Of a stretch of 64,000 nucleotides of DNA, positions 1 to 64,000 are shown one piece after another. This DNA comes from an uncultured bacterium. Its GTDB lineage: Bacteria > Patescibacteriota > Gracilibacteria > BD1-5 > UBA2023. How positions within the stretch are numbered: position 1 is the stretch's first letter; the number at the start of each line of letters is the position of its first letter. The notes below the pieces were generated by a model. It searched no databases. It worked only from the letters and a program-made list of their open reading frames with translations, and was not told the DNA's origin. The DNA lies in the NCBI GenBank assembly GCA_903908595.1, contig CAIVSN010000142.1, forward strand, positions 13,315 through 77,314. Reading direction: 5' to 3'. The translations under genes were made by a program, and so were the position numbers.

Positions 1-221
1 TCTGGCATGCCATGGCGATTTTTCTCCTCTCAAGATACGCGTTTCCGGAACACCACACCGTATTCGCCGAGTGGGTAAGGTTGGCGTGCTCGGTCGCGAT
101 TGCGGCCATTGGCATGGGATGGGCCAGCTCAGTGTTTTTGGAACGACGGCTAACGAAGCATTTGTTATGGAAATGGAAGAATCAGGCCATCGGCAAGTAC
201 TGTTCAAACCGGAAATCTTAA
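1..221 (+). CDS. 3' end of a membrane protein (partial)
   Basis: Hydrophobic open frame ending TAA at 221; start lies outside the window. Confidence 0.45.
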   Translation, partial: WHAMAIFLLSRYAFPEHHTVFAEWVRLACSVAIAAIGMGWASSVFLERRLTKHLLWKWKNQAIGKYCSNRKS

Positions 222-291
222 TGCGGATACCTGGATTTTTGGCATGAGTCTCCAAGCAAAAATAAGTTGCAACTTATTTTTGCTTGGAGAC

Positions 292-2220
292 TTAGTCGCT
301 CGTCGCTCCGCCACCGCCATATCCCCCGCCGCCGCCGGAATTCCAGTCCGTGGAATGGCTTGTCGATGCTATGCTCGTAATATTCGCTAGAGCAAATCGG
401 GCTTCTTCTTCCTGACGGAGCTTCCGGTCGTCTTCTTCCTGTTTTCTTCGGATTTCATCGCGTTTCTTGCGATGTTCCATTAGGCCTTCTTCAACGATCA
501 AAATGGCCAGCTCCGATCCCAGCTCCGAATATTCTTTCATCCGGGCGAATTCCGAATCGAATATTTGAAACCGTTCCCGAATGGACTCTATGTCAATTTT
601 TTGAGCATGGAGTTCCGATATGGTATCGAGGGTTTCATTCAGCCGTTCCGAGGATTCCGAAATATCGTAATCGGAAAAATTCCGGTTTCCGGTTTTTTTC
701 ATATAGGCAAGGGCAACCGATTGAAAATCGCTTCCTGGCCGTATTTCCACGATTTTTTTCCTTTTTAGCGCGACTTCGGAAGGAATCGCGTGAAACCAAT
801 TGATTTCGTCGACCATCATGTTCGTGGCATCGGAAAGCATACGTGACAGGCTTTTGCCCGTCAGGAACAAAATTCTCAATTCGGGAACGTCCTTGTCCCG
901 ATACGCGTTCCGAAAAGCTTTCGCGAACGTCGGCACCTGTTCTTCCAGATCGCTCCAGGAGATACGGGGAACTGTTCCGAATATTTCCCTATACTCGACG
1001 ATTCGGACTTCGTATTCGGCTTTTTTCTTAATGAAATCCGATTCGATTCCATCGGCCAGATTCACGATGGCCATGTAGAATTTTCGCGATTCTTCCATCT
1101 GGACAATCGCCTCATTCGCGAGTTTTTTCGCTGTCGCGATACGGGTGAGGGTATCCATATAATTGCCCCCATCCGTAACGGCAGGAAAAACGATATTTCA
1201 CAACCGGTACCCCTGTCACTCCAATTCCTGCTGGAGCTGGAGTCCCCGGATCGTCAGGTCTTTCAAATCAAATTTGGCCAAATGCAGTTTTTCGTCGATA
1301 CGCGCGAATTCCCGAGGCCAGGTTGCCACGGAATCCCGTATCGAATCCATGAGTCCCCTCGTGATGGCTTCTTGGCTGGGATCATCGACGATGCCGTCGA
1401 CGGCATCGTCGGAATATGCCGACATGCCCCGGACGGCAGCATCGTGATCCGCGGCATATTGATCCAAGAACCAATCCGGATACTTTTGCATTTCGGTCAA
1501 CAGGTGGGCATACAGTTCGAATATCGCTTTTTTCAGGGACCTTCTCCGGGAATTTTTTCTCAGAACTTCGATGCCGTAATGCCCTCCGATCCCAGCACTC
1601 CCGAGCACCAAGACCACGATCGCTCAGAATCCGAGGGAATTGAGCAAATCCGAAGTCCGTTGGGCCGAAACGACTTCGCTATTGGGCACGGGGGAAGGCG
1701 CCAAACCGACCAGGTCGGGATATTCCCGACGAATGAGCCGTTCGATCTGGAAAGTGATATCGTCCAGCCGGCAGGATGCGTCCTCCTTCCGGCATATCCC
1801 TTCGGACTTGGAGTTTGTAAGGATTCGAGAGGATTCGAGATCGGTAATATACCTTTGGGTTTTTGCCGTCTCGATGCGGTACAGCGAAGGGATTTCGGTA
1901 TGCAAAACCACTACGCCGGAATCTTCTCACCGGTAGCCGACTTTGCATCCCTTGCCGATGGCATTGGCCATTTCTTCTATGGAACCGTAGCCGTACTCGT
2001 CCAAGCGATCGATGGTTACGACCACGACCTGGTGACGCTTTTCCAGGTCGACTTTGCGGAGGCGGTTCTCGATTTTTTGACGGATACCCTCCTTGACGAC
2101 GTGGGCAGTATCGACGAGCGGAGACGATGTGGGACATGGGAGGGGTTTTCCGGCAATGCCGGCATGGACCGTCAGGGCCAATGCGGTTCCCGCTACGGCG
2201 GATTTCCAATTTGAGTTCAT
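292..2220 (-). CDS. TPM-domain (YgcG-like) membrane protein, ~642 aa
   Basis: Four same-frame ORF fragments joined by TGA. Signal peptide, TPM-like 'LVDTAHVV...QVVVVTI...IEEMANAI...DSGVVVL...YRIET', one TM helix, C-terminal 'SGGGGGYGGGGATSD'. Confidence 0.75.
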
Positions 2221-2375
2221 GTTGTTATGATTATTCGGGGGAAGTATATTTAGAACGGTCAATAGTCTAATGGGAAAAGAAAAAAAGGCTATCCGATGAT
2301 TTTCGGCGAACCTTTTTGTCTCGTATGCCCCTCCCTCTCGGGGATGAGGCTGCTAGGGGCGTTGTTTTGGCTTAA

Positions 2376-2423
2376 TGGTGCAACCGGCGCGACTCGAACG
2401 CGCGGCCTCCTCCTTCGCAGGGA
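2376..2423 (-). repeat. att site: 48-bp duplicate of the tRNA-Arg 3' half
   Basis: Identical to 14460-14507; imperfect similarity continues ~50 bp beyond CCA (2326-2375 vs 14411-14459). Confidence 0.93.
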
Positions 2424-2450
2424 TTCGAACGTTTCCGGACGGATGTCAAG

Positions 2451-3329
2451 CTAGGAGTAAAGCCGCAGGGAAGAGATTTTCCGGTTGATGGATTCGGTAT
2501 TCGCCGTGAGGTAGATCTGGGTAGTCTTCACGGAAGAATGCCCGAGGACGGAAGCGATGTTGAAGATGTCCAGGTCATTACGGACGAGCTCGGTGGCGAA
2601 CGTGTGGCGGAGGCGATGCGGAGACAGGGGAAAGGCGAGCTTGGCCTTGACCTTGTCGAAGATGTTCCGGAGATTTCGTTCGCCGAGGGCGTAATCGTTC
2701 TTGGAAGGGAAAAGCCGGGTAGCCTCGGGATGCTGCTCCATCAGGACCTTGGAATAGTCCAGGAGGATCGGGAGGAGCTGGTCGCATACCGGGACGTTCC
2801 GGCCTTTGCCGCCTTTGCCGTTGCGGATGCAAAGATTGCGTTCGTAGAGGTTCAGGTCGGAGGGTTCGAGATCGAGGAGTTCTTTCCGGCGGATTCCCGT
2901 ATAGAGGAGCGTTTGGAATATGGCGAAGTCCCGGAAGCCGTTGAAGGTCTCGGGCTTGAAAACTGACAGGAGCGCGTATTTCAAAGCCTTGACCTGCTCG
3001 ACGGAAAGGGATTTCGGCAGTTTCTGGGGTTCTTTCATCTTGGGTATCTGGTCGAACGGGTTGAAACCGATGATGCGGTCCCGGACGAGATGCGCGCAGT
3101 AGGAGCGGTAGCATTTGCGTGCGGTGTTGTAGGTTATCGGCTTCCATTCGCGCCTGGATCATTCTGAGGCGAGAAGCGTCCGGAAGTTGCGGACGGTAAG
3201 GTCGGCGGGATCGTCCGGATCCATTCAGGCTTGGGGAAGGAGGGAGAAATAGAACCGGTAGGAGTAGAGGGTTTTCTCTCCTACTCATTCGTTGTATCTC
3301 TTCTCGGTGTAGAATTGTTCGAGGAACAT
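2451..3329 (-). CDS. Tyrosine recombinase / phage integrase, 292 aa
   Basis: TGIRRKEL, KGGKGR, HRLRHTFAT, LGHSSVKTTQIY; N-terminal domain recovered by reading three TGA as Gly. Confidence 0.93.
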
Positions 3330-3427
3330 TTTGGGGATTGGGTTAATAAACGAATTTGATTTAGTAACCTGTTTTTATTTACAGTTTCGGTGTTAATGAA
3401 CGGGAGCCCGGAGAGGGCGACACGGAT

Positions 3428-3483
3428 AATGTAGGATAAGTTTTATCCTGTGTCAAATTTAAAGTGCCACAATATGGCACTTT
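3428..3483 (-). promoter_or_regulatory. sigma70 promoter with upstream palindromic operator (int)
   Basis: TTGACA-17-TACATT; operator AAAGTGCCA-N5-TGGCACTTT at 3461-3483. Confidence 0.7.
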
Positions 3484-3937
3484 TTATATTTTCCCGGTTT
3501 GCTATCAGAATAGCAAAACACAAGATGTTGTGGTTTTAAGAGAAAGATCTATCCGGACGGGACACAAGATGTTGTGTCGGCGCCCGGCGCGCCGGGCGCG
3601 ATACGAGCCGATTGTTTTTTCCTGCGGAAAAGCTGACGATATAGCCGGCTCCGCCCGTTTTTTACCGGAATAGGAGGATATTGCCATAGCCTGCCCGGCG
3701 GGCACCTGCGGGGATGCCGGGAGAATTAGGGAAAGCGGAATGGCGCGGGAAGCCCTCCGACTGGAAGCGGAGGGCTTTTTTCCTTCGCTCAATGCTAGCG
3801 CGAGCTGCGGAAAAATTCCGATACCGGGGGAATCCCCCCGGAGCCCCCTGATGGAAGCGCAAGCGGACTTGCGGGAATTCCGGATCGGAACGGATTTCCC
3901 GTGAAGCCGGGAAATCCCGTCATCGGTGTTGGAAAGC

Positions 3938-3960
3938 AAAAAAAACCTCCGATTCGGAGG
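3938..3960 (-). terminator. Intrinsic terminator
   Basis: CCTCCGAATCGGAGG hairpin followed by a T8 run, downstream of CDS 3991-4584. Confidence 0.65.
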
Positions 3961-3990
3961 CGGAGGAAGAGGAAGAGGAAGAGACGGAAG

Positions 3991-4584
3991 CTATGCCGGA
4001 ATTTTAGCGAGCATGGGAGCATCCGATTTACGCTTTGCGGCTTGTAGACGGAGAATCATGGCTTTATCCCTGCTTAGGTTCATGAGCTGTACATGTACGA
4101 GTTCTCCCCTGGAATCCTTATTGACCCATAGATCGAAATCGTCCCTGGGGTTCGCGAATGCGTCTTCGTTCGCGGAAAGGATTTTATCCCTGAACCCGGC
4201 GAGATAATCGAAATTCTTTTGTCATCCGGTACCGTACTTCTTCATCGCGTTGAAAAGCTGGAAACAAACGACACGGCCATTTTCGTCATAATGGATAACA
4301 AATCCGAAATCGGATCGGTCGGGGCCGTCGAATATCCGGTTAATCCAAGCATGGGTTGCGGCCTTGAGTTCTGCCTGACGAGAATAAGCGCACTGCGGGC
4401 AAGAACAAGTCTCAACCCGGTCGAGGGAAGCAGCGCACTCCCTAAGGGAGTCTTCCATGACGGAATGGCAGTCTTCGAAATGGTAGCCGTCCTTGAGCAT
4501 GATCTGGTATCCGTCGGAATCCAAACTGACGTCGAGTATGATCTTGGAATATTTGCGCAGGGTATAAGGGATGCGGGTTGTCAT
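3991..4584 (-). CDS. Phage hypothetical protein, 197 aa
   Basis: ORF 4222-4584 extended through TGA to TAG at 3991; has its own promoter/operator. Confidence 0.65.
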
Positions 4585-4613
4585 ATTCGGGAAGGGTTAT
4601 TGAATATGCGTAT

Positions 4614-4669
4614 ATTGTAGGATACTTTTTAATGAGAGTCAAATTTAAAGTGCCACTATATGGCACTTT
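4614..4669 (-). promoter_or_regulatory. sigma70 promoter with upstream palindromic operator
   Basis: TTGACT-17-TACAAT; operator AAAGTGCCA-ctata-TGGCACTTT at 4647-4669. Confidence 0.72.
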
Positions 4670-4699
4670 TTATGTATAAATAATAGCATAGATTCGGGG

Positions 4700-5509
4700 T
4701 TACGCCGTGGCCGCTAAAGCGGCGCCCTGGCGTAACTCACCCACTTTCATGGGACGGAAAGGATGCAGCATGTCTGCGAGGGAGAGGTAGAGGGAACGGG
4801 GAACATAGATGTCTTCGGTAGCCTGTATGAGTTCTTTCGTATTGTAGAGGTAGCGGGGGAACCAGGGGTAAAAATTGAAGTTGATGCCCCAACCGATCAC
4901 TTCCGCCTTGTCGAAATCCATTTCCTCGGGATTGGAAAACCACAAGTCCTTATGCCATCGGATAAAGTGAAGCCCCCGGTAGTATTTGCGGTAGTACCCG
5001 GCGAGGCGGCGGAATTTGACGTCGAGTTCGAGGGGGTTCTGGACGGCCACCATGAAGAGGAGTTCGAGCTTCCGGGGCTGGTATATGAAGTTGAGGAGCT
5101 TTTCGTTTTCCCCTTTGAAATTCTTGTCGAAGTTTCTCGGGTTGAAATAGATGGATCATTCGTCCAGAGCGACGTTGAATCAGATATTACGGGGAAGGTT
5201 GGGGTATTTTTCGCGGAATTCCGCAGCTTTCCGGAGGTAGGCGGGGTAGAGGTGCGATTTTTGGGCGAAGAGCTGCTCACGGTCTTCCCAGAGGTTGATA
5301 TACTGGTGATAGTCGTATATGTCAGTGAGGATGTTTATGAGATCTCTATGCGACTGGATTTGGAAGTCGGTATATCCGGTCCAATAGTTGGAAATATTGA
5401 TGACTTTCGAAGAATTGGCGTCCCGGAGGAATTTGGTCATGTTCTGGGTCTTTCAGCTGCCGAACATTCAGAGTAGGATGTAGAATCAGATGAGGCGCAT
5501 TTGGAGCAT
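4700..5509 (-). CDS. Zot/pI-like filamentous phage morphogenesis ATPase, 269 aa
   Basis: Walker A G(TGA)MFGSG(TGA)KT, Walker B VALDEG(TGA), 'YQPRK', 'VAVQNPLELDVKFRRL'. Confidence 0.88.
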
Positions 5510-5609
5510 GGGAAGTTGGGTTATCGGTAATTGTTTTGAGGTAAAAAAGCGGCCCGGACCGTACCCCGAAAGGAATAGGATTCGAACCGCTTGAATTTGC
5601 GTTTTGGCG

Positions 5610-5942
5610 TTACCCGATGAGGGGAACGACGATCATAGCTATGGCGAGGACTATGACGGCGAGTACGCCGTTCAGGACGGTCGTGACGGTGAAGATGGTA
5701 CAGTACGAGGCAAGGGCGATGACTATGGCCATCCCGAGATGGTAGAACGTGAAGGCAAGGAGGGTGGAAGAGAGGTTGAGGACGAACGTGACGCCGAAGA
5801 CCCAGAGGGAGACCTTGGCCCATTTCGTGGCGTATCTCACGACGATCGGAGCCAAATAGCCGAGGGCGTCGAACGATTTGTCGACGAATTTCCCGAGGAA
5901 CGGGAGAAGGGACAGGAGTACGGTTTTTAGTATGGCGAACAT
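5610..5942 (-). CDS. pVI-like hydrophobic minor virion protein, 110 aa
   Basis: Highly hydrophobic, located between the pIII-like and pI-like genes as in inoviruses. Confidence 0.7.
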   Translation of the reverse strand: MFAILKTVLLSLLPFLGKFVDKSFDALGYLAPIVVRYATKWAKVSLWVFGVTFVLNLSSTLLAFTFYHLGMAIVIALASYCTIFTVTTVLNGVLAVIVLAIAMIVVPLIG

Positions 5943-5944
5943 GG

Positions 5945-8131
5945 CTAGTTTTTTGGCTTAAGGATAAAGTACGACGAGAAGAGTATGACCATTCCGGAAA
6001 AGAGAAGGACGAGGTAGTCCAGATAAGTAAGGCTCCCGTAAGGGGCGAAACCGGAATGGCCGCGAAACAAGTCGGATTCGTTGACGATCCGAAACCAGTT
6101 CTGATAGCGGACCCGGTAGACGATGCCAAGAAAACAAATCCTCTGTCATTCCTGTACGGTCCCCATGGTACGGAGAATGGAGAGAGCGTTATTTACGGGG
6201 TTCGTGAAGAGGCCGGTAACGGCATCAGGATACTTGAGAACGGATTTGAGGGCAGGACTGTCGACGTATCAGGATATGGAGAGGTCGATATGGAGGGGAA
6301 GAGAATCGGAGAAGTAAGCGAAAGACTTGTCGGGATTGAAAAGTTCGCAAGAACTACCGGGTATCTCTCCGAGAAACGTAGCGCCGGATTCGGAGCCGGG
6401 AACATATCAAAGGATGGACTGGCCGGAATACGATCACAAGCCGCCGCCGGTATACGATACGGCGCTCGATCCGGTAACGTTGCCGGTCATGCCGGTAAAC
6501 GTGGCGACGGTGTTGTTAAGCGTCATGCCCGAGAAGTCGAGGGAACCGGAAGCGGAGAGGAAGCTTTGGAGGGAATCGAGGATGGAAGAGTTGTCAGATA
6601 TGACTTCCGTAGGCTTGACCCGGCAATAAGCTCCGTCGGCGTAGCAATCCTGGAGATTCCCGCACGTGGTGGAATTGATCCAGGTACATGATTTGGTAGC
6701 GCTGGCACAGTCGATGCGGATGACGTCACCGGAATACGTGGAAGTACCGGAACCGGCATATTGCGCGGGATTGTCGATTTGGAGGAGGCAGGCGTCGCCG
6801 TCGAGCTTACAGTAGTGACCGTTTATGTCCTGGCAGGAGAAGTTGTTCGAGACGGTACGCCAAGTACAGGTATTCGGCTGGAGATCGGCGGAAGTGTCAG
6901 AAAGAGTCGTGACTCAGGAGAAAGTTTTAGGAACGCAAGTCTGCGGAACCGGGACGAAGGCGGGAGTCGTGGAAACCGCAACGTTCGTGCCGGAGCCAGC
7001 GGATCCAGAGTTAGAAACGGGGTTGGGAGATACGGAGAGGTCGACGGGTGAACCGCAAGCGATAGCGCGGGGATCGTATACGCCGGGTTCTCAGGCGCAG
7101 TAGTTAGCCTGTTTGGAATAGTCGAAACGGCAGTTCGAATACTGCGGATCGTCGCAGTTCATATCCCAAGAGTATATTAAGCCGTCGGTCATGCGGAAGT
7201 AAGCAGCAGGATTGTCGAAAGCGGTAAAATTTTTCATTTGGACGGGAGTGTGCCAAGGACCCGATTTGGAATGCACGTTGTCATGGACGTTCGAAACGAG
7301 GAAAGATCAGGATCCGGTAGTTGTCGGGGATACGAAAAAGGAAACGTTTCAAGAATACGCAAAAGCGGGGAGGATGACTTCGGCCTGCATGGACTGCTGG
7401 GAGTAGATACCGGATACCGAGTAGGAATAATTGAAACCGTCCGTACCCTTGTAGGTCCAAATTCCGAGGCCGGATTTCGTTTCCATATAGAGCGGGAAAG
7501 AAGCGGGAGGCACGTAGTCGGTCGGAGGTGCCGAAAGAGTGATCCATTGCCATACGTCATCGTACCACGGAACGTCGGGAACGGTAATCACGGGTTTGGG
7601 GGTGAGTAAGACGGGAAAAGCGGAAAGCGTCATAGTGGCTTTGTCGAGCTCGTAGTATTCCATGGAAGGACCCACGGAATTCGCAGGGTTGTACTTGATG
7701 ACGTTGACTTTCCCCGTGTTGGCATTTTTGTAAACGAAATACGGTTCATGGAAGACGAGGAAAAGTCAATTGGACGAATTGTATATGAACCTAGGGCCGA
7801 GAATCGGGGTGTAATACGCCTGTTGCACAGTCAGATCAGAATCGAGCGCCTGTATGATTTCAGAATGCATTTCGGTAATTTGCAAGGTCATAGGGTACGA
7901 AAAGCCGGGTTGGAAAGACTTTCAATCCAAGGATACGTTAGAGAACCAAGCTCAATTATAATTAGTATACAGACCGTTTACGAAGACAAGCGGGGTATGT
8001 CATTTTTGGAAATCGGTGGGATTGGATACCGCGTTGAAAGCATCGGCCTGGGATATGGAAACGGACGCGAGCGCGATTATGGCGAAAAGCACGAAGAGAG
8101 AGAAAGCGTAGGATTTGGCAAGGAGTTTCAT
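5945..8131 (-). CDS. pIII-like adsorption protein, ~728 aa
   Basis: Single frame once TGA=Gly. Signal peptide ending 'SQADA', Ser/Thr/Gly/Cys-rich body, C-terminal TM 'YLVLLFSGMVILFSSYFILKPKN'. Confidence 0.75.
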
Positions 8132-8143
8132 GGGTAGTAAGGA

Positions 8144-8434
8144 TTATTTGGATTTGCCGAGCTGGTATCATTTCGCGGAGAGCTTCCAGATGATAGAGAA
8201 GGATATCGGAATGAGCCAGAAGAGCAGGATGAGCATATTGTAAAAATCGGAATCGACGTAGTAGGCGCCGTCGTTGTCCTGGTAGCCGAGACGGAGGAAA
8301 TTCCCGGTGCCAGAGAATTCCGCGTAGCGGACAGCGGCTTCAGGTAAGGATATAACGAGATCGGGACAGTCGAGACCGGAGACGGAGGAGGAACCAGTGT
8401 CGAAGGTAATGAAGGTGCAGGTTCAGAGGTTCAT
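8144..8434 (-). CDS. Small single-TM virion protein (pVII/pIX-like), 96 aa
   Basis: Missing from the ORF track because of two TGA; C-terminal TM 'MLILLFWLIPISFSIIWK'. Confidence 0.55.
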
Positions 8435-8446
8435 GGTCGGATTAGG

Positions 8447-8596
8447 TTAACGGCGGGAAAAGAAGGAGACGAGCCAGCCGGCGAGGAAGAATATGAAGCA
8501 GGTGAAGAAAATCGGGACGATGTAGTTGACGAGAAAAAGCTGGAGCAGGAGCATCAGCTTGGACATGAACGCGGTAAGCAGGTTTTCGTCGTACAT
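8447..8596 (-). CDS. Small hydrophobic virion protein (pVII/pIX-like), 49 aa
   Basis: MYDENLLTAFMSKLMLLLQLFLVNYIVPIFFTCFIFFLAGWLVSFFSRR. Confidence 0.55.
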   Translation of the reverse strand: MYDENLLTAFMSKLMLLLQLFLVNYIVPIFFTCFIFFLAGWLVSFFSRR

Positions 8597-8656
8597 AGGC
8601 GGTTAATAATGCAGATTCCGGCCATCCGGGCGAGGGATGGCAGGGCGTCTGGACGG

Positions 8657-9037
8657 TTAACGGTGGCCGATAAAGCCTTTGACGAACCGGACGATACCAT
8701 AGACGGCAGCGAGGATCACAAAGTACTTTCCGAATTGCATCAGGACGGTCAGGATGCTAAGGGTAGCATTGATTGACTGTTCCCCGAGCGCGTCGACGTC
8801 GGCCTGAGGCATGGTGATACCCGTTAGCGGGGTATACACGGCCTGGGCGTTGGCTTCCGGGACGGAAACGAGGGCGACGACGGACTGGAATGCGTTTGTA
8901 GCATAGCCAGCAGGAGTTGCGGTTCGTACCGTAACGGAACCGAGGGCGGAGACGGCGACTACCGCGAGGGAGAGAGCAATGAAGCCAGCCTTGAGAGCCT
9001 TTGACGCTTTGATTTTTTCTACGAGAGAAGCGATCAT
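8657..9037 (-). CDS. Major coat protein precursor (pVIII-like), 126 aa
   Basis: Leader ending 'EANA|Q'; mature ~62 aa with acidic N-part, one TM and basic tail 'RFVKGFIGHR'. Confidence 0.7.
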   Translation of the reverse strand: MIASLVEKIKASKALKAGFIALSLAVVAVSALGSVTVRTATPAGYATNAFQSVVALVSVPEANAQAVYTPLTGITMPQADVDALGEQSINATLSILTVLMQFGKYFVILAAVYGIVRFVKGFIGHR

Positions 9038-9331
9038 TGGACGAAAGTGAGAAGTAGGACAAGGGGAGTATCCGCGAGGAGTATCCGCCCGGGCCGTCAT
9101 CCGAAGGTTCGGAGAACGAAGCGGGAGACAAGTTAAGATTGCGAGTTGCAAAAAAGCGGTTCCAGAGACTCTCGGGCGGGTTCGGGGCCGGAGAGTTTCG
9201 TGAACCGCTTTGATGTTTGCTCGTGTCAATTTCCTTTCCTTTAAGAGTGCGGGCTTTTTCCGGAGTAAGTATTCGTTACAGTTCCCGGTTTCCGACGTTT
9301 GTTTTTTTATTTGGAAGCACTCCGGCAGAAG

Positions 9332-9649
9332 CTATTTGGCTGCGGGAAGGCTTTGGAAGAATTCACGAAGCTTCTGGAATTCCTGCGGGGTGAAGTGGCA
9401 GGCAGAGACGTCTTCGAAGAATGCCTTGATATCCCAGGAGTAAGCCCGGACGGTGAGGGATAGGCAGACTTCGGGGATAGCTACCACTTCGCCGGTTTCG
9501 AGCGTGGTCTTCTGGGTCACGAAGGAATCGATGGTGAGGGTGCGGTCGGGTTTTCCCTCTTCGTTGAGGGTGCCGGTATTGAAGAGCGACTTGAAATCGA
9601 TTTTCTTGAATTCGAATTTCTTGACGAATTTCTTTGCAGGTTCGGACAT
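9332..9649 (-). CDS. Possible ssDNA-binding protein (pV position), 105 aa
   Basis: Beta-rich small protein directly upstream of the coat gene; function inferred from position only. Confidence 0.45.
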   Translation of the reverse strand: MSEPAKKFVKKFEFKKIDFKSLFNTGTLNEEGKPDRTLTIDSFVTQKTTLETGEVVAIPEVCLSLTVRAYSWDIKAFFEDVSACHFTPQEFQKLREFFQSLPAAK

Positions 9650-9711
9650 ATGAGAATTTGTAAGGAGATGAGAGAAAACCACAGACATTTGTTTTTGTTG
9701 TCTATGGTTGG

Positions 9712-9769
9712 AATATAGCGGGATTTTGGTAGGTGTCAAATTAAAAGTGCCAATTAATGGTACTTTTAA
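9712..9769 (-). promoter_or_regulatory. sigma70 promoter with upstream palindromic operator (structural operon)
   Basis: TTGACA-16-TATATT; operator AAAAGTGCCA-attaa-TGGTACTTTT at 9743-9767. Confidence 0.68.
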
Positions 9770-9796
9770 TGCCTATTTAGAAGGCGGAATATTGTT

Positions 9797-9949
9797 TCAA
9801 TTCTTGTAGTGCTGGAAAAACCAGATGAGGTGAGAAACCTTGTCGTCATAAGTTTTCAATTCCACTCCGCCAATTTCGATTTTCATATCGAGAAGTTTAT
9901 TGACAGTTTCGGGATTGAGCTTAACAGATTGTATTTTGCTTGCTACCAT
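9797..9949 (-). CDS. Small ribbon-helix-helix-like DNA-binding protein, 50 aa
   Basis: 'IQSVKLNPETVNKLLDMK...TYDDKVSHLI' strand-helix-helix pattern. Confidence 0.5.
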   Translation of the reverse strand: MVASKIQSVKLNPETVNKLLDMKIEIGGVELKTYDDKVSHLIWFFQHYKN

Positions 9950-10008
9950 GTAACGAATATGAGTATTCCGAAGAATATACACAGGAATAGTAAAAATGGA
10001 AGTGCGAG

Positions 10009-10758
10009 CTATTTTTGGGATTTAGCGGCTTTGGCTTTGGCGGCTTTGTTACGATAGTAACCGTAGTACGGGACGAAAGGCTTTTTGGGCTTTTCGTTGG
10101 AGCCGGGGTTTTGGTTGGAGCCGGGCTTTTCAGCTACGACCGGAACGAAAGCGGAAACCGCTTGGATGATCGCGGCGGCCAGTCCGGAGACGTCGGAGGC
10201 TTGAACGTCGGGAAGAGGCTTGACGGATTTCGCTTTCGGGACGTAAGCGGGAGCAAGGTACAATTCCTTTTCGACCGGATCGGAAATGGCGGATATCCAA
10301 GTTTCGAGCGGAAGTTCGGCATTGAAGTTGAGAAGGTCGGAATAATCGGCAAACCGAATATTTTTGGATTCGCAAAACGCCTTGGCATTGGGAGTAAACC
10401 AAGAAGTAGTTACGAAGACGAGCAAGCAATCGTGCTGGCGGGAGATATCGGATACCTTGCCGTAGAATTTGGCCACTTCTCATTCATCGATGTGATAGAC
10501 CGCCCATTTCTTGCACTGGACTATCAGGTATTGATTGGATCAATCCTCTTTGGACCTAGCGGCCTTGATATCTATCCCGCCATCGTCGAATCAGCCGTTT
10601 CTGTACGAGGAAAAGCCGTATTCCGGGAGCTTGAAGAAGTCCGTGACGTACTGCTCGAAGCCCGTGGGAGTGAGGCGGTCGACGAAAGAGGAGATTATGG
10701 TGGCGTTTTCAAGTCCGCCGGAAAACCTGACGAGGTCGGTGAATGATTCCTTGTTCAT
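10009..10758 (-). CDS. Mrr-family (Mrr_cat) restriction endonuclease, 249 aa
   Basis: After TGA joining: 'PTGFEQYV...DGGIDI...IVQCKKW...EVAKFYG...VFVTTSWFTPNA'. Confidence 0.85.
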
Positions 10759-10796
10759 GGATCCAGAATACCAGAATGTTTTTCGCAAGTCAAAAT

Positions 10797-11753
10797 CTAG
10801 GAAAGGGAATCGGCGTCGGTATCGGTGACGTGGGCGGGGCCAATTACCATCTGGATGAGCTTCTGGCGGGCTTGGATTCGGACATGGTCGGAAACGGTGT
10901 TCCCGTAGATGCCGGAAGAAAGGAGCGCGGAAAGGAACCGAGTATCGACGGATTGGGGCAGGCGGATTTTGAGGCGGCGGATTTCCTTGCGGTCCTGGAG
11001 GTCGAGGACGATGGAAATGCCGAAGAGGTGATAGGTTTTCGGTAACTTGTCCCGGTGGGATTCCGGGAAGTCCGATCGGGCTCCGGCGTCGTCATCGTCA
11101 GATTCCAGATCGAGCAACAGGTCGCGTTCGGGAGGATAGATGAAATCCGGCCGCTTGAACCGGTTCGTTACCGGAGGCTGACGATGGTATTCGACGAGGT
11201 TGTCCTTGAGGCGTGCAAAGAAAGCGGCAGCGTACTCGGAATCGACGGGAGAAATAGGGACGGCGGGGTCGCCGGAGGGTTCGTCCGTTTCGTCGAGTTC
11301 GGGTTTCGGATGGTCGAAGTCGTATTCGGCCTGGTTCGAGTACGGCGATTCGTCGGGATCGGATTCTTCCGGGGATTGGCCGGCAAAGTCGTAGTACGGG
11401 GAAAGCATCCAAAGGACGATGGCAAGGTTGGCCAGGACAAGGAAGAGGGAAAGGAAGAGTTCGAATTTGGAGTCGGCAAGGTAGAAACCCGCAACGGAGG
11501 CCAGGAAAACCGGAGCGAAACAATCGACGAAAGACAAGTCGAGCGAGAGGTCGCCGTTTCAGTCGGTCCAGAATTCCACCCAGTATTCCCGGAAGGAGAC
11601 CACCGAGAAAGCGAGGAAGAGAGAGCCAAAGAGTACGGCAAGGAACGGATGGCCGTTGTGGATGTTCGAGGTGATGGCGTATCAGGCGATAAGGCCTTGG
11701 GAGAAGAAACGGAGAATGGACAGCGTTTCGTCGAGAGATGGGAGCTTAAGCAT
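10797..11753 (-). CDS. Phage membrane protein with acidic cytoplasmic tail, 318 aa
   Basis: About four N-terminal hydrophobic segments then a D/E/P-rich region; two TGA read through. Confidence 0.65.
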
Positions 11754-11764
11754 AGGAAGGATTA

Positions 11765-12430
11765 TTAGTTTGGGTTTTGAAGTAATTCCAGAATCAGTTG
11801 ATTCGGAATGAGGGAGCGGCGTTTGTCTCCGGCACGTCAGAGGGAGACGATACCGGCGGAAGTACAGCGGGGGACCGGGACGTGGCAGCACGAATTCCCC
11901 GATCATTCCGGGGTCTTGTACCCGCACCGGGGTTTCGGTTGCCAGGACAAATCATTCGTGAAGATATGCGTTGGCTTGCGGTAGGGGTATCAGTAGGAGC
12001 AAAAGGTAATCAGGCGGGCAAATCAATCGGACCATTCGAGAAAATCGATCATTGTTTTCTGCTTGGCCATGTTGCCGCGGGGATTCTCGACATAGTATTT
12101 CATCGATGAATTCTTTTTGAGGTAATGTTCGATGATTTCAAGAGTCTTTTCTAGGATACGATCGCCATGGCGGGCTTTTTCGTTCTTGGCGTTTCCCAGC
12201 TTGTCGCGATAGAATCAGGACGAGGCAAAGGAAAACGTCGTGCAATCCGGGGATGCCCAGATTATGTCCGGACAAATATCGCAGTAGTCGAACGGATCGA
12301 AATCGAGGATATCCATGACGAGGTCACAACGATGCTTCGGGTCGATATCGAGGGAGATGACGCGCATTCAGAGCGATTCGGCAATCTTGCCGACGCACCT
12401 GGTACCGGCGAAGAGTTCGAGCATTTGCAT
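11765..12430 (-). CDS. Short DNA (cytosine-5) methyltransferase, 221 aa
   Basis: Motif I 'MLELFAGT', motif IV 'IWASPDC', motif VI 'YVENP', 'YRKPT'; broken up by TGA in the ORF track. Confidence 0.82.
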
Positions 12431-12597
12431 TATGCGGAACGTTCGAACAATACCCGGTTTATTGCCTCTACCCGGTTGAACGCGGAGATATCGAGGACGG
12501 TGAGTTTTTCGTCGATTTCGGTTTTTTGCCTTTTGAGACGTACCGATACGAATTTTGCCCGGACGTTTTCGGGACTTTTGATTTTGGAGGTTGGCAT
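12430..12597 (-). CDS. Small basic protein, possibly DNA-binding, 55 aa
   Basis: MPTSKIKSPENVRAKFVSVRLKR...; TAATG overlap with the methyltransferase start. Confidence 0.5.
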   Translation of the reverse strand: MPTSKIKSPENVRAKFVSVRLKRQKTEIDEKLTVLDISAFNRVEAINRVLFERSA

Positions 12598-12630
12598 ATG
12601 GGAGGATTATTTGTTTTGGAGTCATGCGGT

Positions 12631-12996
12631 TTATTTGACGAGCCTCTGGAAGTCAAGGTGATCCTGCGGTGGCGACTTTTTGCCGTATATCCGGGAAATG
12701 CCGGAATTGAACCGGTCGACTTTCTTGGCGAGGTTTTCATGTCTGGATTTGAGGGATTTCAAGTCGGAGAGCAGAAACATTTTGATAGCGAGGGTATTGT
12801 TTACCCTTTGCCGGACGAGGTTGAGCTTTTTGAGCCGTTCGTATTCGGCGTCGAAATATTCGCGGTCGTGGGTACCGAAACCGGAGTAGAGGAGCGCGAT
12901 ATCCTCGTCCGTGTAATCGGTCGCCAGGACGACTTGGATATCGAGGAGCTTTTTCGGGGTTTCGGTGGGATGGGCATTATTATGTGAGTGTGCCAT
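12631..12996 (-). CDS. Phage hypothetical coiled-coil protein, 121 aa
   Basis: Clean ORF directly downstream of rep. Confidence 0.6.
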   Translation of the reverse strand: MAHSHNNAHPTETPKKLLDIQVVLATDYTDEDIALLYSGFGTHDREYFDAEYERLKKLNLVRQRVNNTLAIKMFLLSDLKSLKSRHENLAKKVDRFNSGISRIYGKKSPPQDHLDFQRLVK

Positions 12997-13011
12997 ATCA
13001 GAAGGATAGGG

Positions 13012-14220
13012 TTAAGGATCGGCGTAAAGTTTTTTGAGCTGGTAGACGTCGGTAAGTTCGGCGGGGATTTCCTTGTCGGAGAACACTTCGAAACCCTTGA
13101 GGAGGAGCTTCATACCGTAGACCCGGTAGAGTTCTTCGAACATGGCGTCCTCGGACGTGTGTTTCCTGTAGGTCTTGAGGTAGCTGGTGGCCATGAGGAT
13201 GGAGCGGTTGAGTATCCGCTTCATCACGGCCCTTGATACCTCGTCCGTGTTGCGGTCGTAGTGGTCGGCGGTGAGTTCCACGTCGTGGACGTAGCGCTTG
13301 GACTCGGTGAGCTTCCAAATGTCGAATTTGTCGCCGGTATTCGCGTTTATGTAATCGGCGGCATCGGTTTCGACGCTTTTGAGAAGCGCGTTGAGGGAAG
13401 AATCGACGAGGTCCTTGATTCCCTTTGCCTTTTTCCGGTATTCGAGGCGGGTGATGGGTTTGGTGGACTGCATGTACGGCAGGTACGGCCGTTCGCCGAG
13501 CGCGACGATTTCGAGCTTGTTGTTGTCGATGATGTCGAGCGTCTTGTTGTAGATCGCGAATTGCGTGGTTTCGGTGACGGAACAGCGCCACGTTTCGCGA
13601 CCTTCGGTGACGAAGTTCTTGACCCGGTTCCGGTAGCGCACGTACTTTTTGAGGAAGTCGTGGCAATCGATGCCCTGGATGTCGAACCGGTAGTCGATCC
13701 GGGAAACGAGCCGTGGGACGTCGGGATTGAATTCGAGCAGTCCGAGAAAGTACGGCAGGAAATCCTGGTACGCCATGCAGAAGAGCCCGACGAATTCGAT
13801 TTCCGAAAATATTTTGTCGGGTTCGGCCTGCGGGATGGAATATTCGACTTCCTCACCGGAGAGGGGGGATATGGTCTTGATTACCAACGGCGGTTTGGTC
13901 GACGGCATTTTCAGGTGGATTTGGGCGATCATTTTCTCGGTTTCGCTTTGGATATCGTAGAGCTTGATCCGGTTGCTTTTGGCATAGCCGCGGAAGACGA
14001 GCCGGAAACCGTGGTCAAGAAACTTTTCGGCGTTGTTTTCCACGAGGCCGGAGATTTGGCGGGCGAATGCGGAAGTTTCAGAGATTCGGAGCGTGAGATA
14101 GTCGATGTTCTTGGAAAAGAGGGTGATTTTGCTTTTGTGAGAAGCTTTTTCCGGGTCGGTTTTCGGGTCGTTTTCAGCATGGGGGGTTTTCGCATTTCCC
14201 CCCTTTTGAGTTTTAGGCAT
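13012..14220 (-). CDS. Rolling-circle replication initiator (Rep_trans-like)
   Basis: 'NIDYLTL', 'VSRIDYRFD', 'FAIYNK', 'TRLEYR' motifs; exact start uncertain. Confidence 0.75.
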   Translation of the reverse strand: MPKTQKGGNAKTPHAENDPKTDPEKASHKSKITLFSKNIDYLTLRISETSAFARQISGLVENNAEKFLDHGFRLVFRGYAKSNRIKLYDIQSETEKMIAQIHLKMPSTKPPLVIKTISPLSGEEVEYSIPQAEPDKIFSEIEFVGLFCMAYQDFLPYFLGLLEFNPDVPRLVSRIDYRFDIQGIDCHDFLKKYVRYRNRVKNFVTEGRETWRCSVTETTQFAIYNKTLDIIDNNKLEIVALGERPYLPYMQSTKPITRLEYRKKAKGIKDLVDSSLNALLKSVETDAADYINANTGDKFDIWKLTESKRYVHDVELTADHYDRNTDEVSRAVMKRILNRSILMATSYLKTYRKHTSEDAMFEELYRVYGMKLLLKGFEVFSDKEIPAELTDVYQLKKLYADP

Positions 14221-14257
14221 TGGAATGCACTTTACTGTTTGTTTTTTTGGGAGTGAA

Positions 14258-14283
14258 CCACCCCCCTTTAACATGGGGGGTGG
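14258..14283. other. Candidate double-strand origin / nick hairpin
   Basis: CCACCCCCC-TTTAACAT-GGGGGGTGG perfect 9-bp stem immediately 5' of rep. Confidence 0.6.
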
Positions 14284-14459
14284 GAGAGTCCCGGAATATT
14301 GGTATTTTTCGTGGGAGCTTTTTTTGGAATGAACGAAAAAAAGTCCCACCCGTTAATTGGTGAAACTGTGAATAGAAATAGGTATCTTTGTATTTGTTTA
14401 TTTGCCGTCTGCCCTTCCCTCTCGGGGATGAGGCCGCTGCGTGTATGGTTTTGGCTTAA

Positions 14460-14537
14460 TGGTGCAACCGGCGCGACTCGAACGCGCGGCCTCCTCCTTC
14501 GCAGGGAGGCGCTCTAATCCAACTGAGCTACGGCTGC
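14460..14537 (-). tRNA. tRNA-Arg(GCG), prophage integration target
   Basis: Cloverleaf with anticodon arm CCTCC-CTGCGAA-GGAGG and encoded CCA. Confidence 0.92.
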
Positions 14538-14688
14538 AAAAACGCCCGTGGAGCATAGCGAATTATGGGTTTTTTGCAAGGGGAAGTCAGCATGACCTGT
14601 TACGAAATCAGTCTGAACAAAAGAAAACACCCGGATGCCACGATGATAAAGACTGGAAATCCCCCCCTAGGGAAACGAGAATCGAATG

Positions 14689-15486
14689 TTACAGCGGCAT
14701 GAGATTCGTGCTCACATAGCTCTTGACCACGTACCCAATTTCCGTGATCATGTTCGGATGGTCCGAGACTCCAAAGAACCTGCTGGAAGAACCGAGCAGT
14801 TTTTTGGCTTCGATGAACGCGTTATCCTGGCCTTCGAATATTTCCTTGGAAATAGGGCTTTCGGACTTGTAGAGATTCGGGAGCCGATTTTTACCGGGCC
14901 TGGCTATGTCGTAAATTATCGACTGATCCGTATCGGGATGCAAGACTATCCAACTGTGATCGCCCCCCTCGGCCACATCCGTATGGAAGGATACGCCGCT
15001 CATATATACGCTCGGGATGCCTATGGAGCGCAATATGCCCTGTCACAGGGCGGCCCGTTCCGCACATTGGGCCGAACCGTCACGAAAATCCGAAAGTTTC
15101 GGCGTGGAATCCGCATATTTCGCGTTCCGAATCCCAGTAGCGCCCGCAAGTTCGTCAGCTGCAATACCAAGTCGCTGCTCCATTCCGTTCTGAACGGTCA
15201 TGAGCGCGAAAAACAATTTGGGATCGACATTTTTTCGGACGCCTTCGGGGAATTTTCGATACCATACCTCGAAAACGTCCTTTCTGGAAGCGTAAAGTCG
15301 ATTCAAATCTTCTCATTTTGCAAAAGCCGGAAACGCGTCGTAATCCAATTTCAAATTCGTCGTAAGCACCGGCGAAAATATCGACCCTCCGACGGGCAGG
15401 ATGTCGCCATTGCGCAATTCTCCCCAGATTCACCGGTGGAGATGGGAAAACGAATGGGGTTGCGAAGGTTGGTTGATAGGGTTCAT
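14689..15486 (-). CDS. Transglutaminase-like (Cys-His-Asp) protein, 265 aa
   Basis: 'QCAERAALGQGILRSIGIPS...DHSWIV...IIYD' after TGA joining. Confidence 0.55.
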
Positions 15487-15546
15487 AGAGGGGGTTCTCA
15501 GGAAATTGCGTCCATGCTACCACGAATATTCCGTCCTGTAAAAAAA

Positions 15547-15885
15547 CTAACCGGCTCGGGGCATGCCATAATAATCGAACCCCTTGAGATCGACCATCGA
15601 TTTCGTCATGAAATTTTTCTTCTTTCCCTTCTTGAAAAAACCCCGCGAGTCCAGAATTCCCATTTCGATGAGGGATTCTATGTTTTTCGTTCAGAGCTTT
15701 TTCTTCGGGAAATTCTGCTTGTTTTCCATGTAATGCTTCCGCTGCTTGAAACTGGTGTTCTTGCGGGTCTGGGGATTCTCGTTGCCGATATAAACCGCAA
15801 AGGCCTTTTTCTTGCCTTTTGAATTTTTCCGTGCCTGAGCCTGTTTCTTGACGAGGCGGGGCGAGAGTCCGTGTGTATTGGCCAT
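15547..15885 (-). CDS. Lys-rich hypothetical protein, 112 aa
   Basis: ATG at 15885, one TGA, TAG at 15547. Confidence 0.5.
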
Positions 15886-16112
15886 GAGCAGATTATATGG
15901 AAAAATACAAAAAAGAAACCCAGGGTTTCTTTTTCGAACGAAAATCGCAACGAATAGGCGCGTCTGGGCAAAATGTGTATTGGGACGGACAATGGGACTC
16001 TTCCTCCGCTCCGCTGCGGACGCGCTCGGCCGGAAGCCAAACCGTTGGCTTCCTAAAGCGCTGACGCGCTTTGCCTCGCGTTCGAGTCCCATTATCCGCC
16101 GGCCGCTTCGTG

Positions 16113-16139
16113 AAAAAAGAGTCCCGAAGGACTCTTTTT
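16113..16139. terminator. Bidirectional intrinsic terminator after the tRNA-Gly pair
   Basis: AAAAAAGAGTCC-cgaa-GGACTCTTTTT. Confidence 0.75.
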
Positions 16140-16150
16140 GAGGGTGTATT

Positions 16151-16227
16151 TGGAGCGGATAATGGGACTCGAACCCACAACGGCCGCCATGGCAAGGCGG
16201 TACTCTAGCCAATTGAGCTATATCCGC
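16151..16227 (-). tRNA. tRNA-Gly(GCC)
   Basis: GCGGATA acceptor, anticodon loop TTGCCAT, U73, CCA. Confidence 0.93.
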
Positions 16228-16240
16228 AAAAATGGACATT

Positions 16241-16319
16241 TGGAGCGGGGGACCGGGTTTGAACCGGCACACCCAAGGGTTGAAGCCTTAGTACACTCGC
16301 TCTTTTATGTTACCCCCGC
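16241..16319 (-). tRNA. tRNA-Gly(UCA), UGA-decoding
   Basis: Acceptor GCGGGGG/CCCCCGC with U73-CCA (Gly identity), anticodon loop CT-TCA-AC, short variable loop, atypical D-arm. Confidence 0.9.
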
Positions 16320-16416
16320 AAGGATTTTTGCTTGCCCATTGTATGAAAAGTCGGCAGTCTGTCAAAATTGGTTGCAACGAGTTTGCGAACTTCGCGACTT
16401 GGGATACACTCCGAAC

Positions 16417-18093
16417 ATGAATTTCGACCTAACGACAGAAATCGTGGAAGCCGTAGTTTCCGATACGGAAGCCTTTACCAAGGACCAGCTCCAAGCTATT
16501 GTCCGGCGGATTTCGGCAAAATACAAAAGTGCGGATTCGCCGCCGTTGTTCCGGCTTCTGGAAACCTATCGGTCCGGGGTGAAAAAAGGGGAATACGCGA
16601 ACGATACCCGGATCCTCAAACTCTTCCGCAAACGGGCCGTGAGGTCGCTTTCGGGAGTTTCCGTGATTTCGTTACTCACCAAATTCTGGGGCTGCCCCGG
16701 GAAATGCGTTTTCTGCCCCACGTTCGACCACCTCCCGAAAAGCTACGTCCCCCAGGAACCGGCGGTCATGCGGGCGGAACTCAACGAATTCGACACGGTA
16801 CGGCAAATCCAGAACCGGCTCCGGTCGCTCGAAGTCACCGGGCACACCGTTGCCAAGTGCGACGTGCGCGTTATCGGGGGAACTTGGAGCGTCTATCCTC
16901 CGGAATACCGGGAGGCCGTGATGAAAGGGATTTACGATGCGCATACCACGTTCTCCGAATTGCGTAAATACATCGAGGAAGGCGAATCGAACGACCCCTT
17001 CTCTGGATTCAAAATCCGGAAAGGCTACGGAATGATCGCGTCGGAAACCCTGGAAGAAGCGCAAAAGCGCAATGAAAGCGCCGAATCCCGTGTCATAGGA
17101 ATCGCCATCGAGACACGTCCGGACTGGATTACCCCGGATGAAGTTCGACAGCTCCGTGTCTATGGTGTCACTCGTGTCGAAATTGGCTATCAAACGACGA
17201 ACGACGAGATAAACGCGCTCAATAAACGGGGGCATGGAAATATCGAATCCATTCGCGCGACCCGGCTTCTCAAGGATGCCGGATTCAAAGTGGTAGCCCA
17301 CATGATGCCGAATCTCCTTGGATCCGACCCGGACCAAGATCGGCAATCCATGCGGGAAATCTTCGACAACCCCGATTTCCGGCCGGACGAACTCAAAATC
17401 TATCCAATGGTCGTCACCGACCGATCGGAACTCACGGAAATCTGGCGGAACGGTGGCTTCACGCCCTACGACGACGAAACCCTCGTCGACCTGATGGCTG
17501 ACCTGGAAGGGATGATTCCCGAATACGTCCGCCTGAACCGGAGCTACCGGGACATTCCTTCCAACATGATCCTCGCGGGATCCAAACTCTCGAACCTTCG
17601 GGAACTGACCGCTTGACGGATGAAAGAAAAAAGCATTTCCAGAAAGGACATATCGGCACGGGAAATACGCGCCAAGAAGAACGACCCACATGACGCGGTT
17701 CTGGAAATCTCGGAATACGACGCGAGCCTGGGGCACGAATTCCTCTTGCAATTCGTCGATCCCGTGGACCGGACGCTCTTCGGGCTCCTCCGGCTGAGGA
17801 TCCCGAGCCAGCACTTCACCGGAGAAACCCCTATCCTCCCGGAACTCGACGGCTGTGCCATTATCCGGGAAATCCACGTCTTCGGCGACCAACTCCCCGT
17901 CGGGGCACCGCCGGACGGCAGCGGGCAACATATGGGATTCGGGAAAAAAATGCTCGCGGAATCCGAAAAAATCATCCGGGAACGATATCCGGAAATCCGG
18001 AAAATGGCGGTCATTTCGGGTACGGGCGTCCGTCCGTACTATCGGAAATTCGGGTATGCTGACAGTGGAAGCTATCTGGTAAAACATCTGTAG
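16417..18093 (+). CDS. elp3: Elp3 radical SAM/GNAT tRNA U34 carboxymethyltransferase, 558 aa
   Basis: CPGKCVFCP, 'IETRPDW', 'VEIGYQT', 'HMMPNL', 'PDELKIYP', 'IREIHVFG...QHMGFG...ISGTGVRPYYRKFGY'; one TGA at 17614. Confidence 0.92.
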
Positions 18094-18257
18094 AAATACG
18101 ACGTCGGGCAAAATTCCACTACTCGCGTAGCCTTGGGTCGTTGCGCATTCGATTCCCTCGGCCCAAACTGCGCCGTCTTGCCCGAAAAACGAATACTCAA
18201 CCACCCCGCATCGCTCGTAGGAAGGAGAGAATCGTCTATTTTTTTACCCGGAAATCC

Positions 18258-18287
18258 AAAAAAAAAGCCCCGAAGGGGCCTTTTTTC
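18258..18287. terminator. Bidirectional terminator between convergent genes
   Basis: A-run GCCCC-gaa-GGGGC T-run. Confidence 0.7.
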
Positions 18288-18288
18288 A

Positions 18289-21200
18289 CTATCTCGAAAT
18301 CCTTCTGAGCGTGTACTGCTCCAGGTATTTGGAGAGGAGCGGAGGCGGGTTCTTGAACGCCCGGGTAGAGTAATTGATGGTTACCCCGGTAGAGAGCGCC
18401 GTGGAAGCCTCGTTCGCCCGGATGAACGTCCGGCTGTTCACGAGATCCGTCAGGCTCGCATACACGTTTCCATCAACGGAAAGCTGTACGGTGGAAGCGG
18501 CCGAACCGGTCATTTTCCCTTCCAGGGCCATATAGACTCAGGAAATAGTCTTTACTGTGTCCTTGACCTGAACGGAAACCCCGGAATACGTACCGGTAGC
18601 CGATGGCTTCACGATAACGAATGACCAACTCGAATTCGGGTTCGCATACGTGATATCCCCATTGATTATCAGGGTACCTTCCTCGATAATCATAGTTCCG
18701 ATTCCGTCGAGGACAAGATTGCCGTTGATCGTCACGGTTCCGCTTTTGATGGAATAGATATTCGACGCGTCACCCATCTTGGCGAAGTTGGCGAAGTTGA
18801 AATCCCCCATATTGGATACGGTCACGTCAGATGTCGAACCGGCATTGACGCTTCCGACATTTATATCGTCAGCGCTCTGGCTGCCGATGGAACCGGCCGC
18901 TCCCGAAAGGGCTACGGCGGAAGAGCTCGCGCCAGAAGTGACTACGAAGTTGCCGGATTGGATACTGGAGAGAAAGTCTTGGGTAATGGTATTCACGCTG
19001 TAACCGACCTGGGTTCCGATATAGGCGTTTCCTCCGGCGGTATTGCTGACGGCCTGCCGGGAAACCCGGACTTTGATCGGATCCACGAGGTATCCGACCC
19101 CCAGGGTAAAGTTGTTTTGCATTACCGCGGATCCGAAGCTGAGCGGAGGATTGACGTCATCCGAGCTCGAACCGCTCGGAATGGGAGAACTGTCTCCTGA
19201 GAATCTTTTCCCGCTTCCACCGTTAACGGAACTGACGGCTCCTCCGGCCCCGACGGTAAATACGGTTTTGTTATTGGTACAAGATACCACTCAGGAATCG
19301 AATTCCACCGTTCCGGCCCCGATACATTCGTGAGCTCAAAACGCCGTGGTGACCGATCCGTTCGGCTGGATCAACGGGGAAATGTTCGATATTTTCGCAT
19401 CGTGTCCGGCAAGGATGGTAGGGAACGGCGAAGTAATCGCGAAGGAATCGCCATTTTCGAATACCGGCACGTTGTTTCCGACGATCCATTGGTAATTGTT
19501 AATCGGCAATCCCTGCGGACGGGTAGGATTCACGGGATCGTACGAGATGATGAGCGGATTGGACCTCGGGGTGGTCGTAGTAGTGGTATTCAATTGGCAA
19601 TCCGTACAGACGGCATTGTTTATCGGACCGGCGGCGGTGGAACCCGCATCGCACGTTTCGGTGGTTTTCACGACGCAATCGTAATGATCGAATACGCTTA
19701 CGGTTTGCGGAAGCCCGAGTACCATTTGGATTTCGGTGCGGTTGACCGCCGTACAAGACTGGGCTCCGGCAATTGGGACGGGGGAAGAAAACGTCTTCGT
19801 CCAGATATCCACGATTCCGTTTCCGCAATACGGATTGGATCCTCCTCCGCCACCGCCGCAGACTCCGACGCACGGAATATATCCGACGCGCTGGCGACAG
19901 CTTCCCGCATCGATGATACCCGGAGACGCTGACGGAGTTCACTGCGTAGAACCGTTGACGTAACACACGGCAATCGTATTGTTAGCGGTCGAAGTGCTGT
20001 AGCTGCAGATTCCGGTAGGACCGGTGATCGTAGTACCGTTTCCGCAGTCGATGCTGAACGGCGGATTAATACCGGCGGACGCGGTAGCCGTACAGGTCAT
20101 GGCAAGCGAATAGGTTCCATTGATGCTACTTACGGGACTGAACAGCAGGCGTTCGCAGATGGAACCCCCACCTCCGCCTCCGGAAGAAGCGGAAATACTA
20201 ACCTTACAGGAAGCCGGTATGACCGATGCGGCTTCCCCGTTCACGCTACACGAAGCGATGTTGGATCCGAAAGCGGAATAGGTACAAGTACCCGTTCTTC
20301 CGCTGATGGAAGTGCCGTTTCCACAGTCGATGCTGTACGTGGGATTCGCTCCCGCCGCAGCGGTAGCCGCACAGGTCAGAACCGAACTGTAAGGCACGGA
20401 ACTCTGGTTCGTAGTGACGGAAGACGTGAGGGTGCTGCAAAACGAACTCGGACCGGAAGAAGTGAAGCTTGCGGCACATGGTCCACCGACATTGGACGCT
20501 CAACAGGCCCAGGTGTAGGAAGTGGTAGCGGCGACGACGATTCCCGTAAACGAACTGACCGTTACCCCGGAGAGACAGAGTCAAGTGGAAGTGGAAGTGA
20601 GCGGAGCGGGTTGCGGACCGACGGTAGTACCCGGCACGCACGTATTGACGGTGAGGTTCGCGGTACAGAGCCCGCCGACGGCGGAGCCGTTACATCCCCA
20701 GTTATAGGTGGTTACGTTCCCTACTGTGGTCGCGGCGAACCCGTTTACGGTTTGCCCAGCCGGACAGAGCCCGGCGGTGGAAGCGGTCACGGGCGCGGTC
20801 TGCGTCCCGACGGTGGTTCCGGGGGCGCAGGCGGGGGCGGTGGTGGAGTAGTTCGCGGTACAAAGGCCGCCGACGGCGGAGGCTCAGCAGCCCCAGACGT
20901 AGGTGGTGACCGTGCCGACGGTGGAGGCGGCGAACCCGTTTACGGTTTGCCCTGCCGGACAGAGCCCGGCGGTGGAGGCGGTCACGGGAGCCGTCTGGGC
21001 GCCCGTTACGGCTCCCGGAACGCAGGCGGGGCCGGAAGTGTTGTAGCTCGCGGTACAGAGCCCGCCGACGGCGGAGCCGTTACATCCCCAGTTATAGGTG
21101 GTGACGGTGCCGGCGGTAGTCGCGGCGAACCCGTTTACGGTTTGCCCTGCCGGACAGAGCCCGGCGGTGGAGGCGGTCACGGGAGCCGTCTGGGCGCCCG

Positions 21201-23160
21201 TTACGGCTCCCGGAACGCAGGCGGGGCCACTGGTTGTAACGGTGACATTGGCTGGATCGCTATTGTTGTTCCCGTAATTATTGAAAGGATTTTCGTTGAC
21301 GTTCGCTACCGTAGCCAGATTCCGGAAAGATCCGGTGGTCGCGGTGGTCGTCGCGGGAACGGTGATATCCGGGAAATCGGCACCGGAAGAAACCGTACTC
21401 ATGGAAGTACAATTGAAACCCCTTCCGGTTCGGTTGCACGTCCATCCGAGACCGGACGGCGTTCCGACGAAATCGACGCCGTTCGGAGACGGTCCCGAAT
21501 CCGAAACGGTAGTTGCCGTCGAAGCGGCGGCGGCGCCGTTGTTCGTTACCCGAATGATATAGTTGAAAGCGGTATTGATGCGGAAAGCGACGGGATACCC
21601 GTCCTGTGCGTCCTGCGAAAGGTTGTTCACGTACTTTTTGAGCGACAAATCGAAATTGGAAAGCGGGGAAGTATACGTAGCGGAACACGAACCCCCAATG
21701 CCGGAAGTCCCACAGCCCCAGGTATACGAAGTCACGTTCCCGACGGTAGTGGACGCGAAACCGGTGACGGCTTGTCCTGCGGGACAGAGCCCGGCAGTGG
21801 AGGCGGTGATCGGCGAGGACTGCACGCCACTGGTAGATCCCGGAGTACAGGCTCCGGCGCTCGGGGAATACACCGCCTGACAGAGTCAGCCCGGAGTGCT
21901 TCCGTTACACGACCAAGTATATACGACCGTGGTTCCGACCGGGGTCGACACGAAATCCCCGACGGCCTTTCCGGCGGGACAGAGCCCGGCGGTGGAGGCG
22001 GTTACGGGATTCGTTTGGTTTCCCGTCGTGGTTCCCGGAGTACAAGCAACCGGTACCGGGGTCGTAATGATAACGTTGGCCTCGTCGCAGTTGTTCCCTC
22101 CGAAATCATTGAGGCTCGCTTCTTCGTTGTTTCGAACGCAGGAATAGTTCATGAGGGAACTTTCGTACGGAGCCGTGGCCCCGACCTTCGCCTTGACGGT
22201 AATGACCGGGAGATCCTGCCCGGAAGCGAATACGGTATCGGTATAACAGCTAAAACTCGTGCTGGTGGAAGTGCAGGTCCATCCGGATCCGCCAACGGCG
22301 GAAGCAGTTCCCGGATTCTCTATCGTCACTCCGGCAGGGAAGGCTATGTCTGAAACGGTAATTCGCCCACGGGTAGATGCTCCGCCGTTGTTCCGAGCTT
22401 TGAAAGTGTAGTCGATGGATTGTCCACGGGTTACCGTAACGGGAGAACCGTTCTGGGCATCTTGTCATTGCACGTATTTCTTCAGCGAAAGGTCGAAAGC
22501 CGAGACCTTGCAGTTCGCGGGGCACGCGCTGCCGGATACGCCGTTCTGGGCACCGAGATCGCAGTCCTCCCTTGAATCCTTCACCCCGTCGCCGCACCAA
22601 TTGGAGTAATAAAACACGCATTCCGAATGGGATTCCGCAGTAGCGAAAGCCGTTGCGCTCGTGAAATACGTCGCATTGTAAATGAGCTTGAAACTCGGGG
22701 TCGTCCGGCTTCCCCCCGTATTCGGACCGGAAACGAACTGGAGCCCCGTCCCAGGTGCGGATTGTACGTATTTGCTCGCGGTTTGACCCGGAGTGAGAGC
22801 GATATACCAACCCTTGGTCGGGGAATACGAGGAGAACAGGGAACTGTTCAGTTTCCACATGTTCGCGGATTCCGCCCAAGAAAACCCGGTCTGGACGTAT
22901 TCGGTCTTCACCGTTCCGGGATTGTTCGCGAAAATGGCCGTATTTACCGATCCGGCCGTGAAGTCGTCGTACAGGTTGCCGACGTATTGCCCCTGGTAGA
23001 GGGTGTCTCACTGGAAACATTGGTTGCACGAGGATCCGGCGCTTCAAAAGGTCGAACACGACACTTCCGGATATCCGGCTCAGGCGAACGCCGAGGAGGA
23101 AGCGAACGCGCTAGCGAGAAGGAAAGCAAGGCGAAATACGAAGAGAGGGGAGGTTTTCAT
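18289..23160 (-). CDS. Giant secreted Cys-rich surface protein with DUF11-like domains, ~1623 aa
   Basis: Eight same-frame fragments separated only by TGA. Signal peptide, 'WCGDGVKDSREDCDLG' Cys repeat, two 'FDLSLKKYV' DUF11-like domains, 65-aa repeats. Confidence 0.82.
20640..21228 (-). repeat. Intragenic tandem repeat, 195-bp (65-aa) period
   Basis: CGCAG anchors at 20826/21021/21216; unit 'TASTAGLCPAGQTVNGFAATT..TTYNWGC'; diverged copies near 20460-20640 and 21690-22050. Confidence 0.85.
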
Positions 23161-23170
23161 ATGGGGCGGG

Positions 23171-23446
23171 TTATTTAATATCGAGTTGGTTGTTGATGGA
23201 ATTCCGAGAATCCGGAGCGTCTACCAACAGTGGAATTTTTACGTTTTCGCCAGCCGGTTCAGAGGGCGTTACGATGCTTCATTCCGTCACGATATTGTTC
23301 GTCTTCGGCGGGTTTTGAAGCGTCTTCGGCGGGTTCTGAAGGGTTTTCGCCCCCTGATCGGCTTTGGGTTCCCGGGGAGGGGCCTTGCCGAAAGAGCAGG
23401 AGACGAGCAATGAAGCAATACACAGCGAAATGATAATTTTTTTCAT
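23171..23446 (-). CDS. Small lipoprotein, 91 aa
   Basis: MKKIIISLCIASLLVS|C lipobox, duplicated 'KTLQNPP', one TGA; absent from the ORF track. Confidence 0.7.
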
Positions 23447-23519
23447 AGTTATATATGTAATTTCATAATATGCAATACATTCGAAAAACCTAACCGGGAA
23501 TATTTGCTACCTTCGAAAA

Positions 23520-26500
23520 CTAGCCGACGCCGAAAGGATCCGTAGCCGGATTCACCGGAGTACCGCCCGACCCCGGGGTCGGGGTGACGATCGGCTGGTC
23601 GAGCGTCGGAGTGCTCGTCCCACCTCCGGGACCGATTGGGGTCACGGGAGTGCCAACCGGGCCGTCGAAGACCTCGCCACCCGGCTGGGTCGTGGGATCG
23701 GTCGGCGTTACCGGATCGGTGGGCTTCTCTATGGTAACTTTCTCCTCAACGACCGTAGTGACTTTCGGATTCGTCTCCGTTTTCTCTTCGGTACTGCGCG
23801 ATGCGGTTTCGACGACTTTGGTTACCGCCCGGTTGATCACCGTTTCCGTCACGATCTGGGACAAATTGAGTCCGAAGGTACCGGATCCTACCCCGCCGGT
23901 TCCATCATACCGGTCACTGGCGGTAACGAGCGATCCGGTCGGAGTGAGATCCGAGATCGGGGTCGAGGTCTCGACGGTCCGGCCCTTCACGGTAACCAGC
24001 GGGAACGCGAGAGCGAAAACGTCGTTGAAGCAGGTGGCTCCCGGAAGCGCGGCCCGGGTAGCGAGGAATTTCGGACGGATTGCAAGATCGAGAAGTCCTT
24101 CGTACCGCTTCGGCATGGTGCCGTTCAGGAGGTATTCGCGGTATTCTTCGGGTTTCAATTCGGTAAGATTGGCCCTTTTCAAGACCTCGTTCGCGAGATT
24201 GAGATTTTTCGCGAACGCTCCGGAATCCTCGGCATTCTTCAATATCATAGCCTTCATTTGCGGGCTGTCTACCGGGATAGCCGCTGCCATGACCTGCATG
24301 TCGCCGGAGAACCGGAACAGGCCGCCGAGCGTGCGCTGCTGTTTTTTCCCACCCACCGATCCGACCTGAGAAAAGCTCACGGTTCCCGCGATGTCCCGAT
24401 ACCCCGCACCGACGAGGCTGGAAAGGGGGGCGAGCGCTACCTTGTCGGTAGGGCTTCCCGTTTGGTTCAACCCCGACTGGATTTTGGCGTATTCGGCAAC
24501 GGCGACTGCGTCCGAAGCGGGAATCGACAAGAGCTTGCGGAACGCGGATTCGTTCTTCTTCTGTTCGGCAACCATCTGGGCATTCGTCACGTTGCTGTCT
24601 TCCCGCGTTTTCCGGCTGCCGGAAGTCACGAGGAGGAGATGGTCCAAGAACGACTTGAGGTGCCCGGTGGTATCCGGAATCTTGGTGACCTTGTCGGAGA
24701 TGAATTTCAATGGCGCTCCGCCCTTCGCGAGCTCCGCCTTCGCTTCGGCGTACTTGCCCGCGATAATCAGGTTGAGCGCGGCGACCATGTGGCCGTTCGA
24801 TCGGGAAAGACCGTAAATCTTCGATCGTTCGGCATCGGAAAAGGTATTTCGATCATAAATATTCCTCAGTTCGACGGCTTCTTCGGGCGTTGCGGGAATG
24901 ACCGTGGAGTCTCTCGCCGCCTCCGACGCCGCCGGAACCTGGTCGATGACGATGCCCATGGTAACGATGCCTTCCCCGGTTCGGGATTCTACCTGCTGGA
25001 ACCGGATCCGGTTGCCCGCTGTGGGCACGACTTCGGAGCTGCCGTTCGCGGACGGCTTCGCGACCAATCCGGATTGGAGCGACACGTGCCCGTTTTCAAG
25101 CGCGGCGGTGTCAATGAGTATCGAACCGCTTGTTCCCATCTTCAATTCCGGAATGTCTTCGATTTTCAGCTGCTTCTGGGTAAGCCTCGCTTCGAAACCG
25201 TCCTTTCCGGTTTTGGTCGCGTACCCCGCGACGTTCTGGACATTGAGCCCGAGGAATACCGCGGCAATCCCCGGAACGAACGTCACGTTCAGTCCCGCCA
25301 GATGGAAGCCCTTGTTGCTCGCGAGCAACGCGTCCCGATAGGCGCTTTTGTACTGCGTCATGGAATTCTTGATAAGGAGCTTCCGCGCGATGGCATCGGT
25401 TTCGGGGATGCTGGCGATGGCCGCCCGGGTATCCTTGAGGAATTTTCGCATCAGCGCGATTTCGCTCAGCAGATTGATATCTTTGGGATCTTTCTTGTTC
25501 GCCTGTCCTTCCAGGTCTGCAAGAATTTTTTCCAGTTCGGCCACGTTCAGCTGCCCGCGGTCGTCGATATCGATTTTCTCCAAGAGGTTTTCCAATCGCA
25601 CTTCCTGCTTCTCGATCGCGTTCGCCACGTCGTTCGGATTGAAATCGAATCCGAGCGAAGGGATAGTATCGCCATTTCCCCGGAGTTCCTTGGAAAGGCC
25701 CAATCTCGCTCCGAAAACGTAATTCCCTTCGAGCTTGCCGGACTGCAGCCGGGCATTTTCGTTCGCTACGGTAAAATTCCCGGACACGGATGCCGTAATC
25801 GGGAAAATGATCCCGTCCACCCCGGCCACGGCGCTTGCCGCGACTCCGGCCTGGGCATTGAACCGTTCGGTCTTGACGCCGACGATGTCCTGATGGAGCC
25901 CGATAACGAGCGTCGGTTGGATTTTGGTTTCGCGGGACTTTTCGGTAGTCGTAGTGGAACCCTTGTCCGTTTGGGAAACGGAGGTCGAATCGGAAGAAGA
26001 AACCCTGGTGCTGCTGGAAGTCTGGCTTCCGCCATTGGTTTCGTTAACGGTTCGGGAAATCTCGGTGCCGGCGGAATTCTGGACGATATGGATGTTCCGA
26101 ATGATGGTATTGACCGTGTTGGTGTCGGTCGTCGTGGTTCTGGTAGTAAGGGTATTGGTGTTGGATTCGACAAGATTCGTGGTCGTGTTGGTCACCTGCT
26201 CCGTAACGGCCCCGTTCACTCCGACGGACGCGAATACCTGGGGATTGATCTCGTACACCCGGATCGCCGTCTGGTCGAGCAGGGTCTTCATGCTGCTGGA
26301 GTCGAGTTCCGGGAGCCCGGCTCCGGTAAGCTTGGCCTGGACTTTGCCGACCATGCCTTCCTGGGAGAGCTTCTCGCGGATCGCCCGGATCTGCCGAGCC
26401 TGTTCCTTGGCCTTTTCCGTTTGGTAGTTCTGGATATCCCCGGCAGCGTCGATTTTTCCGGCTACCGTGGTATTGGATCGTTCGACTTCGAGCAAAAATG

Positions 26501-27623
26501 CCCGTTGGAACGCTTCGATGAGGGATCCTCGAGTTGATTCGTCCTTCCATGAAGCCTCGACTTCCACGGGGGTTTTCCCGATTTTTTTGGAAATGAGGAC
26601 ATAGACGTCCTTTTCGGAACGGATCTGGGGAGCGAGCGCCTGGTAGGCCATGAGTTCCGGAGCGACCCGGAGCTGGGTATCCTTCCCGAGGCCGAACATC
26701 TTTTGGAATCCCGCAATCAGGACGTTCGAGCTGCGTTCCTTCTCATTGAAAGAAGTCAGCGTTCCGTCCCTGTTGAAGTCGAGGAGCCGGGCAAGCATCT
26801 GTTTGCCGTCGATCGTCGGGTTTTCCGAAATGGGTACGGCACGCTGGATCTTGGTACGGGCGGAGAGGTTTTTGGATAGCTTTTCGTCTTTCAGCGCATC
26901 GCGCAATTCGAGGATCGCGAGGAGTTCCAGGGTGGAATAGTTATTTTCCCTGTTTCCGAAACGGCTCTTGCCCACGTATCCGTTGGCATCGAGCAACCTC
27001 GTAAGTGGCGACTCTTTGCTGGCATCGGGGAAATACGCGTCGTTGGTGGAAAAAATCTCGAACTTCGCCCGGTTTTTCAGAAGGATATCCAGCGCGTCGT
27101 TAAAATTGATCCGGTCGTCGAACCTGGCCCGGAGCTGGGTCACCATGGCTTCGGTTTCGCTGACGGAAACTTTGAGATCGGCCGATTGCGGAGGGGCTTC
27201 CGCCACGATGGCTTTGGCATCGGCGGCCTTTTGCCGTTGGATCGGAGCGGCTTCGGCACGTACAGTCTGAAGGGCGGCGGCGGCTTTGGAATCCCCGGTC
27301 GATGCGGCCTTCGTCGCGCCGGCCTGCAAGTTGGCCGTTCTCTTTTGGGCGACAGCCGCTATCTGCCGGCGGGCCGCGCTTTCGAACGCGGCTGCCTGCT
27401 CTTTCAGGTAATCGCCCAGAAGCTGGTTCGTTACTTCCGCATTGGAAGCGACCCTGGCGAGCATGGCTTTCTGGTCGGCCAATCTCGCGGCAATAGCATC
27501 GAAGTCCTCTTGGGAAATCTTCAATTTGTCCTGCTTGAGACGCTGTTCGAACTCGTCAAGCGTCGTCGGGTTGATGTCGGGCGTCTGAGATTTGATCTCG
27601 AGAGTGGGAGTAGATTTTGTCAT
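23520..27623 (-). CDS. Large hypothetical protein, 1367 aa
   Basis: Uninterrupted ORF; helical N-terminus, Thr-rich segment, Pro/Thr-rich tail, no obvious signal peptide. Confidence 0.85.
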   Translation of the reverse strand: MTKSTPTLEIKSQTPDINPTTLDEFEQRLKQDKLKISQEDFDAIAARLADQKAMLARVASNAEVTNQLLGDYLKEQAAAFESAARRQIAAVAQKRTANLQAGATKAASTGDSKAAAALQTVRAEAAPIQRQKAADAKAIVAEAPPQSADLKVSVSETEAMVTQLRARFDDRINFNDALDILLKNRAKFEIFSTNDAYFPDASKESPLTRLLDANGYVGKSRFGNRENNYSTLELLAILELRDALKDEKLSKNLSARTKIQRAVPISENPTIDGKQMLARLLDFNRDGTLTSFNEKERSSNVLIAGFQKMFGLGKDTQLRVAPELMAYQALAPQIRSEKDVYVLISKKIGKTPVEVEASWKDESTRGSLIEAFQRAFLLEVERSNTTVAGKIDAAGDIQNYQTEKAKEQARQIRAIREKLSQEGMVGKVQAKLTGAGLPELDSSSMKTLLDQTAIRVYEINPQVFASVGVNGAVTEQVTNTTTNLVESNTNTLTTRTTTTDTNTVNTIIRNIHIVQNSAGTEISRTVNETNGGSQTSSSTRVSSSDSTSVSQTDKGSTTTTEKSRETKIQPTLVIGLHQDIVGVKTERFNAQAGVAASAVAGVDGIIFPITASVSGNFTVANENARLQSGKLEGNYVFGARLGLSKELRGNGDTIPSLGFDFNPNDVANAIEKQEVRLENLLEKIDIDDRGQLNVAELEKILADLEGQANKKDPKDINLLSEIALMRKFLKDTRAAIASIPETDAIARKLLIKNSMTQYKSAYRDALLASNKGFHLAGLNVTFVPGIAAVFLGLNVQNVAGYATKTGKDGFEARLTQKQLKIEDIPELKMGTSGSILIDTAALENGHVSLQSGLVAKPSANGSSEVVPTAGNRIRFQQVESRTGEGIVTMGIVIDQVPAASEAARDSTVIPATPEEAVELRNIYDRNTFSDAERSKIYGLSRSNGHMVAALNLIIAGKYAEAKAELAKGGAPLKFISDKVTKIPDTTGHLKSFLDHLLLVTSGSRKTREDSNVTNAQMVAEQKKNESAFRKLLSIPASDAVAVAEYAKIQSGLNQTGSPTDKVALAPLSSLVGAGYRDIAGTVSFSQVGSVGGKKQQRTLGGLFRFSGDMQVMAAAIPVDSPQMKAMILKNAEDSGAFAKNLNLANEVLKRANLTELKPEEYREYLLNGTMPKRYEGLLDLAIRPKFLATRAALPGATCFNDVFALAFPLVTVKGRTVETSTPISDLTPTGSLVTASDRYDGTGGVGSGTFGLNLSQIVTETVINRAVTKVVETASRSTEEKTETNPKVTTVVEEKVTIEKPTDPVTPTDPTTQPGGEVFDGPVGTPVTPIGPGGGTSTPTLDQPIVTPTPGSGGTPVNPATDPFGVG

Positions 27624-27684
27624 AAAAAAAGTGGATTACCCCCACACCTTGCCACATATGCGAAAAAAATGCAAAAAAAGCGGA

Positions 27685-27850
27685 TATATCCAACGGGAAT
27701 TGGTTTTCGGTATTTTACGGCCACAGATTCGGAATAGATTTTATTTTTCTTCTTTCGGGAGCTTATCGGGAATAAGTGACCGAAGAAAAAAATAAAAGAT
27801 GTCCGAAGATGTGGCTGGAAAAACCGGGAAACCAATTCCCGTTGGGTATA
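27685..27850 (+). mobile_element. MITE-like element family A, copy 1
   Basis: ~162 bp, TIR TA(C/T)CCAACGGGAATTGGTTT...AAACCAATTCCCGTTGGGTA, flanked by TA. Confidence 0.8.
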
Positions 27851-27961
27851 TATTGTCAGGTTCAAAAAAACTCCCGGGAGGACCGGGAGTTTTCTTGTGA
27901 TACAATCGATTCAAGGAATCCTGGAGAGGAGTCCGCGTTTTCTTATGATATAATCTACTCT

Positions 27962-28084
27962 GGAAACCTTGGAAAAACGATGGAATCCGAAGTCTATTTC
28001 GAGCACCGTAGCGAGGCGTGGCAGCGCCACGTTGAGCGAGGAGCGCAGAAATAGACAAGGAGTTCACGTTTTGCCAGGGTTTCC
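27962..28084 (+). repeat. Inverted-repeat element family B, copy 1
   Basis: GGAAACCTTGG-AAAACG...CGTTTT-CCAGGGTTTCC termini; core 'AATCCGAAG...TTCGAG.ACCGTAGCGAGGCG'. Confidence 0.75.
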
Positions 28085-28860
28085 TACACGGATTTCCGCT
28101 TTCTCGCGAACATGAACGCAAGCGCGAGGAGCATGGCGAGCCCCATGAAAAGAAGGGTGTCGGCAGCTCCGGTCTTGACCTTGGTAGCTCCGGTAGGAAC
28201 CGGGGTGGTTGTCGGAGGCGTCGGGGGAGTCGTGGGCGTTACCGGAATGACGGCAGCGGCCGTAGCAACGCTCGCCTTAAACGCGGCACATTCCAAATGG
28301 CTTACAAGGGCACCTGCTTTCCCGGTGGTTTCGCTTACGGTATGGTAATTCACTGGGAATTTCACGAGACCGACGTATTCTCCGTTTTTCTTGTCGGAAC
28401 GTTCGAGCTGGTAATTGGCACCGAGAGAAGCTTCGAGGACCGTTACCTTTTTACCGGGCTTCAGGCTGAACACGTCACGCTTCGTTCCGCTTCCCGTCTC
28501 GGGAGTAAAAATAACCTCGGCTCCCGTCTTCCAAAAATCGGTATCCTTGGTCGGATTGTTGAGCCATGCGGTACCGTTTCCCCCGATGTTGACCATGGCG
28601 GGGTACGTGATTTCGTCCTTGTACAGGACCACTTCTCAGGAAGTCGCATTGGTCCAAGAATCGGAGAGTCCGGTAATTTTGTCTCCCGCCTTGAGGGAAC
28701 CGCCCTCGAAACATTCGGTATTTGCGGAAGTGGCGCACCCGTTGCCCGAGAATATCGGAAGGGAACAATCGGTTTTTTTGAAATCACCCATGGTGATCGC
28801 GTAGGCCGAACTGCTGACGCCAAGCATAGCGACGGCCAATAATGAGAGAATCAGTTTCAT
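28084..28860 (-). CDS. Secreted protein with sortase-type C-terminal anchor, 258 aa
   Basis: Signal peptide, Pro/Thr linker, 'VKTG' + TM + RKRK tail; one TGA. Confidence 0.75.
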
Positions 28861-28992
28861 AAAAAGGAGGTTGGGGAAATAATGTCCATGCGATGATAGG
28901 CTCCGCAAAGTTTTTGTCAAAAAATAAATTGCAAAGTCTTCGCATCCTCCCTATACTACACTCACTAATTTTCTAAGTTTTTGACAAAAAAT

Positions 28993-29538
28993 ATGTTAGA
29001 CTTTTTAACAGCCGATCTTCAAAAGGCCGAAGACCACCTGAAAAACGAATTCGCGAAACTCCAGGTCGGAAGGGCGAATCCGGCCCTTGTGGAAGGGATT
29101 ACCATTTCGGTTTACGGATCGTTCCAACCGCTCAGGAACGTCGCGAGCGTTTCGATCATGGATTCCCAGACCATTTCGATCCAACCGTGGGACAAATCGC
29201 TCATACGGGATATCGACCGAGCCATTACCGATGCCAGTCTTGGGCTCAATCCCCAGAACAACGGCGAGTCCATCACGATCAAGGTTCCGACCCTCACCGA
29301 AGAACGGCGGAAGGATCTCGTAAAACTCGCGAAGAAACTCGCGGAAGACGGGAAAGTCGCCGTCCGCAATATCCGGGCCGATGCCATGAAAAAAATCAAA
29401 AACGCCGAATCCGGCAAGGAAATCGGGGAAGATATCGCCAAGGGGTACGAAACGGACCTCCAAAAACGAGTCGGCAAAGAGATTGAGAAAATCGAGGAAA
29501 TCCTCGCGAAAAAAGAAGCGGACATTATGAAAGTTTAG
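28993..29538 (+). CDS. frr: Ribosome recycling factor
   Basis: 'GRANPALVE', 'IQPWDK', 'LGLNPQN', 'LTEERRKDLVK', 'AVRNIR'. Confidence 0.96.
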   Translation: MLDFLTADLQKAEDHLKNEFAKLQVGRANPALVEGITISVYGSFQPLRNVASVSIMDSQTISIQPWDKSLIRDIDRAITDASLGLNPQNNGESITIKVPTLTEERRKDLVKLAKKLAEDGKVAVRNIRADAMKKIKNAESGKEIGEDIAKGYETDLQKRVGKEIEKIEEILAKKEADIMKV

Positions 29539-29543
29539 CGGAT

Positions 29544-32534
29544 ATGCCGGTACTCGCGACCAACACGCTATATTCCAGATCGGGTGGGATTCTCACCCGG
29601 TCCGTTTTTTGTCGCGACACCTGGGAGGCCCTCTTGAAAAACGATCCGGTCCTGAAAAAATTCCTGTTCGTCTTCGACGGCTTCGCCGAAGAAACTTCCT
29701 ACAAGCGGTTTCTGGAAGAACTCATGGGAATAAAAATCCGCGAAATCAAGAGCACTTCGGACGTATTGGAATACCGGGATGCAACGTCCGGATACTTCTG
29801 CGGAACTACCGGGATCTTCGACGCGAATCCCCGGTACGACTACCTGCGCAAGGTATCGACCCTCGCGATCCGAAGGGGCGATGCGCTTCCGGCCAAGAAA
29901 CTCGTGGAACGGCTCATGGAGCTCGGATACGAACACAGTCCCCACCTTTCCCGTCCATACACTTTTGGCATCCAAGGTTCGGAGGCGAAAGTGCGCGACG
30001 GACACCGCCTGTTGCAACTGAGCTACTTCGACGACGAAATCGACGATATCCTGATGCTCGACGAATCGGGCGGGAAATCGCCAATCCGGCTCAACGATGC
30101 TATTTTTTATTCGAAAAACGGGGAGTCATTACCGGAATCGAGTTCGTCCATCCAGGAGGTCGGGGGGGATTTCGCCTGGACGTTCGATCTGGATTTCCAC
30201 CCGGATCGGGAAGCGTTGCGGGAACAATTTCCCAAGTGGATCGGGTTCGAGAGCTCCGGCATTCCCTTGGACGTTTCTCCGATTTCTTTCGACGGACTCG
30301 AGGAATTCGGCAAATTTATCGGGGACCACGGGGCGGATACCGTCATCTATACCGCCCAAAAATGAGCCGTCGACCGATACCTCGAACATAACGGGCTCGC
30401 GGTATCGGAAATCGTGCCGATCCCGAAAATCCGCCTCGAAAGCGCCCAATCGAAAGATACCGCCTATATCGCCGACGACGTGCTCGGGCAACTGTTCGTA
30501 GAAAAGCGTTCCCGCAAGCAAAGCCTCAGGAGCCTCGATCTCCTCATGACGCTCAAACCGGGAGACTACGTCGTCCACCAAGAGCACGGAATCGGGAAAT
30601 TCCTCGAAATGACGGAAAAGGAAGTCATGGGGATCAATCGCGAATACGTGGCTATCGGCTATGCCAAGGACGACAAGCTGTATGTCCCCATCACCGAGCT
30701 CTACCGGGTCACCAAGTATCTCGGCGAAGAACACCCCAAACTCCACGACCTCGGAGGCACCGTCTGGAAAAAAACCCTGAAGGACACGGAAGCCGAAGTC
30801 CTGAAAACCGCGTCGGAACTCCTCGACATCTACGCGAGGCGCAAGATCACGCCCGGATACGCCTTCGGGAAATTCCCGGAAAAGGAGACGGCGTTCCGAT
30901 TGGCCTTTCCCCATATCCATACGGCCGATCAAATCTCGGCCATCGAAGACATTTTCGAAGACATGGAATCCCCGGAACCGATGGACCGGCTCCTCTGCGG
31001 GGACGTGGGATTCGGAAAAACGGAGGTTGCCATGAATGCGGCGTACAAGGCGGTGCTTTCCGGAAAACAGGCAGCCATTATCTCCCCGCTCGTGGTCCTG
31101 ACCCTGGAACATTTCGATTCCTTCGTCAAACGCTTCGCGGGCACCGGGATTGGGATCGCGGTCCTATCCCGGCTTTCGGGTACCAAGGAAGCGGATGCGG
31201 CCCTCGAAGGCATCCGAAACGGCACCGTTAAGATCATCGTGGGAACTCACCGGCTCTTGGGGGCGGACGTCCGGTTCCAGAAGCTCGGGCTCCTCGTTAT
31301 CGACGAGGAGCACCGCTTCGGGGTGCTCGACAAGGAAAAAATCAAGCGGCTCCGGGCGGGGATCGACATCCTGAGCCTTTCCGCGACGCCGATTCCCCGA
31401 TCGCTCAACCTTTCCCTCTCCGGCCTCAAAAAGCTCAGCATCCTCACGACCCCGCCCCCGAACAAGAAACCCATCGGAACCCAGGTCATCAAGTGGGACG
31501 AAACCATCATCCGCGAAACGATCGTCCGGGAACTCGACCGGGGCGGACAGGTCATTTTCCTTCACAACCGCGTCGCTTCGCTCGCGGGAACCGCGAAGGA
31601 AATCGAGCGGATCGCCGGCCGCAAACTCCACCCGCTCCTGCTGCACGGGCAGATGAAGGCGGAAGAAATCGAAAACGTGCTCCTCGATTTCCGCTCCGGG
31701 GAAAGCAACTGCCTCGTCAGTACCACGGTCATCGAAAACGGGGTGAATTTTCTGAACGCGAACACCATTGTCATCGACCACGCGGACGAATTCGGGCTCG
31801 CCCAGCTCCACCAGCTCCGGGGGCGCGTCGGGCGGAAGGACCGGGACGCCCACTGCCTGCTCGTCTACCGCAAGGAAGTCCTGCCCGACGATTCCAAGAA
31901 GCGCCTCATTTCGCTCGTGGAATATTCGCACCTCGGCGCGGGATTCGAAATCGCCATGCGGGACCTCGAAATCCGCGGCGCCGGGGAAATCCTCGGTATC
32001 GCGCAGTCGGGCCGGTCGAGGGAAACCGGGGTGAGCCTGTATCTCAAGCTCCTCGAAAACAAGATGCAGGAACTGCAGACCGGAACCGTGCCGCACACCA
32101 CCGACGTCAAGATCGAGCTCGACGTACAATTCGTCCTGCCGGACACGCTGTTCAACGGGGATATCGACAAGATACAATTTTACCGGTCGCTCGAAGGCAT
32201 CGACAGCGTCGAAGATCTGGAAAGCACGCGAATCTCGATTACCGGGACCCATGGGGAAAACGAGGATGTGGAACGACTGTTTTTGCTCCTCAAGGCCCGG
32301 ATACTCCTCTCCGAATATGGGATTTTCCATCTCAAAAAAGTGCTCCGGGACTACGTGTTCGATTTCCGGGGCGCCACCACGCGGGACATCCGGAATTTCC
32401 TGGCCATCGACCGGGAAGGGAATTTTCTCGTGCAGAACCTGGATCGGGTGCGCGTCGGGCAGAACATCTACGCGGGAGACCTCGACTTTTTGTCAAAGCT
32501 CGTATACTCTCTTACGGCAGCGAAGCAACCGTAA
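29544..32534 (+). CDS. mfd: Transcription-repair coupling factor, 996 aa
   Basis: CarD-like 'GDYVVHQEHGIG', 'GDVGFGKT', 'DEEHRFG', 'QLRGRVGR'; TGA at 30363. Confidence 0.93.
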
Positions 32535-32549
32535 CCCACCCCGACCAAA

Positions 32550-33548
32550 ATGGCCCCGTCTTCCCATATTTTTCATTTTACCGGCAACCTCCAACTTCGG
32601 ATGGAGGCGGGGCTTTTGGCATGGCAGAACGCTTTCCGGGAAAAGCACGGCAATCTGAATTTCAGCCGGTGCAATATCGACGATACCTCGCCGGAGCGCC
32701 TGTTCGAGGAACTCAGCACTCCCCCGTTCCTCGCGGAAAAACGGCTTACCCTGGTTCGTATTACGCCCAAACCGAAGGCGAAAGAAGGATGATCCAAGAA
32801 GGAACCGAAGAAAGCTCCCGAACGGCCCTTTCCCGGGTACGAAGAACCGAAATACTGGAAAAAGCTCATCGGGGCGATACCGGAAGACCATATCGTCGCG
32901 TTCGTCGGGGCGGGGCATGTTTCCGCACTGGAAAAAATCCTCTTGGAAACCGCCGCCGTCAAGGATTTTTCCACGGACGACGTTTCCGATTTCATCCAGA
33001 GCCGGCTGCCGTTGATTTCCCCCGCCAATGCCCGGATTCTGATGAACCGGATCGGCGGGAACATGCTCCTCCTGGAAAACGAAATCCAAAAGCTCGCGCT
33101 CTTGCCGTCCATTTCCGAAACCGATATCCTGGAAAACACCTTCGAGTCCGCCGAAGTCATCGTATTCGAGATTACCGACGCGCTCTTGGCGGGAAACGTC
33201 GGAAAGTCCCGAATCCTGTTCCGAAAATTCCACTCGCAGTTCGAAAGGGATCCGGAATTCCTCGGCTCGATCCTGGGGGTAATCCGCAAATCGTGAGTAT
33301 ATGCGGGGCTCGTTTCCCACGGGATTTCCCCCCGGAGCGCAGCGGAATTGCTCGAACTCAAGCCCATGCCGGCAAGGATCATGCAATCCGTTCCAAAAGG
33401 GCGGCTCCGCGCTTTCTGAAGCTTTTACGAATCCTTAATCCACGCGGATATATTGCTCAAGACCGGCAGGCTCGTCGGTAACGACGGACTGCTCCACCAT
33501 ATCGAAACCGGACTCCTCAAATACAGTTTGTCTTTGAAAGGAAGCTAA
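32550..33548 (+). CDS. holA: DNA polymerase III delta subunit
   Basis: 'ELSTPPFLAEKRL', 'LLENEIQKL', 'VFEITDALL'; two TGA. Confidence 0.8.
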
Positions 33549-33585
33549 TTTGGATACAATCTCGAAAATTATTATTTCTTACCCT

Positions 33586-34575
33586 ATGAAACTCCTTACC
33601 CTACTCATTGCTTCTGGACTCCTGTTGTCCTCTTGTACTTTCGGCGGAACCGATAAGAATGCCGTTTCCGGCACGTCCAACGATTCCGTCGTCCAAAAAC
33701 AGCCATCCGTGTCGACCGTTGCTCCGGAGGTCGCGCCGGAAGCCAAGCCCAAAGAAACGGTTGCCAAAGAAACGGTTGCCAAAGAAGGCTCCGAAGTTTC
33801 CGTGGATTACGTCGGAAAATTGGAAGACGGATCGGTTTTCGATTCCTCCATCGAGTCCGAAGCGAAAAAAGTGCCCACGTATTCGCCGAACAGCGGCAGA
33901 AAATACGTACCCTTTGAAGTCAAGCTGCAAGCGGACGGCGGATCCATTCCGGGATTTTGGAAAGGGATCGTCGGCATGAAAATCGGCGAAACCAAAAAAA
34001 TCACCATCCCCGCCGAAGACGCGTACGGACCGTTGAAGTGGATAGACGCCGGCGATAGCATCGTGGACAAGAAGATTTTTGACGACATCATCGTTCAGAC
34101 CATCAAGAAAAGCATGACGCTCGATATTATCAAAATGGACATTCCCCTTGCCGATTATATGAAATGAGGCACGGAACTCCCGAAAGTCGGACAGGTACTC
34201 ACCAACGAAAAGGGCATAGAAGCCAAAGTGGACAAGATTGACGATAAGAACATTTCCGTCAGCATCGACAATTCCAAGACGAACGCTTTCTCCGGAAAGA
34301 AGTTGGAAAAGGGAACCCAAATCATTACCGAAGACGGAAATCCCGCCACTATCACGAAGGTCGGAACGGACGATATCACCCTCGAAATCAAGAACCAATC
34401 GAATCCGTTCTCCGGAAAGAAGCTCGCGGTCGGCCTTGAAGGCATGATCCAAGACAAGAAAGTCAAGATCGTCAAGATCGACAAGGACATGGTTACCGTC
34501 AATGTCCAAGGCAAAAGCCATCCCCTTGCCGGGAAGACCCTCGTCTTCGATATCACGCTCAAGGATATCAAATAG
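33586..34575 (+). CDS. FKBP-type peptidyl-prolyl isomerase lipoprotein with expanded insert
   Basis: LSSC lipobox, 'VDYVGKLEDGSVFDSS', 'IPAEDAYG', 'HPLAGKTLVFDI'; TGA at 34165. Confidence 0.85.
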
Positions 34576-34581
34576 CACGGC

Positions 34582-35229
34582 ATGAGAATTTTCCTCGCGA
34601 CGCTGTTTCCGAATTCGCTGAATAGCTATTTTGAGACGAGCATCCTGAGAAAAGCTCGAGAATCCGGGATTCTGGAAATCACGGTCTGCAATATCGCGGA
34701 TTTCAGCACCAAGAACACCCGGCGGTCCGACGACCGCCCGTACGGGGGAATGGCCGGCACGATTATCGCGCCGGAACCCTGTGCCCGCGCCATAGATAAC
34801 TGCCAGTCTTTGGCAAACGGTCCCGTCCGTTGGATTTGTCCGGACCCACGGGGAGAAATCCTGGCGCAAGAGAAGCTTCTCCTTTGGGCATCCACCGAAA
34901 ATCTCGGCATCCTGTGCGGCCATTACGAAGGCATCGACGAACGGGTTTTCGAAGAATACGACATTGAAAAGGTCTCGCTCGGGAATTTTATCCTCACCGG
35001 CGGGGAAATCGCGGCCGGGGTCCTCATTGACGGAGTTACGCGGCTCCTTCCCGGCATTCTCAGCGAGCGTTCGCTCGAAGAGGAATCGTTTGGCGTTGGA
35101 CTCGGGGGGAAAAAAGAATATCCTCACTATACCCGCCCGGAAATATGGAAGAACCGCAGGGTGCCATCGGAACTCCTCTCGGGCAATCCGAAAACCATAC
35201 GTATTTGGAAGCAACATAATACCATCTAA
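34582..35229 (+). CDS. trmD: tRNA (guanine37-N1)-methyltransferase
   Basis: 'DDRPYGG', 'CGHYEGIDER', 'SLGNFILTGGE', 'YPHYTRP'. Confidence 0.95.
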   Translation: MRIFLATLFPNSLNSYFETSILRKARESGILEITVCNIADFSTKNTRRSDDRPYGGMAGTIIAPEPCARAIDNCQSLANGPVRWICPDPRGEILAQEKLLLWASTENLGILCGHYEGIDERVFEEYDIEKVSLGNFILTGGEIAAGVLIDGVTRLLPGILSERSLEEESFGVGLGGKKEYPHYTRPEIWKNRRVPSELLSGNPKTIRIWKQHNTI

Positions 35230-35230
35230 C

Positions 35231-35827
35231 ATGAACTATCTGTCATCCGTTTTCAATCTCCAGGAACTCCAGCAATTCCTGGCCTATGTCACGACGTCGC
35301 TCTCCCTCGAAATGATTATCAAGATAATGATCAGCTGCCTGTTCATTATCTGGTTCGCCGTGGCCGTGTGGGTCATCAAGGATATCACTACCCGCTCGAC
35401 GAGCATTATCATACAATCGTTTTCCTTGCTCCTGATTATCTTCTTTACGCCCATCTTCGGACTCCCCCTCTATTTGCTCATTCGCCCGAGAGCCACGCTG
35501 TTCGAACAGCATTATGAGGAAAATTGGCTGGAGAGCTTTGACAAACAGGAAGAAACCCTAACCGTAGCATGCATCAAATGCCGGGAAGAAATCGGCGCGA
35601 ACGCGAAATTCTGCCCGTTCTGCGGAACGAAGCAATTCGATACCTGCAACGAATGTTCGACAAAAATGCTCCTGAGTTGGAAATATTGCACCAGTTGCGG
35701 AACGCATCGGACGGACGAGAAGAAAAAGGGGGTTCCGAAAAAAGAATCCCGGAATATCCCGGTCGAATCCGAGGAGACTACGGTTGGTTGAAAATCGGAA
35801 GAAACGGCAATATTACCGACAGAATAA
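35231..35827 (+). CDS. Membrane protein with double zinc ribbon
   Basis: Two TM helices, 'LYLLIRP', four CxxC; ends TAA after TGA readthrough. Confidence 0.8.
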
Positions 35828-35876
35828 GGATCAGGACGGTCATGATGACGATGATTTTTTTTGCTCTTTGTGACAT
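35778..35876 (-). CDS. Single-TM microprotein, 32 aa
   Basis: MSQRAKKIIVIMTVLILILSVILPFLPIFNQP; starts 10 bp after the stop of the upstream gene. Confidence 0.5.
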   Translation of the reverse strand: MSQRAKKIIVIMTVLILILSVILPFLPIFNQP

Positions 35877-35885
35877 GGGAATGGG

Positions 35886-38507
35886 TTATTCGGTATAGGT
35901 TACGCCTCAGATAATGACGGAATTCGCATCAAGGTCAAATCGGATTTCAGTATCGCCAAGGACATAGTGTTTGACAGCTATGTCCAATAGGCCGCCAATC
36001 TTCCGGAATTGGTTTTCAAAATCTATGGTATTGATCTGTACGGGGAGCAACTTCACTTCGATTCCCCCGTACAGATTGACGCCATTGGAATTTTTTACGG
36101 TAAATGCCACGTTCCGGAACGCATGGATTTCCGTTTGGAATACGTAATCGGACGATACGGTAATCACATAGCTCTGCATCTTGGTCGGAACGGTCGTTAC
36201 GACATCGAAAATGGAAATGAGGTAGTTACCGTCGACGATTTCCGCTTTGACGTTTTTCATGGCAATTGGCAAGGCACCCGAAACGATGGCAAAGTCCCCC
36301 TCGATCAGCTCGCGTTGCTTGAAGAGTTGCATCTTTGCATTAGGAGCTTCTCCGGTTTGCGTTACGATGGCACCGCTCGAAGCTACCGCTTCGGCACTCT
36401 CGAAAAAAGTCAGTTTGAAATAATTGCGAAAATCGCGCCGCTCCCTTTCTTCCGTCGAATTCGATATCACGGGCCGTTCGGCAAGGTCTTTCTTTTTCGC
36501 GTCAAGACTGACGGTCGCTTTTTGGAACGAAGCATTCTCGGCCCCCGAAGCGTCCTTGAAGACCAGTTCCTGTATCGTATGTCATTTCGGGATGAATTTG
36601 AAGGTGAACGGCCTTGAGAAAATCTTTACCGACACCCGGTAGAAGCCGTCTAATTTATAATCGTTGCCGACTTTCAGCGTTTCCGTATCCACTCAGGAAT
36701 ACTCCTTGAAGAACGACACGAGATCCTCGATGGTGAGTTCGTATTCGGGACGTTCGAGACCCGTGGCTCACTTGCTCGCTTCCGAAAGCTCTATTTGCGT
36801 ACGGTAGTTTTCGTAGTCCCGGAAAATACCGTACAGGGCGTTCATTTTCTGATTCGAGTTGGTAAACTGGGTCAGGTTATTCACGCTGTTATCCTCGGTT
36901 TTTCCCAACTCGGAGAGATAGAGTTCGCGATAGTTTTTCAAGAACGATACCTGGTTCTGAATGAGGAATTCGAGTGCCGTCAAGGATTCCTCGGGAATAT
37001 TGGCCTTGTTTCTCGAAGTTTGGAAATTGGGTTTCAAAGTGAGATTGTCCGACGTTCCATCGAAAAAACGGAATTCGATTCCCGATGCCATACGCTCGGT
37101 GATGGAGTGAAAGCTGAAATAGAAGATGGAAAGCATGTTGGATTTTTCCACGTTTCCCGACAAGAACTGGATATAATTGTCAGCGATGGAAAGGAGCTGG
37201 GAAAACAGCCGGAAATTCGAATCGCTGGACGTTCCTTCGTTGTTGAGGAATTCTTTGAGATAGTAGGTGAACCCGAGGAATTCCCGCTCCCCCATGGACT
37301 TGGAATTCACGAGAAACGTGATGTAACCCGTAAGATTCTTCTGAAGCTCTTCCGAATCGCGTTTCCCGAAAAAATATTGCGTGTAGATGCCCGACAATAG
37401 CTTATATACCCGCTGGTTGTTCGATTTGGAATTCGGAAAAACGGTTTGGTACACGTTGGTGATCGTGCTTCCCCCGATTCCGTAGTATTCCGAGGAATGA
37501 TTGACATTTACGGAATTTCAAAGCGTGATGTACTTCCGTATCAGCTTTTTCGCATCCGCTCATTCCTGCGGACCAATGGCTTCGAGTCGTTTCAGGCGAT
37601 CCTGTATCTGTTTCGAAACGTTGGCGGAATCGATGGATTTTTCCTTGCAAAAACTACACTCGTCAATCTCCAGGAGGATCATGGTCTGAAGCAACGATAT
37701 CAGGGATCCTTCCAGAATCACCCTTTTTTTCTGTCAATTCACGAAAAACAAGCCGAACTCGTCGATTTTATCCAATCCCTTCGATTGGGATGGATTGAAT
37801 TTGGCGAGCAATTTCCGAATCTCGTCCTGCCGGTTATCGTAATATTTGCGGTATTCGTCGAAAAGTACTTTGGTCGTTTCGGCATTTTCTCAGAAAATCA
37901 AGGCGAATCAGGATTCAACGTAAGGATCTGAAATCGTCAAAGTAGCCAGTTGTCCGACGCGGAAAACGTCGGATTTTACCAATTTGGGCGCCAAGTCCGG
38001 ATCGTATCCGAAAAATTCCGAAGGGAATATTTCCAACGTGGTCATGACTTCTTCCTTACTGAGAAGCTCCACTCGGAGCAGGGCCGATAGGGAATAGATC
38101 CGTATGTCATTGCGGGTGTCCAGGAAGTAGGCCCCGTTCGAAAGGTGGCTAATGGTAAAATCCGCGTGTTTGACGGCATATTCCCGGTACGCGTCGAAAG
38201 CGTTTACCAAATACAGTCACTTTCCCACGGAGATGGTTTTCGTATCCATGGACAGATCGATCTTGGGAACTTCGGAATCGTCCAGATAGAAAATCGCGTC
38301 CCCGTCGTCCAAACGCTTCGCGAGGACTTTGGTGCTTTCTTGCATATCCACGAGCTTGCCTCATACGAGGGAATACGGGATGTCCTTCGGGAAAATCTGC
38401 TCGTCAACGAAATCCGGAGTCTTTGAAACCGGTTTTTGTCCGAGCGAAACCCCGATGAGGATGGTGGACAAAATGGTTACGAGCAATCAGTAGAATATTT
38501 TTTTCAT
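35886..38507 (-). CDS. Large N-terminally anchored hypothetical protein, ~873 aa
   Basis: Same-frame fragments joined across TGA; signal/TM 'MKKIFYGLLVTILSTILIG'. Confidence 0.7.
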
Positions 38508-38554
38508 GGGTACATCATATCAGGAAATATTTGAAGTTACAATTTATGGCTCGC

Positions 38555-39748
38555 TTATATGTCTCGACAATCTCGTTCGATTATTTCTTTATACCTTTTC
38601 ACGAAGGGGGAATCCCACAGGATAAGTCACGCTTCCCGGTTCTCGTCGAGCGAATTCCTGGTAAAATTTTCGCTTCAGACGAACAGGATCGTATCGTCGA
38701 TCAGGAGCGTTTTCGCGTGGACGTACGGGGACTTCGCCTGACGGAAATCCACTCCGATACCCTTCATACGCTCCGACAGGGCCTTCCGCTCGGCATCCGG
38801 CGCATAGGCTAGGCAAACTCGCACCGAAACGCCCCGTTTCCGCAATTCGGCGAATATTCATAGCAGCGATTCGTCCGACAGGGACGCCGCGAACAGGCGG
38901 ACTTCGGTTTTGGCGGCGCGGAGATGCGATTCCAATTTGATCCGGGAATCGGTGGGCGAAAGGTAGGCATTCTCCTGGGAACCGCGAAAAGGGAACCGCT
39001 GGAAATCGGCTTCGAACAGCCGTTTCATGAACCCGACGGTCGGAACATCGGGGGTTTCCACCAAGAATTCCCGGTTTTTCGCGAACGATGTAGCGGTAAA
39101 ATTCGAGGTAGCCAAATACAGGACGTCATCGGCCAGCACGTATTTCGCATGATTGAAATTCTGCCGGGTCTCGTCCGCCCATCCGACCAGGATGCCCTCG
39201 TTCGCGAGCCGGGCGAACATATCCGCATTGCCCTTCGGGTTTTCATAGGGCGACCTTTCGAGAATGACCCTAACGGGAAGATTCCTCCGGCGTGCCGAAA
39301 TCAGCGAATTGACGAGCTTCGTGTCCGAAAGGAGGTACACGTTCAGATCGACCGCGCGTTTCGCTCCATCGATTCTCGCCGCGAGCATGTCGCCGTTTCC
39401 GTCGTCAGGGGAAACCCAGACGCGGTGTTCGATGGGCCGGATTTCCGAAACGGCGTGCGCCGATCGGGGAATTTGCGCTTCCCACTCGCGCAATTCGGCA
39501 TAATCCGAATACCGGCTTTCGCAGGAAACGCAAAGGAGCGTAGAAAACAACAGCAGGATATGCCTAACCAAATGTGGTTTTCGGTATTTTATAGTTACGG
39601 ATTCGGAATAGATTATATTTTTCTTCTTTCGGGAGCGTATCGGCAATACGTGACCGAAGAAAAAAATCGAAGATATCCGAATAGGTAAGCTGGAAAAACC
39701 GGGGAACCGATTTTGGTCAGGTATACCGCCTATCGGAAAGGGTTTCAT
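38555..39748 (-). CDS. Phospholipase D family lipoprotein (two HKD motifs)
   Basis: HAKYVLAD and HAKTLLID motifs, 'FVG(TGA)SENFT', 'NRE'; in-frame family-A insertion near the N-terminus. Confidence 0.88.
39559..39725 (+). mobile_element. MITE family A, copy 2 (in frame within the PLD gene)
   Basis: Same internal sequence as the other copies; TA-to-TA distance 165 bp. Confidence 0.78.
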
Positions 39749-40005
39749 ACGGAAATGCGAACGGAATAGGATTCCGAAGATCCGAGCGCTTGGGCGACGA
39801 TTTCGCTTATGGGTTCGCCGTACATTCGGATCTCCGTCCTGGCCAGCGTATGGATGACCCGTACTTTGATATAAGAATTTTTTACGAAAACCGATACGAT
39901 GGCATCGGCAAGGTGCTGCTGGCCGATGCTGACGAAATGGTCGCGTACCCTTTTGGTCAAGAGGGCCGACTGCGCGATGGGCGAGAGGATCTTACCGATT
40001 TCCAT
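39730..40005 (-). CDS. DciA/DUF721-like small protein
   Basis: 'MEIGKIL...IKVRVIHTLARTEIRM...EIV' pattern. Confidence 0.5.
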
Positions 40006-40666
40006 AATCCAACATGGCAAAGCGGGGAATTCCCGAAGTATCGCTCCAGCTTTCGACGGCAAGCCCGTATCATTCGGCCCAGGCCTTTACCAAAGGGAGT
40101 TGCGTATGTCAGAATTCGAGCGCCAACCTCATGCCTTTGCAAGATTCCGCCAACCGGAGCGATTCCCCGAGCAGCCGCACGATGAGGTCGAATCCGCGTT
40201 CCCCGCCCCCGTACAGGGCGATGGCGGGGTCTTCGGCCACGACGTCTTCCCCGACGTCTTCCCCGGGGCCGACATAGGGAAGGTTCGCGAGGATCAAGAC
40301 GTATTTCCCGGCAATTTTCGCGAGTCCGTTCGCATCGAAAAACGGCGCGAGCAAATCCCCTTGGACGAATTCCACGGGAATCCGATTCGTTTCGGCATTT
40401 TTCCGGGCCACCTCGAGCGCGTCTGTGGAAATATCGACGGCGAACCATTCCGAGTCGGGAAACCGGGAGGCTACCGACAAAATAACCGCCCCTGAACCCG
40501 TTCCCACGTCGATGACGGCGTCGGGACGGGGAAAACCCTTGGAACGCTGAACCGTTCAAAGCACGAGCGACTCGGTTTCCAGACGCGGGGTCAGTACCCG
40601 GCGATCGCACTCCAACGTCACGCCCAGGAAAACGACGCGTTCGGAAACGCCCGGATGGCTAGGCAT
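39992..40666 (-). CDS. prmC: Release factor glutamine methyltransferase (short N-terminus)
   Basis: 'VLTPRLETE', 'DVGTGSGAV', 'ANLPYV', 'DPAIALYGG'. Confidence 0.85.
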
Positions 40667-41426
40667 TCTCGAATTTTTTGTATTCGAATATCACGGAAGT
40701 GGCAATCAGTATCACTGCCAAATAGGCCACGGCCGTCCCGAAATTGACCGCGTAAAAACTGGACGCGAGCCCTACCGGCGTGCCTAGGGTATTTTTTGCC
40801 ATGTTCAGCGCTTCGAACTGGGGAAACAGGGCCATGAGGAATTTTGACAAGTACACGAGCCCCATATTCTCGTTCCGGAGGGCCATGTCCAGGACTCCCG
40901 TGACGGAATGCGATGCGATGTACACCCCCAGGGTGAACAGGATGGAAAGGAGCGGGGAACTGAACGTGGAGAAAAAGAGGATGATGGCGAAAACGAGCAG
41001 AAGCTTCATGGCTATGGCCCCGACCGCGACCAATACCAGCGGGTCGAAAGCGATCCCTTGGAACGCGATGAGTCCGGAAAGCACCAATCCCTGAAATGCC
41101 ACCAGCAGGAGAATAATCGCTCAGAATCAGAGGAATTTTCCAAGGATGTAATCCTTTCGCGCAATCGGCTTGGAGAGGATGAGGTAGATGGTACGGCCCT
41201 CGATTTCCTTGAACAGGATCTGTCCGCCGACGAAAATCACGGCGATGAGCCCCCCGATTTCTATCATGGCGAGCCCGAAATCCACGACGAGGCGCTTGGT
41301 TTCCCCGAGCGAAAGGCTCGCGAGCACCAAGGAAAAACCGATCAGCACGCAGGCAAACAGGAGGATGACGGTAAGAATTCGGTTCCGGAGAAGTTCCCGG
41401 AAGGTATTTATGGCGATATTGTTCAT
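40659..41426 (-). CDS. ABC-2 type transporter permease
   Basis: 'IAINTFRELLR', 'KEIEGRTIYLILSKPIAR..YILGKF'; multiple TM helices. Confidence 0.85.
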
Positions 41427-41460
41427 GTCGCAGAGTATAAAAAAAATGCAAAAAATCACA

Positions 41461-41746
41461 AGCGGAACGGAAAATTCGGCGAGGCCCAGGCGGAATATCG
41501 CGCCGGGAACCGCGTTAAAACGACGAAATCCGAAGTCAATTTCGAGTACCGTAGCGAGGCGTACCGATAGGTACGCCCGCAAGGAACGGAAAATTCGGCG
41601 AGGCCCGGGCGGAATATCGCGCCGGAAACCGCGTTAAAACGACGAAATCCGAAGTCAATTTCGAGTACCGTAGCGAGGCGTACCGATAGGTACGCCCGCA
41701 AGGAACGCAGAAATTGACAAGGAGTTCGCGTTTTAACGCGGTTTCC
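41461..41746 (+). repeat. Family B tandem copies, 119-bp period
   Basis: Near-identical units starting at 41466 and 41585. Confidence 0.85.
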
Positions 41747-42670
41747 CTATTCGAATTTACCGAAGCGGAGGAGTTCGGGGGCATCCCGCCTCGGCTTTCA
41801 TTCGACAATGACGTCGCCCAGCTCTATCGTGCCTTCTTTGGTTACCACATGAATTCGGCCGCCGGCGGTCGTCCGGAAGCTACCGGGCGTCAGTGCGGAG
41901 GGATCCGACGCCACCACCGTGCAACCGCAAATCTTGATTCGCTTCCCGTCCAGCACCGTCCAAGCCCCCGGCCAAGTAGTGCAGGCCTGCCATCGCCGGT
42001 AAACCTCCGTCGCGGTCATTTCCGCCCAAAGGATCCGGCCATTGTCTTTCTCGAACTTCTTGGTATAGGTCGCGAGCGAATGGTCCTGTTCCACGATGGA
42101 AATTCTGTGGTCCGCATGCTTCCGGAGCGCGGAAAGCAGCGAATTTCCGGAAATTTTCGCGAATTTCGCAAACAGCGTATCGCTGGTTTCTTCCGGATCG
42201 ATGGCAATGGCGGTCATCTCCAGGATTCCGCCCTCGTCCATGCCGGCGGTCATTTCCATGATGGTGACCCCCGTTTCTTTTTCCCCTTCCAGCAACGCCG
42301 ACTGTATCGGGGAAGCCCCCCGGTACTTCGGCAAAAGCGAGCCGTGGACGTTCACGGGGAGACGCTTCGGCAGAGCGAGGATTTCGACCGGGAGAATCCT
42401 TCCGTACGCAACCACGACAAGGTAGTCCACTTCGAATTTTTGCAGTTCGGCAAGGAATTCCGGATTATTCCGTATTTTTTCGGGGCGGTACAGCGGCAAG
42501 CCGCTCTCCATGGCGAGCCGGGATACCGGGCTCGCCGTCATGTCCGCGTGGCGGCCGACCGGGCGATCCGGCTGGCTCACGGCGTACGCTACCTCGACGT
42601 CGTCGGCCGCGAGGCAATCCCGGAGCACTGCGGCCGAGAGTTCGGGGGTTCCGAAAAATCCTATTTTCAT
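41747..42670 (-). CDS. fmt: Methionyl-tRNA formyltransferase
   Basis: 'KIGFFGTPE', 'SQPDRPVGR', 'VVAYGRILP', 'NVHGSLLPKYRGASPIQ'. Confidence 0.95.
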
Positions 42671-44499
42671 GCGGTTATCATGTGATTGAATTGCGAATCT
42701 CAACGGGTCAGCCGCAGCACGACTCCCCCGTACGGCGTTCCGGATCCGTCGGTCAGGGTCTTCTGGGAACGGACGTTCCGGAGCGTGACTCCGGTCATGG
42801 TTCCGGGAAAACCGATGGTCGTCGGGAATCTCGTCCCGGAAACTTCGGTATCGAGGGGATACACGAGAAAAATGTTCTTTTGGACGGCATCGTCCACGGG
42901 AATCACCTGCTGGGGAAGATCGAATGTCCCCGAGAGGGTGAAGGCCAGGGAAGGCGTGGAACTCGTCCGTATTTCGCGCTTGTAGGTGCGGTTTTCGGAT
43001 ACCAGCGCATACCCGGGCTTGGTCGATCCGGAATAGGAAAGGGTTCCGATTTTCGTCGCCCAATCGTAATCCATCAGTACGGGATTGGACGTCCGATAGG
43101 TATTGAGATTGACGATGATTCCCCGTTTGTCTTTGGAAAACTGCATGGAGTAGTCGGAAATGGTGCCTTCCCACACTTCCCGGTCGAGATCCTGGATGAG
43201 ATTGCCTATTCGCGACTGGACGTAGGAATTTTTGGCGGACTCCCCGAGCGAGGAAAAAATCTTGTACCCCGTAACGGAAATGAGGGAAATCAGCGTCATG
43301 ACAATCAGGAGTTCCACCAGGGAAAATCCGGATTTCGCGGGGTGCTTCAGGGAAAGGATCTTGGTGATGAACACGATGACCAGGACCAGTGCCACGAACA
43401 GGATGATTTTGCCGATTTTGTCGAGGAACACCGCGGAAATCCCAAAAAACAACGCGATGGAGTACACGAAATTCCGAATGAACGCGTCCGACATGCCAAT
43501 CGCCTTGAGCCGGTAGTGCAGATGGTGGATCCGATCGCCCTTGAGGGGATTTTTCCCGTTGAAAATCCTGGCGAAAATGACATAGATGGCATCTACCAGA
43601 TATACCCCCAGCGCCGTGGCGACGGTGGCAATCTTCCCGCCTACCAGGATGGCGAGCGACGCGATCATGAACGCGAGAAACATCGTCCCGCTGTCCCCGA
43701 GCAGCATCTTCGGGGTCAGGTTGTAATACCAGGCCCATATCAGCGGAGGAATGACGATGGCCAGTACCCCGAATACGAAAATGGAGTTCTGTCGGAGCGC
43801 CGGCGTGGTGTCGAGCAGATAGAATCGGATGGTAGAGATCAGGATCACGAACAGGGTGATCGTGGTAAGGCCCACCGTAAGTCCGGGAACCCCGTCGCTC
43901 CAGTTGACGCTGTTGAACACCAGGACGTACCAGAAAACGGTGAAAAAGAGCGGGATGAGGAACACCTCGTACCCGAACAGGGACACCGAGAAAAAATCGA
44001 GGTACAGGATGCCCCCGAAAATATTGGAAACGTAGCTGATCTTGATGCTCGTCAATCCGATGATGAGCCCCACCAGCACCTGCATGGCCAGTCGGACTTT
44101 CGGAGAAATGGCAAAGCCGGTCTTCCGGGTCCTGGAAAGCTCTTCGGTCGAGGTTCTCGGCTTCGTCTTCTCGTCCCGGTCGAACTTGAAGATCGTGTCG
44201 AGGTCGTCGACGAAGCTCAAACCCGTAACGATGCCTCACAGGACGGCCAGCACGATCAGCTTGTCGCTGAGTTCGAGGAGTCCCGCCAGGATGGAAATGC
44301 CGGAAATCAGGAGAAAATTCAGATAGAGCAGGAGTCAGAAACCGAACGGGACGGGTTCCCGGTCGTGACCGTACGGCGCCGGATTGTCGAGCAGCCCGTA
44401 CTTGCGGAAAATTCTGGCCCCGAAAAAAAACATAAGGTAGCTTCCCGCGAACGAAAGGGTCGCGATGGAAAGAAACGTTATCGGATTGGCCAACAGCAT
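42661..44499 (-). CDS. MraY/WecA-family glycosyl-1-phosphate transferase fused to a type IV pilin-like domain, ~612 aa
   Basis: 'SFVDD', 'NSVNWSDGVPGL', 'LLGDSG', 'DRIHHLHYRL', then in frame 'KSG|FSLVELLIVMTLISLISV'. Confidence 0.85.
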
Positions 44500-44501
44500 G
44501 G

Positions 44502-45254
44502 TTATTTTTGTAATTCTTCTTGCAATTCCTTTTGCTTGTCGCGCACGTATTCCATGAATTCCTTCCGGCGGTACGTCGCGACGTATCCGACCACGCCGAG
44601 GAATATCGCCAGGAAGAACCAGGATATCCAGTCCAACACTATATCGATATACGTCGTAAAGAAAACCCCGAGCGTCAATATGGCGAACGACCAGAGTATC
44701 GACCCGATGACGTTGTACCGCCAGAATTTGTCGTTTTTCATGGAAAACGAGCCCGCGAGAAACGGCACGAACGCTCGGGTGAAATTATGGAATTTGCCGA
44801 ACACGATGAACAGCGGGCCGTTTTTATCGATGCGCTTGGCGAGAATCTTCTGTTCGGTCTTGCCGAGCGCGAACACGTCCCCGTATTTTGCCAGGAAAGC
44901 GAGCCCGTACCTCACGCCGAGCCAGTATCCCACCCAGTTGCCCAATATCGCCCCGACGCACGCCGCGAAAACCGCCAGCAGGAAATGGGATTGCCCATAG
45001 AATCCGCCGACCACCAGCATGACCTGTTGCCCGGGCACCATGATTCCGATGACCGGAAAGGATTCGATGAAGCTCGTCAGGAACACGATGACAAAATTCC
45101 AATGGCCGAGCTGTGCGGAGAGCGCCCCTACGGCCCGGATGGCCCGTTCGGCTAAGTCGGGACGGAAAATAAAAATGCCCAATATCGCCATAAAGAACAG
45201 GCTCATGATCCCTTGGAGCCATTGGATTCAAATCGTGGGAGTTGGTTTTTTCAT
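44502..45254 (-). CDS. DedA family membrane protein
   Basis: 'FIES...PGQ', 'GAILGNWVGYWLG', 'RAFVPFLAG', 'FWRYN'. Confidence 0.88.
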
Positions 45255-45321
45255 GCATACACGATAGTGCGGAATCCAAAAAATCAACTTCTTATGCCGA
45301 ATTGGGCGAATTTCGATGGTT

Positions 45322-45522
45322 TGTACCCAACGGGAATTGGTTTTCGGTATTTTACGGTTACAGATTCGGAACAGGTTTTATTTTTCTTCTTCCGGGAGCT
45401 TATCGGGAATAAGTGACCGAAGAAAAAAATAAAAGATGTCCGAATATGTGGCTGGAAAAACCGGGAAACCAATTCCGGATCCGTAACCGTAAAATACCGA
45501 AAACCAATTCCTATTGGGTATA
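45322..45522 (+). mobile_element. MITE family A, copy 3 with an extra inverted left end
   Basis: Near-full copy followed by ~40 bp reverse complement of the left end (45481-45520). Confidence 0.78.
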
Positions 45523-45591
45523 TGAAACCATAAAAAAGAGACCCTCCTGCAAAAAAATCGAATTCCGGGAAGGATAGGAATGGGTTCGTCA

Positions 45592-47226
45592 TTACTTGAC
45601 CGTCTTCTTTTTCGAAACGTTCGGAGTCCTTGTGGGGTTTACGCTGGTTTTTGATGGCGCGACGGAAGGGGGCGCGACCTTGGCTCCAGTCATCGAAGGC
45701 GGAAGCGCCAGCGCCCCGGTTCCCACCGGTTTTACCGCACCGGTAGAGGTCGGAAGGGGAACAATGGGCGGTTTTGCGGCACCGGTACCCGTAATTGCTG
45801 GAAGCTTCGAGCCGGAGCCGGTTAAACTGACGGATCCTATGGAAGTGCGTTTCACGTTCGCGGTCGGCTTGCGCAATATGATGCCGGATCCGGTTGCGGG
45901 CGCTATGGCCACCGCTCCGGTCGATGCCAGAAGGGCTCCGGTTCATTCCGGGATTGGCGGGAGAATCGCGCCCGTGCCGGCGACGGCCGTAGCGCCGGTA
46001 AGAAACGGTACCGCCGGTACGATGGAGCCGGTGGAAACGCCGCTTCCAGCCACCGGTGGCACGGCGGTATCCGCGGGCGGAACGAGTGGGATTTTCGGCA
46101 ACTTGGGAGTTACTACGGCGACGACCGGCGGCTCCGTCACGCTCGCTTTTTCCCCTTTCAAATCCAGGATTCCGAACCCGTACAGCGAACCGACGATTCC
46201 AAGGGAAACGACCATGGCGGCCATTCCGTAGATCACCTTTTTCCTCTTGTCGAACAATTCGGACAACCCGCCCTTCCGATCCTTGGAAAGATCTTTCGCC
46301 ACGGCCTCCACGTATTCCAGCGGGATTGCCGGTACCGGTGCCGGAGCTACTGCCGAGGCGACCAACGTGGCCTCGGAAAGGGGTTCGACGGCGAAAATCT
46401 CTTCCTTCGAAGCGGCTTCGGCCACGACCTGCTCCATGGAAAGCAATACCGCGGATTGGGGAGAAGCGGTTTCCTTCGAGGATACCGGGGCAACGGAATC
46501 CGCTGTCACCGCTTGGATTTCAGCTTCGGAGGTTGCTGATCGAATCGGGGTGGGATTCGGAACCACGGCTTCCGCGACTGCCGGTTTTTCCACTACTTCG
46601 TTTTCCGATCCGAAGGAACCCATTTCCGCAATATCCTTGAAGAGGAAATCGTTCTCGAATTCCAAGTTCGGGAAGAATTCGGAACTGGCTGCCGGGGATT
46701 TTTTATCGGTGACGAGCGCCTTCGGGGCGGGAACCTCGACGGGGAACGCTTTCGTTTCCGCGATTGGAGCGGGTTCGGCGACTGGCTCTGCGGCAATCTT
46801 CGGCGCAGTAGCCGGTTCCGGTTCGATGGCCAAGGAAACGGTTGGCACCGGTTGGGAAATTTCCGTTGGCAAAGACGAAACGACGGGTGGCGCGACCTCC
46901 TTCGTTACTTGGCTTACGACGGGAGTTTCCATTGCGGCAGAAGCCGGAGCTACCGCGGGAATAGATCCGGGTTTTTTGAAACTCGCGAGCGAGAGTTTGG
47001 GCTTATGGGAAACCTCCTGGGGGGATTTGGCTTCCGGTTCGATCGCCACGGCCGGAAGGACGGCCGCTGGAGAAGCCACTGCTACGGTTTCGGGAAGAGA
47101 TGCCGGGGTTTCGGCGGTTTCGGGAAGCGATGCCGGGGTTTCGGCAATGGAAACCGGAACGCTGGCAAGCTGGTTTCCGCTCTGGATTTTTTGCTTTTTC
47201 AATGCTGAGAGATCGAGTTTGGCCAT
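45592..47226 (-). CDS. Pro/Ala-rich single-TM protein, 544 aa
   Basis: Low-complexity regions either side of one TM helix; TGA at 45943. Confidence 0.75.
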
Positions 47227-47376
47227 AGGGAAGAAAAGTACCCTCCCACTGTACGATATTTTATTTGATAAGTCAAAAAGTAGACGTTTCTCCGTTTTCT
47301 TCTTTACTTAACGAGATTTTGGATAGAATTAGCGCAACTTTTTCTGAAAGGGTTTTTTTATTTTGAACCGATTACT

Positions 47377-49176
47377 ATGCTATACCGAAATGTCGCAATC
47401 ATTGCCCACGTTGACCACGGAAAGACCACCCTCGTCGATGCCCTCCTCAAGCAGTCCGGGGTTTTCCGCGACAACGAAGCGGTAGAAGTGTGCGTCATGG
47501 ACTCCAACGACCAAGAAAAGGAGCGCGGGATTACCATCTATGCGAAAAACACTGCCGTATTCTACAAGGATGTCAAAATCAACATCGTCGATACCCCCGG
47601 GCATGCCGACTTCGGATCCGAAGTCGAGCGGGTGCTGCGGATGGTCGACTCCGTCTGCCTCGTCGTCGACGCCTACGAAGGACCGATGCCGCAGACCAAA
47701 TTCGTCCTCAAGAAGGCCCTGAGCCTCGGACTTCGGCCGATCGTCATCATCAACAAGATCGACAAGCCTACGGCGCGTCCCGACGAGGTCGTCGACATGC
47801 TCTTCGATCTCTTCGTCCAGCTCGGCGCTTCCGACGAACAGCTCGATTTTCCGGTCGTCTACGCGATTGCCCGGGAAGGGGTGGCGGTACGGAAACTCAC
47901 CGACGAGAAAGTCGACATCCACCCGATTTTCGACATCATCCTCGAACACGTCGCCGCGGCGGAGAACGATTTGGAAAAGCCGTTCCGGATGCAGATCGCG
48001 AACCTCGCCTATGACAACTATCTCGGCCGCCTCGGTATCGGACGCGTCTACGAAGGGGTCGTAAAGGCCGGACAGACCGTTACCATCCTCGGCAACGACG
48101 GTGCGAAGCGAACCGGAAAAATATCCAAGTGTTTCACCTCCCTCGGGCTCAAGCGGAACGAAGTGGCAGCAGCGGAAGCCGGAGATATCGTGACGATTGC
48201 GGGCATCGCCGACATCTACGTCGGGGAAACCGTTTCCAGCGTTCCGGATTTCGACGCCATGCCCCCGATCACCATCGACGAGCCGACGCTCAAAATGGAA
48301 TTCCGCGTCAACGATTCCCCGTTTGCCGGCAAGGAAGGCAAGTACGTGACTTCCCGCAATATCCGGGAACGCCTCGAAAAGGAATTGGAAATGAACGTGG
48401 GACTCAAGGTCGATTTCGAGGGTTCCGACGGAAACGGGTACAACGTGTCCGGGCGTGGCGAACTCCATCTCTCCGTGCTCATCGAATCGATGCGGCGGGA
48501 AGGTTTCGAACTCTGCGTCGGGGCTCCTCAAGTCATCTTCCACGAAGACGGCGGGAAAAGGCAGGAACCGATCGAGCAGGTAACGGTCTTCGTGCCGGAA
48601 GCCGACTCCGGATCCATCATCGAAGCCCTCGGGAAGCGGAAGGGCCTCATCAAGAACATGGACACCAAGAACTGAATCACGAATCTCGAATTCGAAGTAC
48701 CGACCCGTGGGCTCCTCGGGTTCCGATCCCAGTTCGTCACACAGACCAAGGGAGAAGGCATCATCTATTCCGCGTTTTCCCATTACGAGGACTACAAGGG
48801 AACGATCGAAAAACGGGAAGTCGGATCCATGATTTCCGGCGTGGGCGGCAACTCCATGGCCTACTCGCTCTGGAAGCTCGAAGAACGCGGACCGATTTTT
48901 ATCGATCCGCAGACCGAAGTTTACGAAGGGATGGTCATCGGGGAACACCTCAAGGGAGGCGACCTCGTCGTCAACCCCACCAAGAACAAGCAGCTCACCA
49001 ACATGCGGGCTTCCGGAACGGACGAAGCGGTCCGGCTCACGCCCCCGCGCAAATTCTCCCTGGAAGAAGCGCTCGACTACATTTCTTCCAACGAATACGT
49101 CGAGGTCACCCCATTGAATATCCGCCTCCGCAAGAAATGACTCACCGAAGCCGACCGCAAACGGAACGGCAAATAG
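47377..49176 (+). CDS. typA: Translational GTPase TypA/BipA
   Basis: 'AHVDHGKTT', 'DTPGHADF', 'NKID', 'GRGELHL', 'YEGMVIGE'; two TGA. Confidence 0.96.
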
Positions 49177-49470
49177 GGTGGGAACTCGGGCAAAACGCGA
49201 ACTCCTTGTCAATTTCTCCGCTCCTCGCTCTGCGTATACCCAAACGAATTTGGTTTTCGGTATTTTATGGTCATAGATTTGGAATAGATTTTATTTTTCT
49301 TCTTTTGGGAGCTTATCGGCAATAAGTGACCAAAGAAAAAAATAAAAGATATCCAAATATGTGACGAGAAAAACCGGGAAACCAATTTCGTTTGGGTATA
49401 CTTGCCAGTACGCTTCGCTACGGTGCTCGAAATTGACTTCGGATTTCATCGTTTTTCCCGAGTCCCGGGG
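49160..49470 (-). repeat. Family B copy interrupted by a family A element
   Basis: Both halves match B copy 53007-53130 in reverse orientation. Confidence 0.75.
49235..49400 (+). mobile_element. MITE family A, copy 4
   Basis: TIRs and TA duplication. Confidence 0.82.
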
Positions 49471-49499
49471 GAAGACGCGACCGGAAAAAGACAATTTTT

Positions 49500-49527
49500 T
49501 GACAAAATCCCCTCCTTCCATACAATC
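49500..49527 (+). promoter_or_regulatory. sigma70 promoter
   Basis: TTGACA-16-TACAAT upstream of CDS 49553. Confidence 0.65.
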
Positions 49528-49552
49528 TCCATCATTCTAACACCCATTCCAC

Positions 49553-49756
49553 ATGATCGTATACGCGATTAAAAACTCTACCGAGTCCAACGAAAAACTC
49601 GTTCTCCGCTACAAGAAGATGTTCTTCCAAACCCGCACTGCCAACAAGCTCAAAGCCGAAGCCCAGGAGCAACGGAAGGTAAGCCGGCGGAAAATCCGGG
49701 AAGCCGCGATCGTCCGGAATTTTTACCGAGTGGCTAACAAAAACAACGCCGCGTAG
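49553..49756 (+). CDS. rpsU: Probable 30S ribosomal protein bS21
   Basis: 67 aa basic protein, 'ESNEKLVLRYKK...SRRKIREAA'. Confidence 0.6.
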   Translation: MIVYAIKNSTESNEKLVLRYKKMFFQTRTANKLKAEAQEQRKVSRRKIREAAIVRNFYRVANKNNAA

Positions 49757-49857
49757 TTAAAACTATATTATACCACAAAAAAACAGATCTGTAACGGTCT
49801 GTTTTTTTGACCTTCGCGAAAAGATAGGATACGCTATGGAGGTCAATATAAAAACCA

Positions 49858-51006
49858 ATGCAAAATACCCCTATCGCCGATCTCCTGACCGAACTGGAAA
49901 CCCCAAAGACCCCTTTGATCGAAGGGATTGCCAGAAATCCCGAAACGCCGGCCGTTTCCCCGTTCAACACCTCCATTTCCTTCCTGTCGAACCGGATGGA
50001 AGATACCCTCCTGAACCTCGAAGAAACGCCTTCGGTGACATGGGACATGCTTTCCAGCCTCGAAGAAATACCGGTTGTCACCGAGGCAAAAACAGCGGCG
50101 ATTCCCGATATGCTCCTAAGCCTGGAAGCGTCGCCCGTCGCCCGGACGATTTTGGACGTATCGGTGGTACCGAAATCCCCGGCTTCGAACCTCGCGGCGA
50201 ACCTGAAAGCCGGACTCCGATTCCTTTCCCATTACGTAGCGGTTTCCAGTATCGTATTCGCGGTACTGCTCGTTGCGACGAATTGGTCGGCCTACTATAC
50301 GGTAGTCCTCAACTATGTAAGCCCCGGGGAAGTCCTCGCGGCGAACCAGCAGATCCAAGAAACCCTCTCCAATTCCAAAATCACCGTGTATGCCGACGAG
50401 TCCGGCACGAGCGCTTTTGAGAAGAACGAGAAGGCTGAAGATATAAAGAAGCAACTGGACGCGGAAAACATCCAAGTCGACGAAGAGCCGTTTTCCATGA
50501 AAAACCTCATCCCGACCGAGCCGAACATTTCCGCGAAATTCAATATCACCCCCTACGAAAACCGCATCATCATTCCGAAAATCGGGAAAAACATCCCTCT
50601 GGTCGATATTTCCATCACGAAGTCTTTCGATTTCGATCACATGGAAAATATCTTCATGACGGAATTGGAGAAGGGCGTGGTCCGATACCCCGGATCGGCG
50701 GCCCCCGGTGAAAAAGGCAACGCGTTCGTCTTTGGCCACTCGTCCAACTATCCTTGGATGAAAGGGAACTACAACGAAGTTTTCGCGCTCCTCGACAACG
50801 TCGAATTCGGCGATCAGATCATCGTTTTTTATAACCAGAAAAAATTCGTGTACACCGTCCGGGAGAAAAAAATCGTCCGTCCCGGGGACGTGAAAGCACT
50901 GGAAAGGAATCCCGAAGCCACCGAACTCTCGCTCATGACGTGCTGGCCCATCGGCACCACCCTCAAGCGCATGCTCGTGTTCGCCGAATTAACCGAAACC
51001 CACTAA
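49858..51006 (+). CDS. Sortase family protein
   Basis: 'GNAFVFGHSS', 'LSLMTCWP', 'KRMLVFA' His-Cys-Arg triad; TM anchor. Confidence 0.9.
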   Translation: MQNTPIADLLTELETPKTPLIEGIARNPETPAVSPFNTSISFLSNRMEDTLLNLEETPSVTWDMLSSLEEIPVVTEAKTAAIPDMLLSLEASPVARTILDVSVVPKSPASNLAANLKAGLRFLSHYVAVSSIVFAVLLVATNWSAYYTVVLNYVSPGEVLAANQQIQETLSNSKITVYADESGTSAFEKNEKAEDIKKQLDAENIQVDEEPFSMKNLIPTEPNISAKFNITPYENRIIIPKIGKNIPLVDISITKSFDFDHMENIFMTELEKGVVRYPGSAAPGEKGNAFVFGHSSNYPWMKGNYNEVFALLDNVEFGDQIIVFYNQKKFVYTVREKKIVRPGDVKALERNPEATELSLMTCWPIGTTLKRMLVFAELTETH

Positions 51007-51007
51007 C

Positions 51008-51307
51008 ATGAACTACTTCGCTTCCACGTACGGGTACGATACCGCCCCCCTCCAATCGATCCAGCAAACCGAGCTCGCGTATATCGGAGCTATCGCTGCC
51101 GCTGGTATCTTCGCGTATTTCCTGCTCCCGGTTTTTCGAAAAATGCTCGACGACCGAAAGGCGAAACGGGAAAAGAACGCGAAAAAAAATCGGATCAAGG
51201 ATCTCATCCTCATGAAGGAAATCCAGGGGGAAATCGAGACGGAAATGCGGGAGGCCCTTATTCACTCGGAACTCCGCTCCAAAAAGGAAGGGGAACCCTC
51301 AGCGTAA
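51008..51307 (+). CDS. Small single-TM hypothetical protein
   Basis: ORF starting immediately after the sortase stop. Confidence 0.65.
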   Translation: MNYFASTYGYDTAPLQSIQQTELAYIGAIAAAGIFAYFLLPVFRKMLDDRKAKREKNAKKNRIKDLILMKEIQGEIETEMREALIHSELRSKKEGEPSA

Positions 51308-51914
51308 ATTCCCGCAATCGGACGCCATCCGAATCCTGCCAGCCCAAGCTCAACGCTTGGGCGATCCGTTGCAGTTGGATATGGGATTGGCCCAAATACC
51401 GCGCGAGTTCGACGTCGTCCGGATACGCGAAAACCCGGGCGATAATGCCGTCGTTCAGCGCCGCGATATTCGCGCGGACGGCTCATTGGGAAACGTAAGA
51501 CGAGGGCTTCCTTCCGGGATCGTACACGAGGCTCGCGATGTCGATTCCCAAGGTGACGCTCGCCGTTTTCGGAAGCGAATAGCGATTTTCCCGTTGGGAA
51601 AAATACCCCAAGGAGGCATATTCCTTCCGCATGTAATCGTATACCCCCTTAACGAAGGTTCCGTTGAGGCAAAAGGTTTCCCCCGACTCCACCCGAGGTC
51701 CAATCCGGGATTGGAAAAGGGCCAGCAAATATTCCTCCCGTTTCGTTTCGGAAAGGGTTTTCAGCCATTCGGAAACGTCCGGCCTATCGAGCGTGTCGAA
51801 ATGCACGTGTCCGGGGATTTCCGAAAACGGCGTTTCCGGCTGGAAGCACGGAAAAACGAGGTCGTTCGTCCCGTCGTCGACGTATTTTATGGAATCGGTG
51901 CCAATGAGGTGCAT
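51258..51914 (-). CDS. Hypothetical protein
   Basis: ORF extended through TGA at 51483; follows rlmH. Confidence 0.55.
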
Positions 51915-51917
51915 GAA

Positions 51918-52370
51918 TTATTCGTGATGGTATTTGGATCCCTTCCATATCTCGTGCACCCGGTAAATCTGCTCCGAAAGCACCAGGAGCGCCAATCCGT
52001 GAGGCAAGGTAAACTCGGAAACGGCCAGGAGTTCCTCGGTGTGCGGCCGGAGCAATTCCCGATCCAACCCGAAGCTTCCGCCGATCACGAAAATCGGCTC
52101 GCGTCCGCCATCCCGGTATTTTTGCAATTTGGAGGAGAATTCGAGCGTCGTGCACCCCTTGCCGAATTCGTCGAGCACCCAGGCCTTTTCTCGGAGCTTG
52201 GCGAGGATTTCCACGACCCTCTGGGTTTCCTGCCGGATGACGAACGCCCGTTCCGTATGCTTCACTGGGCGGATCCGCACCCATTCGACGCTTCACTTCA
52301 GCCGTTTTTCATACATGCCCACTTCCGACGAGAAGTGGCCACCGGCATCGGCGACGTACAGGATTTTCAT
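51918..52370 (-). CDS. rlmH: 23S rRNA pseudouridine1915 N3-methyltransferase
   Basis: 'FVIGGSFGL', 'FTLPHGLALLVLSEQIYR', 'KYHH'. Confidence 0.92.
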
Positions 52371-52448
52371 ATCCCGATTGTACGAAGTACGAAAAAAACG
52401 CAAAGAGATTTTGACTCTCGCGATACTTTCAATACAATGCGCCCACTT

Positions 52449-52524
52449 GCCACTTTAGCTCAGCTGGTAGAGCAACGGTCTTGTAAACCGTGGGTCGTCG
52501 GTTCGATTCCGACAAGTGGCTCCA
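52449..52524 (+). tRNA. tRNA-Thr(TGT)
   Basis: Cloverleaf, anticodon loop CTTGTAA, CCA; TTGACT-16-TACAAT promoter upstream. Confidence 0.93.
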
Positions 52525-52591
52525 GTAATACTAACGAGCAAGGGGCTTCGGTAACGGACAATTGTCCGTATCGCGGCTTCTCTGCTTTTAT

Positions 52592-52676
52592 GGGTCGGTT
52601 CCAGAGCGGTCAAATGGGGAGGACTGTAAATCCTTTGGCTTCGCCTTCGTAGGTTCAAATCCTACCCGGCCCACCA
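52592..52676 (+). tRNA. tRNA-Tyr(GTA)
   Basis: Anticodon loop CTGTAAA, long variable arm, CCA. Confidence 0.93.
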
Positions 52677-52730
52677 TTATTCAAAACCAACGCCCCTTGG
52701 GGCAGAAACGCAGCGCAGAAAGCCATTCCC

Positions 52731-52814
52731 GCCCGGATGGTGGAATGGTAGACACGACGGTCTTAGAAGCCGTTGCCGCGAGGTGTGAGAGTTCAAGTCT
52801 CTCTCCGGGCACCA
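52731..52814 (+). tRNA. tRNA-Leu(TAG)
   Basis: Anticodon loop CTTAGAA, long variable arm, CCA. Confidence 0.93.
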
Positions 52815-52838
52815 GTCGAACTGACAACGCCGAGTCCA

Positions 52839-53000
52839 TATGCCCAATAGGAATTGATTTTCGGTATTTTACGGTTACAGATTCGGAACAGGTTGTATTT
52901 TTCTTCATTCAGGAGCTTATCAGCGATAAGCGACCGGAGAAAAAAAAGATGTCCGAATATGCGACTGGAAAAACCGGGAAACCAATTCCTATTGGGCATA
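52839..53000 (+). mobile_element. MITE family A, copy 5
   Basis: TIRs TGCCCAATAGGAATTG / CAATTCCTATTGGGCA, TA flanks. Confidence 0.8.
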
Positions 53001-53006
53001 CGTTCC

Positions 53007-53130
53007 GGGAACCTTGGCAAAACGATGAAATCCGAAGCTAAATTTGAGTACCGTAGCGAAACGTACTGGCAAGTACGTAGAGCGAGGAACGGAAAATTTG
53101 GCAAGGAGTTCGCGTTTTCCCAAGGTTCCC
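53007..53130 (+). repeat. Family B copy (uninterrupted)
   Basis: GGGAACCTTGG-AAAACG...CGTTTT-CCAAGGTTCCC. Confidence 0.78.
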
Positions 53131-53192
53131 CCGTTGGACAATACTTTACCCCGGCTCACCCGTATTAAGCGGAAGCGACAAATTTTTTTCCT

Positions 53193-53411
53193 ATGAAAAA
53201 GGATATCCACCCAAAAACGCGCAAGATCCAGATTACCTGTTCTTGCGGAAACAGCTTCGAGACCCTCAGTACCATCCGGGATCAGGAACTCAAAGTGGAA
53301 GCCTGCATGAAATGCCACCCGTTCTATACCGGGGAAAAGCGGCTCCTCAAGACCTCCAGCGTCGACAAATTCTACGCTCGCCAGAAGAAGGCAGAAGAAC
53401 TCAGGAAATAG
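53193..53411 (+). CDS. rpmE: 50S ribosomal protein L31 (Zn-binding type)
   Basis: 'MKKDIHP', CSCG, 'CMKCHPFYTG'. Confidence 0.96.
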   Translation: MKKDIHPKTRKIQITCSCGNSFETLSTIRDQELKVEACMKCHPFYTGEKRLLKTSSVDKFYARQKKAEELRK

Positions 53412-53496
53412 TTGCCACTTACGAAAAAAGCTCCGGAAACGGAGCTTTTTTCGATGTCGAGAGCAAGGGGGGGAACACCGTCATATGAATGCCCGA

Positions 53497-53710
53497 TATA
53501 CCCAACGGGAATTGGTTTTCGGTATTTTACGGTTGGAGGCCTCTGCAAAACGCGAACTCCTCGCTCATTTCTCCGCTCCTTGCGGATTCGGAACGGGTTG
53601 TATTTTTTCTTCTTTCGGGAGCTTATCGTCAATAAGTAACCGAAGAAAAAAATAAAAGGTGTCCGGATACGTGGCTGGAAAAACCAGGAAACCGATTCCC
53701 GTTTGGTATA
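53497..53710 (+). mobile_element. MITE family A, copy 6, containing a family B fragment
   Basis: ~50-bp insert 'GCAAAACGCGAACTCCTCG...TTTCTCCGCTCCTTG' at ~53534-53582. Confidence 0.78.
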
Positions 53711-53714
53711 TTTC

Positions 53715-53957
53715 CCAGGACTTCGGAAAAACGATGAAATCCGAAGCCGAATTCGAGTACCGTAGCGAGGCGTACGATAGTACGCCCGCAAGGAACGGAA
53801 AATTCAGCGAGGAGTTCGCGTTTTGCACAGGGCACCAGGAACCCGTCAAAACGATGAAATCCGAAGCCGGATTCGAGTACCGTAGGGAAACGTACTGGCA
53901 AGTACGTTGAGCGAGGAACGGAGAAACCGGCGAGGAGTTCGCGTTTTGACGGGTTCC
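53715..53957 (+). repeat. Family B, two tandem copies
   Basis: Cores at ~53727 and ~53848. Confidence 0.78.
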
Positions 53958-54970
53958 TACACCGGCTTCATGGCAAAGAATCGGAAGAGGATATAACTCG
54001 TGACGAGCAACAGCACCCCGATGACGATGTATTTGACGATGCCCTTTGCCTTCTTCATTTTCTCGTCGTCTCCCCCGCTTGTCAGCACGAGGAATCCGGC
54101 GTATATGATCAGGACGACGATGACCAGGGAAAGGAAGCCGTTGACGTAGTTGATAACGCTGGTAAACAGCGTAATGGACTCGGATACCTTCGGATCCTTG
54201 ATACTGCAGACGCTCCCGATCGAAGTGGATTGACAACCGTTCACTTCCCCGTACAAGACCCTGATCAGGGTTTCCGGAAGCTTGATCAGGAAAAACCCGA
54301 GCACCGCGTAAATAATGGTCCTCTTGCCTCACTTCGCCTTTTCCTCATCCCCGCCCGCGGTGACGATCTTATAGAAGGCAAAGATGGCCATAGCGAGAAA
54401 CGCGAACGATGCCAGCAATTGAATCAGGTGGACGAACGGCATGATGATATTCTTGGAAAATGCCAACGCGGTATTCCCGTTCACGTTTTTGTCGTACAGC
54501 AAATCCACTACGGAAAATGCCGATTGCATGACCACGATGCCGAGCGTGGTCCAAATAATGGTCGCTTTCCACTTCTTGACGTCCTCTTCCGATCCGCCGC
54601 TCACGAGGATGCGGAAAACCGATATTACCAGATAGATGATGGCAATCAGCATGATGACGTTCTTAAGGTCGCGAGCGATTCGCATCATGAGGTTCTTCGC
54701 CCCTTTCGCGCCGGTATCCGACGTGGTAAAGTACGTGAAAGAGCTTCAGAATCCGAAATCGGATACTCCCTCCACGCTTTTGACGAACGCTTCGGTTTCG
54801 TCGGCCCGGTTGACGGTCTTGGGATTCGTCACGCCATTACCCTTGTCGAGGTCGAGATTGCTTTCTTGCGTTGAGCCGAAATTCTGGTCGGCCGCGAACG
54901 ACGAGTGGGCGAAAAGCGGTACGGATGCCGCGAATGTCGCGAGCAAAAAGAGTCGGAGGAGTTTTTTCAT
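53957..54970 (-). CDS. Membrane protein with repeated VirB2/TrbC-like pilin domains, 337 aa
   Basis: Three 'xxGG(S/D)(E/D)E..KK.K..I' hairpin-TM units; two TGA. Confidence 0.75.
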
Positions 54971-55048
54971 GCCGCCATTGTAATCCGCAGCCTATAATTC
55001 GCAACCCCGACATTTCCATTTCAAAGCGACAACTGGCATTCTGATTGG

Positions 55049-55214
55049 CATACCCAATAGGAATTGGTTTTCGGCTTTTTACGGTTACGGATTCGGAACA
55101 GGTTTTATTTTTCTTCTTTCGGGAGCTTATCGGGAATAAGTGACCGAAGAAAAAAATAAAAGATGTCCGAATACGTGACTGGAAAAACCGGGAAACCAAT
55201 TCCTATTGGGTATA
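55049..55214 (+). mobile_element. MITE family A, copy 7
   Basis: Perfect TIRs TACCCAATAGGAATTGGTTT. Confidence 0.8.
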
Positions 55215-55231
55215 TATGGAAATCCTACCGC

Positions 55232-58147
55232 CTAATTCATCGAAATTCCGAGTCTCGCCTCGATTTCCATGTCGACGTATTCCTTTTTCCGGCCATAGAC
55301 TTTGCGGGAGTATTCCTTGATGATCTTCGCGGCTTCCGGATTTTTGTAGGTATTGTCCCAGAAGGTCTTGAGGTCGAACGGGCGGGTGGTCGCGTTGTCG
55401 ATGTTCAGCTTGCAGTAGGTGGTGAAATTGGCGATTCCGATAATGTCCTGTTGGGAAAGGAGCGGGGCGTATTCCTTCTCCAGGTATTCCGCGTCTTCCG
55501 CGCCGACCTTGAAGCTCATGATGGTACCGGCATTCCCGAATACCGCGTCCTTGATGGTCGGCTTGCCATCCTTGCTGCTTCCCCCGATTTGCGCGATGAA
55601 CTGGTGGGCCATAATCAGCGCCAAGTGGTATTTCCGGGCTTCCGAGAGGATTTCTCCGAAGGTGTCCGTCGCGAAGTTCTGGAACTCGTCCACGTAGAGA
55701 AAGAAGTCCTTCCGTTGGTCTTCCGGCGTATCGGCGCGGCTCATCGCGGCCATGTTGATTTTGGAGACGAATATGAGGCCCAGGAGCTGGGCGTTGAGGT
55801 CCCCGATCATTCCCTTCGAAAGGTTGACCATCAGGACTTTGCGATCGTCCATGACCCGGCGGAGGTTGAAGGCGGATTTCGGCTGCCCGATGATGTTGCG
55901 AATGGTGGTGTTGGTGACGAACGGACCGAATTTGGAACTGAAATACGGGATCATTTCCTGCTTCTCCCGATCCCCGGTGTTCGCGTATTCGTGATCCCAG
56001 AAGGCCTTGACCACGGGATTTTTGACCTTGGAAACCTTGTACTTCATGAACGCGTCGTCGACGAACAGCCGCGGTACGTCGATCAGGGTTCCCCCTTCCT
56101 CGTCGTCGTCCATCAGCGTCAGGCAACCGTTCCGGAAGTAGTGCTGGATCCGCGGCCCGAAGACTTCCTCGTTGAATATCTTGATGAAAATGGACGTGGC
56201 ATCGAGCGCGGCCCGGTCCTTTTCGACGGCGCGGAGCGCGGGATCGGTCGCGATGATTTCGAGCATATTCAGTCCCATCGGCCGCTCGAAGTCGCCCGGA
56301 TTGAAGATGATGATGTCTTTCGCCCGTTCTTTCGGGGTGAAAGCGATGATGTCCTCGACCAGATCCCCGTGCGGGTCGATGACGGCCAAACCGTCTCCGT
56401 TCCACAGATCCTGGCGCGCGAGATACGAGAGGAATACCGATTTTCCCCCTCCCGACTTTCCAATTACGTAATGGTGACGCCCGCGGTCCTTTCTGGAAAA
56501 ATACACCGGCGTCTTCGTATTGCGGTATTCGTTCCAGCCCATGATGACGCCGTCCGTGAACAACGGGAATCCTCAGAGCTTCCGGGGAACGTCCATTTCT
56601 TTGGGTTTTTTTCCCGGATCGACCGGTTTCCCCTTGTTCTCGCCGTCCTGATGAATGGGATATACCGTTCCGTCGACCCCGACGAAACTCCGTTCGTGGT
56701 CGCGGACCAACACCTTGTTATCGTCCACTTGCAGCAGCGTGCCGTCTTCGGAGAACACGTTGCCCTTGGCATCTCGCCGGTAATCCGAGAGGATGAGCGG
56801 GTTCTTGAGCGTCCGGAGGTTGTGCGGAGGCGCGAGCATCTTGTAGTCCAACCACTTGATAATCGGGGATTTGTTGTAATTGATGTCCGGAAAGTGGTAC
56901 AGCGTGGAGAGTTCGTCCACGGAAAATACGGATTTGGACTGGAGGAACCCGATCATTCGGAACCGGTAGGCAAAATACCGTATCGGCGTCATGATGGCCG
57001 CGAAAAGATCTTCCCATTGCGGGTTATCGAGCTTGTTGTTGTATTCGTCGGTATACATGGACATGGCGCCGATAACGGATTCCAGCGCGTTCTTGGTCGC
57101 CGTGGAATCTTCGGAGGATACCAGGAGCCGGATCGAAGCGAGAAATGCCGGCTGCCCCGCGGATTCCCCGACCGCCTTGTGGGACTCCTGTTCCGCTTGG
57201 TTGAAAATCTTGTAAGAATCCCCTCCCGATGCGCCCGGAGCATTGCTTCCATCGCCTTTTCCGGCACTGAAAAATTCCACGAGCCAACTGAGGAACGACA
57301 GGGGGGCCTTGATGGATTCCCAGAGGGGATTTTCTTTGAATCACTTCTTGTATTCCCCTTTGGCCACCTGACCGGCCGCCTTTTTCGCGTGGCGGTTCCA
57401 GCCCCCTCCCCTCGGCTTGATGACGAACTGCAGGGCGGCGTTGTCGAATTTTCTCAGGGTACCGAAATTGTTCGTGAGCGTGGAAAGCGGATCGTCCTCG
57501 AAATACTTGTACGTTTTTATCGGGAAGATATCGTCGTTGAGCTTGCCGATGGAAGCCGCCCGGAGCGTGTAATTCTCCGGTTTGATATCCGGGAATTCGC
57601 TCACCGGGATTTCCTTGACTTCCGCATCGGGATAATTGGAGGTAATCTGTTGCGCTACCAAATGGACGTAATCGCGGTACGTTACGACGAAAAACGACAA
57701 TTGCCCCTTGCTGTAAATGAGCTCCATGGAAATCTTCGCGTGATCGAAAACGAAGTCCCGGACGCTGTCCCAGAAGGTAATGTTCGAAATCTTGATGATC
57801 GATTTATAAAAAATCGACATGATTCCCATTTTTTCCTTGAAATCCTTTTTCGTTTCTTTTTCTTTGTCGAGCTTGGAGTCGGCCCTCGGGAGGGTGATTT
57901 GCATATATACGAGCCGCCGCGCATTGTAGATTTCGTACATGATCCGCAGGAGCTTGACGAACATGTATCCCACGAAGAGCAGGAGCAGGAAGAGCAGGAT
58001 GACGAATCCGGCGTTGGCGAGCATGTCCAATACCCAGCTCGACGAGGAACCGGCGGCGGGTTCCGGCGGCTTGGGTGTGGAAATGCCGCTTTTCCCGGCT
58101 CCGGCGATTCCGGCGGCGTGGGCCGTCGCGATAATTTGGTAGAACAT
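55232..58147 (-). CDS. VirB4/TraG-like membrane ATPase (CPR type), 971 aa
   Basis: 'RHHYVIGKSGGGKS', 'VIDPHGD', 'LYVDEFQNF', 'SEARKY', 'AHQFIAQ'; TGA at 57341 and 56573. Confidence 0.88.
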
Positions 58148-58248
58148 AGATTTTTTTCCATGCTACCACTTCCGATTGCCACGGGCAACTATTATGCGCG
58201 TTTTTCGTAACTTTTTCCTTTACGATTGGAGTTGGCGTGGTATGGTTA

Positions 58249-58413
58249 TGCGCCTAACCAAATCTGGTTTCCCGGTTTTCCAGTCACGTATTCGGTTATC
58301 TTTCATTTTTTTCTTCGGCCATGTATTGCCGATACGCTCACAAAAGAAGAAACATACAATCCATTCCGAATCCATGGCCATAAAATACCGAAAACCGGAT
58401 TCGCTTAAGCATA
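58249..58413 (-). mobile_element. MITE family A, copy 8 (diverged, reversed)
   Basis: Reverse complement of the family A core between divergent genes. Confidence 0.72.
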
Positions 58414-58430
58414 ACGTAACCCATTCATCC

Positions 58431-59921
58431 ATGAGACTCTTGCATTCGATGGTACTCCAGGGAATCCACGGACTGCCCATCGACATAGAAATCGACACGC
58501 AACCCGGAATCCCGAGCTTTACGATCGTCGGGCTCTGAGACGCGTCCATCCAGGAAAGCCGGGAAAGGATACGATCGGCCATCAAAAACTCAGATCGGTC
58601 GTTTCCCCTGAAACGGGTAACGATCAACCTCGCTCCCGCCCACGTCAAAAAAACGGGGAGCCATTTCGATCTCGCGATTGCCGCCGGACTCGTACTCCGT
58701 GAAAACGAAAGCCGGGAAGCCGAAGAACGGCTGAAAGATACCCTCATCCTCGGGGAACTCGCGCTCGACGGAAAGCTCCGGCCGCTGCTCGGAGCCCTCC
58801 CGTTGGTCATTTCCGCGAAGAGACAGGGGATTTCCCGGGTCATGGTGCCGAGATCGAGCGCGGAAGAAATATCGTGAATCGACGGAATCGAAATCGTCCC
58901 GGCCGATTGCCTGAACGAGGCCCTGACATTTTTCGAAAACGGAATTTTCGTGGAAATCGCGAAAAAGGAATGCGGAACGCGGGAAAAACCGATCCGGGTC
59001 CCCTTCGAATCCATCGCCGGGCAGGCACGAGCGAAACGATGCCTGATAATCGCGGCGACCGGACGGCACAACATCCTGCTCGAATGACCCCCGGGATCCG
59101 GGAAAAGCATGCTCTGTTGCGCCCTGGAAGGCATACTGCCGGACTTGCGAGGGGAAGAGAACCTGGAAGTCTCCCAGATATATTCCGTTCTCTGACTCGG
59201 CCACGATATTGCCAGCCGGTGTCGTCCGTTCCGGCATATCCACCATACCGCAAGCGCGGTCAGCGTGGTGGGATGAGGCAAATACTGCCACCCGGGGGAA
59301 ATGAGCCTCGCGCATCACGGGGTGCTCTTCATGGACGAAATCCTGGAATTCGCCCGGCCGGTCATCGAATCCCTCCGGGAACCGATGGAATCCCGGGAAA
59401 TCCGCATTTCCCGCGCTCACGGCACGTATGCTTATCCCGCGTCGTTCATGCTGGTCGGAGCGATGAATCCCTGCCCCTGCGGCTATTTGGGAGACCCCGA
59501 ACACGTCTGTAAGGACACCTCCAACGAAGTATTGAAATACCGGGGCAAACTCTCCGGACCGATTCTCGACCGTATCGACCTCTTCGTCCAAGTACCCCGG
59601 GTTCCCATCGGGGAAATACGGCAGAAATCCGACGGTTTGCTTACGACGGCGGAAGCCAAAGAACGCGTTTCCGATGCGTCGCGGATCGCGATTTCCCGGC
59701 AGGGGAAACCCAATGCGGAACTCCTCCCCCGGGAACTAGCGGAATTGGAAACGGAATCCGACGCGCTCCCGCTCTTGGAAAAAGCCGTGGAGCGGCTGGC
59801 GCTTTCGCTTCGGGCTTACCACCGGATACTACGGGTAAGCCGAACCATAGCCGACCTCGAATCGTCAAAAAAAATCGCATCCGCGCACGTTGCGGAAGCG
59901 ATGGGATATCGTCAGAATTAA
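58431..59921 (+). CDS. comM: YifB/ComM Mg-chelatase-like AAA+ ATPase
   Basis: 'INLAPA', 'G(TGA)PPGSGKS', 'PGEMSLAHHGVLFMDE', 'AMNPCPCG', 'SGPILDRID'. Confidence 0.92.
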
Positions 59922-60967
59922 CTTTGCTTCAATTGGTACATATTCCGCCCAACACGTTCGACGTACTTCCGGTTTTGGAGGTTCATGTAGATGGTGCTCG
60001 TTTTTACCTGGCGGACCTTGAGGACTTTCGCGATGATTTCCTCGGTGGAAAGCGGGGCTTTTGCCTTGTTGAAAACGTCCATGATCACGTCGAGGACCGT
60101 TCCAGGCTTGTATCCCCATTCCTTGAGGACGTAGATTCCCCGTCCGATCAGGACGAATTCGTTGTTCCGAATGAGTTCGTTGTGAATCGTGGCCACCTTG
60201 ACCGGCTCCTTGAAATGCTCGGCGATAGCATTCGTCATGTCGACGAAATGCGTTGGCTCTTTTTTCTTCTTGAGAATGTAGATGGCCTTGTCCTTGAGGG
60301 TCGAAGGATTGAGGATTTTCCATTTCTCCAACCCGATGAACTTCTCTTCTCCCTTCACGATATCCAGGAACACGTCGAGCGTCGCGTCAATAAGCAAGAT
60401 GTCGATTTTGCCGAATTGGGCGAAAAGATTGATCTTGACCATCTCGTACAGCGTCGTGTTCTCGATGATGTCTCCCCGCTTCTTCAAAACCCTGAGGGCT
60501 TCCTTGTGTATCTCGGAGATAGCCCGTCGGTTTACTTCCGGGAGCGTGAAATACGTCAGGGTTCCAAGCTGGGGTTTGGATTTCTGAATGTTGAAATCGG
60601 ATTGGAGGACAATCTCCACGATACCGTCATTGATATCTTCGGAATCAAGTCCGAGTTCGGTAATTACCCGGGAAATGAGTCGGTCGCGGGTAAGCAATCC
60701 GCCGTGGATCCGTAGGATCTTTTCTCCGCTGGATTGGATTTCCAAGAGCCGGGAAGATTTTACGATGCGTCCGATCTTCCTGATTCCCACGTCTTCGATT
60801 TGCCGCACCCGCTCCCTCGTGATTCCATAATCGTCCCCAATCGATTGCAAAGTCTCCCTTTCCCCAGAAAGTCCTATTCGACGCATAATCACCGCCTTTT
60901 CCTTTTCCGTGAGGCCTTCCAGGACCGCGAGGAAACCGGAATGTACTTCGCTAGACACGAGAGTCAT
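59918..60967 (-). CDS. Sigma region-4-like HTH plus C-terminal winged HTH protein
   Basis: 'ETLQSIGDDYGITRERVRQIE', 'IHNELIRNNEFVLIGRGIYVLKEWG'. Confidence 0.8.
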   Translation of the reverse strand: MTLVSSEVHSGFLAVLEGLTEKEKAVIMRRIGLSGERETLQSIGDDYGITRERVRQIEDVGIRKIGRIVKSSRLLEIQSSGEKILRIHGGLLTRDRLISRVITELGLDSEDINDGIVEIVLQSDFNIQKSKPQLGTLTYFTLPEVNRRAISEIHKEALRVLKKRGDIIENTTLYEMVKINLFAQFGKIDILLIDATLDVFLDIVKGEEKFIGLEKWKILNPSTLKDKAIYILKKKKEPTHFVDMTNAIAEHFKEPVKVATIHNELIRNNEFVLIGRGIYVLKEWGYKPGTVLDVIMDVFNKAKAPLSTEEIIAKVLKVRQVKTSTIYMNLQNRKYVERVGRNMYQLKQS

Positions 60968-61055
60968 AGTTGGGGTAAATAAGGGATTGCGTACGTATGT
61001 ATATATTGCGAATCATGGAAAAGTCAAGAAAGTCGTGATATTCGCTATCCGTCGC

Positions 61056-61670
61056 CTAAATGGGAAGGGTCATGTTCGATTTGTCGCTTCCTTTTTCCAA
61101 TATGGCCCGGTATTCTTCGAACTGGGCGTCCGTGGTCGGACTGTTCTCTATGTACAAGGAAGAAAGCACCTCTTTTTTCTGTTCGCGATACGCAAGCATG
61201 CCACCGGCGACAAGCAGGATGGAACCCACTAGGGCAAAAATCGGAGCTTCGAAAAAAACGATGTCCTTGGTAAAGGATGACAAAGAACGGACGAACGTCA
61301 ACCCCATGATCAGGGAAGCAAACTGAAAGACTCAGAAAAAGATCATGACCGCCGCATCAGAAACCCGGACCCCCAGCCGGTATTTGAGGATTTCCTTCGT
61401 CGAATTCGAAAAAATGAGAATCAGCGAACCGAGAATGCTGAGCACCAGAAAGAAACCCACGGCGCCGATGAATCGCGAAAAAACGAGGTACGTGTCATTT
61501 TCCCCGAAGGCAAACCAGGGGAAAAGAAAACTCGTGGCAACGAACGATTGTCCCAAGAACGCGATACGGGAAGAAGCGCGGAGATGAAAAAAATTGAATG
61601 AGAGTGCTGACGTGATTTTCAGGATTCGGAGCCGGAGCTTCCGATACGAAGTCGGGGAAGATACTGTCAT
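61056..61670 (-). CDS. Multi-TM hypothetical protein
   Basis: Two fragments joined by TGA at 61332. Confidence 0.65.
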
Positions 61671-61886
61671 AGAAGGTGAAATGTATACTGAATTATACGG
61701 AATAGTAAACGAAGGCAATATTGACTTTGGGAAATTCTGTCGTTATATGTGCGTATGTCAATACGAAAACCCGAGGACAATCTTTGGTTCCACGTCTACC
61801 GACTCTGCGCCGGTTTTGTTTCGAGCCTAGCAAATGCCCTTGTAATGGTTTTTGATTCCGCGTTCCGCAAGGAAAAACGGAAAAAA

Positions 61887-63239
61887 ATGCCATCGAACCA
61901 TTTTCTCTCAAGCCTGCATTTCCTCCTCCACGAGTTCCCGAAGTCATTTTGGAAATTTCCCACCGGTATCGGGATCGGCCGAAGTGTGGGAACCGTCCTC
62001 CTGTATTTTTTTGGAAACCGGAGGTATTTCACGGAAGCTTCGGAAGCACCGACGGCATCCCAAAAGGCAAAAAATTCAAAGCGTTCCGGCTTCACCCTGA
62101 TAGAGATGGTGATTTCGATAACGCTGTTTTCCGGCATCCTCCTCGCGGCGTTCTCGGCGTTCGGGAACATTGCCCATTTCAAGAACAAGATCGTTTCCGA
62201 CGTCGACGTATACGAACAGCTCTACGTTTCCGTGGAACAGCTTACGACGATCATCAAGGACGGCGGGGATATCGACTACGAGGAATATTTCAACCGTTCC
62301 GTACTGGGAACCTCGCTATCATGAGGGCACTACCACGTGCCAAGCGGATACGGCAATTACGGATCCGACGGCACCTTGAAGACGCTCACGTTCTGAAACA
62401 GCGGGTACCATTGCCGGAGCAGTTCGCCAACCTCCTCGGTCACTAGCTCCGGTTGTGCCCTGGATGTGGCGCTGAACGATTCGTCGGTATCCCAAGCGGG
62501 AAAAAATCAAAGGTATGGGCAATACAAGCTCCAATTCTTCGATTACAACAGCCGGGGAAACAATGACACGACGATTTGTGACGGCCGTGGCAAACCCGGA
62601 AAGTCGCTCGGGGATCAGGACTGCGACAACAGCATTACCGGCGACTACGACGACGAATCCCTCGGGCTCGGTCCGGCGGTTTTCCCAAAAAACCTCCCGC
62701 TTCCGGAACTCTACCTCGTCAACAAAAGCGGGGCGATCCCGACCCGGCTCTTCCTGAGGCTCAAGATCGAGCGGGATCCCGACGCGCCCCCCACGGCCCC
62801 TTGCGATACGACGGGCGCAGGGTCGGGATCGGGCTGCATCGGCAGGCTCCAAATGCTTCGCCTCATTGGTAAAGACCTAGGATCCGATCATGCCAAAACC
62901 GGTTCCGCCCCGTCATATGACGGAAAAATCGATACTTGGGAGTGTCAACAGGATTTCCCTTGCAGATCGGTAAAAAACATGTACGATAATTACTTGCCGA
63001 CGGGAGTAGACAGCGAATGGATCGACGTTTTCAGCAGGGATATTTCGGTGAATTCGGCCCAGTTTTTCCTGAACCCGAACCTGGATTATAACCTCGCCTG
63101 GAAAGACACGAGCGATACGCTCGCGAATTCGTACCTCAGGATGCGGCTCAGCCTCGGGTACAGCTGGAAAAAGCGCAAGCTTATCAAGCTCGCCGTACCG
63201 GAAATCAATATCACCACCACGCTCAACCTAAGAAAATAA
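61887..63239 (+). CDS. Prepilin-type N-terminal cleavage/methylation protein (PulJ/PilW-like)
   Basis: 'KRSG|FTLIEMVISITLF'; two TGA; start uncertain (61755 or 61887). Confidence 0.8.
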
Positions 63240-63242
63240 ACT

Positions 63243-64000
63243 ATGTTCCAACTCGCCCGCGACCGAACCGGTTCCGCCCTCATGGTATCCATGGCCCTCA
63301 TGGGAGTGCTTTCGCTCATGATGATCCTGCTCATGGAAAAGATCATCCCTGCCAGCCAGGCCACGAAGGGGATTGAACACAGCGCGGTAGCCCTGTATCG
63401 AAGCGCTTCCATGATAGAAAAAGCCTTCGCTACCATGAATTATAAGAAACCGGGGGAAGCCACGGGAAACGGAACCCAGAGCTGGGCTTCCGGGAGCGGG
63501 ACCTACAGCATAACCCAAAACAGCGCGATCATCCCGATTCCCGGCAAGGGGAACAGCGAGTACGATTCGAACTGGAATCGCATCAACGCGGGGAATCCGA
63601 TACAGCTAAAAATCAAACCTTTGTCACAAGATAACCTGAAACTACTCTTGCTGGAAATGGTAATCGACTTACGGATGCCGAAATTGGGAAGCTCGGACCT
63701 AAAAGCGGGAGATTCGATTGCGACGCAATTTTTCACGGGAAGCGCAGCATATTCGGTATTGACGGTAAGCCTTTCGAATAGCGCTGGAACAACCTTGACC
63801 GCCCATTACGGCACGGGATGCGCACCTGACCTGGCAGCATTGAAAAATTGAATCAATGCCACCATGATCAATAGACCGGATCCCATAAAACTCGGGGATA
63901 TCTGTATGAAAAACCTTACCAATACCGCGGCACCCAAGAGTTTGTCGCTCCAACTGGGGAGTGCGAGTAACCCTAATTTCTGCCTCAGCGGAGGCTGCAC
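63243..64000 (+). CDS. PilX-like minor pilin (partial)
   Basis: 'RTG|SALMVSMALMGVLSLMM'; reads through TGA at 63849 to the window end. Confidence 0.7.

Follow-up and report, generated by a model that had tools for sequence, protein, structure and literature searches.

The window analyzed here is a stretch of 64,000 nucleotides of DNA from an uncultured bacterium of the Gracilibacteria. Its minus strand carries three consecutive co-oriented genes between positions 12430 and 10009, an arrangement noted in a preliminary description of this DNA. Owing to in-frame TGA codons, as that description also noted, each of the three genes is split into pieces upon translation with table 11. In order of transcription the genes are:

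11765..12430, minus strand, small predicted C5-cytosine DNA methyltransferase, 221 aa, six TGA codons read as glycine
10797..11753, minus strand, predicted membrane protein without relatives, 318 aa, two TGA codons read as glycine (translation, hydropathy)
10009..10758, minus strand, Mrr_cat PD-(D/E)xK nuclease, 249 aa, three TGA codons read as glycine (Pfam Mrr_cat)

The TGA codons are to be read as glycine (table 25) and not as tryptophan, because the methylase TGA codons of residues G147 and G198 fall in columns that are at least 90% glycine among 121 relatives, and because a tRNA with the anticodon UCA adjoins tRNA-Gly(GCC) at positions 16151-16319. The three genes are tightly packed, with 11 nt at the junction of the methylase and membrane protein genes and a 38-nt gap before the nuclease gene, and they have a common base composition (GC 0.51-0.57, GC3 0.64-0.72). 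Given this packing on one strand and the shared composition, co-transcription and functional coupling of the three genes in this phage are possible. The composition of the nuclease and membrane protein genes gave no sign of recent arrival.

An integrated element of probable filamentous type

The three genes are located within a 12.1-kb element that is flanked by a 111-nt direct repeat at a tRNA-Arg gene and contains an integrase gene together with filamentous-phage-like genes. The close phage relatives are two only, a partial sequence (L004) and a circular assembly of about 9.84 kb defined by a 126-nt terminal overlap (L005), so that statements on conservation within the lineage refer to few genomes. 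The other features of the element are:

2313..2423, left repeat copy (attachment site), 111 nt, 88% identical to 14397-14507 at a spacing of 12,084 nt
2451..3329, minus strand, tyrosine integrase (PF00589, E=1.3e-30; phrog_1, E=3.5e-40)
4700..5509, minus strand, 269-aa P-loop ATPase (GSGKT), likely assembly ATPase (28% identity to the L005 ATPase, E=4e-17)
5945..8131, minus strand, 728-aa secreted cysteine-rich protein with a C-terminal anchor, adsorption-protein-like (BLASTP E=4e-8 to a 653/730-aa protein of L005)
8657..9034, minus strand, likely major coat protein of about 125 aa, signal-like N-terminal and C-terminal membrane segments (hydropathy)
9332..9739, minus strand, open reading frame of at most 135 aa downstream of the nuclease gene, real start probably further in
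12631..12996, minus strand, 121-aa protein between the 445-aa protein gene and the methylase gene, no family match
13012..14349, minus strand, 445-aa protein of the leading gene, for which only the position suggests a replication role
14397..14507, right repeat copy, overlapping the 3' part of the tRNA-Arg(GCG) gene (14460-14537, minus strand)

The likely coat protein matched a 125-aa protein of L004 (E=1.5e-4). The P-loop ATPase had no Pfam or PHROG match, and the similarity of its L005 homologue to Zot (E=0.06, 13.2 bits) fell below the cut-off of 20.3. The start of the 135-aa open reading frame was placed further in because a promoter-like site, TTGACA-16-TATATT with 11 of 12 matches, is found at its 5' end (9739-9712). 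In the scan of positions 8500-14600 as a whole such sites were not above chance, with 5 promoter-like sites versus 4.0 expected and 10 terminator-like sites versus 7.9 expected.

The genes of the element all lie on one strand and are of similar composition, and the plus strand has a GC skew of +0.20 to +0.27 over positions 2001-14000 versus -0.07 to +0.11 elsewhere in the window. With a small coat protein having signal and membrane segments, a small circular relative and a one-strand gene order accompanied by strand skew, the element looks like an integrated phage of the filamentous type. The preliminary description placed the three genes between a replication gene and the structural module. 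The position is as described, but the upstream 445-aa protein is no more than a putative replication protein. This protein had no match in Pfam, PHROG or NCBIfam, and its comparison with the proteins in the replication position of L004 and L005 (BLASTP and profile comparison) and of Inoviridae sp. MW202486 gave nothing significant. A stretch of the form YNKxLD ... ITR(L/I)E, which presumably resembles a known replication family, is shared with the L004 and L005 proteins and is a lead only.

The stretch was present in four DNA sequencing runs of one lake-water study and no RNA run was listed as containing it. Contigs aligned over positions 1500-15500 showed no joints. Loose contig ends cluster near the tRNA gene and repeat, at 14458-14538. 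We did not find this phage group described in the literature on inoviruses of Gracilibacteria or Patescibacteria, and supplementary data outside that search may list it. A clearly bordered element that looks like an integrated phage of the filamentous type is thereby documented, together with two free relatives, for a small-genome bacterial lineage that reads TGA as glycine.

The small methyltransferase

The ELFAG, SPDC and ENP motifs reported for the 221-aa protein are all present. The catalytic residue C63 and motif VI (E115-N116-P117) are invariant in 121 sequences of the family. Motif I (ELFAG, residues 5-9) keeps only one of the usual glycines; E5 and L6 do not vary in the same sequences, and the conservation of F7, A8 and G9 is 90% or more. 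In motif IV the residue preceding the catalytic cysteine is proline in most of the family and aspartate in the four TGA-recoded members. Four Cys/His residues never vary in the 121 family members, and the cysteine-rich tail, also noted earlier, contributes three of them, C169, C181 and H183. With C144, the fourth, these residues resemble a metal site, putatively of the Cys3His type.

The AlphaFold model of the methylase had a pLDDT of 88 and a pTM of 0.87, and the best Foldseek matches were M.HhaI (E=1.5e-7), M.HaeIII, DNMT3 and DNMT2. Almost all of the matches listed were C5 methyltransferases (M.HhaI, M.HaeIII, DNMT1, DNMT3) or members of the DNMT2 family. We are confident of the C5-cytosine methyltransferase fold that the model predicts. 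The preliminary description remarked that there is little room for a target recognition domain, and only about 45 residues (approximately 160-203) are indeed found between motifs VIII and IX, of which residues 171-200 were modeled with low confidence (pLDDT 52-66). The invariant C169, C181 and H183 lie in this short region, so that the putative metal site occupies the place expected for DNA recognition.

Sequence searches placed the protein in a phage family. It was matched by phrog_757, 'DNA methyltransferase' (E=2.8e-17), and had 802 relatives at E<=1e-3; many of the 120 listed have a precomputed PF00145 assignment. PF00145 gave no match to the window methylase itself at E<=1, below the gathering score, and a whole-genome PF00145 search was also silent at the locus. 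A profile of 22 family members matched no PDB sequence at E<=1. Relatives in viral contigs were sought by alignment-based scans for both the methylase and the nuclease, and neither single sequence found one. Members of this large family are about 204 aa long, and phage records from Bacillus, Xanthomonas, Haloferax and Inoviridae label them DNA methyltransferases. Among 32 named phage records having the methylase (22 Bacillus, 3 Inoviridae, 2 Haloferax, 1 Xanthomonas and others) C5 or DNA methylase is the annotation in most. Our literature search found no experimental work on, or DNA methylation by, any member of this small-methylase family.

The genomic context of the family is that of replication. 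In L004, L005 and Inoviridae sp. MW202486 the methylase gene lies directly upstream of the replication gene, which it overlaps or abuts, and the nuclease gene is absent. At 80 metagenome methylase loci another DNA methyltransferase gene is immediately adjacent in 15. Other neighbors encode polymerases, helicases, terminases and endolysins, and no Mrr-like protein was found among the 134 neighboring open reading frames. Hence, a minimal methylase is found beside the replication gene in small phages of the single-stranded type having at least two unrelated replication-protein families, which raises the questions of what purpose the enzyme serves in these phages and what so little protein can recognize. 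Four-base palindromes showed no clear avoidance in the prophage relative to the rest of the window (ratios of 0.67-1.46 on small counts). The host genome encodes at least three full-length canonical C5-methylases and therefore the host probably methylates, and perhaps restricts, DNA.

The nuclease and the membrane protein

The third gene encodes an Mrr nuclease, as first described: Pfam Mrr_cat (PF04471) matched residues 27-144 with E=7e-18 and 65.3 bits versus a cut-off of 21. Within its subfamily D63 and Q81-C82-K83 are invariant and E35 and D59 nearly so. Pfam detected no second domain and neither Mrr_N nor another modification-reading domain; no more than about 26 residues lie N-terminal to the catalytic domain. 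The argument that Mrr-family enzymes cut modified DNA, which had been used to set this locus apart from classical type II systems, is not transferable to this protein because it is a catalytic domain without a reader. Residues 189-210 form a hydrophobic segment that includes a glutamine and is followed by about 40 residues constituting a basic tail. Hydropathy alone thus predicts that the nuclease is probably anchored in the membrane by its C-terminal segment.

The closest relatives of the nuclease are 52-56% identical and also TGA-recoded. In our searches the subfamily was found mostly in TGA-recoded sequences and in the bacterial class of the window, and 14 of 300 related genomes carry it, each time as a solitary gene. 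The C-termini of the relatives vary (membrane anchors, HRDC-like, DnaJ and zinc-ribbon domains), which defines a nuclease subfamily with interchangeable C-terminal modules. A search of PDB sequences with the nuclease found none, and the only matches of the subfamily profile were at E=0.06 and E=0.39. The PADLOC check proposed in the preliminary description did connect the nuclease domain to defense nucleases (PDC-S02, 1.5e-10; mREase_IV, 3.9e-8; ZorD, 3.4e-7), the matches spanning only the nuclease end of each model (residues 188-330 of 334, 169-275 of 317 and 942-1059 of 1071, respectively). PADLOC gave no significant match to the methylase or to the membrane protein.

The 318-aa protein has the three hydrophobic segments expected of the membrane protein it was said to be (34-56, 69-93 and 95-121, by hydropathy), followed by an acidic linker and a C-terminal part of about 150 aa. 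The GC content of its gene by codon position (0.61/0.38/0.72) is like that of confirmed genes. Among 5.8 billion proteins only the protein itself was found, no relative was present in any locus examined and no PDB sequence matched. The single-sequence fold model was poor (pLDDT 46.8, pTM 0.29).

The three genes do not travel together

The preliminary description proposed that the three genes form one module, and stated beforehand that their never co-occurring elsewhere would refute it. Co-occurrence was found nowhere in the material examined, which comprised 146 methylase loci and, for the nuclease, 15 viral loci and 9 loci of related genomes. The nuclease profile, which very divergent PD-(D/E)xK nucleases would escape, matched in none of the 80 metagenome methylase loci (633 kb) and none of the 66 genome methylase loci (973 kb), and the methylase profile matched in none of the 15 viral nuclease loci (167 kb). 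The methylase was found in none of the 300 related genomes, versus 14 having the nuclease subfamily. No DNA methylase lay within 1.5 kb of the nuclease in the nine related-genome loci scanned (9 of 16 loci and 31 of 58 open reading frames, with flanks of about 1.5 kb). In L004 and L005 the nuclease and membrane protein genes are both absent and the methylase gene adjoins the replication gene.

Hence, a conserved three-gene defense module is not supported, and without joint occurrence elsewhere the locus makes a weak case for a defense system. What survives of the proposed defense or exclusion module of a filamentous phage is that the genes are cargo of a filamentous-looking integrated element and that defense systems use nucleases of this kind; the single module is not supported.

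Interpretation

We consider the best explanation, with a probability of about 0.6, to be that an orphan anti-restriction methylase belonging to the phage lineage is accompanied by nuclease and membrane protein genes that were acquired separately as passengers, the three not being one system. The methylase would be part of the replication or early region of the lineage and would most likely act on the double-stranded replicative form, and in the lysogen also on host DNA. Progeny DNA would then evade host restriction enzymes. If the packaged strand is methylated, the replicative form arising from it in the next host would be hemimethylated and protected. The stand-alone 249-aa nuclease and the 318-aa protein would have been picked up separately, and the likeliest beneficiary of these passengers would be the lysogen, with incoming foreign DNA being cut at the membrane.

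A methylase gene adjoining a nuclease gene is the classic layout of restriction-modification systems. The three genes might be a newly assembled exclusion device of this kind, in which the methylase marks resident DNA, the tethered nuclease attacks incoming DNA that lacks methylation and the membrane protein serves to position or regulate the nuclease. The genes are adjacent, co-oriented and closely spaced, the catalytic residues of the nuclease are intact, the nuclease and the membrane protein both have hydrophobic segments, and PADLOC ties the nuclease domain to defense. We nevertheless regard this device as unlikely given the lack of co-occurrence in 146 methylase loci, 15 viral nuclease loci and 300 related genomes, the retention of the methylase by the closest phages without any nuclease, the occurrence of the nuclease subfamily alone in 14 genomes and the lack of a DNA-recognition domain detectable by Pfam in the nuclease. 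A newly assembled pair would by definition show no co-occurrence elsewhere. Still less probable is the specific form of this proposal, that a restriction-modification-like entry gate for superinfection exclusion, composed of a minimal methylase, a tethered nuclease and a membrane partner without relatives, has been caught at its assembly in this one prophage.

The nuclease could instead be a type IV modification-dependent enzyme that attacks foreign modified DNA and ignores the methylation pattern of its own phage. The Mrr_cat and mREase_IV matches speak for such an enzyme, but Mrr_N and other readers are missing and the N-terminus is short, and with at least three host C5-methylases plus that of the phage an m5C-dependent nuclease would be hazardous; we think this quite improbable. 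Similarly doubtful is a role of the nuclease and membrane protein in the DNA traffic of phage or host rather than in defense, for example in processing replicative DNA or in degrading host or taken-up DNA as a nucleotide source for a small-genome bacterium. Chromosomal subfamily genes in related genomes do have varied non-defense contexts (next to DnaK in L087, fused to DnaJ in L089, beside a tRNA and an integrase in L086), but the nuclease is missing from the two closest phages and hence is dispensable for the life cycle of this phage type, and its sporadic distribution is that of accessory genes. Finally, restriction-modification pairs can act as addiction modules. An addiction pair that stabilizes the prophage by post-segregational killing, with a long-lived nuclease and short-lived protective methylation, has that precedent and the toxin-antitoxin cargo of inoviruses reported in PMC12328805 in its favor, but we consider it very improbable given the same absence of co-occurrence and no sign that either protein depends on the other.

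Comparison with known systems

Under the preferred reading, an orphan methylase with separate passengers, the locus differs from type II restriction-modification systems in that the nuclease and methylase genes are not linked across relatives. The nuclease shares the Mrr_cat domain and its D...QxK motif with E. coli Mrr and type IV enzymes, but lacks their N-terminal reader and instead carries a hydrophobic segment and a basic tail at its C-terminus. The methylase resembles M.HhaI, M.HaeIII and the DNMT3 catalytic domain in its Rossmann-type fold (Foldseek probability 1.00, query-normalised TM 0.47-0.57), although the identities are only 11-19% and the DNA-recognition region is much shorter and modeled with low confidence.

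Integrated filamentous phages offer a parallel in the dcm gene of some Pseudomonas Pf prophages (21 of 182), an accessory cytosine methylase discussed as an orphan enzyme (PMC7549136). The Pf enzyme is described there as being of the Dcm type with the motif CC(A/T)GG, unlike the minimal protein of the window with its target-recognition region of about 45 residues. A close likeness is to the phrog_757 'C-5 cytosine-specific DNA methylase I' proteins, such as those of the Bacillus phages Bcp1 and Deep Blue, the Xanthomonas phage Xoo-sp15 and Inoviridae sp. MW202486. The TGA=Gly branch differs from these in having SPDC in place of SPPC and a cysteine-rich insert that is 8-10 residues longer, and in the window a 121-aa gene stands between the methylase gene and the putative replication gene, whereas in MW202486, L004 and L005 the two are directly adjacent. 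The window methylase falls in the length class of the phrog_757 proteins (about 204-220 aa), has all of their core C5-methylase motifs and is 30-38% identical to them over 74-97% of its length.

The three-gene locus and its genetic code

When TGA is read as a sense codon, three consecutive genes occupy the minus strand from 12430 to 10009, which confirms the preliminary description; in the standard code each of them is fragmented. The methylase and membrane protein genes have an 11-nt overlap and the membrane protein and nuclease genes a 38-nt spacing.

12430..11765, minus strand: methylase, 221 aa, six in-frame TGA codons
11753..10797, minus strand: membrane protein, 318 aa, two in-frame TGA codons
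10758..10009, minus strand: Mrr_cat nuclease, 249 aa, three in-frame TGA codons
16151-16319, minus strand: tRNA with anticodon UCA (called SeC by ARAGORN) and tRNA-Gly(GCC), 14 nt apart

The TGA recoding assumed in that description was also right, and the conserved glycine columns together with the tRNA(UCA) assign the codon to glycine. Methylase TGA codons 147 and 198 fall in columns having glycine in at least 90% of the 121-member family alignment, and the nuclease TGA at position 56 is glycine in the correctly translated relatives of its subfamily alignment. The nearest public relatives of both proteins have tryptophan exactly where the window has glycine, and hence derive from organisms with a recoded TGA whose genes had been translated with this codon as tryptophan. 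The organism is a table-25 (TGA = Gly) user, marked by the UCA tRNA and by TGA in conserved glycine columns.

The surrounding element

A 111-nt direct repeat, whose copies at 2313-2423 and 14397-14507 are 88% identical with a spacing of 12,084 nt, extends into the 3' part of tRNA-Arg, and a tyrosine integrase gene lies just inside the left copy. All plausible genes between the copies are on the minus strand, and the plus-strand GC skew is +0.20 to +0.27 inside the element versus -0.07 to +0.11 elsewhere in the window. The encoded proteins include the following.

P-loop ATPase, 269 aa
Secreted Cys-rich protein with a C-terminal anchor, 728 aa
Multi-pass membrane protein, 110 aa
Coat-like protein with signal and membrane segments, about 125 aa

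These four proteins had no match in Pfam, PHROGs or NCBIfam. Two metagenome phage contigs, L005 and the partial L004, which likewise use TGA as glycine, encode proteins that match three of the four: the ATPase with E=4e-17, the secreted protein with E=4e-8 and the coat-like protein with E=1.5e-4. L005 has an exact terminal overlap of 126 nt, so the assembly is circular, with a length of about 9.84 kb; its ATPase gave a sub-threshold match to Zot (E=0.06). We place at about 75-80% our confidence that the element is an integrated filamentous-type phage, its family membership not being established by sequence. The 445-aa protein at the head of the prophage, previously named 'rep', keeps that role by position only, as comparison with its L004 and L005 counterparts gave no sequence support.

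Several other features of the element were observed. A 65-nt direct repeat (3423-3487 and 4609-4673, 85% identical) flanks a 197-aa prophage gene, and each copy has a perfect hairpin-forming stretch of the AAAGTGCCAC...GTGGCACTTT type; an origin, a packaging signal and a pair of terminators are all conceivable roles for the repeat. In the gap of about 270 nt past the nuclease gene, TTGACA and TATATT separated by 16 nt (9712-9739, minus strand) form a promoter-like site close to the consensus, which fits a separate structural-gene transcript, the promoter scan overall being not above chance. At the border of tRNA-Arg and the repeat (14458-14538) contigs from four lake-water runs show a cluster of several loose ends, and these may reflect other neighbours of the tRNA-Arg, from other strains or an empty site.

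The methylase belongs to a small phage-borne family

The Pfam C5-methylase model did not reach the methylase, which matched phrog_757 'DNA methyltransferase' with E=2.8e-17. In a search of 5.8 billion proteins 802 of 919 candidates were relatives at E<=1e-3. Most have a length of about 204 aa, and a precomputed PF00145 assignment is attached to many of the 120 relatives listed. The AlphaFold model (pLDDT 88, pTM 0.87; 121-sequence alignment) found, among the Foldseek matches listed, nearly exclusively C5 methyltransferases or DNMT2-family enzymes, including M.HhaI (E=1.5e-7), M.HaeIII, DNMT3A/B, DNMT1 and DNMT2. The 121 sequences show no variation at the catalytic Cys63 or at E115-N116-P117, and each position of the ELFAG loop is either invariant or conserved in at least 90% of them. 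Only about 45 residues, modeled with low confidence, lie between the last catalytic motifs. Thus, the earlier remark that the protein has little room for a target-recognition domain was correct, the short region being a family trait rather than a truncation. C144, C169, C181 and H183 do not vary within the family, and we infer that a small metal-binding element replaces the normal target-recognition domain.

The family is present in 32 named phage records, most of which annotate a C5 or DNA methylase.

Named phage records with the methylase family
Bacillus phages: 22
Inoviridae sp.: 3
Haloferax tailed virus 1: 2
'Bacteriophage sp.': 2
Xanthomonas phage Xoo-sp15: 1
PinkBerry-associated phage: 1
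Caudoviricetes sp.: 1

We surveyed the nearest ORF on each side of the gene in 80 metagenome loci (134 ORFs). Another DNA methyltransferase adjoined it in 15 of the 80, further neighbours were polymerases, helicases, single-strand binding proteins, terminases and endolysins, and none of the 134 ORFs was Mrr-like. Species-representative genomes of many phyla gave 66 loci (best identity 43%), and the window query found no copy in 300 genomes of the window's class. Given this distribution and these neighbours, the gene behaves as a phage gene. In L004 (574-2312) and L005 (5725-7460) the methylase gene runs into the start of one that encodes a replication-position protein of 349-379 aa, and in this TGA = Gly phage group the methylase goes with the replication region. 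The public circular Inoviridae sp. genome MW202486 (4,577 bp; L106 1854-3411) encodes a 30% identical methylase that stops 2 nt before an annotated replication-associated protein. By BLASTP the replication-position proteins of L004/L005, MW202486 and the window are mutually unrelated; the pairing is seen in three small phage genomes, whose replication-position proteins form at least two families not linked by BLASTP (L004/L005 against MW202486).

The nuclease and the membrane protein

The nuclease has an Mrr_cat domain at residues 27-144 (E=7e-18) and no further domain was detected; residues 189-210 are hydrophobic and precede a Lys-rich tail. The subfamily alignment shows complete conservation of D63 and Q81-C82-K83 and near-invariance of E35 and D59. 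A word-indexed search matched only the window's own fragment, and a HMMER search of 1.84 billion representatives gave 510 proteins at E<=1e-3, the closest being 52-56% identical and also TGA-recoded. The C-termini of the relatives vary, with clear membrane anchors in some and an HRDC-like end (a weak RecQ HRDC match, E=0.39) in others, and some genomic relatives have DnaJ or zinc-ribbon fusions. Searched against 300 other genomes of the class, the subfamily profile had matches in 14. Among these is a same-genus genome (G154:C39; L103 8161-10289) in which a full nuclease gene is followed by a tyrosine integrase gene and tRNAs adjoin, so this locus may be another small island. The window's own assembly contains a second, truncated copy beside tRNAs at a contig end (G000:C135 8401-8721; L084). 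Two tandem paralogues of 300 and 273 aa were seen in a related genome (G195:C7; L105 7079-8856).

In the membrane protein, three hydrophobic segments are followed by an acidic linker (about 45 residues) and then by a C-terminal part some 150 residues long. No relatives were found in the 5.8-billion-protein search, Pfam, PHROGs, PADLOC, NCBIfam, the PDB or the fetched loci, and the single-sequence structure model was unusable. We accepted the gene as coding because its codon-position GC (0.61/0.38/0.72) resembles that of confirmed genes in all three parts.

The three genes do not travel together

The preliminary description had proposed a single defence, exclusion or addiction module, to be refuted if the genes never co-occur elsewhere. 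Co-occurrence elsewhere was not found and the proposal is not supported. The nuclease profile had no match at E<=1e-3 in six-frame ORFs of 80 metagenome methylase loci (633,483 nt), in a search that recovered the window as positive control at E=7e-82 and that very divergent nucleases would escape. There was also no match in 66 genome methylase loci (972,630 nt), and the methylase profile had none in 15 viral-contig loci with nuclease relatives (166,684 nt). No DNA methylase lay near the nuclease in nine loci (31 of 58 ORFs scanned, flanks of about 1.5 kb). Neither the nuclease nor the membrane protein is encoded by the only two close relatives, L005 and the partial L004. These counts are blind to a pair assembled in this phage alone; composition gave no mark of recent arrival on the nuclease or membrane protein gene. 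The membrane protein is about equally well seen as a partner or regulator of the nuclease or as an unrelated passenger gene. The locus is best classed as a phage methylase of a known kind accompanied by two passenger genes specific to the lineage.

Possible roles and known systems

At least three canonical C5-methylase genes of full length, and further Mrr_cat genes, are present in the window's host assembly; given this gene content, the bacterial lineage probably has active DNA modification and restriction. That assembly (2.41 Mb, 186 contigs, contamination 5.02%; listed family and order relatives about 0.9-1.6 Mb) represents either a mixed bin or a genome that is unusually large among its relatives. 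The orphan methylase would shield phage DNA from host restriction, and methylation of the replicative form would leave marks on the packaged strand, presumably a useful step for a single-stranded phage. The nuclease, likely membrane-tethered, could attack entering DNA to the gain of the lysogen. As this nuclease has the catalytic domain only, the earlier argument from the cleavage of modified DNA by Mrr enzymes need not apply.

Three points are more unusual: the code-25 filamentous-type prophage, the modular nuclease subfamily, and a minimal methylase that recurs next to replication genes. We found no paper on the small methylase family and, in the portions of the literature covered, none on filamentous phages of TGA = Gly bacteria. 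Among Pseudomonas Pf filamentous prophages 21 of 182 have the accessory cytosine methylase dcm (PMC7549136). Orphan phage C5-methylases with very short motifs have also been described and are thought to act in anti-restriction or to feed further modification (PMC8256090).

Follow-up and report, generated by a model that had tools for sequence, protein, structure and literature searches.

An in-frame fusion of a MraY/WecA-superfamily enzyme and a type IV pilin in a clade of Gracilibacteria

Results

The window (the whole 64,000-nucleotide stretch of gracilibacterial DNA analysed here) contains an open reading frame in which a MraY/WecA-superfamily enzyme runs without interruption into a type IV pilin, a natural in-frame fusion. 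The fused ORF (42661..44499, minus strand; stop codon 42663-42661) encodes 612 amino acids in genetic code 25, where TGA is read as glycine at four positions (G55, G88, G600 and G611), and received a codon-usage score of 189.8 in codon-score gene calling. Directly upstream, with a 2-nt gap, lies a dedA-family gene with a VTT domain (44502..45200, minus strand; PF09335), and fmt, encoding methionyl-tRNA formyltransferase (41747..42670, minus strand; PF00551 and PF02911), begins with an ATG inside the fused ORF and shares 10 nt with its end. Translation with code 11 already gives a 506-aa ORF (42700-44220) that spans the enzyme–pilin junction, so the fusion is independent of the genetic code. 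An Rfam search of window positions 38000-50000 returned nothing at gathering score.

The enzyme module covers residues 1 to about 384 (43351..44499, minus strand) and belongs to the PNPT (MraY/WecA) superfamily, as indicated by a PF00953 match at residues 83-286 (E 1.4e-14, 54.8 bits against a Pfam cut-off of 27), by an AF2 model and by 11 predicted transmembrane helices. The motifs of PNPT enzymes are known as DDxD, NxxNxxDGxxGL and the His cluster; the fused protein (P0001) carries the catalytic motifs VDDLDT at residues 96-101, NSVNWSDGVPGL at 196-207 and IHHLH at 324-328, in columns that are invariant or nearly so in two alignments (A1 and A3). In a fold search, model residues 1-363 superposed on DPAGT1 (6bw6_D; Z 31.2, rmsd 2.8 Å, 307 aligned residues) and the model superposed on Escherichia coli MraY (8g01_A; Z 30.4, rmsd 3.6 Å, 316 aligned residues, chain range 18-360). 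When solved structures were searched by sequence, the whole protein matched nothing but pilin N-termini, with weak E-values, while a profile of 24 standalone relatives found one MraY chain (E 2.6e-7). Because model residues 1-363 already cover the whole MraY and DPAGT1 chains, the helix at residues 361-384 (43348..43419, minus strand), placed by the AF2 model past the end of the MraY/DPAGT1 fold and reaching a hydropathy peak of 2.97 at residues 365-383, is an extra, 11th span. The enzyme module is a complete PNPT, with the ten-helix fold plus one more predicted helix.

The predicted mature pilin module spans F392-K612 (221 residues; 42664..43326, minus strand). Its N-terminus matches PF07963 (N_methyl) at residues 389-409, with 24.2 bits against a Pfam cut-off of 21.2, and TIGR02532 at 390-410, with 23.6 bits against an NCBIfam cut-off of 16.3. 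A hydrophobic stretch with a hydropathy of 2.25 across residues 391-409 follows G391|F392...E396, where the bar marks the predicted cut, and the AF2 model places an alpha1 helix at 394-444 ahead of a beta-rich domain at 449-609, which matches the layout of pilins. In one respect the module departs from a pilin: its motif is not N-terminal behind a short basic leader but begins only at residue 391 of the 612, preceded by an enzyme of 11 helices. The fold search with the pilin part gave weak Ig/FN3-like matches only (Z 6-6.7, residues 468-550), which may mean no more than that the arrangement is a common one. Separate pilin genes occupying this position in relatives are orthologous to the pilin part (E about 1e-26 against those of G005 and G024), which places the fused ORF beyond chance. 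A motif scan of the window's own genome (G000) found 84 motif-bearing ORFs, and the fused ORF is the only one with upstream in-frame coding sequence of positive coding score.

Between the two modules lies a basic linker, LKHPAKSG (residues 384-391; 43327..43350, minus strand), which is modelled at low confidence and ends in the -1 glycine. The residues across the enzyme–pilin junction read HPAKSGFSLVELL, and the class III motif string is LKHPAKSG|FSLVELLIVMTLISLISV, with G-1 at G391 (43329-43327), F+1 at F392 (43326-43324) and E+5 at E396; the model has a pLDDT below 50 at residues 389-392. The linker varies in sequence and length between the fused genomes (KHPAKS, KNPGKS, NTKNQSKS and KTSSKG), and two paralogues (P0025 and P0087) have Lys-rich tails at the matching point. 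G-1, F+1 and E+5 are identical across all fused sequences while their codons differ (GGA/GGT and GAA/GAG), a conservation of G-1 and E+5 that spans only about seven distinct, related sequences. The closest in-frame ATG is 55 codons upstream of the G|F site. The preliminary description of this locus, which reported a continuous frame from a complete MraY/WecA-like enzyme into a pilin, an intact prepilin-peptidase site and no ATG just before it, is borne out on all three points.

It also held that the site must face the cytoplasm, a placement with which hydropathy, the AF2 model and the fold alignment agree. Given an 11th helix past the MraY/DPAGT1 fold, we infer that the chain is brought back to the cytoplasm and that the G|F site lies on the cytoplasmic face, a topology that draws on the fold alignment, the known orientation of the MraY and DPAGT1 termini, and charge bias.

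Homologous loci were compared to place the fusion among its relatives. Of the 27 genomes in which the junction was read, 4 have the fusion; in 15, a separate pilin gene starts at the PNPT stop codon or no more than about 130 nt away from it, and 7 have the PNPT enzyme without a pilin. PNPT–pilin adjacency thus extends to 19/27 genomes across two families, and dedA precedes the PNPT gene in 20/20 loci, with fmt downstream in 15/20. The split orthologues in sister Gracilibacteria (such as G005, G024 and G016) have the same dedA-PNPT-pilin-fmt operon as the fused locus, an enzyme of the same family ending in ...TKILSLKK, and an orthologous pilin (about 30% identity) with the same C-terminal overlap with fmt. 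They differ from the fused locus in making separate polypeptides, the pilins having leaders of 3-6 residues (MKRG|F, MKG|F and MRSKKG|F), whereas in the fused genomes an in-frame linker of 7-9 residues replaces the stop and start. Their genes meet at TAATG in G005 (leader MKRG|F), at TAG C ATG in G024 (MKG|F) and in an 11-nt overlap in G006. Comparison of these loci points to two separate, translationally coupled genes as the ancestral state.

The fusion is shared by several genomes. Full-length matches with no stop codon except TGA were found in 4/61 related genomes (G000, G001, G003 and G004), and proteins from public collections (P0003-P0007) are likewise fused; the fused relatives, comprising the four genomes and further metagenome proteins, are 70-78% identical. 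In the tree, the eight fused rows form one clade with 98/98 support, neighboured by G005 (split) and G002 (no pilin). Synonymous differences among the fused sequences are saturated (pS 0.68-0.95), with a pN of 0.10-0.14 in the enzyme; in the pilin domain, pN is 0.20-0.27 against a pS of 0.68-0.86, and the pilin part of the fused proteins is judged from these sequences to be under purifying selection. We predict that the fusion occurred a single time, in the common ancestor of one clade of the genus, and was then retained by selection.

Logan contigs from 4/4 metagenome runs compared, all from one study and one of them possibly the source sample of the window assembly, bridge the junction with no gap and not one difference; the preliminary description had proposed a check of the reads there. 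That description had also set two separate genes in relatives beside a sequencing error or private stop loss at the junction as grounds against a fusion. Two genes are indeed found in the more distant relatives; an assembly or sequencing artefact or a private stop loss is ruled out by the contigs, the four species-level genomes, the monophyly and the purifying selection.

The identity of the enzyme was narrowed with family models and by gene content. Identification as MraY was rejected, as TIGR00445 scores 36-40 bits (36.1 and 40.2) against an equivalog cut-off of 192, and no WecA or TagO family match appears in the NCBIfam listing at E up to 1, whose 10 families include TIGR00445 as the sole PNPT model. 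Across the genomes searched, 38/41 also have an MraY-class match at a separate locus (157-229 bits, 24 of them above the cut-off of 192), which makes the fused enzyme a non-MraY paralogue. In its own genome (98.65% completeness) the fused gene is the sole PF00953 gene, alongside MurG, four Mur-ligase hits and FtsW; the missing MraY is probably an assembly gap. Elsewhere in this genome are genes for TagA/WecG (PF03808), LCP (PF03816), Wzx-like and Wzy_C proteins, one Wzy_C-family gene lying 4 kb from another pilin gene, while STT3 was not found in the genome and PMT_2 fell below its cut-off. TagO, TagA and LCP act in teichoic acid synthesis. With TagA, LCP and Wzy_C encoded elsewhere in this genome, the enzyme resembles the lineage's general TagO/WecA-type initiator, and the TagA/WecG, LCP and Wzy_C genes would point to a wall polymer at least as much as to a pilin glycan.

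Machinery for pilin processing and assembly is also encoded in the genome: one PilD with both A24 domains (PF06750 and PF01478) and 10 pilus-type T2SSE ATPases. The other pilins of this genome are predicted, from the nearest ATG, to have leaders of 14-37 residues.

Discussion

The explanation that we consider most likely, with moderate confidence, is a fusion of two coupled genes that arose once and whose product would be cut by PilD into the two proteins also made by relatives. The partners would be a non-MraY polyprenyl-phosphate sugar-1-phosphate transferase (TagO/WecA-like, with 11 helices) and the type IV pilin gene downstream of it. The pilin helix would insert as a 12th membrane span with the beta-rich domain outside. 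The one prepilin peptidase, by cutting after G391 and methylating F392, would release an enzyme with a tail of 7-8 residues and an ordinary mature pilin, as from two genes in relatives. The enzyme would thereby act as a 391-residue polytopic 'leader' of the pilin. The cell could tolerate such a fusion because the topology is unbroken: the enzyme would end in the cytoplasm, just where a prepilin leader begins. It would substitute for stop–start coupling without any new function; nor would a 1:1 ratio of the products be new, since the split relatives already couple the genes through overlapping stop and start codons.

The main rival, which we regard as possible but doubtful, is a permanent tether. 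The pilin-like helix would stay uncut as a 12th span and hold the beta-rich domain, outside the cytoplasm, to the enzyme, where that domain might for instance serve the wall-glycan pathway as a sensor or integral partner. The class III motif would in that case be left over from descent. Fused genes often encode proteins that act together, and the adjacency of PNPT and pilin genes in two families is in keeping with this. Also in keeping with a tether, our search of the openly accessible literature found, among the papers listed, no prepilin with a polytopic N-terminal extension, and hence no case of PilD cutting behind a polytopic domain. It returned nothing on a WecA–pilin gene fusion. Cleavage would require PilD to take a substrate that sits 7-9 residues from another membrane helix. 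Purifying selection on the pilin domain would be expected whether it is cut or not. A plain anchor, however, has no evident use for a buried E+5 or for G-1, and yet both are kept while the linker drifts. The short leaders of the split orthologues (MKRG|F and MKG|F) mark the ancestral pilin as a normal PilD substrate, and a pilin still attached to its enzyme would have no way into a filament.

Cleavage and cooperation might also be combined. Read as a 'Rosetta stone', the fusion would mean that a dedicated pilin-like protein works physically with the TagO/WecA-like initiator across Gracilibacteria, for example as a glycan acceptor or as part of a pilus-type device handling wall polymer, and that in the fused clade the enzyme has become a leader that PilD must remove. 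We think this rather unlikely.

Somewhat less probable still is that the enzyme makes the glycan of its own pilin, the fusion coupling glycosylation stoichiometrically to pilus assembly. PNPT enzymes do initiate such glycans: the pilin glycosylation of Pseudomonas aeruginosa 1244, by WbpL with TfpO, begins with one, and PNPT enzymes start archaellin glycans in methanogens. The conserved PNPT–pilin adjacency and the Wzy_C-family genes, including the one near another pilin gene, would suit the same arrangement. Against it, adjacency implies no shared function, because the operon always includes dedA and usually fmt; the enzyme is kept in the seven genomes that have no pilin; TagA/WecG and an LCP ligase suggest a polymer linked to peptidoglycan; and a catalytic enzyme needs no 1:1 ratio to its final acceptor. 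The coupling of glycosylation to pilus assembly, which the preliminary description had proposed, therefore gains no specific support from a general non-MraY PNPT in an operon whose last gene, fmt, is unrelated to pili.

We see very little chance that the pilin is translated separately, without proteolysis, from a start just upstream of the site. LKHPAKSG does resemble a normal leader, and possible starts are present in G000 (GTG at -15 and CTG at -7) and in G004 (GTG at -17 and TTG at -9). The two in G000 are conserved in no other fused genome, however, and the candidate starts fall within the coding sequence of helix 11; the stop–start overlap of the split relatives, which might have driven re-initiation, is lost; and internal initiation is unlikely because the 20 codons ahead of the site in G001 and G003 include no ATG, GTG or TTG. 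Least credible of all, to the point of being negligible, is an assembly or sequencing error or a recent private stop loss in a decaying gene: two genes in more distant relatives would fit, but not a junction bridged without a difference in every run, 70-78% identity among fused relatives, or a monophyletic clade under purifying selection with saturated synonymous sites.

If PilD does cut the fused protein, as the favoured explanation has it, prepilin peptidases accept a whole polytopic membrane protein as a 'leader', the range of GxGD-type intramembrane proteases is wider, and surveys for N-terminal class III signal peptides alone miss some substrates. Were the 'Rosetta stone' reading also true, no natural polyprotein would have been known before it as a substrate of a class III signal peptidase, and the protease would be able to cut a loop between two membrane helices. 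If the protein stays uncut, the fusion adds a new kind of accessory domain to the PNPT enzymes. A pilin gene coupled to a wall-glycan initiator and dedA is also a lead on surface building in the pilus-rich Gracilibacteria, which are candidate episymbionts or predators. The finding has limited reach, since only one clade of a single uncultured genus carries the fusion, whose products are most likely the two that relatives also make.

The fused enzyme shares its superfamily and fold with MraY (Z about 30) and has one helix more. With initiators of the WecA/TagO/WbpL type it has in common the PNPT fold and catalytic motifs, and a predicted extra 11th helix and the TagA/WecG, LCP, Wzx-like and Wzy_C genes are found here as well; the WecA of E. 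coli crosses the membrane with 11 helices, and its C-terminus is cytoplasmic. To our knowledge, none of the known enzymes of this type is fused to a pilin. Among prepilins, type IVa leaders have 5-7 residues and type IVb leaders up to about 30. Type IVb prepilins resemble the fused ORF in having a leader far longer than that of type IVa and a glycine at -1 before a hydrophobic helix; their leaders are soluble cytoplasmic peptides, whereas the 'leader' here would be an enzyme in its own right, 391 residues long and with 11 membrane helices.

Type IV pilins can also be modular, PilB of Streptococcus sanguinis being one example; a survey based on an N-terminal IPR012902 motif alone reports more than 1,200 such proteins in 264 architectures (PMC8179133). 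Like the fused ORF, these proteins, as characterized there, combine a pilin module with a module that is not pilus-specific, and they carry the pilin module at the N-terminus with a C-terminal graft that is displayed on the filament (PMC8179133). The extra module of the fused ORF, a polytopic membrane enzyme, by contrast precedes the cleavage site and would be taken off the pilin instead of being displayed.

Structure and reading of the fused ORF

An enzyme of the MraY/WecA superfamily (PNPT) and a type IV pilin share a single reading frame, as the preliminary description had reported correctly in every particular. The fused ORF, at 42661-44499 of the window on the minus strand, encodes a 612-aa protein (P0001) under table 25. 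Its enzyme module matches PF00953 Glycos_transf_4 at residues 83-286 (54.8 bits, cut-off 27), and the pilin module matches the PF07963 N-methylation motif at residues 389-409 (24.2 bits, cut-off 21.2) and TIGR02532 at residues 390-410. The putative prepilin peptidase (PilD) site reads ...TKILSLKHPAKSG391/F392SLVE396LLIVMTLISLISV, with the G391 codon at 43329-43327 (minus strand) and the closest in-frame ATG 55 codons upstream. Judged from coding frames, the host organism reads TGA as glycine: many frames in the window are open under table 25 only, and relatives conserve the C-terminal stretch of the ORF that follows the TGA at codon 600, a position at which one of them has Ser. Under table 11, a 506-aa ORF (42700-44220) already spans the junction.

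The fusion is real and conserved within one clade

Logan contigs from four metagenome runs of one study, one of which may be the source sample of the window, bridge the junction in each run without a single difference or gap (X1 record 1, X2 record 9, X3 record 16 and X4 record 20). A search of public protein collections returned 87 matches, six of which contain both parts at 70-100% identity, including P0002, the window's own code-11 product; the remainder (≤68% identity) are 342-438 aa long and end in ...TKILSLKK or similar. The enzyme is present in 61 of 61 related genomes, and in four of them, all from one genus (the window's own assembly G000, G001, G003 and G004), the match covers both modules and meets no stop codon other than TGA.

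In a maximum-likelihood tree of the enzyme part only, all eight fused rows form one clade (support 98/98), so that one fusion event suffices as an explanation; its neighbours are G005, in which the genes are split, G002, which has no pilin, and their relatives. Synonymous differences among the four fused genomes are saturated (pS 0.68-0.95), against pN values of 0.10-0.14 for the enzyme and 0.20-0.27 for the pilin domain, indicating that both halves have long been kept under purifying selection. At the sequence level, evolutionary comparison thus independently supports the reality of the fusion beyond the metagenome contigs. The preliminary description had named as its own undoing that relatives might carry two separate genes, with the junction a sequencing error or a private stop loss; the genes are indeed separate in 15 genomes, but four clean contig sets and a fusion shared by four genomes of one clade rule out error or private loss.

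An ancestral gene pair in a conserved operon

Junction or downstream sequence was read in 27 genomes, comprising the 20 best loci of the genome search and seven further regions which, having been picked for a second match beside the enzyme, bias that part of the sample towards pairs. Four of these genomes are fused and one ends at a contig edge (G008). A separate pilin gene lies directly 3' of the enzyme in 15 (G005, G006, G015, G016, G018, G019, G020, G022, G024, G029, G035, G036, G037, G049 and G057). No pilin is found there in seven, where either fmt (G002, G021, G023) or other sequence (G011, G013, G017, G025) comes next.

In the split genomes the enzyme stop is touched or overlapped by the pilin start: G005 reads AAA AAA TAATG, leading into MKRG/FTLVELL; G024 has TAG C ATG, leading into MKG/F; G016 and G036 likewise have TAG C ATG; G006 has an 11-nt overlap; and in G049 the pilin lies in the enzyme's frame with one stop separating the genes. 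Together with the overlap between the pilin 3' end and the start of fmt seen in G005 and the fused genomes, and with Pfam-assigned neighbours (a DedA-family gene directly upstream in 20 of 20 loci, fmt downstream in 15 of 20), this indicates that dedA-PNPT-(pilin)-fmt is a conserved operon whose genes are tightly coupled in translation. Fusion exchanged the stop-start overlap for an in-frame linker of 7-9 residues, and the linkers differ among the fused genomes (KHPAKS, KNPGKS, NTKNQSKS and KTSSKG).

At the distal end of the fused ORF, the tetranucleotide ATGA at 42667-42670 is common to the fmt start codon and the last TGA (Gly611), the frames overlapping by 10 nt; G001, G003, G004, G005 and G020 show this ...GK-stop overlap with fmt as well. 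The pilin ORF of G020 (locus L048, ~2615-2640) lies in the +1 frame right behind AAA AAA TAA T, with no ATG, GTG or TTG close to the site (...KNNIA/FSLVELL); its translation may rely on an atypical start or a change of frame.

Predicted topology and proposed processing

The AlphaFold model of the fused protein (mean pLDDT 77, pTM 0.65) aligns over residues 1-363 to whole DPAGT1 and MraY chains (Z ~30, rmsd ~3 Å), in agreement with Foldseek, and the PNPT fold ends near residue 363, matching the C-terminal end of E. coli MraY (chain range 18-360). Both chain ends of MraY and DPAGT1 face the outer side (periplasm or lumen) in their solved structures. The fused protein has one extra helix, 361-384, which is its most hydrophobic segment (hydropathy 2.97), followed by a basic, low-confidence linker (385-393; pLDDT <50 at 389-392), a 51-residue helix (394-444) and a beta-rich domain. 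The motif-bearing loops, cytoplasmic in the PNPT family, alternate correctly with the predicted helices, and two paralogues carry Lys-rich tails behind helix 11. The polyprotein scheme of the preliminary description calls for a cytoplasmic site, and the end of the fold, the extra helix, the basic linker and the loop alternation all point to a cytoplasmic linker and G/F bond with the pilin domain outside. This predicted orientation is that of every prepilin, which would explain why the fusion could be tolerated.

G-1, F+1 and E+5 are identical in every fused-clade sequence despite differing codons, while the adjoining linker drifts in sequence and length. The simplest reading, which we somewhat favour, is that PilD would cut after G391, leaving the enzyme with a short tail and releasing a normal mature pilin, so that the products would equal those of split relatives. 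G000 encodes one prepilin peptidase, with A24 N-terminal and catalytic domains, and ten T2SSE ATPases. The main rival, which we consider distinctly less probable, leaves the site uncut and the pilin-like part attached as a twelfth span and outer domain. In G001 and G003 no ATG, GTG or TTG occurs in the 20 codons before the site, so that the pilin part can be made only within the long protein; in G000, GTG occurs at -15 and CTG at -7. The nearest upstream ATG commonly lies 14-37 codons before the site in the 84-85 pilin-motif ORFs of G000, so its pilin leaders, with start codons as predicted, may be long. Most of these ORFs share a near-identical helix, FTLVELIVVITILAILGTIGF, followed by 450-970 residues, and resemble very large modular pilins.

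Enzyme identity and the proposed link to pilin glycosylation

The DDxD, NxxNxxDG and His motifs are conserved in the enzyme. An MraY identity was rejected, as TIGR00445 scores 36-40 bits (cut-off 192) and a separate MraY-class locus occurs in 38 of 41 genomes searched (157-229 bits, 24 above the cut-off). A PF00953 and TIGR00445 profile search of G000 found no canonical MraY, the fused gene being the only match; the assembly nonetheless has MurG, four Mur-ligase matches and FtsW, and the missing gene is probably an assembly gap. Searched against NCBIfam, the fused protein matched no curated WecA or TagO model.

A surface-glycan cluster (L071; contig C134, 1-13739) encodes Wzx-like (PF01943), a 1,108-aa membrane protein without a Pfam family, TagA/WecG (PF03808), GT1, Wzy_C (PF04932), FtsW and an LPXTG protein with an FN3 domain, then a pilin (MSSKSG/FSLIELL) at the contig end; G000 also has an LCP ligase on contig C65 and a sortase. 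TagA/WecG uses the product of TagO/WecA, LCP enzymes join the resulting polymers to peptidoglycan, and undecaprenyl phosphate is recycled by DedA-family proteins. Given this context, the enzyme is best read as a general TagO/WecA-type initiator of Und-PP-linked surface glycans.

A specific functional link between enzyme and pilin seems unlikely: the two genes are neighbours in two families of the order, and a pilin O-oligosaccharyltransferase could be among the Wzy_C genes, one of which lies close to another pilin gene, but the enzyme is kept without a pilin in seven of the 27 genomes read, TagA and LCP genes point towards a wall polymer, and 1:1 coupling was already there before the fusion. 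With fmt in the same operon, adjacency here is no guide to shared function, and the earlier proposal that the fusion couples glycosylation to pilus assembly is unsupported.

Other features of the genome and window

The G000 assembly is 2.41 Mb in 186 contigs, compared with 0.7-1.6 Mb in 60 relatives. Between fmt and an ABC-2 permease gene, a 119-nt unit occurs in two tandem copies, 98% identical (41464-41701), giving rise to repeated spurious 'MRAYLSVRLATVLEIDFGF...' ORFs. Just upstream of dedA lies an inverted repeat with 55-nt arms (45324-45378 and 45466-45520; 89% complementary, 87 nt apart) that has no Rfam match; strings of similar short peptides recur in spurious ORFs elsewhere in the window (near 38555-39748 and 58176), which points to a dispersed repeat element. 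Two minus-strand ORFs with good coding scores had no Pfam family in a Pfam search: a 544-aa ORF immediately upstream of dedA (45592-47226), rich in Pro/Ala/Thr and with a single hydrophobic span, and an 873-aa secreted-looking ORF (35886-38507).

Comparison with known systems

The long leaders of type IVb pilins are soluble peptides of up to ~30 residues. Modular pilins are well described, one survey reporting over 1,200 of them in 264 architectures; there the pilin module is N-terminal with the extra module behind it, and only N-terminal motifs were sought (PMC8179133). Among the openly accessible papers listed in literature searches, none had a pilin behind a polytopic enzyme. One study reports that Gracilibacteria carry type IV pilus and secretion genes in abundance and a complete peptidoglycan pathway, in agreement with the gene content of G000; the consulted part of that account does not mention the fusion (PMC11452946). 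The finding is built of known parts: the fusion is real and conserved, is limited to one clade, and its outcome is probably equivalent to that of the split arrangement. Cleavage at G391, if shown, would come as a surprise to pilus specialists.
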